Positions 1 through 64,000 of a DNA stretch of 64,000 nt are shown piece by piece; the first letter of the stretch is position 1, and every line of letters starts with the position of its first letter. The DNA is from Zootoca vivipara. Lineage: Eukaryota. The DNA lies in contig NC_083292.1 in the NCBI RefSeq assembly GCF_963506605.1, positions 4,154,001 through 4,218,000 on the forward strand. The letters run 5' to 3'. Both the position numbers and the translations under genes were made by a program. Below the pieces are notes generated by a model. The model did not search any database. It saw only the letters and a list, made by a program, of their open reading frames with translations, and was not told the DNA's origin.

Positions 1-1303
1 AAAAGGAGGAAATTCCCACCTGCCCTTAGGAGATTTGGGACCTAGCCAGTAGGAGACCCGAAACAGTGGGCATTTTTAAAGTCAGGTGTGCTCGGCCACT
101 AAGGGCGTACTTGAGAAGCTGCTGGGAGGCAATAGTTCTTTCAAACTTTGTTACCTTTAGGGAACCTGTTGTGTTGATCCCTTGAGCATCAGTGAAGAAA
201 ATTCCTGCATTTCACAGGGGACTCTGGGGACGGAAATGCACTTTTCATGGAGTGCACTGGCTGGGCCTTCTCAATTGTCCCATGTGCAAAGGAGGAGCAC
301 TGTATAATATCCCTGATGCTTTCCTGCATCTGTACATTGCAAGGGAAGATTGGTGGCAGCAGGCAAGTTGTCTTTCAACTCAGTAGCTTTGTGCATTGTT
401 AGTAACCTGATCAGCTACCACAGCACTCTGGGACACCCGACAGAACAGTTTGGAAGCCACTTTATTAAAGCACAAGTGTCCAGCAGCCTGCAGCAGAGTG
501 GCAAAGGCAGCAGTGGTTTGTGGCATTCCTGGTGGATGGGAGCAGGAGAGCCTGAGACCCAGAAATGTCACAGTCTCAGAAGTGCTTGGCCAAAAGTCCT
601 GCTACAACTCTGTTAATGTGAAGGGGAGTGATCTGCTCTCCTGACCTTGTTAGGCTGTGGGCAGGATGCGTAGTGTGACATATAATCAATCATATGAGCT
701 GCACAAGGCTTTGTATTACACGTGCTATAAATCTGTGAGTTGATGCATATACATTTTGAGCTGGTCGGTGAGACAGAGGCAGCATGCAAAGGTGCAAGAC
801 TCCCTTCCTACCAATTGTGATCTTTCTATTTCTCTTTCCTCTCTTATTGTTTCTTTTCTTTTTTCTTTTCTCCTTTATTAATCCCTTAACACTTGTGCCC
901 CAACAACTTCTTTGAGGAAGGAATAGGTAAGCACCATTCACAGCTTTCCATAATGTAGAGAAATCTAGAACATTGGAGAACCACATGTGGAGAAAAAGGG
1001 GGAATCTTGGGCTGTAATCCTCTGCATATTTACTTGGGAGCAAGCACCAGTAAACACATTGGCAATGGCTTTCAAGTAAGCATGCAGGGGATTGCACTGC
1101 ACATGTCTTAAGGAATATACAGTAGTAGAATACATTTTTTAAAGGTAATGTTATTTTGGACCAACTGACTGCTTAGATGTTCTGCAAACTTTCAAACCTA
1201 CTATGATCCCCCCCCCCCAATCATTAATGTCAGGAGAAATGAAAACAGCTTTTCTCCAAAATGTCTAGACTGGGGTGGAGAGTGGAGATAGTACAGTTCA
1301 AAG

Positions 1304-1696
1304 CAGGGGTCCCCAGACTACGGCCCGGGGGCCGGATGCGGCCCAATTGGCCTGCCAATCCGGCCCACGACGACCCCCGCCGCCCGCCGCCGCCACCTGC
1401 TCTTACGGCGCACAGCGTGGCTGCGCTCTTCCGGGTCGGGAAAAAAGCACCGAAAATCCTTTGTGCGCATGCACAAATGACCCGGAAGAGGTCATTTCTG
1501 GTGCACTTCCGGGTCGGGGGAGGCCCATACGCATGCGCACAACGGATTTTCGGCGCTTTTTCCACCCTGGAAGTGCGCCGGCGCGCACTCCCCCGCCTGC
1601 CGGCCCGCACAGCCACACGCTTCCCCGTCCTCCGGCCCGCCGCGCGATCAGCGTGGTGGGAACCGGCCCAAACGCCGGTAAGTCTGGGGACCCCTG
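1304..1696. mobile_element. Young hAT (Charlie-like) non-autonomous DNA transposon
   Basis: Perfect 16-bp TIR CAGGGGTCCCCAGACT; perfect 8-bp TSD GTTCAAAG; CpG-rich internal palindrome. Confidence 0.9.
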
Positions 1697-2221
1697 GTTC
1701 AAAGGGTTATAAATGAATGGAAAAGCTAGTTGGGCCACATAGTACATCATATTTATGTCTCTTACATTCTGTGGGACCAATATGGCTGCAACACCTGGTG
1801 TTTATATGAACAAACAGTGATGCGTCCCTTCATGACATATGCAAAGAGGATTGATGGGTTTTTTTGTTTTTTGTTTTTAAAGCAGCCTAGGTACCTTGTT
1901 TCATTTTGTTTTGTTGTTTTGCTGCTAGAAACAAACTTCACAGCTAATCCTACATGATGTACAGCATCTTGCATAATGTTGGCACAAAATAATTCTTACA
2001 TTGTGTTAAATGTTTTTCCACCAATTTAAGTGTCCGCAGTCCAGCACTGAATCTACAGTTGTCCAAACAAACATGTTTCCTTATGAGCATCATCCTGTGC
2101 GTTCAGAACTCTTAAGAACAGCATGCAACATTAACCACAGCATGATACGCATTCATGGTTGTCTGTCTTGTAGTTTTGCTTTCTTCGCTGTTGCTTACAG
2201 TCTGTTTTCTGCTCTCTCCAG

Positions 2222-2397
2222 TTTACATTCTAGCACTCTAAAAAACTATGCGGGATCAAGGACATCAAGCAGTTCCACTGTGCTGGATGGAGGAAATCTT
2301 GGGAAATTTGAGTTTGAGATCACAGACTTCTTCCTATTTGGATCTCCTTTGGGGCTGGTCCTCGCATTGCGAAAAACCGTCATTCCCACTCTTGACA
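2222..2397 (+). CDS. PITPNM2: PITPNM2 coding exon (first in window; upstream exons lie outside the window), start of DDHD domain
   Basis: ctccag|TTTACAT...GACA|gtaagt; encodes [58 protein letters not shown], matching recalled PITPNM2/Nir3. Confidence 0.93.
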
Positions 2398-3394
2398 GTA
2401 AGTTTTCATGTTGGATAAAGGGGTATTTTAAAATACTTGCAAAATATTTGTACATACTTGTAAAATAATTGTTAAAAGGTTTTGTGAGCAAAGAAGCAAA
2501 TATGGAAAACTCAAACTATAAAGCAGACAAATGTATGGTTTTTAGAGCAGTGAAGCTATTTTGTAAGCGCTGTAACTACTTCCGAATGTACAGCATCTTT
2601 TTCTCTCTGTGTCTTGAGTTCTGAAAAATAATGAGCTGTGTAACTATTCAGCAAACCTGCTTTGGCTAGTGTCCATGATGTCACCATGGCACCCACCTCA
2701 AACCCTTGAGCATCTCAACTCTTCAGAGTGCTTCCATTTTAAAAGGGTGATAAATGAGATGTGGCACTTAAAAATTATTCTAAGGCAGGCAGTTTGCATA
2801 AATAATGAGGGGTGATGGAGGAAGATTGATGACCAACCCTGAGTTTGCTTGGTGGAACATAGACTTTTTGTTCAAATTGCTAAGCCAGACTTACACTATA
2901 AGAGCAGAATCCACTGGGAATTCTATTTGAATGTTAGGTCCATCTTCATGGGAACATGATCATCAGCTCAGTGTTGTCGACATTGACTGGCAGTGGCTTC
3001 CTGGGCTTACAAGCAGTGGTCTTTCCCAGCCCTGCCTGGAGATTCTGGAATTGAATCCAGGACCTGCTGCATGCAAAGCAGATGCTCTCCCAGCGGGATA
3101 CAGCCCTTCCCCTCTGTAATAAGCACCTGTTTGATTTAATAAATGAAATGTTGGTTATGCAGTTACTTCATAATGCTTTAGGAGTATGCAGTAAACAGTA
3201 TGACCAGGGCTTAGTAAAAACTGTGCACATAAATATCAGCTGGCTTAAATATTACTTACATGTTGTGATTTGTCGAGCTGACCAATAATACTTTGTTTTT
3301 GTTTACTTCTTAGCAAAAAATTCTGTATTGCCAACATTAAGAAAAATATTGTGTCAGTAAGCAGCATCACAAGTGTCTATGTCCAGCAAAAACA

Positions 3395-3761
3395 CAGGCA
3401 TACCTCGTTTCATTGCACCTCGCTTTATTGCGTTTCACAGATGTTTCTTCTTATGAGGATGTGGGTGCAGTTGCAGGCAGCCTGGCTGCTTCCAGGGGAA
3501 GGAATCCCACTGCCACCGCTGCCCCTCTTCTGGCCATGGGAGTGGAGCTGCCTAGGGCTGAAGCTGGTTTTTTTTGCCTTCCCACCCCGGCAGCCGGGGG
3601 GGGGGGACGACAGTCTGGCTTAAAAGACTACAGCATAGGGTAATCATAACTTTTATATACACTGGGAAACCCAAAAAAAGTTGTGTGGCTCTCTTTATTG
3701 CAATATTCACTTTATTACGGTGATCTGGAACCAAACTCACAATATCTTTGAGGTATGCCTG
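3395..3761. mobile_element. Tigger1-like (TcMar-pogo) non-autonomous element
   Basis: Ends CAGGCATACCTCG...GAGGTATGCCTG; subterminal sequence resembles recalled Tigger1 termini. Confidence 0.8.
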
Positions 3762-3871
3762 CATAAACAGCCAATGTTGTCAATGTGATGAGATCAGCAG
3801 TAAGATGGTAGACTCCAGCTTTAATATCTTGTCTGTATCTTCCACCCCACCTTCCCCTCTCTATTGCTCAG

Positions 3872-4042
3872 TCTTCCAGTTGAGACCAGCCTGTCAGCAA
3901 GTCTATAACCTGTTCCACCCTGCAGACCCTTCAGCCTCACGCTTGGAACCTCTTCTGGAAAAGAAGTTCCACATTTTACCACCCTTCAATGTCCCACGCT
4001 ACCAGAGGTTTCCTCTTGGGGATGGCAATTCAGCCCTCCTGG
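3872..4042 (+). CDS. PITPNM2: PITPNM2 coding exon (DDHD)
   Basis: gctcag|TC...CTGG|gtaagt; (I)[56 protein letters not shown]. Confidence 0.96.
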
Positions 4043-4043
4043 G

Positions 4044-4165
4044 TAAGTCAGGTTTTTGACTCCAGAAGCCACATTGATAAGCCACATTGATAAGTCAGGT
4101 TTTTGACTCCAGAAGCCACATTGATAAGCCGCTTTGACTCCAGAAGCCACAAGTGATAAGCCGCT
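4044..4165 (+). repeat. Complex local tandem duplication at the start of an intron
   Basis: Reiterated taagtcaggtttttgactccagaagccacattgataagcc units. Confidence 0.85.
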
Positions 4166-5379
4166 TCGGCCTTCAGGTTGTGGATGCACATGAGTGAAAA
4201 CCCCTCCACATAGAAAGCCAGCGAGTCAGGAAGAAGGTTAGGCTAAGACCTTCCTTCCCTCCAACATCTAGTTTTCCAACTGGAGGGGATTTTAGTGTAT
4301 TGAAAAAGCATTTAATCATGGGCACCCTTGTCTGCTGTCTGAAGTAGTATGCCTCATGCACTGGTTTCTCACCTCAGTAAGAACTCAGCCTAAGGTGGCA
4401 CACGCAGTTACAGAGACCAACAGGCATTTTGGTTGTAGGAGCAGTGCTTGAGTTCGCATTGGAGCTGCTGGGTTGAGTATGCCTGGCAGCTAGGCCACCT
4501 CACTGGATTCTGCAGACCCGCCTTCTTACCCCCAGAAGTGTGTGATCTGGCTTTGCTGACTCAGTGCTAAGGGAGGGGCACTTTGCAAAGTTCAGAGCTC
4601 CTCCCCTCTCCCCACCATGCAGGGTGTGTGGGTGTTTTCACTACAAGATTAAGCCTCTCCCAAACCTATTTGCTGACATGAGTCATGATAACTTCTCAAC
4701 AAAGTAGCCTGAGAACTGTGGTTTTGAGATGGAGATAAGAGAAGAGATGGAGATAAGATAGAGTTGCTTGGCAACATGAAACAGTATTTTAGGTTAATGG
4801 GCGGAAAAGGCCACAACTTTAGTGGTTACAGAACGTGAATGGTATTGGCTTAGGCATTGGAAACCACACGACTATATCTGACTCCTGCCCGTCTGCAGGA
4901 GTCTTGGAAGGATTAACCACCAGTAGGGGGAGCCCTGCTGATGCACATCAACTAGGAACTCCCCCAGGGTCACCTGCTAAGTCCCTAGCGCCCCCCCCCC
5001 CCGTCTGGGGCTTCGGGCATAGACCACGCCCCCTGGATTCCTTTTACGGAATACCCTTGAAATAGGAGGGGTAGGTGATGGCCACTACCTCCCCTCACCT
5101 TCAACCTAATACTCCATTGCCTAACCACCTAACCTTACAAAGTTGGGATGATTTGCTACAAAGTAGGTGAAAAACCAAATGGTCGATGCCAATTTGCCAA
5201 GTGGGGAAAAATTCCTACCAGGCCCCTTGGACAACCAAGGCAACCAACTGAGGTCCATAGCAAGTCAATAAAGAAAGAGCCTAACCTAAGGGCCGGAGGG
5301 CGGGAGAACTGACCAAGCAGGGAGAAAACAGGGGCGAGTCCTCGGCCGCGGGCAGTTTAAATAGCTCGCGTCATGCCCC

Positions 5380-5660
5380 TTGACCACCCACTCAATCACC
5401 TCGCCCAGGAATAGAATATTTGAGACTTGGTGATAATTGGCCATGGTGGCCAGTTCCAAACATGGTTTTTTAAGAAGCAGTTTAATAACCACCTCTTTAA
5501 GGGGTTCCAGGAAGACCCACTCACACTCCACCACTCCACAGAGCCCATTGCCCAGCCCGTTCTGGCTTGCTTTTGTGGGCCAGGATGGGCAAGCGTCGAT
5601 AAGACAGGTGGTTTAACTCATCCAAGCAGCCTGGCCAGGTTGAAATTGATCCCATAAATG
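5380..5660 (-). mobile_element. Degenerate L2/CR1-clade RT fragment
   Basis: Minus-strand translation LLKKPCLELATMANYHQVSNILFLGEVIEWVV resembles the KKPSLD..NYRPVSN.PFLGKV.E motif. Confidence 0.65.
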
Positions 5661-6317
5661 TGACTAGACAGAGTGCTGGCACCCTCCCTCCCCAGCCCTG
5701 CCCCACGGTGAAGTCTGCCTCCCTCAAAATTTGAGCAAATTTTATCTACAAAAGACTTTGCTTTGTCTGCTTATTCACACTTCCTCTTGTCCTGCTCTTT
5801 TCCCCAGGGAAAACTGCACTTTAGTGCTCAATTGAAGCAAACAGCAATCAGGTTTTCCAAACATTTGTTCCAGTTTAGAGCTAAAGAGCAGGTTTTCCAT
5901 GGCAATGGAGCAGGACAAGGGGAAAACTGCTCAGACCCATGCTGAGAAAAAGTGGGTCACTGCTTGGAAGTGTGCTTTCTAGGCACAGGACAAGCAGAAA
6001 TGTGAGCAAGCCCTGGGTCAAGCAGGTGTGAAAAGGTGCTGACATCTCTTATTTCTGGCAGGGAGAAGTGGTTCAGCACCTCCTTCCTGATTCTCTGCTG
6101 TAAGCCACAAGCACTCCACCCTCTTAATGCCTGTTCAGACCTGACCGCCATCACATCTACCCTAGAGCCCTTTGGTTTTCTTTCTTGTGTCTGAGTTCCT
6201 TTAGGGAAGGTCCTGAGCTATTGTTGACATCAATTCTGAGGTCTCTTGTTGTTACACTTTCTGTGGTTTGTTGTTGTTTTTTTGCCCCTATTTGTTTTCT
6301 TCCTCATCTGCTTCTAG

Positions 6318-6467
6318 TTGAAACAGTCCAGAGCAACCCTGTCCTCCTCGTAGAAAGCAGCCCACTGGTTGCTCTCCAGAACCACGACAGCTTCATGGAA
6401 ACCAGTATCCCTGTTCCCATCCTGAATTGGCAAGATATTTCCAGTAAAAATTCTGGATTTGCTGAGT
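6318..6467 (+). CDS. PITPNM2: PITPNM2 150-nt symmetric (phase 1-1) exon, probably an alternatively spliced cassette
   Basis: ttctag|TTGAAACA...GAGT|gtgtgt; VETVQSNPVLLVESSPLVALQNHDSFMETSIPVPILNWQD...FAE(S), similar to the recalled human VETVQRNP...ETSMPVPAPTWQD...CAES segment; weak donor. Confidence 0.85.
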
Positions 6468-6781
6468 GTGTGTAACGTGCCCTTCTCCCTCCCCATACTG
6501 TCTTGTGACATATATTCTTGGGATTGTGGGTGATGCTTGATAAACACCTGGTTCCCTGCCCCCAAGGATCATGAAAGCTTTCCCTACTGCCTTAGTGGCC
6601 AGGTTGATTCCCCCAGGACAAAATTGGCAGAGGCAGGGACAGTATTCTTTTCAGAGGAACAACTACCTGTACAGAATGTTACACAGAATTTTTCAGATAT
6701 GGTGCACACAGCAAAAATAGGAAACAGGCAAATACAAAAACAGGTACCGTAGCAATTTTATGTTTAAAATTGGGAGTAATA

Positions 6782-6969
6782 CAGTGGTACCTCGGTTTAA
6801 GTAGACAATTGGTTCCAGAAGTCTGTACTTAACCTGAAGCATACTTAACCTGAAGCGAACTTTCCCATTGAAAGCAATGAAAAGTGGATTAATAGGTTCC
6901 AGACAGGTCCATGGACTATTTAAACTGAAAGTACTCAAACCGAGGCGTACTTAAACCGAGGTATGAATG
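6782..6969. mobile_element. Tigger-like MITE
   Basis: TA|CAGTGGTACCTCGGTTTAAGTA...TACTTAAACCGAGGTATGAATG|TA. Confidence 0.8.
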
Positions 6970-9512
6970 TATTCCCTGCCCCCCCTTTTTTTTTCCTTTG
7001 GACACTGGTACCTGAAGAAGAACTCTGTGTTGCTCAAAAGTTCACCTCCAGCACCTTTAGCATTAGTGGATACCACCATCTGTTTGGTATACCTCCCTTT
7101 CTGATAAGTGACAAGCAAGCAAAGCAACCCTCTTTTCTCCCCTTGGCCATGCATGCCTGATTCTGCAGGGGGTGGAGGTACACACTGTGCGCAAGGTGAT
7201 GCCCGCTGAGCCGAGAAGAACCAATTCACACCTCCACCTCTGCTTGGAGATTTTTTTAAACGTCCTTTGCTTGCATCCAACCTAGCTCACACAGACAAGC
7301 TTGTCCAAGGTGCTCAACACAAATGTTTGCAGTTTTTCATGCTGCTGCTCAGTCCATTTTGGAGGGGTTTGTGTGTGGTTAGGTGCAAAGTTGCACACTG
7401 ATGTTCACAGTGATTAGACATTTCCTATCTGGGCAGGAAGAACCAAGTGGCCCACTGCAAGAGGCAAGGGAGGTCATGTGATGCTACAACAGCAAAAAAG
7501 GAGAAGGTGAAAATCCCAGTGACTCAGCATTTAGCTGACTCATTATCCAGCTTGCAGTGCTAGGGGAAGGAAGAGATTCCTCTCTGCACTCCTAGTTCAT
7601 TTCCACTGCTAGGTCTTGCACCTGAGAATTCATGACTTTGTGTTAAATGTCTCTGATTAGGGTGGCCATCTGCCCTACTTTACAGAGGACAGTTCTCTAT
7701 TTGAAGGGCCGGCCGGCCCAATCCAGCTCAAAGATAAGGAGCCCTAAGAAGGGAGAGCAGCAGAGGGAACCTTGAAGTTGTCCATCAAAAAACTAGCAGC
7801 ACTGTCTTCTCTACTAGGATGCAATGGTACTTTAGTCACTATTTCTGAATTTGCATCTGTACATATAAATTAGCATATACAAATTTTATCCACCAGGCAA
7901 TTGGATGACAAGTGTTCCCCCTGCTGTTTAGGATATGCATGCTTTGCGTTCCCTAGAAGTTTAAACTCCCTAAAGGGCTCTCTGGTGGTAGTCACCCAGC
8001 ATCCCTTTTATAGCACAGGAAGGGGCTGGCAATCTCCACTTCCCCCACACCTCTCCTGTGGTATTAAAATCCCTGTAAAATCGCACTGCTTGGTTATGCG
8101 ATATGTATCTACTCTAGGGGGCCAAGGTGTGGAGTTCCTCTGCCAAGCAATGCGTGCAAAAATGAATATAGCTATCGGTAGGATAAAATAGGAACAAAAT
8201 ATGCATATATTTGTGAAAATAGCATACAAAATGCATTGTTTTAGGAGAAATTACATTGCAAAAATGCATTATATCAGAAGAAATTCATACTAAAATGCAG
8301 ATTAATTAGCATGAAGACTTTTTAAAAATCAGAAACCGCTGTGGAAATGTGGGGAACTCAAAAGTGGAAAAGAGATTGAAATTGGCAGATTTGCCCCTCC
8401 CTAGGCAGCTCCTGGTCATGTGGAGGTCTAAAAGCAGAAGGAAGTTCCCTTCATCCTCACTGGAGCTCCTTTTGTAGGAACTTCTTTCATGTCCTGAAAT
8501 ATGCTCAGTTTCCAAATATGCTCAGCATTAAGTTTAGACACCAATCATGTACAGGATTCAACATTTGTGTGGGAAAGCTTTCAAGACCTTGGTGCCTCTA
8601 ATGGCTTCTGCTTCCAAAATCGAGTCTCCTTTTGTTGCTGATTTTCTGCCTGGCTGCATTTCTTTTCAAATTTTGCATCAAAGGGGCATTTGCAAGATTG
8701 CGGTTGACTTGTGGAAAATTATTGGAGTGGATCGTTCCTCCTTCATACTTATTTTCAAAACTGTGCAAATCACAGCTTTTAGGAAGCAAAGTAAAGACCT
8801 CCAACTAATACCTGATGCTTACAGAGGATGCATGATGATTGTTGATTAGTCCCCCAATAACATCTAATAATTTTAGCACCTGATGGGATTTTAAATGAGT
8901 ACCATTTTATCTGCTGTTTCTACCGACTGCTTTTGTTTTTATAGAGTTTATATGGTTTTAAAACCTTTATTGACTTCTAAAACAGCATGGAACTCGTTTA
9001 TTTGTGCACTGAAGGGCAGTATATCAATTTAGAAACAAACACTGAAAGATTATGCATGCTGTGATGTCATTGCACTTTTCGGTGCCTGTTAAAAATATTC
9101 CTGTTTAGACAAGCCTACCCAGATGCTTAGAAAGTTGAGGTAATCTTAATCTGCTTTAGTATTTTGATTTTTGAATGTTTTAAAGGAAGGTTGTAAACTT
9201 CTCTTGATTTTGCTGTTTTATCTTTTGTAAACAACCTTGAGGGTTGTTGTTTTTTTGCAGCCAATGGGTGTATAAATTTTATGAAAATGAAATAAAAAAT
9301 GAAATAAAATGAAATAAAAAATGAAAACATCCTTCCCACTTCTAAAAGCCACGGATGGCTAAAAGCCAAAAGTGTGGTTACAGTGGAAGGTTTTTGCCCG
9401 CCGCCTAAATATATATAATAATGGCACCTGGCAAGGCCCAAGATTGAGAATGCGCGAGATGGAGATGGAGAATGCAGCAGTCTGGTTCTTCTCTTAAGCT
9501 AAGACTCAGGAA

Positions 9513-9648
9513 CAGGCATCCCCAAACTTTGGCCCTCCAGATGTTTTGGACTACAATTCCCATCTTCCCCGGCCACTGGTCCTGTTAGCTAGGGATCATG
9601 GGAGTTGTAGGCCAAAACATCTGGAGGGCCGCAGTTTGGGGATGCCTG
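9513..9648. mobile_element. Palindromic hAT MITE
   Basis: TIR CAGGCATCCCCAAACT; perfect 8-bp TSD CTCAGGAA; sister copy at 21958-22093. Confidence 0.88.
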
Positions 9649-10437
9649 CTCAGGAACATAGGAAGCTGCTCTGTACTAGGTCAGACCATTGGTCCATCTA
9701 GCTCAGATCTGTCCACATTGTCTGGAAGCAGCTTGCCAAGATTTCAGGCAGGGATCATTCCCAGGCCTACCTGGAGATACTAGGGATTGAACTGGAACCC
9801 TCTGCAGCCAAAACAGATTATTCTACCCCTAAGCTGCACAGTTCCCCCCCCCCACAAGACACAGTCTCCCCTGCCCTTTTCACCCTAGCTCTACGAACAC
9901 TGTTTGTATTTAAGAGCATAAGGCAAGGCTGCTGAATCAAACCAATGCCTATCTATTCCAGCATCCTGTTCTCACAGTGGCCAGCCAGATGCTTGTGGGT
10001 AGCCTGCAAGCCGGACAGCAGCACTCTGTCCACCTGCGTTTACCAGCGGCTGGTATTGGCTCTATCAGATTCACACAGAGCCATCTAGTGGTAGGAGGGG
10101 GAACAATTTCTTATGGGTTTGGATTTTTATGTCTACTACATCTTCCCCCTATGGATTTGTGGTACAGGTCATATACCGTTAGCTGGAAGAGTTTGGTTTC
10201 TTTGCCATTCTATTTTTGAATTACATAATCTTTCTTACCTGTGTTAACTTACTAACTTGGGATCAGAAGCTTTGATGTACCAGAGTGGACTGTCCTGGAA
10301 AACAGATGCAGGTCGGAATGAGGAAGATTGCCCAATACTGGGGACAGACGGCTGGAGAAACATGACGTAAAAAGCAGGAGCCATGCTATTTCTCTGGAAC
10401 TATAAAATCAATTCCATGGCCTCACCACAGGCACCTG

Positions 10438-11715
10438 TGATGTCTCTACACAAATGTGCAAAGTATAGGAAACAAGCAAGAAAAACTTGATTTCTTAATA
10501 CAGGATGGCAAATATGACCTAATAGGCATTACTGAAAACTGGTGGGATGTGACTTGTGACTGGAATGTAGAAATTGAGAGGTAAAACCTGCTCAAAAGAA
10601 AGGAGGAGTAGCAGCAGTGCTTTTTTTCTGGGGGGGGGGGAACGCAGGGGTATGCATACTCCTAAACATGTTGTGAATCTTTGTACTTTTGTCCATTTAC
10701 TGTATTTATTTCCCCCGATATGAACTATAAAATGGTGGTCTTCTTGAGTCAAAATGAGAGCACACCTCTCATTTTTTTAAGGAAAAAAAGCACTGAGTAG
10801 CAGAATTATATGTAAAGGATGTATACAGTTGGGAAGAGATCCATGGAAGGAAGAATATATGGGTAAAATATGTAGGAGATGGAAACAACAGTGACTTTAC
10901 TGTGGGTGTCTGCTACAGACCTTCAAGCCAGGCTGAGGACTCAGATTATGCCTTCCTGGAGCAGATTACCAAACAGTCAAAAAGGAGGGATATAGGAGAC
11001 CTCAACTATCCCGATATCTGCTGGAAGCAACAAGGGGATCATCTCATCTTGGACCCAGACCTCACCAACAGGGAGAAACTGATTGATGAAGTTGATGTAC
11101 TGGGAACTTTGGGAGGAAGTGATCATGTCCTCTTGGGTTTCATTATACAGAGGCAAGGGAAAGCTGTGTGTAGTCAGACATGCACACTGGACTTTAAGAA
11201 GGCTGATTTCAAAAAGCTTGAGGAACTACTGGGTGAAGTCCCGCGGTCAGAAATACTCAAAGTGAAGAGAGTCCAAGATGGATAGGAGTTTCTTAACAGT
11301 GAAATACTGAAGGCACAAAGGCAGTCAATTCCAACAAGAAAGAAAAGTGGAAGGCACCTAAAGAAACCGGTGTGGCTACATAAGGAGCTTACAGATGAGC
11401 TGAGATTTAAGAAGGTGATGTGTAAGAAATGGAAGAAAGGAGAAATCATGAAGGAAGAGTATACACAAGTAGCCAGCAGCTGCAAGGAGGTCAGGTGGGC
11501 CAAAGCTCAGAATGAACTCAGACTTGCAAGATAGTTAGGTTAAAAATAATACAAAAATGTTTCTTCAGCTGTGTTCAAAGCAAGAGGAAGAACAAGCAAG
11601 TAGGTGGAGAAATTGAGAAGATGGAGAAGGCAGAGGTGGGTGGCAGAGAAGGCAGAACTGCTGAACATCTCCTGAAAGGGAAAGCAATGCCTATCCTGGT
11701 GATAAAAGAACAAAT
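10438..11715 (+). mobile_element. Old CR1 LINE ORF2 fragment (endonuclease region)
   Basis: Degenerate CLYTN..SIGNKQE, GVCYRP, GDLNYPDICW and LGGSDH motifs, with stops and frameshifts. Confidence 0.88.
10615..10795. mobile_element. hAT MITE nested in the CR1
   Basis: TIR CAGTGCTTTTTTT/AAAAAAAGCACTG; perfect 8-bp TSD AGTAGCAG. Confidence 0.85.
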
Positions 11716-12885
11716 TCCACTGTCAAACAGCTCTTACTGTCAGGAAGTTCTTCCTAATGTTTAGGTGGAATCTTCTTTCTTGTAGCTTGAATCCATTGCT
11801 CCGTGTCCGCTTCTCTGGAGCAGCAGAAAACAACCTTTCACCCTCTTCCATATGACATCCTTTTATATATTTGAACATGGTTATCATATCACCCCTTAAC
11901 CTTCTCTTCTCCAGGCTAAACATATCCAGCTCCCTAAGCCGTTCCTCATAAGGCATTGTTTCCAGGCCTTTGACCATTTTGGTTGCCCTCCTCTGGACAC
12001 GTTCCAGCTTGTCAGTATCCTTCTTGAACTGTGGTGCCCAGAACTGGACACAGTATTCCAGGTGAGGTCTGACCAGAGCGGTATACAGTGGTACTATTAC
12101 TTCCCTTGATCTAGATGCTATACTCCTATTGATGCAGCCCAGAATTGCATTGGCTTTTTTAGCTGCTGCATCACACTGTTGACTCATGTCAAGTTTGTGG
12201 TCTACCACGACTCCTAGATCCTTTTCACATGTACTGTTCTCAAGCCAGGTGTCACCCATCCTGTATTCGTGCCTTTCATTTTTTTTGCCCAAGTGTAGTA
12301 CTTTACATTTCTCCCTGTTACAATTCATCTTGTTTGCTTTGGCCTAGTTCTCTAATCTGTTAAAGTCATTTTGAAGTGTGATCCTGTCCTCTGGGTTATT
12401 GGCTACCCCTCCCAATTTGGTGTCATCTGCAAACTTGCTCAGGATGCCCTCAAGCCCATCATCCAAGTCATTGATAAAGATGTTGAATAAGACTGGGCCC
12501 AAGACAGAACCCTGTGGCACCCCACTAGTCACTACTCTCCAGGATGAAGAGGAGCCATTGATGAGCACCCTTCGGGTTCAGTCAGTCAGCCAGTTACAAA
12601 TCCACTGAATGGTAGCATTGTCTAGCCCGCATTTTACCAGCTTCTTTACAAGAATATAATGGGGCACCTTGTCAAAGGCCTTGCTGAAATCAAGATAGGC
12701 TATATCCACAACATTCTCTTCATCTACCAGGCTTGTAATTCTGTCAAAAAATGAGATCAGATTAGTCTGGCATGACCTATTTTTCAGAAACCCATGCTGG
12801 CTTATAGTGATCACAGCGTTCCTTTCTAGGTGGTCACAGACCATTTGCTTAATGATCTGCTCTAGAATCCTTCCTGGTATTGATG
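11716..12885 (-). mobile_element. Younger CR1 LINE fragment (reverse transcriptase region)
   Basis: [56 protein letters not shown]; a few stop codons. Confidence 0.95.
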
Positions 12886-13019
12886 TCAGGGGTCCCAATG
12901 GGTCCCAGCCAACAAAATGGCTGGGGCAGGTTCCACAGGAGGGATGCACTGGGACAACCGATCTCAGTGATCACGGGTAGGAGGAGGAGTTACACTAAGA
13001 CCAGACCACGTCATCTGGT

Positions 13020-13645
13020 ACAGCTTCATCTGGTACGCAGGCTGAGACCCTACCTGCCTGCGGACTGCCTCACCAGAGTGGTGCATGTTCTGGTAATCTC
13101 TCGCTTGGACTGCTGCAATGCGCTCTATGTGGGGCTGCCTTTGACGGTGACCCGGAAACTACAAATAATCAAGAATGTGGCAGCTATACTGGTGACTGGG
13201 AGCAGCCGCCGAGACCACATAACACCAGTCTTGAAAAACCTACAATGGCTACAATGGCTTCCAGTATGTTTCTGAGCACAGTTCAAAGTGTTGGTGTTGA
13301 CCTTTAAAGCCCTAAACGGCCTTGGTCCAGTATATCTGAAGGAGCGTCTCCACCCCCATCATTCTACCCAGACACTGAGGTCCAGCGCTGAGGGCCTTCT
13401 GGCAGTTCCCTCACTAAGAGAAGCCAAGTTACAGGGAACCAGGCAGAGGGCCTTCTCGTTAGTGTCACCCACCCTGTGGAACGCCCTCCCACCAGATGTC
13501 GAGCAGAACAACAACTACCAGACTTTTAGAAGACATCTGTTTAGGGAAACTTTTATTGTTTGATGGATTACTGTATTTTAATATTTTGTTGGAAGCCGCC
13601 CAGAGTGGCTGGGGAAGCCCGGCCAGATGTGTGGGGTACTAATAA

Positions 13646-13692
<47 letters not shown>
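13020..13692 (+). mobile_element. L2-clade LINE 3' end with (TTA)n tail
   Basis: LVISRLDCCNALYVGLP...HITPVLKNLQWL...FKALNGLGP; AATAAA followed by (TTA)n at about 13646-13692. Confidence 0.88.
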
Positions 13693-14256
13693 CCCTATTC
13701 TAGAGTGTAGTCTCAATTCACATGCTCTTGGGAGTGCCATGCATGAACTTAGAATGCATCCTAGTTATAATTTGCACCCAAAACTCAAATGCAGCTGATC
13801 AGTAAAGACGCCATTAATGATGTTTGAATGGAAGAATCCCTGGGGGGCTTCTGAAAGACCCTCTGCCCTGATTTCCCAGAAACACAGTTTGTATCTACAT
13901 TGCTCTGTATATTGGTGTGAGCCCATCTAATAGGCAACTCAGGGTCTCAGTCACATATTTCTGTTTTCTTCCAAGGCAATTATTTTGTTTATGACTACAG
14001 AGCTGCTGGACCTTTTTTATGCTTATTTGTGCTGGTGTTGGTTTAATTTTCCGATCTGGGTGCTGTTGAAATGCTTATTCCATCTAACCAGCTTTGAAAG
14101 ATTTGATTTGACATCAGTTGTGGTGGTTTTCTGCCTTTTCTTGGTGTGTTTTGCATGTTTTGCTTGATTTTATTTGATTTTTGCACCCTGTTCGTCTCAC
14201 CATGCTCTATGTCCGTTTGGTCTAATATTTTTGATTTCCCTGTTTCGTCTCTGTAG

Positions 14257-14421
14257 CGGATGTTGTTCAGTCTCATGGTGGCGTCTTCATGGAAAGTGCA
14301 TCCCCTTCAGCTCCCATTTCAGCCCCCCAATTCAGGGGCTTCCGGAGAGCCAGCGAGGCCAGCATTGCGAGCCAGGTCTCGGGAATGGCAGACAGTTACA
14401 CTGCTTCCAACATAGCCAACA
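14257..14421 (+). CDS. PITPNM2: PITPNM2 coding exon
   Basis: ctgtag|CGGATGTT...AACA|gtaagt; DVVQSHGGVFMESASPSAPISAPQFRGFRRASEASIASQVSGMADSYTASNIAN. Confidence 0.95.
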
Positions 14422-15439
14422 GTAAGTGTTCCTTCCCCCTGGAAATGTCGTCCTTTCCCACTAGCTCCCCTACACCAGGTCTCTGAGCAGCTTGAAGGGT
14501 TGACCGATATCCTGTCCTGCTTCATTCTCGTCATTGGGATTCTGGGGTCTCCAGACTGCAGGCCTAAAAGAACAAGCATTCTCATCTGAAAAGAAAGAGA
14601 GTCGGGGCTGCAGTCTGGTTTCACTTCAATGCTCCTTCAGTTCTTTTAATACTTATTTATTCAAAGTGCTGTGCATGCATCATCTGATTGAAATCCTCAC
14701 ACCATCCCTGTAAGGTAAGTCAGTGTTGTTCGCCTCCATATTGCAAATGGAGAGATTGGGGGGTGAGCTAGAGTGTCTTGCCTAAGGCCACGTCACCCGG
14801 ACACAGGCAAGAGTCAAACCAGGGGCTTGCCGATTCATAGCTCACGTTTCTCTAGCCATTATTTCTACACCAGCTCTTTGCATCTCAGGGATCAGAAGCT
14901 GGAGCTGTTCCACATCTGAAATACATACACACACACTCACAGAGGTACACATGTAATACTTTCTAAGGCTGTCACCTCATTAAAGTTGATAATACTATGG
15001 GTTTGAATTAATCAGTTGCAGAGTTAAATATTTATTAGGGTTATGACTAAAATACTTTTACTTTTTTAAGAAAAGAAAAAAGTCTGTCCATAAACTTCTC
15101 CATCCTACCTGCAAGCAGTATTTGAGACAGTGGTGGGGGTTGGGGGGGCAGTTAGGGAAGGAAATGACTGGATCCTTAGATCATTGGTGTGGATGGTGCT
15201 GCCAGGAAGAACCACAGGTTGCTAGGAGCAGAACTAGAGGTTCCCCTTGATGTGCATAGTGTCTGTAGGGGAGGGGATTATAGCTGTTGCTTAAACAGCC
15301 GGTGCTTTTCCTTCATAGCCCCATCACACTACCAAAGGACAAAAATTAAGTTGCATTCTTTGCGTGACTTGTGTTTTAACAGGTGTGTGTTTTGTTTTTG
15401 TTTTGTCTTTCCCCCTACCGTTTTAAATGTTCCTTTTAG

Positions 15440-15649
15440 AAAACAAACACCATCTCACCCACTCCAGGGGGTTTAGCCTTTTAGCCCTGCTTGCCCTCCC
15501 ACACAAGGCCCCCCCACAACCCTCACCCAAAAGGCATAGGGCACCTAAACCTGAAATTTCCCAGAACCCCTTAGGAAGAAGGGTTGGGAGCTCCTCCCAT
15601 TGGGAAGTGGATGCCATTCTACAGATCCCGGACCTGGACATCAACAAAG
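15440..15649 (+). CDS. PITPNM2: PITPNM2 210-nt symmetric (phase 1-1) exon, probably an alternatively spliced cassette
   Basis: ttttag|AAAAC...AAAG|gtattc; NKHHLTHSRGFSLLALLALPHKAPPQPSP...QIPDLDINK, resembling recalled human LSLLALPAP...LPELDIGE; phases fit both neighbours. Confidence 0.8.
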
Positions 15650-16260
15650 GTATTCTGGAGAGAGACAAGGGGAGCAAGATGCATCACTGACTAACCTCCT
15701 CTGTCACTCTCTCCAGAGCCAAATGGGTCTGCTTTTCATGGGACTCCTTCACCATCTTGGCATAGTTTAAACAACACTTGCTTCCACTCTGCTTTGATGA
15801 CTAACTTTCTTGCCTCTAACAAGCCACCTCTGTAGTGCACACTCTGATTAATTTTAAAATCCTCCACAGCACTTGCAGTACTGTTGCTGCTGTTTCTTAG
15901 GAGGAAGCAGCTATTCTTGACTGTCCTGTTCGGAGGATCCCAAAATCACAGCTGCAGGCCATAAATGCTTTGAACTGCAAATAGAAAGCTGGAACACCTC
16001 CGCTTATGAGATGGCTTTGGCTTGAGAGTAGTAATAATTGCAAGTTTGTTTTGATAACTACTCATCTCTTATGTCAGAATCTGGGGGGAAGGAAGTCTTT
16101 TTTGGCAGGATTTTCCAGAAGTTTTGGTTTTCTTGCTGGTCTGGTACAACACAATCTGTTCTATGATGGTTACAGGTAGGTAGCCGTGTTGGTCTGGATC
16201 GAAGTAAAATAAAAAAATTCCTTCAGTAGCACCTTAAAGACCAACTAAGTTTTTATTTTG

Positions 16261-16298
16261 GTATGAGCTTTCGTGTGCATGCACACTTCTTCAGATAC
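16261..16298 (-). ncRNA. Minimal type-I hammerhead ribozyme (inverted copy)
   Basis: Exact reverse complement of 16349-16386. Confidence 0.78.
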
Positions 16299-16348
16299 AG
16301 TGAAATGGAAGTTTCCAGGCACTAGAAATGGAAAACTTCCATTTCACT

Positions 16349-16386
16349 GTATCTGAAGAAGTGTGCATGCACACGAAAGCTCATAC
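16349..16386 (+). ncRNA. Minimal type-I hammerhead ribozyme (Penelope-associated)
   Basis: GUAU-CUGAAGA-a-GUGUG(CAUG)CACAC-GAAA-GC-UC^-AUAC: conserved core, stem I GUAU/AUAC, stem II, palindromic AGCU in place of stem III. Confidence 0.78.
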
Positions 16387-17809
16387 CAAAATAAAAACTT
16401 AGTTGGTCTTTAAGGTGCTACTGAAGGAATTTTTTTATTTTGTTCTATGATGGACATCTGTGGTAAGGCAAATGAATAAATTTGAGAAATCCAGCAGGGC
16501 AATTGAAGCTATGCTGTCAGAATGGCAATTTATGTCCTCCATGCAACTAAATGGGAGTTCTCCTAACAGGACAATGTTTGGTTTCCTCCTCTTGCCTTTG
16601 CACTGAAATTCTATAACAAGGAGCCTAGAGAGGATCTGCTGTGGGAATTGGTGAGGCGAGGGGCATCCTTTCTCAACAATACATTTCCTGCCTTTTCTTT
16701 TGACACTCAGCAGCTTTTGAGAGGCTGTTGTTGATTTAGAAATGTGTATGGGAATATGTGTTTTTAAAAATTAGACACCCAGAAATGGTAAGTTTGCAGG
16801 TGCTAAGGTGCCTCGGCGGTGGTCTCCTGACACATAGCTATACTGTAATGAGAAGACAGGTAAGTGACAGACTGAAGTACAATTTCCGCTTTTGTTCCTA
16901 AAGAACTTTGGTGCCCGGTTTAATATGTGGTTTGAACCCAACTCCCTCTGTTCCAGAGGCCATGACAGGCTTTCTGTGCTGGCTGAGGCTGATGGGAAGT
17001 TGTAGGGCAAAACATCTGAAGGGCACCAATTTGGGGGAAGCATAAAATGTTCTGAAACGTCTAAGAACCACCAATTAATTTCTCCTCTCTTACTGTGGGA
17101 CATGGCCATGCTACAAATCTATAGTAGTTTCATACTTGTTTAACTGCCATGGCTTCCCACAAAGAATCCTAGGAATCACCCTTGTGCTGACAAGACTGAG
17201 AATGTGCTGTGCTACAAGTGAGATCTGCAACCAAATGCTGCAGCATGGAGTGCTCCTGTTCAAAGTGCCAACCAGCAGCTTCCTCTTCTAGGATACGCTG
17301 TTCTCCTCCCCCGCAACCTGACTTTCTCCTTTCTTTACAGTTCTCCACCCCATAGGCAGCACTGACTATGTTCATCCTCACTGGGATGTTGGAAGTAGGG
17401 ACTCGCCCCAAGAGTTTCCTCTTCTGCAAACATCAGGGTTCTACTGATAATGTGGATACCTTCCTCTTGTATGTAAGTGATGCCAGTTTGATTACATAAA
17501 GATCAGCACTTCTCTCTGAATGTGGCTGACAGGAGGATTGATTGAGCTGACACCAGCACCATCCTGCCCTTCACAGCAGTTTGAGTTTCCAGGGTTTCTT
17601 GGGAGAGAGGCAGGTTTTTTTGAAAAGCAATACCAGTGAAGAGTACCAGTGAAGAATTCTCTTGCAGTATCCTCAAAGGGACACCACACTCCCCCACCCC
17701 TGCTTCAGGGTTTTTTTTAAGTCGCCATGACAGTTTAACTGATATGAAACCTGATATGAATCCTGAGAAGTGGAGTTTGTTATGGTTGCCGAGAGTTGTC
17801 AGGAGAGCT

Positions 17810-19700
17810 TCAAAAAAAAAATGCAGAGAGCAAAATCAACCCCAGTATATGGCGCTTATTGACCTGACTGAGGCCTTCGACACTGTACTGCCCTGTGGAC
17901 TGTCCTTCTGAAAACTGGCTGCCCAGATAAATTTTTGAACGTCCTTCTGCTCCTCCATGATAACATGATGGCAACAATTGCAGATACCAATGGCTCTCAA
18001 AGTGAACCATTCACAGTGGGATCAGGTGTTAAACAGGGATGTGTTATCACCCCAATTCTATTTATTATCTTCATCGCCATGATCCTACACATTGTCGAAG
18101 GGAAACTCCCCAGCAGAGTAGAAATTATATATCATCAACAACAAAATTTTATTGCATTAGCCGGTTGGCCATAGCACATAAAGGATCCAGGCAGTAACCT
18201 ACCACTATTATACAGAGAATGTATCAAATGCACTTGCAAAACAGCGAATATAAAATCATGCTATATAAAACAGATTTTGGTAAAAACTATGACACATCAT
18301 GTGTGTTTCGTCTGTTGCAAAATATTTAGAGAGATCTGAGTCTAGAGAAAGTTAGCCTGTCAAAAGAGCCCTGAGTTTCAGGGCCTGCAAGATGTAGATG
18401 GCCACTCATCGGGTAACCCTGGGGTTAGCGTCCACCAATAGAAATTTCATGCAGTCATCTTCCAAGGCAATGAGCAGAGGAATTAGTAGAGGGAGCCTCG
18501 GTCTTATTGCGTCGTATAGGAGGCAGTGAAAGAAAAAGTGGATAACATCCTCTATCTTTCCCTTGTTACACGGCCAGTGTCGAAGGTCGGGGGGAGTGTT
18601 GGAAACTATACTCCCCAACAGAGTAGAAATTATATATCAAACAGATAGAAAGCTCTTTAATCTGAGTGGCTCGAAGCAAAGAATAAGGTTACCACAACTT
18701 CCATCATAGAGCTTCAGTATGCTGATGACAACGTAGTGTGTGCACACTCAGAAGATGACCTCCAAACCATCCTAAATATCTTCACAGAAGCTTATGAAAA
18801 GTTTGGTCTATTGCTCAATATCCAAAAAAACCAAAGTGCACAAGCACAAAACAACCCCTCTGCAGCGCCACAAATCCAACTTAATGGTGTAATGTTGGAA
18901 AGTGTCAATCATTTGGTCCTACCGTACCTGGACCGTTACCTTTCCACAAGGGCCAGCATTGATGCCAAAATCCAGCATCGCCTGAGCTCTGTGAGTGCAG
19001 CTTTCTCCCGATTGAAGCACAGAGTGTTTGAGGACTGGGACATGCACAGGTGAACCAAAATGCTCATTTACAAAGCTATTGTACTACCAATATTACTCTA
19101 CACTTGTGAAACATGGACCACTTATAAACGCCATTTCCAGCTCTTTGAAAAATTCCATCAACCGACTGTCCTTGGGAAGACAGGTGAACTAATGCCAGTG
19201 TACTGCAAAAAGCAAAAATCGCTAGTGTTGAAGCAATGATTCTTCAGCATCAACTTCATTGGACTTGTCATGTTGTTCGGATGCCTGATTACCGTCTTCC
19301 AAAGCAACTACTCCATTCCCATCTCAAGAATGGAAGGCGAAATACCGGTGGATAACAAAATAGGTTTAAAGCCGCTCTCAAAGCAAACCTAAAATAATGT
19401 AACATAAGCAATGATAACTGGGAAACACTGGGCTGCAAATGCTCCAATTGGAGAACAGCCTTTACCAAAGGTATCATAGACTTTGAAGAAGCTTGAACTC
19501 AGGGCAAAAAGGAGAAACGTGCTAAGAGGAAGGCACATTTGACAAACCCTCACCATGATCAACTCCTGCTCAGAAACCTATGTCCCCACTGTGGAAGGAC
19601 GTGTGGATCCAGAATTGTCCTCCACAGTCATGGACTCACTGTTAAGACTGTGTTCATGGAAGACAATCTTCTCGGCTACGAGTGATCGTCAAAGAAGGAG
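17810..19700 (+). mobile_element. RTE-clade LINE fragment (RT region to 3' end), interrupted by another LINE at 18135-18609
   Basis: KCREQNQP..IDLTEAFDTV, GVKQGCVITPILF, QYADD, CPHCGR near the 3' end; frameshifted. Confidence 0.88.
18135..18609 (-). mobile_element. 5'-truncated LINE 3' end with a CCHC-like motif (clade uncertain, RTE-X-like?)
   Basis: CNKGKIEDVIHFFFHCLLYDAIR; GGCC..GGCT..AATAAA end; flanked by a 30-bp direct repeat. Confidence 0.65.
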
Positions 19701-20014
19701 ACGACTCCCTTCACAGAGCTACAATTCCCAGGATTCCCAGGGAAGAAGCATGAATTATTAAACCAAATTACACTTCCCAGGATTCTTTAGGGGAAGCAAT
19801 GACTGTTTAAAGCAGTGTGACACTGCTTTAATTGTATAGTGCAGATGGGGCCAAAGTTGTTACACCCAGAAAGAGAGTTTTCAGACATTTTAGTCGGAAA
19901 AGCAATGGGCCTGAAATAGAAATAGAAATAGACTTGAATTATTTTTTACTTTTCTTTTCCATGAAAGGAATAATCCAAACGTTGGGGTTTTGTCTCCTTT
20001 TGTTTTGTTCCCAG

Positions 20015-20163
20015 TTGCTGCCAAATGGTGGGGAACGAAAAGAATAGACTATGCTCTCTATTGCCCCGATGCCCTCACCGCCTTCCCTACGGTGGCCTTA
20101 CCGCACCTCTTCCATGCAAGCTACTGGGAGTCAACAGATGTGGTTTCCTTCCTCCTCAGGCAG
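20015..20163 (+). CDS. PITPNM2: PITPNM2 coding exon (end of DDHD)
   Basis: cccag|TTGCTGCC...CAG|gtcagt; [49 protein letters not shown]. Confidence 0.97.
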
Positions 20164-21957
20164 GTCAGTCCTATTTGGTTTGCAAATCTCCAGCATACAG
20201 AGGGACTGTGCTCACACTCCCATTTGCTGTGCACTCACTGTGTTTCCAGCCCCAGGTCTTTAATCCATGTTCACACAACGTTATCCAAAACGCTACTCTT
20301 TGATGTGCTGTTCTCAAGCCTGCTTCGCACCAGTTTGGAGTCCTTAAGTTCCTAGTCCATCTCTAGCCAAGGTGTAAAACCTTTCCATAGGGTAAATGCA
20401 TCCTCTCCCGGGCAACATCCTCTGTTCTGTTGTGTACACAAACAGAAATTAGTTTGACACTAATGAAACCCTGCTGATGTGAGCAGCCAGAGGGATAGAA
20501 CGGTGAAACTATTTCACTGTGTTCTAATGTGAACACACCCTCAGTCCTCTGTTAGTATTAAATTGCAGAGGGAACTCACAGTTATTCAATGAAACTGGAC
20601 ACCACTAATTTATCATGAATTTTGCTTTGCATTTTTGCAAGCTGAAAATATCTGAGGCAAAGCTACAAATATAATGAATGACTCTCCCTCTTAATAAATG
20701 TAGCTTATGATACCCTTGGCAAAGTGTTCATATTTCTAGTGCTCATGATGGTAGCGGGGACAACGACGACTGTGGGGGCTTTGACTTAAGAATTTGTGGG
20801 CATGTGTGTGATGTGACATCTTCTAGCCTTCTTGCCTGCATACCCCTCCTCTCACAAACTTTCTGTTAGTTTCAACTTTTCAGTATCATAACAAAAAATA
20901 ACTGGAACAAAAATTATGTAAAAGCAAAACCTCTAGGATTGACCAACTAAAATAAAGCATGCAGTTTAAATGCATGAATGTTTTGCATAGTTTAGGCCAG
21001 TTCATGAAATTCATTACTTTTAAGCTGCAATCCTATATGCATTCGGCTGAATTCAGAGTCCCCCTGAATTCAGTAGACCTTGTTTCAGAAAAGCCATGTA
21101 TAGGATTGCACTGTTCATGGAGTTTTCTAGATGCTTGCCATCCTCAATATGATAGATTCAGAAAAGGAGGCAAGAGGATAGATTGGTCTCTGAAACACTT
21201 TTCTACCAGAATCCTGTAGCCAGAGTTGCCTTAGTTAGATTGCTAAATCTGCTGGAATCTTATGTCATCCAAGGAAGTGTCTGGTGCTGCAGAGCTGAGT
21301 CAAGAAGTCAGTGGATCTGGAGGCAATGTGTGATAATAACGCATTTCTGAAGAAAAGATTTCCCCAGAGCAGGGAGAAAAGGGTTGGGATGCCATCAGAA
21401 TGAGCACACAGCTTTCGCATGAGGACAGCAGACTAAGTGATGACAAAGGATTGCATCCATTCCCCCAGTAGGAGAAAGCTTTTCCTGCTATAGGAATAAA
21501 ACGTTTGCAGAATGTGGCAGACATGGCTGCACACAACTTCACTGTACTAGAAACACACATACATACTTCTCATCCTGGAGTGAGCTGCAAGAAAGGGATG
21601 GGTGAGTTTTGAAATTTTTTCAGCAGATTGGGGAAGCTGAGTATGATGGGTTCCTATAGGCTAGCACTTGTGACGTCACCAGCATGCCTTCCTCTATCCC
21701 TAAAGCAGTTGTCAAACTGGTTTTTTTAATGTTCATAAACTTCTATACATTTTTAACAGGAGAATAGGCATAAAAGTATACATACTTTGTTATAAAAAAA
21801 TTTAAAAGTATATCCACTCCCTAAAACACGTGGCGAGACATTAAGAGTCAGAGACCTGATCCAGCATTCAATTTGCAAGAAGCATTACAAATGGAAGGCA
21901 GTTTTGGAAGCTGCTTCCAAGAGTGGCCATTCCAAGCGTGGCCATTTCTGTATAGCT

Positions 21958-22093
21958 CAGGCATCCCCAAACTTTGGCCCTCCAGATGTTTTGGCCTACA
22001 ACTCCCATGATCCCTAGCTAACAGGACCAGTGGTCGGGGAAGATGGGAATTGTAGTCCAAAACATCTGGAGGGCCAAAGTTTGGGGATGCCTG
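21958..22093. mobile_element. Palindromic hAT MITE (same family as 9513-9648, opposite orientation)
   Basis: CAGGCATCCCCAAACTTTGGCCCTCCAGATGTTTTGG...CCAAAGTTTGGGGATGCCTG. Confidence 0.88.
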
Positions 22094-22804
22094 ATTTAGC
22101 ACTTTCAATATGCAAATGGAAACTCCAGTCGCAGTCCTGACCAATTCAACTCTGCCCATCTCTTAATTGTTTTAAATACCATCTGTTCAAACTCACCCCC
22201 TTGGCTCTGTTTTAATTAATCTAGAATAACTACCAGTTCTTTAAAAATAAAAATGGCAGAGGGAAAACGTAGGAGTACAAAAACCCAAACCTTTCCTTTT
22301 AAATAAGTGCAGAGCCCCAGCTAGTGCCACACAACATGTGCAAAGCACCTGGCCCCCAATAATGGAACAAAGGACATACAGAAACAGATATGGGCGAAAA
22401 CAGGCTGCAACTTATGCAAAAACAGGCTAAAACAAGTATGCAGGGTTGGCTAGGCATAGGGCAAGGACTGGATATTGGAAAGCCCATCTGATGGCCATCC
22501 CCCCAGCCTGTCTGCTTGGGTCACCTCCTGGGAGCTGCCAACATGTTGTGCCAGCCAAACATCATCTGAGCTCTAGCTGGCAACCTGGGCTGAATGGTGA
22601 AAAGCCAATCCCCTCACAATTCAGGGCCAAGTCTTCCCACCCCCTCCCCCCAAGGCCCCTCGGTGTTAACGGATCTGTCCAGTGACCTCAGCTGCTCCAG
22701 TGACTTCTGCTGCCACCAGAGCTAGGCATCTTCCACTTTGCAAACAGGGTGTAGTAGATGCTTGCACTTTGTGGAAATCCCTGATCAGGCTATGCTTTCC
22801 TCAG

Positions 22805-22921
22805 GTGATGAGGCACGAGAACGCCAGCATCCTGGAGCTGGATGGGAAGGAGGTCTCTGTCTTTACTCCTTCTAAGCCCAGGGAGAAGTGGCTTCGCAAG
22901 AGGACCCATGTGAAGCTAAGG
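22805..22921 (+). CDS. PITPNM2: PITPNM2 coding exon
   Basis: cctcag|GTG...AGG|gtaagc; VMRHENASILELDGKEVSVFTPSKPREKWLRKRTHVKLR. Confidence 0.97.
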
Positions 22922-24089
22922 GTAAGCACAGTCTTCTGTTGTTGTTTTTTAAATTTAACTTTATTCTATATTGAAAGCAATATGCACTCTATTTGGCCAG
23001 TCCAAGGGTATCATCAATGTGAGTTAATTCACTGGCTTCTTTGAGGAACAAATTGCATCTAGCATTGATTGTGTCACCATGAAAAAAGGCAGTTGCTTGT
23101 GAAACTTGTTACTGAGCATGAAACAATTTTATTTGTTTTATTTGTAAGTGGTTCCTCTTCCTCCACTTTTTAATCCTCAGTCTCAACAACCCTGTTAGGC
23201 TGAGAGTTAGGAACTGACGCAAGGACACCCAGTGAGGTTCATGACTTGAACCTGGATCTCCCCAGTCCTCGTCTGACACCCCTACATACATCTTGCTGAC
23301 TCTTAACTCGAACTGTAGCACCACAGGCGTTTCTCTAATTTAACCATCAACCATATGCTTGCACCTCAGTGATAGAGCACACACTTTGCATCCAAAAGAT
23401 TCCTGATTCAATTCTGCATCTCCAGGTGCAGCTGAGGAAGACTCCTGTCTGAAACCCTCAAGAGCACCTCCTAGTCCATATAAACAGTACTGAGGTAGAT
23501 GGGCCAATGGTCCAACTCTGTAGAAGGCATAAGAAGTCCTATAAGATATGTGGAAATGAGGTCTCCTTGGCTGCTACTTAACAATTTCAGTTGCCATTCA
23601 TGCGCTCCCAAGCCACTCATGCGTGGGCAGGATTTCAGATAGGGACACTGGCACCATCCTGCTCTTCCCCTCTGTGTTTCTTCTTCTCTTCTCCCGTTGT
23701 CAGGTGAGTGATTTGCAGCCTGTCTTGCTTCTCAGAGCATTCCACATATTGTACTCTATTTCCAATAACTGATTGGTGTCCAATTTTAACATTTTACGTG
23801 CTTTTTATTGTATGGCTTTATGTGCTGTTGTAAACCGCTTTGATTTTTTTTAAATGAAATATGTAAATACTTAAACATTTTACAAATAAATATCTGTCGT
23901 TGTTACGGTATTTTAAATATTCATGCCCTGCCTTCTAGAACAGTGTCTTCCTTAACTATTTATTCTCTGCACCATGCACATCGGTGGGTCTACATAAGTA
24001 AATAAATGAATGATTGTGATGCTGTGGTAAAGACACAGCACCCTCAGGCTGGTAGGTGATGGACCTAATTTGCAGAAAGGACAAGCTTT

Positions 24090-24300
24090 GAATCATAGTA
24101 TTGTAGAGTTGGCAGGGACCCTGAGGGTAATCTAGTCCAGACCCCTGCAAGTCAGAAATCTTCCAAGGGAGTCCTTTTCCACTGTCAAACAGCTCTTACC
24201 ATCAGAAAGTCCTTCCTGATGTTCAGTCAGAATCTCTTTTCTTATAACTGTAATCCATTGTTTTGGCTCCTCACCTCCAGAGCAGGAAAAAACAGGCTCG
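24090..24300 (-). mobile_element. Old CR1 3' end abutting a PITPNM2 acceptor
   Basis: Similar to 11716-11840 (ttccactgtcaaacagctcttac...cttcctgatgtt). Confidence 0.75.
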
Positions 24301-24318
24301 TTTTTCTTTTCTTTATAG

Positions 24319-24435
24319 AACGTCACAGCCAATCACCGAATAAATGATGCTATTGCCAATGAGGATGGACCCCAGATGTTAACTGGAAGGTTTATGTATG
24401 GCCCATTGGACATGGTCACACTCACAGGAGAAAAG
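24319..24435 (+). CDS. PITPNM2: PITPNM2 coding exon (absent from the ORF track)
   Basis: ttatag|AAC...AAG|gtattg; NVTANHRINDAIANEDGPQMLTGRFMYGPLDMVTLTGEK. Confidence 0.97.
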
Positions 24436-25495
24436 GTATTGTTTGTTACAGATCTGATCGGATCCCTTTAAAACAAAGAAGGAAATAAATGTTCCATTTA
24501 TGTTTCTACTATAATTTTTTGGTCAGAGTATAAATCTTAAACGCCCAACTTGCAGTTAGATTTAATGTCCGGATCAACTGAAACTGAAATGTGCTTGGCG
24601 CTAAAGCTGGTCAGCTATTCAACATAATCAGAACCTGAAGCCTGATCATCACACACACACACACACACACCCCACGATAGAAGACTTGAATCCAAGAGGT
24701 CCATTGTCAAATGAGGTCATGCTGGCTGGGACTGGTGGGAATTGTAATCTAAGACATCCACAAGGCACCAAGTTACTACGGTATATAGTGCTGCTATGTA
24801 ATACTCTCTTTATCAGTTAACTGGGTCTGCTTCTGTCTGACTTCATGTAAGGGCACTTTTGCAAGCGATACAGAGAAGGTGCTTTTGCCTCTGATGTGGG
24901 CATAGCAAATATTGTTATTAGGAATTGCTGCTGTCATCCTTTTTTCTTCTCTGTAGTTCCCATGTTTACTCAGGCCAGGATCCAATATTCATATTCTCTT
25001 TTTATTGGGAGACATTGTTTAGGAATGTCAAATGTTCAGTGGTTCCAAACAACAACTGCCCCCCGACAACTTTAAAATGGTTGAGGTTCTTGGCAGTCCA
25101 CCTCCTTGTTTTTCTCTTATAGCAATTGCAGTGTGCTGTGCTAGATGCTGTTTGATTTTTAATCGTATTTGTATTGCTTCTTTTATTGCTTATATTGTAT
25201 TTTCTTGCATTACAGTTCAAATTCCATAAATTCAAATTGTATGTGTTCTTCACCAACCACCTGAGAACCATTCGTGGTCCATGGACCATAGTTTGAGAAC
25301 CCCTGTCTTCATTGTAGGATAAAATGAGCACCTTTTCTGCATTGTACTTGACAGGAATGGTGGCATGTATATATTTATTTGTTATAATTGGCGTCCTGTT
25401 TTTTTTTACCAAAGGCGCACACTCAGCTTTGCTTCAGGGTGTTTGAATTTAGTCCTGAAGCTAATATTGGAAGGGGTCATAAGAGTGCTAGAGGC

Positions 25496-25585
25496 CATAG
25501 CTGCCAAGTTATCCCTTTTTTTAAGGGAAATTCCCTTATGCTGAATAGGCTTCCTCATGAGAAAAGGGAAAACTTGGCAGCTATG
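25496..25585. mobile_element. 90-bp hAT-type MITE, copy 1
   Basis: TIR CATAGCTGCCAAG; flanking direct repeat GCTAGAGGC. Confidence 0.85.
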
Positions 25586-25906
25586 GCTAGAGGCAGAGGA
25601 GGAGGAGTGGGTAACACCCTCCGTGTTCATGGTGCTCTGCAAAGTAACCTAAGCATTAGATAAAAGTCAAATGTCCCCAAGGAGTTCATAGTCTTCATTT
25701 CAGAAATGGAAGACATAGCTTAAACCAAGGTAAACAATTGATCCACCCCCCTTGTTATAACTGCCCTGAGATCTACGGGTATAGGGTGGTATACATCCCC
25801 CCTCCCCCCGTGTACCACTCTGACATCTTATGATGAAGGGTGGTATATAAATATAATAAATTAATAACAAATTAATAACTCTAACAAATTATTGTTATTA
25901 TTTTAA

Positions 25907-25907
<1 letters not shown>

Positions 25908-25954
<47 letters not shown>

Positions 25955-26040
25955 TTATTATTTATACCCCGCCCATCTGGCTGGGTTTCCCCAGCCACTC
26001 TGGGCGGCTTCCAACCGAATATTAAAACAGTATAGCATTA
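25908..26040 (-). mobile_element. L2-clade 3' end with (AAT)n microsatellite tail
   Basis: Reverse-complement match to 13570-13650 (ggaagccgcccagagtggctgggg). Confidence 0.8.
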
Positions 26041-26290
26041 AACATGGAAGTTTGTTTATAGTCTGTTATGATTGGCAGTGACTCTCAGGCACCTGAAGTT
26101 ATCCCTGGCCCTGCTACCTAAGATACTTTTAATACTGTGTGCAGACAGTAAAGAAGATAGTAGAAAGAGTGACAAAGAATGAATGTCCTGAAACCTTGAA
26201 ATCGGAACAACATAGTTTGCTAGGCTGTTACTTGCTACACATGTTCATGATTCCAAATACTCCTTCCTCCCAATTTCCTTTGTGCCATAG

Positions 26291-26439
26291 GTGGATATTC
26301 ATATCATGACACAACCCCCATCAGGAGAATGGGCTTACTTTGACACAGAGGTTACCAACAGCAGTGGTAGGATTTCCTACATTATCCCCAAAAACAAGCG
26401 GCTGGGCATTGGCGTATATCCTGTCAAGATGGTGGTCAG
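26291..26439 (+). CDS. PITPNM2: PITPNM2 coding exon (absent from the ORF track)
   Basis: ccatag|GTG...GTCAG|gtaagt; VDIHIMTQPPSGEWAYFDTEVTNSSGRISYIIPKNKRLGIGVYPVKMVV. Confidence 0.97.
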
Positions 26440-26599
26440 GTAAGTTTTGCTGCAGAATGTTTTGGCTTCTGCGGCCCTTTATAAATAACTTGAACTTGTG
26501 GAGCTACAATGTTTGACGGCAAGGGACTGACCCAAACATGTTTGCTCCCTGATCAGTCTCTTAACTAACTCAGTCCCTCCCTTTTCCCTTTTCCTTTAG

Positions 26600-26749
26600 A
26601 GGCGACCACACGTATGCCGACAGCTACATCACTGTTCTGCCCAGGGGGACTGAGTTTGTGGTCTTCAGCATTGACGGTTCCTTTGCAGCCAGTGTTTCAA
26701 TCATGGGCAGTGACCCCAAAGTCAGAGCTGGAGCAGTTGATGTAGTACG
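26600..26749 (+). CDS. PITPNM2: PITPNM2 coding exon, start of LNS2 domain (absent from the ORF track)
   Basis: ctttag|AGGC...GTACG|gtatga; RGDHTYADSYITVLPRGTEFVVFSIDGSFAASVSIMGSDPKVRAGAVDVV. Confidence 0.97.
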
Positions 26750-26992
26750 GTATGAAGGATTTGGAAATGCTTTGTGTCTGCAGTTGTGCTTTGGGAGTGC
26801 AAAATTATGAAAATATCCCCTTTCATTTTTAAAAGGGAAGTTGCTGGCCCTCGGGGGTTTCAGGGAGAAACCTTATTTATAGCATATGCTTTTGTGAGCC
26901 AGAATCCATTAGAGTCATGAAGTATTTGTCCTGAGGGGTTGATGTGTACATAAAATGGGGGGGGGGGAGATCCAGACAGTGACTGTTGTATT

Positions 26993-27082
26993 CATAGCTG
27001 CCAAGTTTTCCCTTTTCTCGATAGGAAGCCTATTCAGCATAAGGGAAAATCCCTGTAAAAAAGGGATAACTTGGCAGCTATG
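26993..27082. mobile_element. 90-bp hAT-type MITE, copy 2
   Basis: Same TIR; perfect 8-bp TSD GTTGTATT. Confidence 0.87.
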
Positions 27083-29093
27083 GTTGTATTATTCACAAAA
27101 CTGTGTTAGCAATAACATAAATATTTTGGCATTAGTTAGCTAATTAATGTATATTGGGTGGTTCTCTCCTCCTTTGCCACATATTAAAGAGCTACTTTCA
27201 TTTTGAGGCACAAATAAAATAAATACTCTGAGATCTAGGACTCCTTCTAGAACTGTTTGCATGGTCTGTCCACTATGTGGGCTTCCCCTCCCCTTTCACT
27301 TCCTAGCCCCTTCTCCTCCTTCTCCTTCTTCTAATTTGTCTTTTTTCTTATTTCTTTACTCCTTTTTACTCTTTGCTTTGATTGCATAAGTCTGATCTCC
27401 TTAATGATATTGTGAATTGATATGCTGCTTTTTTTACCTTTATTGTTCATGTTTTGTTACTTGCATTGTTACAAAACTTCTAAAAGAACCAATAAACTAT
27501 GAATAATAATAAAAAAACCACCACCAACATATAGAGTGATAAAAATCTGATCCCAGTTCAAGCCACAAATGTTAAAATTGAACCTCTTGATAAATTCTAA
27601 TTCATCGGTTTCACATTGCAGTCTTCTTTTGAGAATAGTCATCTTATGGCAGCATGTCCTACCTAGGAGCTTCAAATCTTCAACTGCTTTTTTAAAAATA
27701 TTGCCTTTCTGATGCGAAATAGAATTCTTCTTGAAAAGATATCATAATGACTCACCCACACATATAGATATATGGCATGATTTTATTTCTTGTACAGCAT
27801 CATTCACTGCCATCCGTATATGCAAATGTCTGGTTTATTTAAGACTATATAGAACCTTTATTCTCAATAATGAAGGAAATCACAGGTGGAGAATTTTATA
27901 AAACTTTAGTATCTGTAAAGGGAAACTTAATGTGAGTTAATACCTTTTTAATCCTTTGGAGCTGCACTGAACCTTTGTACTTTTCTCCTTCCAAGCTGTG
28001 ATTCTTTATGGCTTACATTTTTTTTATTCTTTGTTGTTGTTTTCTTGTTTATTGTTTGTTTGTTTTTGCTTCCCCCCCTGTTAATAATAAAAGAGTAAGG
28101 GGGGGGGTTAAAATAGCATCCTTTGTTCCAGGGGTGCTTCTTCATAGCACATCCCTGTTCCAAGGCCTCTTTTTGTGGCCTGAGACTCTTAGAGGTAATG
28201 GTTTCCCTACCCATGTTTCTTGGGATTCCAAAATTCATTTCCTGGTCTTTTTAGTTGCACATGCAAAAAAAGGGGGGTGGAGCCAAGATGGCTACGGAGT
28301 AGCAAGCAGGCTTCGGCACTCCGCTGATAACAGGACTAAATAGTGCCACCCAGGGAAGTAAATTTTCCTTTTTTCCTTTTCTACTTTTAAACTCACCAAC
28401 CTACTAAGATTTTATCAGCACCTTCTTATCTATGCTATGAGAAACACCCTGGGCAAGTTCCATGAAGCATCCTGGGCAGGCCACCAGCTGCTAGCTATTA
28501 ACCGCCAGCTCCCTTTTATACTTTGCCCTTGGAACTCCTGGCAGTCACTACAGAGAAACTCTTAAACTGAACAAATTGAGAACTTTCTACCTCTTCTTTT
28601 CTTCGGTTAAGGAAACTTTTCCTTCTTTACTTCCCACTGCAATACTATGCCTACTAGTAAACGCAACAGGGACCCAGAGGAAGCAGTCCCATCTCCCGCT
28701 TCCAAGCAATCTAAAATTTTAAACAAATCTGCTTTTACAGTCCCAACAAAAAACCGTTTCTCTCCCCTTGAAGATGACTGTGAAGATGAGGAGAATACTC
28801 GGGGTGGGGGCGCAGAATTGGATCCAACGATGGCGCAAGCTGACCCTGTGCCTTTAAGCGAGGAAGGAACAACAAGTTGGGAGAGCACTCAATTAACTCT
28901 AATTGCAAGAACGGTTGAGCATATCTTCCAACAAATTAGAGGTATTGCCTCTCAAATATCCCAATTATCTAAAGAGGTCCACAGTTTATCAGCTAATAAC
29001 AAGCAGGCACTAGCAGAACATCAGAGCACCAAAGTGAAATGGCGACAACAAGAGCAGACCCCTAAGCTCGACGTAGAACGCGTAGACGTAAAA

Positions 29094-29833
29094 CTTGGGC
29101 AAACAAATAAAAGGCACAAATTCCGGATGGGTGACACGTGGCTTGAGAGCAGTACATGTGAAAAGGATCTAGGAGTCTTGGTAGACCACAAACATGACAT
29201 GAGTCAATAGTGTGATGCAGCAGCTAAAAAAGCCAATGCAATTCTGGGCTGCATCAATAGGAGTATGGCATCTAGATCAAGGGAAGTAATAGTACCACTG
29301 TATTCCGCTCTGGTCAGACCTCACCTGGAGTACTGTGTCCAGTTCTGGGCACCACAGTTCAAGAAGGATACTGACAAGCTGGAACGTGTCCAGAGGAGGG
29401 CTACCAAAATGGTCAAAGGCCTGGAAACGATGCCTTATGAGGAACGGCTTAGGGACCTGGGTATGTTTAGCCTGGAGAAGAGAAGGTTAAGGGGTAATAT
29501 GATAGCCATGTTCAAATATATAAAAGGATGTCATATAGAGGAGGGAGAAAGTTTGTTTTCTGCTGCTCCAGGGAAGCGGACACGGAGCAATGGATTCAAG
29601 CTACAAGAAAGAAGATTCCACCTAAACATTAGGAAGAACTTCCTGATAGTAAGAGCTGTTCGCCAGTGGAATTTGCTACCAAGGAGTGTGGTGGAGTCTC
29701 CTTCTTTGGAGGTCTTTAAGCGGAGGCTTGACAGCCATCTGTCAGGAATGCTTTGATGGTGTTTCCTGCTTGGCAGGGGGTTGGACTGGATGGCCCTTGT
29801 GGTCTCTTCCAACTCTATAATTCTATTATTCTA
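29094..29833 (+). mobile_element. Young 5'-truncated CR1 LINE with intact 3' end
   Basis: LGQTNKRHKFRMGDTWLESSTCEKDLGVLVD...[11 protein letters not shown]...; 3' UTR and (TTCTA)-type tail; near-identical to 11716-12290 in opposite orientation. Confidence 0.95.
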
Positions 29834-30134
29834 TTAAAACAAACTCTTCCTATTTAATCTTCCAACCAAAAAAAGATCTGTATGCCAATCCGTGGAAGAC
29901 TAGATCAAACTCCTAACTGGGAAGGTGTCCAGTGTTCCAAACGACATTTATCAGACTTATTTGGTAGTGGTCTCACAGAGATCGACTTAGTTGGAACTGA
30001 ACCCTTGAATATCACAAATCAAATCCAAAAAATTATGTTAACTTTTTCCTCTACTAGACTGCCCCCACTGATTCACTAGATGAAATTCAAATTGTCAAGC
30101 AGAGGAGTTTTTCCAACCCGGGTATTTCACAATA

Positions 30135-30322
30135 CAGTGGTACCTCGGTTTATGAACACAATTGGTTCCGGAAGTCTGTTCATAAACTGAAGTGTTCATA
30201 AACTGAAGCGAACTTTCCCATTGAAAGTAATGGAAAGTGGATTAATCTGTTCCAGATTGGTCCGCGGCATTTGTAAACCGAAAATTCGTAAACCGAGGTG
30301 TTCATAAACCGAGGTTCCACTG
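30135..30322. mobile_element. Tigger-like MITE
   Basis: TA|CAGTGGTACCTCGGTTTATGAAC...GTTCATAAACCGAGGTTCCACTG|TA. Confidence 0.87.
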
Positions 30323-31310
30323 TACTATTGTTGCACCCTTATGTAAGATGAGGACTGATGCGACAGAGGCGGCCCACAAAACCAAGGCCTGGTTCCCCAA
30401 TGGAAGTAACGACATTGCAAAAAAACTTGACAGGGGGAGAGGAAATAGACATACCCGAGTTGAATTCCCAGATTCACGCCCAACATCAAAATAACCAGGA
30501 GAGCCAAAAGGAACAGCCGATTCCCCCTAGACACATACAAAAAGATCTGAGAACAGAAAATGTGAAAAGATGTGATTGGAAAGTAGATTACAAATGTCCT
30601 AAATGAATTTAGCAAATATATCAAATTTAAGAATGAAAGACTGGGATAATATGTTTACAAAAGGTGTTTGTGAGGGTAGAAGAGCAAGCGTTTATTTTTC
30701 ATTTATTTGTTACAAAGTGCTGTGCAATGGAATAAATATTGCAGAAATTTCTATTGATCGCTTAGCTTCACATATAGCAGCTTCAGCAGGCCGGCTCCTG
30801 GCAAAATCCTCTCTGTACAGTATTTGTGGACAGCTAAGATTCCACTTCCATCTCAGTTGTTGGTAAAAGGGGGGGCACGTTCTCTCTTGTGCTAAGGGAC
30901 CTTTCCCAGGACTTAGGGAAAGGCCACTGCTCAGTGGGGAAAGGGCCTTGGGTCAGTGATAGGTAGAGCACCTGCTTTGCAGGCAGAAGGTCCCATGTTC
31001 ATTCTCTGACATCTCCATTTAGGTCTGGGAGTTTCCCAGCCTAACTCAATATATGGCAGCTTCTTGTGTTGGTTGTAAGTTGGGAGAAAGTACAAACAAA
31101 GCACCCATTGGCAACAATTGGAGAGTTTTCCTCTAAAATTATCTCTTCAGAAGCATTCCTAATACAAATAGGCACGTCAGTGTGCCGAGATGGTTCAGGA
31201 CTTCAGCAGCAGGCAAATAGTTCCCACTTCCCCTTGCCAGATCTCCAGCCTGTAATACATCCTCCCTCCCTCCTGTTCTTATTAATTGTTTTCTCCCTTC
31301 CCCTTCTTAG

Positions 31311-31494
31311 GCACTGGCAAGACCTTGGCTACCTCATTATCTACGTCACGGGCCGGCCTGACATGCAGAAGCAGCGGGTAGTTGCCTGGTTAGCACAGCA
31401 CAACTTCCCCCATGGGATCGTCTCGTTCTGCGATGGTCTGGTTCACGACCCACTGCGGCACAAGGCCAACTTCCTCAAGTCCCTACTCACAGAC
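31311..31494 (+). CDS. PITPNM2: PITPNM2 coding exon (LNS2)
   Basis: tcttag|GCAC...GAC|gtaagc; RHWQDLGYLIIYVTGRPDMQKQRVVAWLAQHNFPHGIVSFCDGLVHDPLRHKANFLKSLLTD. Confidence 0.97.
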
Positions 31495-32389
31495 GTAAGC
31501 AAGCTCTCTCTCAGCAGGTTTAGGGAGAACTTCTCAAAGTGCCCAGAGGCTGTGTCTATCCAAACAGCGCATGGAAATATCTGTGGGTAGTGTGAGGAGG
31601 TGTCATCCTGAACCAAACTAAGTATCCAACAGACGTGGAAGATTTTTGGTGATGTTCCAGACACTGGCCAGTTGTTAGCGAAGTCACTTAAATAGAGCAA
31701 ATGGAGTCCAGAGATAAAAGAAACTGATAATACTTTGGGGGACAGAAAAATCTAGTATATCATATGAGGAGAAATAGAGAGGTGTTTTGTCTTTCTTAGT
31801 AGCTAAGCTCTAGTCCATAACAGGAATATATACTAATACAGTGGAGAATTCCCTCAGAACTAATCAGCTGATCAGAACCTCTTGAACATCTAACAAACAC
31901 AGTTTTGACAAACTCAGTTCACGGAGCTTCAATTTTTAACCATAGTTCATAGAATTGTAGAATTGGAAGGGATTACAAGGGTCACCCCCGACAATGCAGG
32001 AATCTCAACTGAAGCATCCATGACTGATGGCCATCCAGTCTCTTCATTACATTCACCTGAGACATTTTAACTAGGGATGCTAGAGCATCCATTCATTTTG
32101 CCAAAAAAGGTGCTGTGGATGGTGTATGTTCCAAGTGCACATGTGCAAAATCCCCCCAAAAGCTCTGAGCATTCTCCTCCACCTCCCTCTTCCCCTGTCA
32201 GTAGACAAAAAAACTTCCCTTTGGGCAGGCAAAGGAAGAAGCAGAGGTGGCGGCTGCAGGCGGTGGTACAGTTGCCCAGTTAGGCAATGTTAGACTCCTA
32301 AGTGTCTTCAGGCGGTCTTTGGTAATAGAAATGGGAAAATGTGTCAGGTTCAAGTTTCTCTTTGTTTCTCATTTTTCCAAAAAATAAAT

Positions 32390-32474
32390 AAAAATAATAA
32401 TCCTTCCAGTAGCACCTTAGAGACCAACTGAGTTTGTCATAGGTATGAGCTTTCATGCACACTTCTTCAGATAC
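32390..32474 (-). mobile_element. Penelope-like fragment with a stem-II-deleted hammerhead
   Basis: tccttccagtagcaccttagagaccaact...ggtatgagctttcatgcacacttcttcagatac; lacks one stem II arm. Confidence 0.75.
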
Positions 32475-32584
32475 CTCATTTTTCCAGTCTTCAGTTCTCA
32501 ACAATGCCACATCAGTTTGCAACTTTTAAAAAAAGAAGCCTGAAGAAAATTCATCATTTTAGTGCAGATTTATCTTTCAATATA

Positions 32585-32795
32585 CAGTGGTACCTCTGGT
32601 TGCGCACAGGATCCGTTCCGGAGCTCCGGTCGGATCCCGAGGAATTCGCAACCAGAGGTGCTGCTTCTGCACATGCGCGCGGCGCAGTAGGGCACTTCTG
32701 TACATGCACATGCGCGGGAAAATACTTGCGGGTTTGCCACGTTCTCTTCCTGAAGGATATGCATCAAGAGGTGTGCGTCTGCAGAGGTACCACTG
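32585..32795. mobile_element. Tigger-like MITE
   Basis: TA|CAGTGGTACCTC...GAGGTACCACTG|TA; an extra TIR copy near 32852-32863. Confidence 0.82.
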
Positions 32796-33470
32796 TACAG
32801 ATAGATAGGTTTATTACAGCCATAGGCCCATATTCAATACCAATATTCATTGAGGTACCACTGTACACATTTTAATGCAATTTTGTCTAATGTACACAAA
32901 GCAGTTTTGTAATAACTTTTTTGCATGAGGTTTTATAATATACACATTTTTATGCAGCTTTTATTATAAGCACGTTACTTTTATCTTATTTATCTATCTA
33001 CTTTCATATGCCACATATCAGAGTGGTTTACAACATGTATACTTGGCCAGACTGCTCATCTTGCTAGGTGAAGCCCTGGAATGATGCCCCCAAACCCTGC
33101 CCAAAGTGACACCACTTCTGGGCAGGCTGTGACCAAGACCCCTAGCAGTGCCCTTCCCAGACAGAAGGCCCTGAAGCAGCAGCTGCTGTTGGCACTGGGG
33201 GACCTTGGGGCAGGTGGCTTGGAGGATCGGGGTGAACCTTGTGAACGCCAGTCCTGCTTTTGAGCATTCAGGGAGGGTGTTTGCCTTCCCGAGCACTTCT
33301 CCTCAAATGCATCCTTACTCTTAACATTACAACTTTTTACCAAGGCATCCTACAAAAGATACTACAACACAACATCTTTGCGTGAAAACCAAGGGTCTGG
33401 TGCTGTTCCAGAGGTTACATTTCCCTCCCAGTTGCCAATGATTTGCCTTTTCTTGCCCCGCACCCTGCAG

Positions 33471-33599
33471 CTTGACATGAAGATCCATGCGGCCTATGGA
33501 TCCACCAAGGATGTCTCAGTCTACACCTCCATCAGCCTGCCGCCTATGCAGATCTACATTGTTGGGCGGCCGACCAAGAAGTTACAGAACCATTGTCAG
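33471..33599 (+). CDS. PITPNM2: PITPNM2 coding exon (LNS2)
   Basis: ctgcag|CTT...CAG|gtaacc; LDMKIHAAYGSTKDVSVYTSISLPPMQIYIVGRPTKKLQNHCQ. Confidence 0.97.
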
Positions 33600-34139
33600 G
33601 TAACCTCAGAATTCAGGTGCTTTCGCAAGGGATAGATAAGTGCCTGTATGATGAGGCTGGGGGTGCAGCCTGTCCAAGCCCTACAGCTGTGCCACTCAGC
33701 GGTGTAGCTAGCCGCTCGGGCACCTGGGGTGGCACCTGTGCCTGGAGGCGGGGCAGGGTGCGCCAGGGAAGGGTGTGCTGCACGGAGCCTCCAAGGAGTC
33801 TGCCCACTGCCTCTCTCTCAGCTGTAGGGCAGAGGAGGGGGAGGCGGTGAGCAGACACAGGCCACACACTGCCGTTTTGGGCCCCATGGTAAGTGCCGCC
33901 CCCGCAGTGTGGTTACCGAGTGCCCGTGCCCCCCCCCAGCTATGCCCCTGGTGCCACTTCTGTGTCAGTGGGGCTCACGAAAAGTGGCTCCGAAGAGATA
34001 CCCAGAGAAGATGTAGAGGAGGGTGGCATTCTGGAGCACCAGCGGACTAGCACAGATCTTACCTTTATAGTGCCATCTTTGTTGGCATGGAGGAGAGAAA
34101 TGGTGGGAAGAAAGCCAAGCACCTTCTGAGGTAGTTGCA

Positions 34140-34320
34140 GAAGTGGCTGTAGCTCAGAGGTAGAGCATCTGCTCTGCATACAGAAAAGTCCAGCTTCTTA
34201 AATCTCCAGCATCTTCATGTGGGGTTGGGAGAGGCCCCTGCCTAAAGCCCTGGAGGGCCTCTGCCAATCAGCCGTACTGAGCTAAATGCAGCAAAGGGAT
34301 GACTCCATATAAGGCATCGG
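34140..34320 (+). mobile_element. Old tRNA-derived squamate SINE (similar decayed copies near 2960, 9660, 23360, 30930, 45930 and 58625)
   Basis: A-box-like gctgtagctcagaggtagagcatctgct, followed by the recurring ...tgcca(g)tcag...tactgagcta(g)atg core. Confidence 0.6.
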
Positions 34321-34935
34321 CCTCATCTATGGAGAGACAAAAATGGACCCAGTCAGGGGATGCACAGGAAAAGCAGGCAAGTAGCCCAGTAGGCCTGGAA
34401 CAAGATGGGAAGAAGCAGCAAGCCTGCAGCTATGTGTCTTTCAAAAATATTTTCTGAAAACAGAAGAATATTTCAGTCGAAATTTTCAGGTGATCAGTGT
34501 TACATTTGTACTAACAAGATTTACCAGTGTGCTCTAAGAGATTTTTGAAATTTTTGATATTGTGTCTTTTAATAGCATAGTCCAAGCTTAAGTGATGGAG
34601 AAAGCTGAGTACCCAGATGTTGTACACTTCATTGGAATCCATTTGGTGAAACATAGTTTAGAAATATATTAAATAAAATACATACATACACAAAGTGTAT
34701 CAAAGATGAATAATGGCCATTGCACAAAAAGCATTAATATGTTTAGCAAATTTGTTTATTTGGGTTGACATTTAGATGGCTTTTTGCTGAATTACTTCTC
34801 TTGGTGCACATACAAGTAAGTGGGTTGCCTATATTGTTTTGCCAGCTGCTGAGGAGAATTTTGTGGCTGCTTCTCGATTTCTGAACTAGTGTGTCAGAGA
34901 GACTTCTCCTTGACACTTAGCAGAAAGGTAGAGAT

Positions 34936-35011
34936 GACTAGCTTATGGGTTCACACATTCCAGGGCTGCACTTGACTAGCTTATGGGTTCACACATTCCA
35001 GGGCTGCACTT
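34936..35011 (+). repeat. Perfect 38-bp tandem duplication
   Basis: gactagcttatgggttcacacattccagggctgcactt twice. Confidence 0.95.
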
Positions 35012-35213
35012 CAACAATGAGAACCACATCCTGTATGGCACACATTATTTTCTGGGTCTGGCAACCTGAGATAAATTTGTCACTTGGCAAAGAGTTGCCT
35101 CGGCAGCATCTGAAATGGCAGCTGTGAAATTGCATTTGGCCATGGAACAAGAGTGAAGTTTTGGACTGCAGATGTCTTCCAAAAATAAGCTTTCATTTTA
35201 ATTAAATTTGCAG

Positions 35214-35561
35214 TTCATTACCGAGGGATACGCAGCCCACCTGGCCCAGCTGGAATACACCCATCGCTCCCGCCCTGCCAAGAACACCACCCGGATGGCT
35301 CTTCGGAAAGGCAGCTTTGGCCTCCCGGGCCAAACGGAATTCCTGCGCAAGAGGAACCACTTGCTGCGCACCATCTCCTCTCAGCCAGCCACGGCAGCCA
35401 GCGGAAGCAGTGGCTACAGGCCGGAGCGAACCCAGAGTCAGTCAGAGAGTGACCGGGAGAGGGAGAAGGAGCGCAGCCAGAGGAGCATGAGCCTTGCCAC
35501 AGGGTGCTGGGGCCGGAGCACAGCCTCCAGACTGGAGCCGGGGGGCCTGGGGCAGAAGTAG
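35214..35561 (+). CDS. PITPNM2: PITPNM2 terminal coding exon, to TAG
   Basis: ttgcag|TTCATT...; FITEGYAAHLAQLEYTHRSRPAKNTTRMALRKGSFGLPGQ...CWGRSTASRLEPGGLGQK*. Confidence 0.97.
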   Translation, partial: FITEGYAAHLAQLEYTHRSRPAKNTTRMALRKGSFGLPGQTEFLRKRNHLLRTISSQPATAASGSSGYRPERTQSQSESDREREKERSQRSMSLATGCWGRSTASRLEPGGLGQK

Positions 35562-38500
35562 GGCAGCCAGAAGGCAGCAGCAGGAGGCAATTGTGCATGG
35601 CAGCAGCAGCAGCAGCGGAGGTGAATCAACCGAGGCCTGTGGTGTGGGGTAGTGGGGCAAACATGGTGCTACTCGTTGCCAGAGAGGCGGTCATAACTTT
35701 ATGAGGCGATAACAGGCTGGTTCCCCCCCCCCTCCATGCAAAACATACAGGCCTTGGGGACGGGGGCACTGGGTTTTTGCAGAGCACTGTGCAAAGGGGA
35801 ACAAGAAAACTGCCTTTTCAAGCAGAGGGGCATCAGGAAGGGGAAGATGAATACTTCGGCAGCTCCTGGGTGCAGCTTTTTCCTGCCCCCCCCCTTTCCC
35901 ACCCAGGTTTGGTGATTGTAAATATGTGCCTCCACAGCTTCTTAGCTATCGTTAAAGAGGCAGCGGAGGGAGGGGGTGCCCCAGTGCCATGTGTGGGCAG
36001 AACTGGAGGAGTCAGTCAGGGGAGCCACAACTGTGGGTTTGTTCTGCTACCTGAAGTGAAGGGAGCTGCATCCTGCCACCACTTTGAAATAAGTTGCTCC
36101 ACTTCTGGAATTTGGAGAGACTCGGGTTGGAGACAAGGAAGAGTTCAAGACAAGCAAAGGATGCTTAGAACACACTTCCATTCTGCTAGGAAGCAAAGTC
36201 ATGTTGGCAATGGCTAATTCAAGGCATCTTTGGTGCGAGAAGCATGGGATCCGATTAGCAGTTGGTTTTATTTGGGTACAATTTCCTATGATTATTTTTA
36301 AGCGAACATCTTAAAAAAAGGAGGGAAAACAAAAACCAGATTTTGGAAACTGGTGGATTGTACTATCTGCTGCTTTCTGCTCCTCGGTGTGTGAGGGAGT
36401 GGACAGGGTGAAAGAAGTTGGGCAGTTATCCAGTTTCTACTTTTGGAAAGTACCAACAGTTAGTTTCAAGCATCTAGGAAACAAATAGCAGAGTGCTATT
36501 TTTGCTCAGCCTAAAAAAAGCGAAGTCCAAATTCTTCCCCACTCTGCCCACTTCTTTTCTGCCTCTTGACCCTCTTCAGAAGGGAGTCCGTCCTTCTTTC
36601 CAACTTTTGCAATGGCTTTCAGCAGAGGATGTAAATTTTGCTTTTCTTTTTAACTATAGTTATGCAACTGTAAAACCTCATTGTTTTTATTTGTTTTGCA
36701 CTGATAATTTTTAGAAAGGAGGCCTATTACTATTTTATGAAGCTACACCCTCCCTATTTATAGCACATGACAGTCAAATGTTGCTAAGCCAGGATGCACA
36801 CATGCACACACACAGGACTTTTCCCCCACCAACAATGTAAGGAGATTTAAAAAGAACAAGTGCAACAAATTGAGAGGTACAAATCAAGGGAATGTGATTT
36901 TGAAAAGGAGAGGAAAGACATACGGTATCTTAAATTTCCCTAACTACTCTCTGTACAGGAGTTGCAGGTTTGATGGTTTGAATTTGCTGCAAAGTTCTGT
37001 GAAGTACATTTGTGAGCTCTGCCCCGAGTTCTAAAGAACATGCTTGGTTTATAACACTTTATAGTAGCCGTTTGAGAATGGGAGTGAATCACAAGGGAAC
37101 ATAGGCCTACAAGGAAGGGTCTGCAAAATTTCCCTAGCCACCATCATGCCACCTCACCCTGCAGATTCAGTTTCCAGCTGTTGCAGAACACGGTTAGCCT
37201 GAGATAATGGACTAGTTCTCCAAGAGTTTGGGTTGCCCTTTCTTGCCTATAGCTTCTGGCATTTTTTATATTTGCACAGGTGTGCTTCTTTGTTCAGTGT
37301 TCCACTTTATACGTAAAACATTTCCCCCCTAGACCAACAGCTCTTTCATCATTTCTTCTTTTCAATACCAAGACTCGGCAGCACTGTGAATTACAGCCTC
37401 TTTCCAAGCCACGAGGCTCAACAACTCACCTGGACATTTAAAAAGCTACTTTGCTACATGGGTTTCAACACCAAATTTAAAATGGTGTGCTCCATCCATA
37501 TGGATGTTACTGTCTAAAATCCATTTATTTATCCATGGAAACTGCTGCTCTTTTCAAATGAAGCTTGCAATTCAACTCCCAACATTTCTTAAATGGTTGA
37601 TGATGAGCCATACTGCAAGATTATAAGCCTCTTGTCTCAGATGAAGTCAACAAGAAAATCTTGGCGAGTTTTTACTACTTTTCTTTTTTTTAAAAAAAAA
37701 AACACACCAAGCACTATTGACTTCCCTTTCTCCTCAGTCTAGCTCTTTGCAAATATACATCAAAAAATGAGCGGGTAGGTATTTGACATGCAGAATCCAT
37801 ATGGATTGCATTATAGCTCCTTGCTAGCTCAGTGTATCATCTGACCATCATCGCTAAAACAGACTAGGCGGCCACATGATCTGGATTTGATTTTCATTGA
37901 TTTGGCCTCTTCCCTGAACAGTCAAGACATGACATGTACATTATTCAAGCTTTGAGATGTTCAGTGGCTCCTTTTTAGTGTGTGTGTGTGTGTGTAGATA
38001 GTGTAAAGGAAAAAAACAATGTAAAATGCCTGGATACGGGTTGAGGAGGAAGTGGGTGGTATATATATATATAAATATATATAAATATATATGCAGTGAA
38101 AGTAATTTATTTTATGTACAAAACCCATGTCTGGAGGGAAATAAACCTTCAGGTTTTGTTAATATTTCAAGGCCTAGCTTCCCCTCCCCCTTAATGTACA
38201 ACAGACTTATTTTATGGACCAAGTTCAAACTGTCAAAGGATGCTAAAAGAAATCTTGTCATTGCCTCTCACCAATCCATATTTGAAACGAATGATCCGTA
38301 AGAGGGACAGTCATTCCTGTGTGCACCCCCCACCCCACCCCTTGGCCAGGCGTCTCCTCTCTTTCAGCCATTCTCCCTGTTTCTTTTCAAGGTGGTTGTT
38401 TTGTATGTGTAAGGGGATGGGGGTGATTCTTCATTCTTCTTTGCCATTGTAATAACTTTGAATTAAGTGAGCGGTGAGCAAATGACATCATGGCTGGAGG

Positions 38501-41500
38501 CTTCTTTCATTTTTTTAAGCCCTCCAGGATGCCACCATTCTGGTCCATGACTTATGTGTGCATACCCCTCATGTGTTGTCCTTGATGTTGAAAGCTGAAC
38601 TTGCTACTCTGGCATTAAACAAACAATAGCAATAGCTTCCTTAGAAAGTACTGTGGCTCCCTCTGGAATGAATCTGGAGAGCAGCGTTCGCCATCCCACT
38701 GGAAATGCAATGACTGATTTGTGGAATCTGAAGCCATCTGTATTTAATGCTGTAGCCTCAGTGATTGTCTTTCCTTGAGATCAGTGCCCCAGATCCAGTT
38801 TATACCTTAAGGGCCAGTAAGAGGCAGGAATGCCCCTGGAAAGGGCAGGTCTGCTATCTCCTGCTCTGGGAACCTCAAGTGTGCAGACTTGCTCTCAAGA
38901 GTCTACTCAGCCGAGTGAATGGATGAGTGGTCAGGGAGAACAGTTTCAGTACATTGCGTATATTAGAGCCACCTGGATGTGCCTAGAACTCGGCCAGTAT
39001 GATGATCAGCCTTTCCCAACCTGAGACCTTCCAGATGTTTTTAGCTGCAAGGCCCAGCCAGCCAAGGAACAGGTAAAACTTGCACTTTTTGTCTTGGGAT
39101 CACATAACTTCTGTTTGTTGTTGTCTTTGAAGTATGTTTTGCAAGTAATTTGGACTCTGAAGTGGTTTCCTCTTTTAAAAGGCGGGGGGATATATTGGGG
39201 TGATATTTGAGGAAAGGAGTGGTCAGGAGATCAGGAACTCCCCCCCTGCAAATATTTAGAGGAGCTTGCACCAGCAACCTGGCGTTTGGGTGGCATTTAG
39301 AATCCCCAAGGGAGGTTGGACAAGTACATGGAATCAAGTGTTCTGTCCACATCTCCCCCATCCTCCCCCCATAAACCAAGGAACTTTGCATAATGCAGCG
39401 TTGTATGGTTTACATCATATATTCACACTGCACAATTTGAGCTGCCTTGGCACAGAACAAGAATTTTGCTGAGTTTGGGTCTATTTTTTAACATAGACTT
39501 AATTTACTCTTTTCAGATGTTCCATAGCAACAGACCTTGTGTTTGGGGGGAGGTTTTGCAGGGTAATTTGGTGCTGAAATGTTTAAACTTGGCTAAAAAT
39601 GTTTAGAGGCATCACGTGGGACTAAACTTTCATTTCTTTTAAGCCAAAAAAGGCAAGCTTCTCATCCATATGGCTGCAGATGGGAGGGGGAAAGCCTAAT
39701 GCTCTGAAAAGCCAAGGTGGGTGTGGAGTTTAATAAAGCTTACCTCTGCACAACCCCCAAGCTTGCCAAAGCATGCTAAATTTTGGAAAGCTCCTAAAAT
39801 GTTTGCAGTATGAGAAAACAAATGAAACTAAAGCACACACATAGGTTCTAGGTGGCATTCCTATGACACAATCTTATGCATAATTACCCAGACGTAATTT
39901 CCATTGCATTCATTGGCCTTGCTCCACATTACTCCCTGGTAAGTGTGTTTAGGATTGCAGCCTTAGATATCAAAACATTACAAAAGGGCACTGACAACAC
40001 CAGCCTGCTGGAATGAAGCAGATCTAGATGGTGGGGAGTCTATCTAAGAACCCCAGAATTCCATTCAAAGAAAAGTAGGATATAAATGTACAAAACAATC
40101 AATGGTTTGATGGAAAAAGAGGCCCGACCTGTTGTATACATTCTTCCCAAACAAGATAGCTTCCCTGTAATTTGCACTGGGGCCGGATTGTTAGCATCTT
40201 TTGACAATGCAACTTTAATTTTGATGAACGTTTTGTATCTTAAAGCTAGCTCAATGGTTGTCTACCAAAAGGCAGGGTGGGGAGCAGAGTTGGTTACGAA
40301 CAAAACCCTCTTCCCCCCAGTTTTATCCCGGACTTTACTGGAGTCATCTCTCTTGTTCAGGTATTTAGCACCATTGCTGCCGTTTTTCCTGTTAGTTCCA
40401 AAAGCATTACGGTTTTGTCTCCCTCTCCTTCATCACTGAGACCCCCACCCCACACTTCTTTCTCCTCCCTGACTGTTATTCTGTATTCAACAATGTTCAT
40501 TCTGTTGAATGAGGGGGGCAGGCTTTTCAAAGATTCGGCTGGAGGGGCAGCACTCCAAGAAGGTTCCCTATGGAAAGGTCACAAGGGCAAATCAGCCCAG
40601 AGTCCAGCTACCTGCGTTTTGTGTCTGCATGATCCTGTCTGTCTCCTTGCTCTTGTATGTGAGGACCACCCTCTTCCTTGTTGTTCCTGCCGCCTCGTTC
40701 TGCCGCCTGGTTGTGCTTTGTATATGGTTATCCCTTGTACGTTAACACCAATTAAAAGAAATGGGAAGGCTCTCTTGCTGTGTCTGCTTCTTTGCAAAGT
40801 CCACCAAAGGCATAAAGCTTCAAAGCGACTTGCTTTCAGAGGCCAAGAAAGTAGCCTTGAAGCATCAGACCAAATCCCAGCATTCTGTCTTTATAACAGC
40901 CAGATTTTGGGGGGGAATGCACAATTGGGACGCCATGGCAATGGGCTTCCCTTCTTGTTTTTTGTCTCCAGATAATAAGGCACAAAGAGCCTCTCTACAG
41001 AGCAATGCCATTAAGCCCAGGGGCAAGGAACCTTTTTCGGCCTGGGAGCCACATTCTCTTCTGAGCGACCTTCCAAGGGCCACATGCAAAAGTGGGTGGA
41101 GCCATGTAAATTTTACCTTTATGCATTTGTTTCTACATACCCATAACACCCCTATCTCTCCTCCAAACAGGCAAGAGAGGTATTAGGAAAATCAGGGGTC
41201 ACATCCACACTCAGTTATGAAGCTCACTGGGTGACTGTAGGCCAGTCACTGCCTCTCAGCCTAACCTACCTCACACTCACAGGGCTGTCGTGGAGTTCAG
41301 ATGAAGAGCTGGAGGACCATGTACACCACCTTGAGTTCCTTGGAGAAAGTGGGATATAAATATGATAGCTACATAAATATTCAGGGGGCAAAGCAGGGCC
41401 ATTGAATGGCCTGAAGACGCAGTGTTTGGCCCGGCTCAATTTCTGAGGGCCAGTTGATGAGACCTGGACTCACATGTGGCCTCCAGACCTAAAGTTCATC

Positions 41501-43730
41501 ATCATTCCTGCACTAAGCTATTATGGCTAAGAGTTATAGTAATATTTTGGTGCCCTGCATGATATTAATGCAACAACCACCTACCTGTATTTTTCGCTCC
41601 ATAGGCTGCATCTGACCATAGGACGCACCTAGTTTTTAAAGTAGGAAAACAAGAAAAAATTTTTTTTTGCTTTCTTGAATTGTCCTAGGCATAGCAGCCA
41701 ACTCCTAGAGGCCTAGGTGCCTCCCCCCCCCCCATTAAATATTTGAGGAAGCTTCTTTTGCAAAGGGGGAAAGCTCAATTTTTTGAGGATCAGCTCAAAG
41801 TTGTGCAGCTTTTTTTGCAAATGGGAAAAGCCCTGTTTTTTGGGGGGGGGTCAGCTCACAGTTGTGCATCTTTTTTGCAAAGGGGGAAAGCTCCATTTTT
41901 GAGGATCAGCTCAAAGTTGTTGAGCTTACCTTGCAAAGGGGAAAAATCCTGTTTTTATGGGGTTCAACTCACAGTTCTGCGGCTTTTCTAGGAAAGGGAC
42001 CCATTTCTAGAGTTTCCAGACAGATAATCTAATCAGCCAGTCACATGTCACTGGGGAAACCAGCAGACTCCCTCTGCAGACAATTGAGGCCGGGGCGGGA
42101 AGGGAGCTAGCTCCCTTATCTCCCTCCCCGATCTCTTGCAATCAGCTGCTGAGCGGGTCCTTTCAACACTCTCCCTCTTGTTAGCCAAACAAACACGATC
42201 TGCCTTTCGCCCCTGGCCAATTCGGCTCCAGGGATAACGCATTCGCTCCATAAGACGCACAGACATTTCCTCTTACTTTTTAGAGGAAAAAGGTGCGTTT
42301 TATGGAGCGAAAAATACGGTAGTATGCAAAAGAATGAGAGAGCTTGAAATGCATTTAAATTAGAGCTGCTTGTCAGTAGGAATCAGTCTATTTCTGCCCA
42401 GTGTCAGGTTAGCAGATGTTCATTAATAAGTCTGTTCTGTCTTGTTTCCATAAGCAAAAACACAATTGTGCTGCACATTTATCCTAAAATGAGCATTTTG
42501 TATTGCACTGCATATTTTAACCTAAAATAAAAATTGTATATGCTTTTTGAGCACAGAGCAGTATTGAAAAAAATGGACAAGTGCAAAAACAATCCTAACT
42601 GCAATCCAATCTGTTTATCAGTTTGCGAAGTATGAATTGGTCCAGTCCTCTGGTGTCTCCACTTGTCAGGGAGGGGAAACAGCATCTCAGGTTCAAATCC
42701 CCCTTTCAGCCAGGAGGTTCAGATGCTGGGTTGGGCGAGTCCCAACTTCTCAGCACTACCTATTTTACGGAGCTGTCATGCAGTATGTGCAATATGGATG
42801 CATTTATACCCCACTCTGAATCACTGAAGCAAAGCAGGAAAGTTTTACTCAGTCTTATGTGCATGACTTTGGTTACATGTGACTGAGTCGGCAGTTCTTC
42901 TTGGTACAAACCTGTTCCCAGAACAGCACAAAATGATGCCCATCCTTACACTGAACAAAATCTGTGTCCCTTACTATAATAAACAGGTGATACCCTAAGA
43001 CAGACAAGATGGGGAAGGCTGTTATAATGAACAGGCCTGGTAATACCTGCATCAGCAAGCCTGTGTAAGTTGATGACATGACATTTACTACCTGGAGCAA
43101 CCTAGACGCTACCGGTTAAATAGGAGTGCTGTGATTTTGCAAAACAAAGACCACACCCTTAAAGGGCACAATCCAGGTAAAGTGAAGCATTTTTTTTTAA
43201 TGAGTGTTAGTTTCGATGAAAAAGAGTTAAAGCAACAATTCATGCACTTGGCTCTTCTTTGGAGGAATAAGGGCAAAGTGTGAATTATTGTTCAGCACTG
43301 CGTAAATAATTAACAGGATATAATTAAAATGAATTTCACACAAACATGCCTGACGTTTGTTTGATTACCAAAAGTTGGTGAGTAAACAACCACGGCCAGC
43401 TCCTACACGGTGTTGCCTCAGGAGAGCTGCTTAACAATTCCCTTACCATACCTTTAAGGAAAGGGGTGGGTGTGGGGTCTAGCATCCCAGCAACAACACT
43501 GTTGCTCTAAGGGTCTCTGGCAGACTCAGCATGCTTCCCCCCCCCCAACATTTTGGCATTGTAGCCTTTCTCATCCCCCCCCCCCAACTTAATCAACTGC
43601 TCGTGCCAGTAACATGCACAGTTTAAACCTCTGCAACAATCCTACCACAGTGTTGCCCTGAGAACAGAGATTTAAACCTCTCCACCTAACCCGGTGCTTC
43701 AATAAAGAAATAACCATCATAGTGATGGAG
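35562..43730 (+). other. PITPNM2: PITPNM2 3' UTR (putative; 3' end uncertain)
   Basis: TE-poor, U-rich sequence after the stop. AATAAA at 38140, 39732, 42526, 43701 (followed by a GU-rich tract) and 44727. Confidence 0.5.
41584..42319. mobile_element. TcMar (Tc2/Kanga-like) non-autonomous transposon with internal degenerate repeats
   Basis: TA-flanked TIR CC(T)GTATTTTTCGCTCCATA / TATGGAGCGAAAAATACGG; internal ~55-bp degenerate repeats at 41740-41990. Confidence 0.78.
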
Positions 43731-45095
43731 ATGTTTTGTGTACCTGTGTGATTGTGTATGTGTGTGTGTGTGGTGTGTCACAGGCATGCAACCCTCAGAG
43801 GATTGGCAATGTTTGGCACTCGGGCCAAAAACATTTGGCTACTCCTGGCATACAGAGATACACCAAATATGTAATCTGCCCAAATGGAGCCTGGAAACAA
43901 AGCAAAGCAGCATGGACAGAGTCGCTCCTGAAAGGATGACATGCTTGCCAATTGCATAGCTGTTGGCACAAGGACGCACGAGGGCCCTCTAGCAAGGAAG
44001 CAAATTGTGTGGTGCCCTTAAAGGGTCAAGGCTTTGAATTTCCCGTGAACACAGCAGGTGTCAGCACTTTTCAGAATCCAGAGCTTAATGCAACATATCT
44101 AGCTAACGCTGCAGCAGAAAAGTGTTACCATGTAGACCTGTTAAGGAAGCCTCAATGCATTCCTGTTCCTGTATTAGGTAGGTGTAAGTGTGAAGCTGGA
44201 AACCAGAACAGCCTGATCTCACCACTATGGTGCCCTTCTGCCCTTAGGCAGAGGCTGAGTTGTCGGGCTAGAGCACAAGAAAAGGTGAGACAGCAGCAGA
44301 ACTTGGCTGACCAGCCACCTCGCCAAGCCCCACGCCTGAGCAGATGCTGCTCAGCTAGAGATGCTAGAGGGGCACAGCAAGAGTGGACCTGTGTGAGAAC
44401 TGCATGCCCTTACCCTGCTCTAACTCTTCCCAGCAGAACCCAAGAGCATGAAACACCCTCGGCCTGGAGCAGGAGGAGGTAGGTTGCAGCTGCTGGTGCT
44501 CCCCCTACTTCAGCAATAGATGTAGAGCTGTACTCTAGCTGCTTCCTCGCCCCTTGATTTTGAGGTTTCAGAGCCTAGACACCATGAAGCCAGCTAGGAA
44601 GTAGCTGGGCTGAGCTTTAGAAAAAAAGTCCCCTCCCACACAGGATAGAGGCAAGAAGCAGGATCAAAACCAGAAGCCTCCAGCCCACTTTGCACTTGGT
44701 CCATCTGCCTTGGAGGCAGGCAGAGCAATAAAAGCATTGCTGTCAGACTTCCATCGCTTCCTTTCCAGTGACCTGGGTCTTCTGTTTTTGCTCACTTCCC
44801 TTTTGCTTTGGGATAATTATTTTCACGGTTTTTCACTGCTAAGGGAGGTGCCTTGATGAGGAAACATGCTGGAGGCAGCAATCGGAGAGCCTCACAGGGG
44901 AGAACTGCAAAACAGAAGGATTTGTACTAGGAGCTGATGAATCTGGGCATCTTCCTGCCCCAGCAGTTCTCAGTCCTGATGGCACTGGCATGCATATTCC
45001 ATGGGGATGGGTGTTGGGCGGGGGGAGTGCGGTGCCTGGTTTTGGCAAAGCTGCTGCAGCTGGGAATAAAACCATCTCTGAAGACCATCCTGTTA

Positions 45096-45152
45096 TCACT
45101 GCAGCATCCCCATCCTCGCCTGGAAGGAAAGGCCATCTCCCCGCGTGGCGTG
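45096..45152 (-). CDS. ARL6IP4: ARL6IP4 last coding exon
   Basis: ttcacag|CACGCC...; HATRGDGLSFQARMGMLQ* (recalled human QATRGDCLAFQMRAGLLP). Confidence 0.93.
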   Translation of the reverse strand, partial: HATRGDGLSFQARMGMLQ

Positions 45153-45285
45153 CTGTGAAAGAAGGTAGATGCAGTAAAGGTCTGTAAATCGTATCAGTCT
45201 TTGGTGCACTTTCCAAGTTCTACTCTGAAGTTCTATTCTTTGAAGGGGAACAGCATCAATGCCCCCACACTCTGCAGGCTTCTTA

Positions 45286-45345
45286 GGAAGGAAGGAAGGA
45301 AGGAAGGAAGGAAGGAAGGAAGGAAGGAAGGAAGGAAGGAAGGAA
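45286..45345. repeat. (GGAA)n microsatellite in the last ARL6IP4 intron
   Basis: About 15 GGAA units. Confidence 0.97.
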
Positions 45346-45771
45346 GTTCTCATCTAGGATATGAAAAAGCCTTGATCTACAAACTGATGGAAACAAAGGC
45401 AAAGAGGACCTACATGGGAAAGTCTCAGCAACCCAAAAGTCAGCTTATTCTCTCTCTTAGCAATAAAACTGCTAGCATATTTCCAAAGCTAAGCAGGGTC
45501 TGGTATGGTTTCAAATTGGATGGAGGACTACGTGTCGAGATTCTTGCATTGCAGGGGGTTGGACTAGATAACCCTTGGGATCCCTTCCAACTCTACTGTT
45601 CTATGATTCTATGACACTGAAGTCAGTGGAACCCTTTAGGGGAGTTAATAAGTCACAGAACAGCTATAACCAAAACCCAGCCTACAAAGCCCAGCCTTGT
45701 GCTCTAAATATTCAAGTCTACAGTTGCCAGATTACATCCATTAGATTCTGCAATAATAAATGGCCACATAC

Positions 45772-45841
45772 CTTGTTAATTTCTTTATGCCTCTCCTTAG
45801 TAACGATCTCCTCAAGGACCTCGCCATCACCTTTAATAAGC
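45772..45841 (-). CDS. ARL6IP4: ARL6IP4 coding exon
   Basis: ttccag|G...AAG|gtatgt; [23 protein letters not shown]. Confidence 0.96.
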
Positions 45842-46457
45842 CTGGAATTGAAACTCAGATTGTAGTCCTGGCCAACTTGCACGAACAGTAGATGTCTACA
45901 TGCCCTTCATATCAACAGAGGGGGCCATAGCTCCCTGCTTTGCATGCAGAAGGTCCCTGATTCAACCCCCAACTGATTCAACCCCAGGAACACTGGAGAG
46001 CCTCTGCCAGTCAGTGTAGATAATACTGGGCCAAGAGGACCAGTGGTCTGGCCAGTATGAAGCTGCCTCCCGTAGTTAAGAATGTGAGAATGGAGGGATT
46101 GCCTTGCTGCAATGGGGCCAGCCACAAAGAATGCCAACTCAGCTGCAGCAGAAAGAGCAAATTCCAAGCTAGAGATTATGAGGGGTAGGGTTAAAAGTAG
46201 GGCTGTATTCAACAAAGTACTACTCGGAGAAGAACCATAATTGTCATTCATTTCAAATGGTCTTCTCTGAGTATGACTAATGCTGTATACAATCCACAGC
46301 TACGGTACCAGTGTCATGATGCACTCCTCCCTGTTTACGGCACAGACACACTTGGACCAAACCCCAAAGGGATCCTGTGAATGGTGCAGGAAAGGGGACA
46401 CAACATAACTGGAAGTCTGGAGCACCTTCCCTACATTAGGGGCTTTTTAATTTAGGA

Positions 46458-46708
46458 CAGGGGTTCCCAAACTAAGGCCTGGGGGCCGGATGCGGCCCAA
46501 TCGCCTTCTAAATCTGGCCTGCGGATGGCCCAGGAATCAGCATGTTTTAACATGAGTAGAATGTGTCATTTTATTTAAAATGCATCTCTGGGTTATTTGT
46601 GGGGCATAGGAATTCGTTCAATTTTTTTTTCCAAAATATAGTCCGGCCCCCCACAAGTTCTGAGGGACAGTAGACCGGCCCCCTGCTGAAAAAGTTTGCT
46701 GACCCCTG
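46458..46708. mobile_element. hAT-Charlie-like MITE
   Basis: CAGGGGTTCCCAAACT...AGTTTGCTGACCCCTG; TSD (a/g)TTTAGGA. Confidence 0.82.
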
Positions 46709-47073
46709 GTTTAGGAAGAAAAGGTTCATAAGCTGAAGAACATCGCTTCTTCACAGTCCAGTTCCCCATTTGTAAAATGGGACCAACAGTCACTGAGCAC
46801 ATGGTGATGTTGCAAGGGGAAAATAAAATAAAGTGTATAAGCTCTGTCTGGGGTGCTTTTAAAATGATACTATTAATCGGGGTCAGCATTTGCAAAAATA
46901 AACTGCCAGTGAAGGAACTTAAGAACAGAAAATACAAAGAGCTCTGTTAAGAAACTGAACTATGTGGTTGTTTCAGAGGAAAATGCAGATACAGGAGAGA
47001 AAACCCAGAGGGTCTACATAAATTGAACTTAGTGATGATCTTCTAGTGACATATCCCCCCCACACACACACAC

Positions 47074-47191
47074 CTTGTTCTTCCTGTTTCAGGGTCAACG
47101 ACTCTCCTTATCACACTCTGCCTGGCGTCCCATTCCTCTTTTGTCATAGGCTTCATTGCTTGGATGCGGGATTTCTGCTCGTCCGTCAGGG
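47074..47191 (-). CDS. ARL6IP4: ARL6IP4 coding exon
   Basis: tctcag|CC...AG|gtgtgt; [39 protein letters not shown]. Confidence 0.96.
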
Positions 47192-47521
47192 CTGAGAGGC
47201 AGAAAACAGTGGTCTCACCAATAGCCAGAATGCTCTGGTATTACCACTGGTAGGGAGAGCATTTTTGTTGCTCAATCCCACGGAAAAAAAGGCCCCTCCA
47301 GTGTGTTCAAAAATCACTGCACTTTCTATATCCTACCAGTTAAAAATACAAATAGCTTAGTAATGATTTTTTAAAAAAATCCATCTACTAATAAACAAAC
47401 TTACAGAAAATTGATCTAATTAAGGTCACTATTGCAAAACTGCAACAGTCATTTTGCCGCTCATTAACCAACAGTGTTGTCACTGTTTTTCAATCCGACC
47501 TTGCCTGGGGGAGGATCTTAC

Positions 47522-47878
47522 CTGGCCCGGAGTCTCCCAGCGTCTCTTTCTGCCACTGGTCCAGGGAAGGTCCAGGGACTACCTCTGCCTTTGTTTCTCC
47601 CTCTTTCTCCCTCCCCTTTGATTTATTCTTTGCTTTCTTCTTGGTTTTCCTCTTCCTCTTCCTCTTTTGCTTTTTATCTTTCTCTTTGCTTAGCTTCTTC
47701 TTGCTCTGCTTCCTCCTTTTGCGGTTGGATTCCTCGTTGCCTGACACATCTGGAGAGGAATCAGAAGAGGAGGACGATCCAGAAGACAAGGAGCTGGTCT
47801 CGGAGGAAGAGGAGCTGCTGCTGCTGCTGCCTCTTCTCCTTTTCTTCTTCTTCTCCTTCTCTTTCTTCTTCTTTTTCA
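47522..47878 (-). CDS. ARL6IP4: ARL6IP4 Lys/Ser-rich coding exon
   Basis: ttccag|TG...CCAG|gtaaga; VKKKKKEKEKKKKRRRGSSSSSSSSS...VVPGPSLDQWQKETLGDSGP. Confidence 0.92.
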
Positions 47879-48866
47879 CTGGAACCAAGCATCAATCAGA
47901 AGTCACCAGGGTATCTATCATGTTGCAATACATCACCAGGACTGTTACCCAAAGGGAGAAAAAAAACTGAGGGAATTCTCTTTTCCAGCCCTGGACAGAA
48001 CCCAGAACTGGAACTTGTTGAGTGGCTTAACTGCTATGGCTTCACCTCCAAGAATAAGCTAGGTATTGTAGCTGGGGTTGGGGAGACAACTAGTTTAGTG
48101 TCTCCACGGGATTCTTTGCCTGGGGTCGGGGCAGCCAGGACATATTTCTAACCCATTAATATGGTTTGAATCTGCTGCATAGATGTGGCTCTGAAGTTAG
48201 TGCCCAGCAAATGATAGTCAGAGGCGCTGATTTTAAGACACACCTGGCAGCTGGCAGTGTGCAGCCATCACTCGCTTGAGGCACAAAGCTTAAGAAGGCA
48301 ATGTTTGAAACCCTGATGGTTCTGGTGGGAAGTTCTGTGAAAGCATAATTAAAAAAAATTAATAGCCACAGGAGAAATACTCTGCTCTGCAGGCTGCATT
48401 CTACACAAATGTCTTCATCCTAAGCAAACAAGGGGACCATGGTGGAGGGTGAGGGGAGCAGCCTCAATGACCAGAAAGTGACAATAGCTCCCCCAGGAAA
48501 CTGCACTACTGGCCAACACTGGCAAATGCTACCCCATCGAGAGATCAGAGTTCTGCATTTCTTAGGCAGGCATGGCCAACATGCGCTCAATCACTGGTAG
48601 ATCATTGGCTCTCCCCAAAGAAGCTGAACAACTGTGGCTCCCCTAAACAAAAGCTCAACATTTTACCTCTTCCCTGAAAAAACTCAACAACTTTGACCCA
48701 AACGCCCCCCAAAATGGGCCTTCCTCCTTCCTAAAAAAGCTCAGCAACTTTGACCTGAACCCCCCAGTTTTTAATTCTGTGAGTAGATCGCAGTCTCTTG
48801 GGAGTTAGCCAGTTAGTCTTAGGCCAGTGCTTCAGAAGCAGCTGACACCCTCTCCCACATCCTTAC

Positions 48867-49071
48867 CTTCTTTGCTGGAGGCTGAGCCCATCTGGACCCG
48901 GGGGGGCTCAGATCCTCTTTTGCTGGCAGGAGACAAACTCCTTATCCTCCCCTGGGATTCTTTGCTGCTTTTCCTCCTTTTCTTCTCCTTCTCCTCCACA
49001 TCTCGCCTGCTCTGGGAGTCGCTTCGGCTCCTGCTCCGAAACCTTTTCCTTGCCTGGCTGTGAGCCATCAT
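48867..49071 (-). CDS. ARL6IP4: ARL6IP4 first coding exon (exon begins at 49081); SR-like splicing-related protein, 268 aa in total
   Basis: gaacag|ACCTGAGAGT ATG ATG; MMAHSQARKRFRSRSRSDSQS...SSKE G|gtaagg. The five exons total 807 nt in one frame. Confidence 0.92.
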
Positions 49072-50059
49072 ACTCTCAGGTCTGTTCCAAACAATGAGAT
49101 CTGTTTACTTGCTTGGCTACCTACGACCACCCTTCCCTTGAAGATCACACTCAGTCTTACTCAAGTTTCAAACCAGCCAGAAGTAAATGTCCATTCAGAA
49201 AGGGCATGGTTAGGGAAATTTGATCTTGCAAGGAGAATAGCAGCATCCCATCCATGTTGCTAGTCCCCAGGAGAGCTGCTCTCAGAGCCAAGGATTGCAC
49301 TTCGGTCTATTCAGATGTGAAGCCATGGCATATAGCTATCTAATCTTTCCTTAGCCATTGAGGCTACAGGTTACTGCCAAGACCCTGAAAGTTCTATACA
49401 TTAATTCTATGCCAAGTGGTTCATTCTTTAAAAAGAACCACTAGGAGGGAGAAGCTGTGACCCTCCTGAAGCTCCTAGACTACAATTCCCACCATCCCTG
49501 ACCACGCAGGCTGTGGCTGATGGGAGCTGGTGTCCAACAACTGGAGGGCCACATCCCTGCCCTACATCCTGACACAATATCTTTGCTAGCCTTTCATGTG
49601 CCACAATGGGGGGTCAGTTTTTTTTCTTTTTAAAGCTTGGGAACCTTCCTCAGATTAAAGCAGCCTTGGGGTTAGGCAGCCAGGGCTGGTTCTCTCAAGG
49701 CAACTTCTCTCCTTAGTCGACTGGAGGAAATGTAAAAATAAAATAACCACAATAATTCATTAATCATTAGCTTTGGGTAATTTCTAATGCACAACCCTCT
49801 TTTTTGTAACACAAGAGCAGTTTAATTTTATTGTCTTCTTTAAATTGGCTGTTGCCGTTTCAGTTCGTTGTTTTAATTTGCTGTAGTACGTTTGCCTGAT
49901 CTTCTTTTTCTTCATTATAACTGTACTTTTTGTTCCCTACTACTTTGTAAGTCGTTTGGGTTGCCTTAGGCAAAATTAAGTGACTAACAAATCTTAATAA
50001 AAATAATAAGCCACTCCGGGAACACAAATATGCGTTAACGTTGCTCTGACAAATCGTGC

Positions 50060-50740
50060 ATCTACATATCTGCGCGCGCACACACACTTCCGCCCCCTTA
50101 ACACCCAGGCGCGCGTCGACCCTTTTAAGAAAACCCGCACGGTTTCTGCTGCCCTTCAAAGCCTTTCCACCCAATCCCGGCGCTCCGTCTCCCCCTCCCT
50201 CTTTCTAAGCCCCGCCCCCTGTCAGATAAGGTCTCCGTCAGGCAGCCAGGGCGCATGCGCACTGGATGCCTGCTCGCCAGAATCTTTGCGGAACGAATTT
50301 TGTCCCGTCCCGCCGGACTCACCCAGCCAGGTCAGGGCCTCGCCAACGAGATGAACACGGCGCGGCGTGCGGAGGTTGGGTTTTTGCAGAGGTTGGGTTT
50401 CTATGACTGGGCTGCGCCTCCGCAGCCCCGGAAACCGAGCGGGGCCCCCCCAGCAACTGTTTCGATAGTTTCCTCGGCGACTTCCTGTCTGCGCCTCGTC
50501 CGTTGCCATGAAATGTCCGGCGGGGAAAACAGGCCAAGCATCTTGGTTCCCAGCCTCCCGAAAACCCCTTACCTGAAGCACCGCTGGGCCGCCCAAGTGT
50601 TGTTGGGCTCCAGCTCCCATCAGCCCCAGGCGCGAATGGTGGGAGGTCAGTCCAACATCTGGAGGGTGCCGAGTGGCCCAGGGGGATCCCTGCAACCAAA
50701 AAAATCGGGGGAAGCGGAGGCGAAGGAAGCCAGCGAAGAG
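50060..50740 (-). promoter_or_regulatory. ARL6IP4: ARL6IP4 CpG-island promoter and non-coding exon 1 (donor after 50323)
   Basis: CpG-dense; minus-strand CTGG|gtgagt; NRF1 palindrome GCGCATGCGC at 50251-50260; ETS-like ACAGGAAGT near 50480-50488; RFX half-site GTTGCCATG at 50502-50510. Confidence 0.75.
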
Positions 50741-51625
50741 CGAGGACCCCTGTTTTATTTCTGTCCATTTTTAAGGGGGGGGGGGAATATGCTTTTGTGT
50801 TCTGTACGTGTTTGTTCAAAAATATCCAAGCGTTCAAGAACAAAAATCATAAAAAGAAGCATAAAATAAAATTGTAAACCACTTTGTGGGGTCAGTTTAG
50901 ATCAGAAGGTGGAGTGTGCATCTTTTAAAATAAATATTATTAAAAATGCAGCAGTATAATCCATATTTTTAACAATTGGCAAAACATGCATTTAGTAGTT
51001 ACTTATTACATTTTTATCCCACCTTTTCATCACAGAACTCAAGGCAACATACTTTTTTATCCTTGCAACAATACTGTAAGGTAGGTTAGGCTGAGCATAG
51101 CCCAGAATCTTGCAGCAGACTTTGAGTCAGCAGTGGTTCAAGCATGGATTTGAACACTAAATAAACAAACAAACCAAAACCTGCTATATCCCTGTTTAAC
51201 ACTCTTCTTTGTTAACCACAAAGGCTTTACTATAATGATTTTGTACAGTACACTCTAAGGTACAGTATGTCTACTCGGAGGCATGCACCATTGAGTTCAA
51301 TAGGGCTTCCTCCCAGGAAAGTGTATATAGGATTACATCCTTTAATTAGTCCAGCTCTTATACCAACAGTGAATATTTGGGTCCTGCTTCTTCAGTTTGG
51401 TTATTTCTTCCACACAAAACGCAACAAAATAGAATTTATATTCTGTACCACTATTATCTTACCCTTGACTTTAATGAAAATATGCTATAACTTCCATGCA
51501 TGTCAAACTGTACCGCAGTGGGTTGGTGAAAGGACTCTGTATTGTTGTTGAAAACAGCCATTTTAGCAATTGCCATGGGGATTTGGCTACAAATATAATG
51601 GCCAGATGTGATTTTGACAAAGAAT

Positions 51626-51949
51626 AAAGGGTAAAGGGACCCCTGACCATTAGGTCCAGTCGCAGACAACTCTGGGGTTGCAGCGCTCATCTCACTTTAC
51701 TGGCCAAGGGAGCCGGTGTACAACTTCCAGGTCATGTGGCCAGCATGACTAAGCCGCTTCTGGCGAACCAGAGCAGCGCACGGAAACGCCATTTACCTTC
51801 CCGCTATAGCGGTTCCTATTTATCTACTTGCATTTTGACCTGCTTTCTAACTGCTAGGTTGGCAGGAGCTGGGACCGGGCAACGGAAGCTCACCTCGTCG
51901 CAGAGATTCAAACCACCAACCTTCTGATCGGCAAGCCCTAGGCTCAGTG
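51626..51949 (-). mobile_element. Sauria SINE (a second 3' fragment lies on + at 52144-52242)
   Basis: ggtaaagggacccctgaccattaggtccagtc...gtcatgtggccagcatgact...; ACCTTT-type tail. Confidence 0.85.
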
Positions 51950-52325
51950 ACAAAAAATAGAGTGGGACAAAAATATAATTGACTCAGAACACCGACATTT
52001 CAAAACACACACTCCATTCTCTCGCCCCACTCCCAAGGAAATTAATGGTGCTGGAGATTTTTTTGCCTCCTTTCATCAGGTTACTTTTGCATATTAATAA
52101 ATTTGTGCAGATTAATGTTCAAAGTGGACATTTGATTGCCTCTATAGTCATGCTGGCCACATGACCCAGAAGCTGTCTGCGGACAAACGCTGGCTCCCTC
52201 GGCCTATAGAGCAAGATGAGCGACTGTGTACCTTTACCTTTTAGAGGCTTGCACCAAGCAAAGACAGCTGTGAGCTGGCCTCTGAATTGGAAATTGTATG
52301 AAATTAGTTTGCTGGGAAATCAAGG

Positions 52326-52680
52326 TGTTGTTTAGTCCTTTAGTCGTGTCCGACTCTTCGTGACCCTATGGACCAGAGCATGCCAGGCACTCCTGTCTTC
52401 CACTGCCTCCCGCAGTTTGGTCAGACTCATGTTGGTAGCTTCCAGAACACTGTCCAACTGATCCTTCCACATGGTGGCTGTCAACTGTAAGTCACACAAG
52501 ACATCTAGCATGGGTTCCAATCCTCATGTCTTCTTCTTCTTTGGCGATCACTCGTAGCTGAGTAAGATTGTCTTCCATAACTACGGTTTCAACAAGGAGT
52601 CCGTAAGTGACTGTGGAGGCCAATTCTGGATCCGCACGTCCTTCCACAGTGGGGACATTGGTTTCCGGGTGGGACTGTTG
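52326..52680 (-). mobile_element. Adjacent BovB 3' end (52326-52458) and RTE 3' end (52529-52680)
   Basis: LDSVLEATNMSLTKLREAVEDRSAWHALVHRVTKSRTRL; the second part matches 19570-19700. Confidence 0.85.
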
Positions 52681-53908
52681 GCTACAATGCACCCCCTGGA
52701 ACCACCTTTCCCTGGAACCCAACAAAGAGCTCCTTAACTCCCTTTCTCACCATGCACATAATAGGCTTCCGTAAGGGCTTTCCCATTTTGCACTTCCAGC
52801 GCTTGTTGCTGCCTGCATCTTGTCTAACATGAGCCCCTCCAAAAGATGGCACATACAAAATGAATTGCCCATCAGGAATTTAGCTCCAGCATAATTGGCA
52901 AGCAAAGTAAGTTGGCATCATCTGCCTAGTCAGCAACCTGTAGTCTGTAGGTCTGTTTGCGCTAGCCACAGTCCCACTTTTTATTTCATGTAGTTGGCAC
53001 TGATGCAAGGCTGGAAGAAGTCTCTCGGTGATTGCAGCAGTTGGAACAACCACCCAGCCAATCGAGATCCTTCTTGCTACTCTCAACACTATTGCCAATT
53101 CACCTTTCTCTGTCTGAACTGCCACCTGCTTTTTCTTATTCTTTAAGCTACAGAAAACTAAGGCAATGCAGCCGGCAGCTGCTGGTTTTTATGTGCAAAA
53201 CAGAAGAGGCCTCGTGATTTTTGCCTGTGTTTCAGCTTGCATGACTCGGGTGGATAAAAAGGGGATGCAGAGCTGTAGGGCCTACTTTCAAAAACAGAAA
53301 AAGTCCTCCCTAAAAGGGTAGCTTTGTTTGCTTTAGCAGTGGTGACAACTGCATTACAATGGTTCAGACAGGAAAATCACAGCCTGGTTAGAAGGATAAT
53401 AAAATTGGCTCCTGCCTTTTTGAAACTGCCACGTTTTTAGATAAGTCCACAAGTCAAGTCCACCATACAAGAATGCCCCTCACTCCCATGGTTAGGTTGA
53501 CTCTGCCTAGCCTCAGAGGAGGGGAGGAAGTCACATCTATAGGAGTAAGCCTCCATGTAGGCTTGACAATATGGTAGCCAGGCCCAGATTTGCTCTCCTG
53601 CTCCTGTTGACAAATACCTGCTGTGTGCCACCCTTACTGCAATATAGCCACCTGTCTTTTAGGGATAAATGCTGATTTTTACAATCTGTGATCACAACCA
53701 TAGCGTTTTGATTAGCTGTTGTGGCATCTGCTTCTGCATAACCTTTTCAGTTACCTTTTCAGAGTGTGTTCAATGCTTTAATGTATGACACATTCTCTCA
53801 GCTTGGCCAACAGAAAACAGCTTGGGGGCCACTGCCAGTATTGTTATCAGCCACTCTAGCAATGTCTTCACTGAAATCAAGGCACAGGATTTGCCGCACA
53901 TCACCCCA

Positions 53909-54184
53909 CTATGTTAAGGAGCACACATCCACAGTCTCAGGCTGTACATTTTCAGAACTCCTGGTGAAGCCATCTCCAAATCCCTCTGCCTGCACCAATT
54001 CAGGCTCTCTGTTGCACATGGGGCAAAGATGATTCCGGACAAAGGACGATCGCATCCAGATAATCAGGTTCCAGCGCTCCCCAGAGGCGATAGGCAGCGC
54101 CCCGTGAATTTGTCCTCCCCGGTGGAACAAGCCATATAAGGGGACATGTTCAACTTCGATGTACTTTGGCACCGGGTTGGTGTC
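53909..54184 (-). CDS. OGFOD2: OGFOD2 exon 7 (terminal)
   Basis: ttcaag|GAC; DTNPVPKYIEVEHVPLYGLFHRGGQIHGALPIASGERWNLIIWMRSS...VDVCSLT*; contains the distal Fe-binding His and the 2OG-binding Arg. Confidence 0.96.
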   Translation of the reverse strand, partial: DTNPVPKYIEVEHVPLYGLFHRGGQIHGALPIASGERWNLIIWMRSSFVRNHLCPMCNREPELVQAEGFGDGFTRSSENVQPETVDVCSLT

Positions 54185-56224
54185 CTTGAAAAGGAACAAG
54201 AAAGATCACCATGTTATTATTATTTAGAATCATAGAACTGAAGAGTTGGGACTCTGAGGGTCATCTACTCCAACCCCTGCAATGCAGGAATCGCAAATAA
54301 AGCATTATAACAGATGGCCATCTAACCTCTGCTTGGAACCCACCACCTTCCAAGGGAGTCCATTCCACTGTCAAACAGCTCCAGTTGCAACATTCACACT
54401 TTTATAAATCAGGTGATCAATGCAGCATATTTAGTACTGTACTTGGGGAACTGTCTGACTGAGCTTATTATAACCCTTTCATGTTTTTCAGTTGGCTGAA
54501 GTCCAGCCATTCTCCCCTTCAAGACAATCCAGACCAGCAGTAGTCTCCTTAACACCACATACATACAAGTAGTAGTAGAAGTAGCTGAATTTTTATTACC
54601 TGCCCTTCACCCAAAGGTCCCAGGGCAAGTTACAGCAATGAAGGCACAATATTGCAAACAGTTTAAAACAGCTTTAAATTACAAAAATGCACATTTCGGG
54701 TGTCAAACGCCAGGGGGGTAAAGAGGTGCATCTTCAGAACTTCCTGAATGCTTTATAATGAAGGCACAGTGCTTCTCTGCGGAGGGAGTTTCACAGGTTA
54801 AAAGAGTTCAAGAGAAGCAGAGAAGGGTGTGCTGGATACTGACCCCCCCATGCTGCTTCCGTTGGAAAAGGGGCGTGGTTTAAGCAGCCCCGCCCCTTCC
54901 CATTGTGCCCCACCCCTTTCCCTGCAAGGGTCCAGGTGAGTGCAAAACACCTTGGGGTGCAGCAAGCTTGGGGGGTGGGGTGGCTGGAGGAGGATGCAAT
55001 TCCAGTGGGATGATGCCAAGTGGAGATAGCAGGCAGAAAAGCTGCTGGGCAGAGAGGCATCCCCCCCCCCAAAAAAATGAAGGGAGGTGGGTGTGCAGCT
55101 GAGCCCCCCCCCCATTTCGAGTATTCTGGATAGCAATATGGATACTATAAACACATGCAGAAATACAAACGTTTCCTAAATTTCAGCAGAGTTTCCTGCA
55201 TTCCAGGGGGTTGGACAATCTATTTCTTAATAGGTTCGATTGGGTTTGGTGCTTTCTCTCTGCATGTCATTCCTTGAACAGTTTCCTGTGCAAAGATAAG
55301 GCTTGCTTTCATTTTTTGGATTTTACCCCAGGAAATAAACTGCCACAGGGGCCAGATTAAACCGACCGGTGGGGTAAAATCCTTAAAAAACCTCAACAAC
55401 TTCAATCCTTAAAAAAAGGTTAACAACTTTGGTTGTACGTTTGGTCGGCCCTCACGACCCTTCACTTCATCAAATCTGGCCCTCTTGAAAGAAGTTTGGA
55501 CACCACTGACTTAGGGGCTGCCACAGAGAGGGCTCTCTTCCAGGCCACTGCCTGTTAGCAGCTACCTCTGCGACTCATGATGGTCCAGTAAAATGAGACT
55601 GCTTTGGATAAATGCATATTGGACAAATAGAAGGATTCCTTCACACGGCACATCTTTTGACATTAGAAACTCACCGCTGCAAGCTGTGGATATGGCAGAT
55701 GGCTTAAGTGTTTTTGAAAAGACCTGGTTATCCCAAAGTTCATCAGCCCCAGGGATGGTCAGGGATGAATGAATTCAGCAACATCCAGAGGGCCACACAT
55801 TCCTCGCCATTGGATTAAATGGAACCTTAGACCAAAGTCTACTGAGTTCTGCATTACTTATTCAATAGGGACCAAGCAGGGCAGGCGGGGGAGGCAGCAG
55901 GCTTTCTCTGTTGTTTCACCCCAGCAGCCAATAAGCAGAGTTATTATACTGCCGCTATACAGGGAAGTTCCATGTAACTATCATGGGTCTGTGCATAGCC
56001 AACATGGTGCAATCTGGGTATTCTTGGAATCGACCTCCCATCCAACTCCCAGGCAGTTATCAGGGATTATGAGAGTTGGGGTCCAACACACTGGTTTACC
56101 CCCCATCTTTTCTGTTTCAAGTCATCAACACATCTTGTGGCCGTGAACTGCATATGTTTCTTACAAATTCTGTAAAATAATAGGCATAATAAAAGTGAAA
56201 GTGAGCCATTAAAAGAAGAGGCAC

Positions 56225-56482
56225 CTTTCTGAATTCAGCGAAATAGAGGTTGCCCTCGGTGAACTCTTTCCCCAGGGAAATGTTGAGAGTCACTTCCGCA
56301 TTGTCGTAGTGGGAACTCAAATCCAGGTCTTCCTGCAAAGCGTATTTCACCACAAAGGCCTTATGGCTGTCCAAACAGCCTCCCCCACAGTCCGGGTAAA
56401 GCAAAGCTGTGAGGGGCTGTAGGTATTTTTCACGCAGAGAGGTGATGAAAGTTTCATCCAACCCAAGTTCGTTTAAGAGAAC
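56225..56482 (-). CDS. OGFOD2: OGFOD2 exon 6
   Basis: ctgcag|GTT...AAG|gtgcct; VLLNELGLDETF...DSHKAFVVKY...SHYDNAEVTLN (HxD motif). Confidence 0.96.
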
Positions 56483-57059
56483 CTGCAGTGGGTGGTATAT
56501 GAACATGCAAGAGAAAGAGTTAAAGGGAAACCAAACAGAATGCAAAATGAATATTTTTTAGCAGAAGGGTCAGGGCATTTTGCAGTGGTCAAGTTCTTGC
56601 GATGGCTAACAACTGTCCTCCATTTTCTAACATGCTGCATTCTCTCAATTTGGATAGTAAAGATTTGCTTCCTTGCCCAGTTAGGACATTAAGATCAACA
56701 AATCATAGAATCGTAGAATTGGAAGGAACCACAAGGGGCATCTAATCCAACCCTCTGCAATGCAGGAATAGTTTGCCCAGCATGGGGTTTGAACCCACAA
56801 CCCTAAGATTAAGGGTCTCATGCTCTACTGATTTAACTATCCCAGCAGAGGAATAGAACCTGGTTCCACTGCCTTTTTAAATGTGTTGTGGGAGGGGGGA
56901 TTATTGGCCTGTTTTTGTTCTTATTTTTATTATGTGTTTGTGTCTTTTATATTGCAGTTGTGAACCGCCCTGAGATCTATGGCTGAAGAGCAGTGTACAA
57001 TTTTAATAAATAATAATATAATGGTAATAATATATAATTATAATATGGGGTGAGTCTAG

Positions 57060-57840
57060 GTAAGCATAATAATAACCTTAGCACTTTGTTTTTTTGTTTT
57101 TAGTTAGAATGTGCAGAATGCCCAAAAAAAGAAATACATAGACAAACAAAAAGTAAAGTACAACTTACACATATAATAATTGAACCCAACCCCATGACAA
57201 CCCATCACCTCCTCCCCAACTTCCCTTCACCCCATCTTGACTTCCGTATATGTTAGATTGGATGGTATACATTGCAATCTTTTAAGGTATTACCTTTTAT
57301 TTTGGTTCTAACATGTTTTATTAATTATTTTTGTTTCACTTTACTCTTTTAATCTAACTAAGCATATCAGCATGTTCTTTTTGGGACAGTGTTTATCCAT
57401 ATATTCTTCAAAACATTGCAATTCTTGTCTCTAAGTTTTTGACGTAAGCAGTTAGCTTTGCCATTTTCATGAATTCACTTAGTTTGTATAGCCACAGGTA
57501 GGTTAGCTGTGTTGGTCTGGTGTAGTCGAAACAAAATAAAAAAAAATCCTTCCAGTAGCACCTTAGAGACCAACTAAGTTTGTCATTGGTATATTATATT
57601 ATATTATATTATAATTATAATTATAATTATAATTATAATTATACTGGTATATAATTGTCATTGTATAGCCAGTAGGCTTTTGAAGGTATTGTCTTGCTCT
57701 TCCATATACTGGCAAATACAATCCTGGCAGCTGCTGTGGCATATAAGAAAATTTCTTTCTTATTTAGCAGAATATCCGTCCCCATCAGACCTAGTAGATA
57801 TGCCTCTGGTTTCTTTTGTAAATAAACTTTTAGCACTTTA
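57060..57840 (-). mobile_element. Degenerate L1 ORF2 3' end, interrupted by a Penelope-like insertion
   Basis: KKPEAYLLGL...FLYATAAARIVFASIWK...WLY..KLSEFMKMAKLT, typical of the squamate L1 C-terminus. Confidence 0.7.
57495..57660 (-). mobile_element. Penelope-like terminal fragment plus AT-rich filler
   Basis: Matches 16172-16264; flanked by the direct repeat TTGTATAGCCA (57484-57494 and 57661-57671). Confidence 0.8.
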
Positions 57841-57869
57841 AAAAGTGCTAAAGTTCTTCATGAATCATA

Positions 57870-58135
57870 CCCCACTGGAAGGACAGATCGTGAAGCTGAG
57901 GCTCCAATACTTTGGCCACTTCATGAGAAGAGAAGAATGCTTGGAAAAGACCCTGATGTTGGGAAAGATTGAGGGCGCTAGGAGAAGGGGACGACAGAGG
58001 ACGAGATGCCTGGACAGTGTTCTTGAAGCTACGAACATGAGTTTGACCAAACTGTGGGAGGCAGTGGAAGACAGGAGTGCCTGGCGTGCTCTGGTCCATG
58101 GGGTCACGAAGAGTCGGACATGACTAAACGACAAC
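57870..58135 (+). mobile_element. BovB (RTE) LINE 3' end
   Basis: LEGQIVKLRLQYFGHFMRREECLEKTLMLGKIEGARRRGRQRTR..LDSV...VHGVTKSRT. Confidence 0.92.
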
Positions 58136-58328
58136 ATGCCTTAGATTTTTCGCAAGTCCACCAGGCATGAAACAAGGTTCCTTCTTCTCACCTAGCTCAA
58201 ACTACTTGATTATACAGGGATCTATACTATAAGACTGTAACTGCTATTAACCCCATTACTACAGAGGGGGGGGATTCTCAAGAGAAAGTAACTTGTCTAA
58301 CAGTACAATCCTAAATAGTGACTCTTAC

Positions 58329-58453
58329 CCCATAATTATTCATAGAGTTGGGCCTCCCTTTGGGTAGCTCAGATTGTTCAAAGTTCTCTAGCTCCTCAAT
58401 GAAAGCTTGACAGAATTCCTTGGCAAACACTGGCAGTCGGTAGATTCTCTTAT
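58329..58453 (-). CDS. OGFOD2: OGFOD2 exon 5
   Basis: caacag|AT...GGG|gtaaga; DKRIYRLPVFAKEFCQAFIEELENFEQSELPKGRPNSMNNYG. Confidence 0.96.
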
Positions 58454-59240
58454 CTGTTGTGGGGAAGATGGAAAATAAAATCGGAAGAAGATAGAACATA
58501 GCCACTTGCTTAATCACCTGTAGTGGAAGAGAATCTCCTTCTAGCGACCAGAATGGGAAAGGTGGTGGTAGGGGTTTTGTAAGTGCAAAGAAAAGCTGGT
58601 TCTCTGTTCTTCTTTAATGGGTAGGGGCCTGAGCTCAGTGGCAGAGACCATGTTTTGCATGCAGAAGGACCCAGGTCCAAATCCTGACATCTCTGGTTAA
58701 AACCAGTGCTTTTTTCTGAGAGTACTCAAGGCACCAGCACCATTTTTCTAGAAGAAAACCACTGGTTAAAAGTGTAGCACTGATTGTAACAACTTCATGG
58801 TGGATACCAGCAGCATTTTTCCTAGATGAAAAACACTGGTTAAAATTATTATAATTAGAAAGTCTGGGGAAGACTTTGCCCAGGACTGTGTAGAGCCTTT
58901 GCCAGTCAAAACAGAGTGCGCTGGACTAGATCATCTATGTTAAGAAGAGCAGAGCATAAGAAGAAGAGCTCCGCTGGAGCCCATCTAATTGAGCATTCTG
59001 TTCTCACAGTGGACAAGCAAATGTATGGGAAGCTGAATGCAACAGTAATCTCCAGCAACTGGCACTCAGAGATATGCTACCCCCAACTGTGGAGACAGAC
59101 CATGTTGGTATTTGCAACATTTTCAGAATCGGAACCTTCTGAAGTAAAAACCATTAAAATAAAATCTCCTGCATCTTTTGAAACCAAAACCAAAGAGGCC
59201 ACTTAGACAACATGGGTCATGCAGTCATTTCCTTTGCAGA

Positions 59241-59743
59241 TTTCCCTTCTATGCGACTGTAACAGTGGCTCTGTAGAATCTCTACACCACATACTTTTTG
59301 GTTGCCCAGTTCATTCGGCTGCTCGGTTCAGATTTCTGTATCCACTTTTATCGAGAATTGCTGATGAGACGCAGGAAACCAAATTAATTTATTTATTGAA
59401 TGATGAGGAACCGAGCAGATCCCTTACGGTCGCTAGATTCCTGATTAATGTCTTATTTCATAAAAAGAGAAGCGGATCACTGCACGATTTTTGATAGTCC
59501 AATTAAAACTAATAATTACTGAGAGGAATTAAAACTACGCTGTAAATTAAAATTATCTGATAGATCTAAACCAAGTTTTAGATAGATTATTTTATTCAAT
59601 ATATGGAGTACTTTTATTGATCTCAATTGATTATTAATGGTTGTTAAACTGGTATTGCCTAAATTGTAAAATTTGTATTGCTTTGGCTGTTTTATGTTGA
59701 ATTGCTGTTTTGATATGGGCCAATGGCCGCAATAAATTTACTA
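59241..59743 (+). mobile_element. 5'-truncated LINE 3' end with a CCHC-like motif (same type as 18135-18609)
   Basis: CDCNSGSVESLHHILFGCPVHSAAR; ends GGCCAATGGCCGCAATAAA; TSD CATTTCCTTT(T)GCAGA. Confidence 0.7.
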
Positions 59744-59935
59744 CATTTCCTTTTGCAGAGTAGGAAACGGCCTTTTAAAAGCCAGTACCTTCTGGGCATA
59801 TTTTTAAACATGAAGGTAATATGTATACCACTAATTCCCTCCAAGAATACATAATGTGCATATGCTGAACCTATATTTTAAAAATAATTAATATGGGCAA
59901 CACATATTTCTGATAAATTAGCCCAGTCTCCCCAC

Positions 59936-60035
59936 CTGATATAGATTCCACACGGTCCAAGAGGCCTTGAAGATCAGCACCTTTGGATGCGCAGTATCTG
60001 ACTGTTTCTAAAAATTCTGGTGCAAGAAATGATTC
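59936..60035 (-). CDS. OGFOD2: OGFOD2 exon 4
   Basis: tgctag|GAA...TCAG|gtgggg; ESFLAPEFLETVRYCASKGADLQGLLDRVESIS. Confidence 0.94.
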
Positions 60036-60911
60036 CTAGCATTGGAAGAGGAGAGGAGGGTGGGAAAAAAATTATTTTCACACACACACAAGCTACTTCT
60101 ATTTAACCTGTTTTTAATGTGCTTCAACTTTAAGTTTGTTCTTGGACAGAGTGAAAAATGGCAACTGGCGCAGAATTAACTATGAGGGGTTTGCAAAGGT
60201 GTGCACCTCTCTTTACATGACACTCTACCCGCCCAGGACAAATTTCCAAAAGGGGGAGCAAGTTCCATGGAGGGCTGAGTAAGATTAGCACTGTGTGCCT
60301 TGTAGAAGAATTGCTTTTGGACAACTCTCGTGGCAGAGAGGTATTTTTCTTATTTGTGCTGCTAAAAGTACAGGCAGAGTCTTGTCAACCCCCCAGTGAG
60401 GAAGCCCCTTCCCAGAGGAATGTTGTCAGCTGATAATGGGCTGCTACTCAGCAACTATTTCTAATGAACAATTCTGAACTGTTGTGTTTCTACTGAACTG
60501 CACTGGTTTTTTTTCTTTGCTGAACTGTTTTGGTTTTGCTTTGCTGATATATTAGCCTTAGTGTGATTTTTCCCCCCTCAAAGTTTTGTTGTCATTTTAA
60601 GCTGGATTGAGAATAAACCTTGCTACTGAAAAAGCAGCATACAAATATTAAATCAAAATTTACCCCTCTCCATTAACTGTGCCCCATTAACCACAGTATA
60701 TCAGCACCAACATTAGCCAGTGTGTAGAGAGTATGCAGGTCCCATTTTATCCAGTGATAGCTTACCATCTTCAAGTCTGCACCAACTTGCAGGAGTACAG
60801 ACTCCATCCTACTGCTAAACTGTTGTATGGAAATGTCACCAGAGTAGAGGCCATTTCTAAACTATCTCTAGCTATGGACTTGCATGCAAATAGAAGAAAC
60901 AAGTTATTTAC

Positions 60912-61022
60912 CTGTAAAGTATACAGTTGTGGATGCTTTGGCTTGTAGTTCTGGGAAATTATTGCTTTCCTTTCCCTAGAGCGGTGCTCTAATTCCTTTC
61001 TCCTCTGGACTTCTTTTTCAAC
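60912..61022 (-). CDS. OGFOD2: OGFOD2 exon 3
   Basis: tcctag|GTT...CAG|gtaaat; VEKEVQRRKELEHRSRERKAIISQNYKPKHPQLYTLQ. Confidence 0.94.
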
Positions 61023-61930
61023 CTAGGAAAATTCATTCTGAAGCTGAAAGGCTGTAACTCAGTGTAGAATACCTGATTTATACACAAATAGTTCTATGCT
61101 CAATGCCTAGTCGGTCAATGTAAACCAGAGGTGGGGAGTGGAACCTTTTTCAGCCCATGGACAACCTTCCTGAGACCACATATCAGTCATGGGCAGGACC
61201 AGAAGCAAAAAATTAGTGGAGAAGTCGGTGCAAATCATACAAGAAGCTGCATTCCAGCCATGCAAAAGTCAGAGGTTTACATAATATAGTATACATCTTT
61301 CCATCTATGCTAGCAAGAGGAATTATCACAGTTGAAAGAAACTCGACAGCCAGACAAAAGCACTTGAGGAGGGTGTGGAGCAGGCTAGGAGAGGGAGTAT
61401 AGCACTGGGAGTGCACCAAGGGGCAGATAGAGAGGCGTAGGGTGCCAGTTTCAGCCCCCAGGCTATGGGTTCTGAACCTCTGGTGTAGACAGTAGGGAGT
61501 TAGGTGGACCAAAGGTTTGATTCAGTATCTTCACCATGTTTGGGTGGATAGGTCCAGGCTCCATATTTAAGCAACAGAAATGCCAGGGCTGTGTAATCAA
61601 ATATTATTCATATATGTTTAGCCCACCTCTATGCGCTTTTATTCAGTAGCAAACCCTACGAGTTATATAGAAGTTCATCAGGTCCCTGTGTACAGGATTG
61701 CAGCCCACAGAGTGCTCTGAAACCCGGATTATGTCACTGGAATATTCTGCATATCAACGCAAAGGCTGTCTCTGGCTGTTGACATATTTACTACAAAGCC
61801 AAGCCTGAGACCATACGTAACTGTTCTTACCAACTTCCTCTGGAGAGAAGAGCTGAAAACCCGACCTGCATCACCAACTACCTGGGGCCAGAAGCAGCAG
61901 CTCTCCCCCTGCCGCCATTACACATTTGTA

Positions 61931-62020
61931 CATAGCTGCCAAGTTTTCCCTTTTCTCGTGAGGAAGCCTATTCAGCATAAGGGAAAATCCCTTGAAAAAA
62001 GGGATAACTTGGCAGCTATG
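61931..62020. mobile_element. 90-bp hAT-type MITE, copy 3
   Basis: Same TIR; TSD CATTTGT(A/G). Confidence 0.85.
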
Positions 62021-62053
62021 CATTTGTGTGAATTTTAAAGCCAGGCACAGTAC

Positions 62054-62110
62054 CTCTTGGATTACTGTCTCAAATTCTTCCACGCTTCTGCAGCCTCGTT
62101 GTCTTAATAC
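62054..62110 (-). CDS. OGFOD2: OGFOD2 exon 2
   Basis: ctacag|GTA...GAG|gtactg; VLRQRGCRSVEEFETVIQE. Confidence 0.92.
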
Positions 62111-62849
62111 CTGTAGGATAGAGAGATGCTGAGTTTGTATGTGTGACACACATTTTTTATACATTACAGTCCCAGTCCTTCCACACCAATGATCTAGTCT
62201 AGACAAGCCTGGGACTGTCCCTGAAACTAACCCACAAGACTCACATAGGCCAGAGGCAAGACCTCTTTCTGTACCTCTCCAGTTACAGTAGGGTTTTTTG
62301 TTTTTTGTTTTAAATGGCACACCAGTCTGGATAAAATTAAAGCAACAGTAGTCTCAGATGTGTACCCCTTCTTTGCACTTAAACACTGTTGGAGAAGGCT
62401 TTGTATTCTCATTCAGAAGTAAACCCCATTCAGCTCAATAGGACTTCCTATAGGATTAAAGCCCAATTCTCCTATTTCTTTTAACCTGGAAGTAAGCCCT
62501 GTGGAGACATTTCTTTACTATGCCCATTTCAACATTGGGGGTTGCTTACTATTTATATGTATTTGCAATTGTATTTGCTTCATTCTGAGAACTTTTTTTA
62601 AAACTCTAAAACACAGTAACTGTAAGCAGCTCTGCAGTACGAATCTAAACGTGTTTACTTTTTAGTCAGGAAAAAAGTTCACTGGAATCAGAGGGATTTA
62701 CTCCCTAAAAAGTGTGCGAATGGAGACTGCCCTCCTATCCCCACGTACCTGGGAGTAAGCCTCATTGGATCCAATAGGGCTTACTTCTGAGTAGACACGG
62801 TTAGTATTGCACTGTTAGAAGTCAGGTACAGTAATAAGCTTACTATCTC

Positions 62850-63350
62850 CCCGCCCCGGTTTTCGTTGTGTGTAGGGAACTGATTCCAATCCGGATTAAC
62901 GATGGGAGAGGAGGGTGCGCGTGTATAAAGTCTCTGCTCTCCAGAAAACGTCCACTGCGCTATGTATTTACCGGTCCATAATCCCTCCGCAGCTGCTCTG
63001 GATCCCCGTGGTAGCGGAGGTGAAGCCCATACCGCGGCACGAACAGGTTGTCGGTGAAGAAGCAGGCGCAGGCTAGGAACGGCCCTGGCCTCAGCCCCAT
63101 ACTGCTGGGCTCCATGATTCCAGTCGGACCTCGAAGGGGAGCGGAACAAATCTCCAGGGGCAACGGGTCCGTCGGCGAAAACGCCCCGGTAGGAAACGAG
63201 AGCTCTCCGTAAGGGAGCGTCGACAAATTACACTGAGACCTACAGGGAGGAATAATGAATGAAACCTGCTACAGTACTACATCGCCCCATACTCAAGCTG
63301 CCTGTTTCCCCACAGTTGCCTATCGGGCGCTCTCAAAAGGCGCACAGGCA
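62850..63350 (-). promoter_or_regulatory. OGFOD2: CpG-rich OGFOD2 promoter / 5' region
   Basis: Local CpG enrichment around exon 1; RFX-like GTTGCCCCTGGAGA on the minus strand near 63151-63164. Confidence 0.6.
62972..63115 (-). CDS. OGFOD2: OGFOD2 exon 1; 2-oxoglutarate/Fe(II)-dependent oxygenase domain-containing protein 2, 356 aa in total
   Basis: MEPSSMGLRPGPFLACACFFTDNLFVPRYGLHLRYHGDPEQLRRDYGP|gtaaat. Seven exons total 1071 nt in frame; an alternative start is possible at the second Met (63100). Confidence 0.92.
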
Positions 63351-64000
63351 GCACATGGAGGCAATAGAGCCGTATGCCACAGCAGTTTTGTTCCCCACTG
63401 TGGGGTAGGCTATGCCTGCACATGGAGGTTCCGTTTCTATACTGTCATGTGGCTAGTAAGAATTTAAAAAGAGCTCTGCCAGATCAGAACTGAAGTCCAC
63501 ATAGCCCAGCAACTTGTCTACCTCAGTGGCTGACCCGTTGCCACTGGGAAGCCACAGTCAAGCAATAAGCCTCTTCTTTTTCTTTTGTTGCTCTCCTTGT
63601 CACTCAGAAGGACACTGCCTCTGAACATGGCTATGCTCCATATGGCTGTGGTGGCCTGTGACAGCTGAATTATCGCTTTTAAAAACCACCTAATGACCAT
63701 GACCGCATATTGTGATAGTCAGTTTCACTGAGCAATGTACAAGCATGCAAACATTTAAGAGTTAGAAGCAAAAGAACATTTCCCTCCAGCCATATGCATA
63801 TCTATCTCAGGGTAACATTTCAGGCATTTAGTGTAGTGTTCCAGAAATGCTTATGCCTTAAAATTTTTGTTAAAGGCACCACAAGATTCTCTCTTGTTTT
63901 TCAGCAAGGGGATTCCCTTTCCCCTTAGCCTGATCTGATCGAGGTTACCCTTTCTTTCTTTCAAATTTATTTTTTATTTTTAATTTATTTTTAATTTATT

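What the first reader, a model, noticed from the sequence alone, without database searches (positions are those of the whole stretch)
16157..16453. Perfect hairpin insertion carrying a hammerhead ribozyme on each strand, inside a PITPNM2 intron
Seen: two 109-bp arms with no mismatch, an 18-nt spacer and a 13-bp TSD, which indicates a very recent insertion. Each arm holds CUGAAGA / stem II / GAAA-GC-UC with stem I GUAU:AUAC, and the predicted cut is after C16382 on +. Known: Penelope-like elements carry minimal type-I hammerheads that cleave mainly as dimers through a palindromic stem III (here AGCU). Inference: the PITPNM2 pre-mRNA contains a sense ribozyme directly downstream of its own antisense copy. 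Folding into a 109-bp dsRNA would silence the ribozyme and create an ADAR/Dicer substrate, about 500 nt from a cassette exon. The ribozyme class is known; this self-inhibiting arrangement in a host intron is the point of interest.
Basis: partly seen in the sequence, partly recalled or inferred. Interest (0 to 1): 0.7.

Follow-up and report, generated by a model that had tools for sequence, protein, structure and literature searches.

The report
Ordinary mirror-image Penelope retrotransposon stub
This perfect DNA hairpin in an intron is a young, back-to-back stub of a very abundant Penelope-type jumping gene, one of about a thousand or more such hairpins in this genome; its tiny self-cutting RNA motif is predicted to stay zipped up, so the spot is likely an ordinary insertion scar rather than a gene switch.

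Summary
The hairpin (109/109 bp, 18-nt spacer), the 13-bp target duplication and a minimal type-I hammerhead motif on each strand are real. The insert is two 5'-truncated ends of an intact Neptune-type Penelope-like element (RT + GIY-YIG ORF, 3,030-bp tandem unit), joined head to head; one end carries the known 36-nt tail. It is not special: the genome holds 13,219 exact copies of the motif and 995 head-to-head pairs with 60 nt or less between them. The pattern is published. Folding predicts the sense ribozyme fully paired; a lone copy also lacks its dimer partner. The insertion is present in three other samples and inferred absent in a fourth. No locus-specific editing, cleavage or exon skipping was seen, but RNA coverage was too thin to test it. 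The family is more informative than this copy: 56 of 56 duplication-flanked head-to-head insertions have exactly one tailed end. 27% of motif copies lose the element's sequence exactly before the ribozyme's first base, mostly with an extra G (likely the RNA cap), against 2% at the cut site. The scan has noted such stubs before in other genomes.

The parts
16157..16169 (+). Left copy of the 13-bp target-site duplication; its last 3 nt (TGG) also match the element's tail end (possible primer-template pairing)
   Evidence: D11; left copy matches the full-length element from 16167
16167..16323 (-). Tail-bearing 5'-truncated copy of the element's pLTR (157 nt, identical to an intact tandem copy, L071)
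16170..16205 (-). The 36-nt Penelope 'tail', present on this end only; in the full element it lies just upstream of the ORF's ATG
   Evidence: tail defined in PMC8557442, PMC11167929
16261..16298 (-). Minimal type-I hammerhead motif, antisense to the host gene
   Evidence: sequence; mirror of 16349-16386
16324..16332 (+). 9-nt junction filler; 8 nt repeat 16302-16309 (templated-insertion type joint)
16333..16441 (+). Tail-less 5'-truncated copy of the pLTR (109 nt, identical to L071); right arm of the hairpin
16349..16386 (+). Minimal type-I hammerhead motif, sense to the host gene; predicted cut after C16382; its first base is the family's inferred transcription start
   Evidence: sequence
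16441..16453 (+). Right copy of the target-site duplication
15440..15649 (+). Host exon (210 nt, frame-preserving), spliced to 14257-14421 upstream and to the exon at 20015 downstream; 508 nt from the insertion
   Evidence: X20 record 3; joint 15649 to 20015, GT..AG
14257..14421 (+). Upstream host exon
20015..20165 (+). Downstream host exon (end of the DDHD domain); the end coordinate is that of the RNA contig piece

Best explanation
The 297 bases are one young insertion of two truncated, head-to-head ends of an abundant, intact Neptune-type Penelope-like retrotransposon, likely made when the element's protein nicked both strands 13 bp apart and reverse-transcribed the same end of its RNA onto each nick; in the host pre-mRNA the ribozyme is predicted to be locked in the duplex, and the insert is likely a neutral passenger. 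Shown: structure, identity of both arms to a full-length element, family size, one-tail asymmetry, presence in three samples. Inferred: (1) each 3' end of the target primed at one of two internal start sites about 38 nt apart, one giving the tailed and one the tail-less arm; (2) both cDNAs stopped early (26 and 16 nt upstream of the ribozyme) and were joined by end-joining with a short templated filler; (3) since both arms reach upstream of the inferred transcription start, the template was a downstream pLTR of a tandem or read-through transcript; (4) in the intron the antisense arm is made first and captures the sense arm, giving a 109-bp dsRNA that ADAR may edit like any inverted repeat, with no selected function.
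For: The parent ORF has RVT_1 and GIY-YIG above cut-off, a CX4CxxC linker finger and a 3,030-bp tandem unit. Both arms are exact matches to it. 13,219 exact motif copies; 803 + 192 head-to-head pairs within 0-30 / 31-60 nt (controls 0). 56 of 56 duplication-flanked head-to-head insertions have one tailed and one tail-less end, median repeat length 13 (36 of 36 among loci found without the tail in the query). In vitro a lizard PLE protein nicks and extends both strands and starts at two internal sites that bound the tail (PMC11167929). Duplex -204.8 against -135.1 kcal/mol for the hammerhead-competent fold. An exact 11-nt core search found no other sense copy in the window, and a looser pattern found none in the 20 kb upstream.
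Against: No experiment on this RNA. Flank coverage in the three raw RNA runs was 0-4 reads, and those samples carry flank alleles unlike the window's, so they may lack the insertion; a local effect on splicing is therefore not excluded. The insertion appears homozygous in three samples, which fits drift but also mild selection. PMC3846280 explains inverted junctions by self-priming instead. In vitro the two start sites were used alike on both strands (PMC11167929), which does not by itself explain the strict one-tail rule. The gene upstream of the 20 kb fetched was not checked for partner ribozymes.
Confidence: 0.87

Rival explanations
1. The hairpin is a functional self-inhibited ribozyme or dsRNA element that tunes PITPNM2 splicing or stability.
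For: It lies on the sense strand 508 nt from a frame-preserving exon. A 109-bp perfect duplex is a plausible ADAR substrate (general knowledge). It appears homozygous in three samples.
Against: Identical to thousands of copies and to the active parent; inferred absent in sample S5; no exon-skipping joint among the 15 of 47 joints shown and no pile of ends at 16382/3 (weak data); single minimal hammerheads are inactive in vitro (PMC4209133); tandem hammerhead repeats are depleted from Xenopus introns (bioRxiv 10.64898/2026.07.22.740005).
Confidence: 0.06
2. The mirror image arose by fold-back self-priming of one cDNA (or of an antisense template), not by two primings at the target.
For: Proposed for rotifer elements from palindromes at inverted junctions (PMC3846280); some short pairs have almost no spacer.
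Against: Both outer ends abut the duplication and end at two different fixed sites in 56 of 56 cases. Arms of very unequal length, with either arm the longer, and fillers or duplications at the joint are common. A fold-back copy would have to stop 38 nt short each time.
Confidence: 0.12
3. The hairpin is a self-propagating non-autonomous element (MITE- or retrozyme-like) copied as a unit.
For: Four other loci are nearly the same size, 92-95% identical over most of the query.
Against: Each of those has its own junction sequence, and junctions differ among the pairs listed; arm lengths run continuously from about 90 bp to 3.5 kb; no second copy of this junction among the 40 scored candidates.
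Confidence: 0.03
4. Assembly artefact.
For: Perfect palindromes can be long-read artefacts; no single contig spans the whole hairpin.
Against: Target duplication, asymmetric tail and filler; both junctions are present in contigs of three independent samples at single-copy depth.
Confidence: 0.01

Closest known systems
Endonuclease-bearing Penelope-like element insertions with an inverted 5'-truncated pLTR and a one-sided 30-40-bp tail (PMC8557442 fig. 2 legend; Pen2a_Av, PMC3846280)
   Same: Head-to-head truncated copies, tail on one end, variable-length target duplication, hammerhead in the pLTR, TATA/Inr-like motifs.
   Different: Only in size: both copies are cut down to 157 and 109 nt, so nothing but the pLTR end is left.
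Minimal type-I hammerheads of metazoan PLE pLTRs (PMC4209133; review PMC6765202)
   Same: Core, 4-bp stem I, extra base between positions 9 and 10.1, G10.1-C11.1 pair, palindromic AGCU in place of stem III; dual motifs on opposite strands 100-700 bp apart are mentioned there.
   Different: Stem II here is 5 bp and is a perfect 14-nt palindrome; activity of this variant is untested.
Poseidon element of the green anole, PAc (PMC11167929)
   Same: Lizard-type PLE, two internal reverse-transcription starts bounding the tail, both strands nicked, uncleaved RNA as template.
   Different: This family has the Neptune-type linker finger. Its ORF starts after the tail, whereas in PAc the ORF starts inside the ribozyme and the tail lies within the ORF.
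Non-LTR retrozymes (bioRxiv 10.64898/2026.07.22.740005)
   Same: Short PLE-derived sequence with a type-I hammerhead.
   Different: Retrozymes are head-to-tail tandems that can dimerise; this is a head-to-head pair that cannot.

Membership tests
EN+ Penelope-like element | Parent ORF with RT and C-terminal GIY-YIG endonuclease | tested here: met
   RVT_1 E 1.5e-12 and GIY-YIG E 5.2e-05, both above cut-off; open frame of 925 codons in tandem copies
EN+ Penelope-like element | Tandem units forming pLTRs; 5' truncation; inverted truncated copy | tested here: met
   3,030-bp period; inverted copies
EN+ Penelope-like element | 30-40-bp tail at one end; variable target duplication | tested here: met
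   36-nt tail and 13-bp duplication here; 56 of 56 in the family
Neptune clade | [quoted passage not shown] | tested here: met
   CNKPRCQLC and IKCQQC-x-YIG; definition in PMC8557442. The finger is shared with Nematis.
Neptune clade | Phylogenetic placement of the RT among reference Neptune elements | not tested
   No reference PLE sequences were fetched
Minimal type-I hammerhead | Core CUGANGA / GAAA / UH with stems I and II and a palindromic stem III | tested here: met
   Read from the sequence; stems I and II form in the isolated fold
Minimal type-I hammerhead | Match to an Rfam hammerhead model | tested here: not met
   No hammerhead family among the matches at E<=10; a motif without stem III may fall outside those models (inference)
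Minimal type-I hammerhead | Self-cleavage, as a dimer or protein-assisted | not testable with these tools
   Indirect only: no large peak of copy ends at the cut site; no pile of RNA ends there
Non-LTR retrozyme | Two or more head-to-tail units, each with a hammerhead | tested here: not met
   Head-to-head, one motif per strand
Host-exapted intronic ribozyme or dsRNA regulator | Conservation at the orthologous site and an effect on the host RNA | tested here: inconclusive
   Inferred empty site in sample S5 speaks against conservation; RNA depth too low for the effect

The most novel reading that the evidence does not exclude
The family's copies record the Penelope insertion mechanism in vivo. 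A capped RNA starts at the first base of the hammerhead, about 31 nt below a TATA-like box, and is used uncut. One complex primes both nicked target strands on one RNA, first at the upstream site and then at the still single-stranded tail site with displacement of the first cDNA. This would force every two-armed insertion to carry exactly one tail (56 of 56) and would leave a cap-derived G on copies that reach the RNA's start.
Probability: 0.4. Interest if true: 0.55.

Novelty: new member of a known kind. Interest (0 to 1): 0.2.

Why it matters
The single copy matters little: it is one of a very large set of like insertions. As a set they do two things. They load this genome's transcripts with perfect dsRNA hairpins, a likely non-mammalian counterpart of inverted Alu pairs. 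And they give countable evidence on an incompletely understood transposition cycle: a strict one-tail rule, a likely capped start at the ribozyme's first base, and no large sign that the template RNA is cut. An intact, high-copy 900-residue Neptune-type ORF would be a good substrate for repeating the published in vitro assay on a second clade.

Tried and rejected
Rfam scans gave only sub-threshold miRNA-hairpin matches caused by the perfect stem. No listed holder of the locus was on record as RNA. Three raw RNA runs (about 6% of each read) and one RNA-guess contig set were laid on 13900-20400: depth over the insert comes from other family copies, flank depth is 0-4, and the commonest A>G/T>C differences (16198, 16205) also stand in DNA contigs, so they are subfamily variants and not evidence of editing. 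No joint using the donor-like CAG|GTAGGT at 16176/7 was among the 15 of 47 joints shown. No solved PLE structure was found (best E 0.066). The look-up of earlier findings by sequence found nothing. Lünse et al. 2017 could not be read. I first read the pile of copy ends at 16349 as a subfamily boundary; that is rejected as the sole cause, because 29 of 30 G-preceded copies have non-element sequence upstream (read by eye). Copies starting at the ribozyme cut site were sought: 262 of 13,144 (2.0%) lack the preceding C; no neighbouring-base control was run at that place, so a small peak is not excluded.

Full report
Observation. The hairpin and the duplication are as described: 109-nt arms at 16206-16314 and 16333-16441, fully complementary, 18 nt apart, inside a 13-nt direct repeat. 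The hammerhead motif reads correctly from the sequence on + at 16349-16386, with the cut after C16382, and in mirror image at 16261-16298. Rfam has no hammerhead match here, so this is a motif-level call, matching the minimal motif described in PMC4209133. The host gene has DDHD and PITM LNS2 exons, with SR-25 and OGFOD2-like genes downstream (6 of 7 pieces matched a family, the 15440 exon did not). The name PITPNM2 rests on recalled synteny. One RNA-guess contig joins 14257-14421 to 15440-15649, and a GT..AG joint links 15649 to 20015. The exon is real; skipping was not seen among the 15 of 47 joints shown.

What it is. A genome search returned 80 matches from 40 scored of 735 candidates, most 99-100% identical over the first 160 nt. 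Longer copies run into an ORF with reverse transcriptase and GIY-YIG domains, with a CX4CxxC linker finger that marks Neptune or Nematis elements (PMC8557442). Full copies stand in tandem with a 3,030-bp period and an open frame of 925 codons; the first ATG follows the tail. The window insert is a 157-nt copy of the element end on - (16167-16323, with tail), a 9-nt filler and a 109-nt tail-less copy on + (16333-16441), both identical to a tandem copy. Eight of the nine filler bases repeat 16302-16309.

How common. The 38-nt motif occurs exactly 13,219 times (reversed control 0). Head-to-head pairs with 0-30 and 31-60 nt between the two stem-I starts number 803 and 192 (each is counted on both strands, and I give the one-strand figure). 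The window copy has 50 nt and belongs to the second class. Among the first 100 listed hits of a neighbouring motif, 21 pairs are head-to-head within 4 kb against 3 tail-to-tail (these cover only the first 5 Mb of contig C1). A ribozyme downstream of its own antisense copy is thus routine here, and any such pair in an intron gives the host RNA this arrangement in either orientation.

Age and reality. In contigs of three other samples (X1, X3, X4; one study) the unique flanks run 21-36 nt into the element on both sides at single-copy depth (about 24), unbroken at the duplication, which suggests homozygous presence. In X9, a sample with six differences in the flanks, one contig aligns from 16441 after 52 unaligned letters, and the neighbouring contig ends at 16134. 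With 30-nt overlaps, those 52 letters are exactly 16105-16156, the empty site. This is an inference from coordinates at depth 5; the joint itself was not among the rows shown. The insertion is young and polymorphic between lineages, but not private.

How it likely formed. Of 77 head-to-head candidate pairs in the fetched loci, I kept those flanked by a shared 10-nt-or-longer repeat, after removing duplicates and low-complexity matches: 56 remained, and all 56 have one end at +126 to +140 (tailed) and one at +102 or less (tail-less, mostly +88 to +98), counting from the stem-I G. 36 of these were found without the tail in the query. In the unfiltered set, 6 pairs were tail-less at both ends and 1 tailed at both; none had a 10-nt duplication and they are probably separate insertions. 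The published in vitro work shows nicking and extension of both strands, and two internal start sites that bound the tail (PMC11167929). The simplest reading is two primings, one per nick, followed by end-joining of the two cDNAs. Here the left duplication shares TGG with the tail end and the right shares one T, as primer-template pairing would give. That the two arms never use the same site suggests one RNA primed twice; this is inference, and an asymmetric dimer would do as well.

Start of the RNA and the cut site. Extending the exact motif 5'-ward loses 7.2% and 9.3% of copies at the two bases inside it, then 27.3% (3,605 of 13,219) at the base before the stem-I G. Of those, 2,390 have G, 758 A and 457 C, where the element has T. 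By eye, 29 of 30 G-preceded copies have non-element sequence upstream. In the 6 of 30 where a duplication abuts, the G is absent from the target in 3 and could be target-derived in 3. A TATA-like box lies about 31 nt upstream in the subfamilies seen. I infer a capped start at or near the ribozyme's first base, with the cap copied as an extra base; bases further upstream were not counted genome-wide. At the ribozyme cut site only 2.0% of copies are lost, and in 124 arms not selected for this, 16 start at 0 to +2 and 2 within +31 to +39. The template is therefore mostly uncut, as in vitro (PMC11167929). The window's arms extend 26 and 16 nt upstream of this start, so they came from a downstream pLTR.

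What it does in the host RNA. The insert folds at -204.8 kcal/mol with each ribozyme base paired to the other arm (p>=0.997); forcing the hammerhead fold gives -135.1. A single minimal hammerhead showed no cleavage, and dimers only low activity (PMC4209133). No second sense copy was found in the window or 20 kb upstream. Editing of the duplex is plausible on general grounds, but was untestable: RNA depth over the insert comes from other copies, flanks have 0-4 reads, and the RNA samples share flank alleles that differ from the window, one of them (15363) with X9.

Comparison with what is known. Inverted truncated pLTRs with a one-sided tail are standard for these elements (PMC8557442, PMC3846280, PMC8969392). 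Dual minimal hammerheads on opposite strands were noted in 2014 (PMC4209133). I did not find the strict one-tail rule or the cap-G signal in searches, but the library lacks several core PLE papers, the tail is already described as 'often' one-sided, and unchecked notes of this scan on other genomes reach similar readings (seen after my own analysis).

What I read. PMC11167929: parts 1-2 of 4 (all main text) and passages. PMC4209133: parts 1-2 of 4. bioRxiv 10.64898/2026.07.22.740005: part 1 of 5 and passages. PMC8557442, PMC3846280, PMC6765202, PMC8969392: passages only. Lünse et al. 2017: not held, known only through the review. No supplements were read; those of PMC11167929 and PMC4209133 may already show reptile motifs or end distributions like these. 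That the animal is a lizard is my inference, not a tool result.

Verdict. Real, correctly described, ordinary. Interest 0.2; the family-level mechanistic signals are the part worth keeping.

Noticed in passing
window 32379-32474 (- strand, approximate): A second, older family copy in the same gene: a solo tail-less stub that begins exactly at the stem-I G, with an 11-12-bp duplication and a 6-nt deletion that destroys stem II.
   Followed up: partly
genome-wide; window equivalent 16349: 27% of exact motif copies lose element sequence at the base before the stem-I G, two thirds of them with G; a TATA-like box lies about 31 nt upstream. Likely capped transcription start.
   Followed up: yes
56 fetched loci (L002-L189): Every duplication-flanked head-to-head insertion has exactly one tailed end.
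   Followed up: yes
window 16361-16374: Stem II is a perfect 14-nt palindrome; two copies co-fold through it as a 14-bp duplex (-30.6 kcal/mol), which may compete with the active dimer.
   Followed up: partly
window 16174-16182: The antisense tail brings a strong donor-like CAG|GTAGGT onto the host's sense strand; every antisense tailed copy would do so. No use seen in thin RNA data.
   Followed up: partly
L071 (G000:C2:103029500-103038500), L072, L073-L076: Intact full-length tandem elements with an open 925-codon frame, and multi-kilobase perfect palindromes up to about 8 kb; 40 of 40 scored copies of the 5' ORF region are near-identical.
   Followed up: partly
G000:C1:2777821-2779652: Four head-to-tail motif copies at a 598-bp period, a retrozyme-like tandem that could form dimers.
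   Followed up: no
L043: A palindromic insertion in a (TATAC)n-type simple repeat, with a 64-nt direct repeat at its ends.
   Followed up: no
junction spacers listed: Many joints hold short repeated pieces of the arm ends, like templated insertions of microhomology-mediated end-joining (mechanism recalled).
   Followed up: no
window 17600-19050, 10800-13560, 28600-29750: Fragments of LINE-type reverse-transcriptase frames in the host introns, judged by eye from the translations.
   Followed up: no
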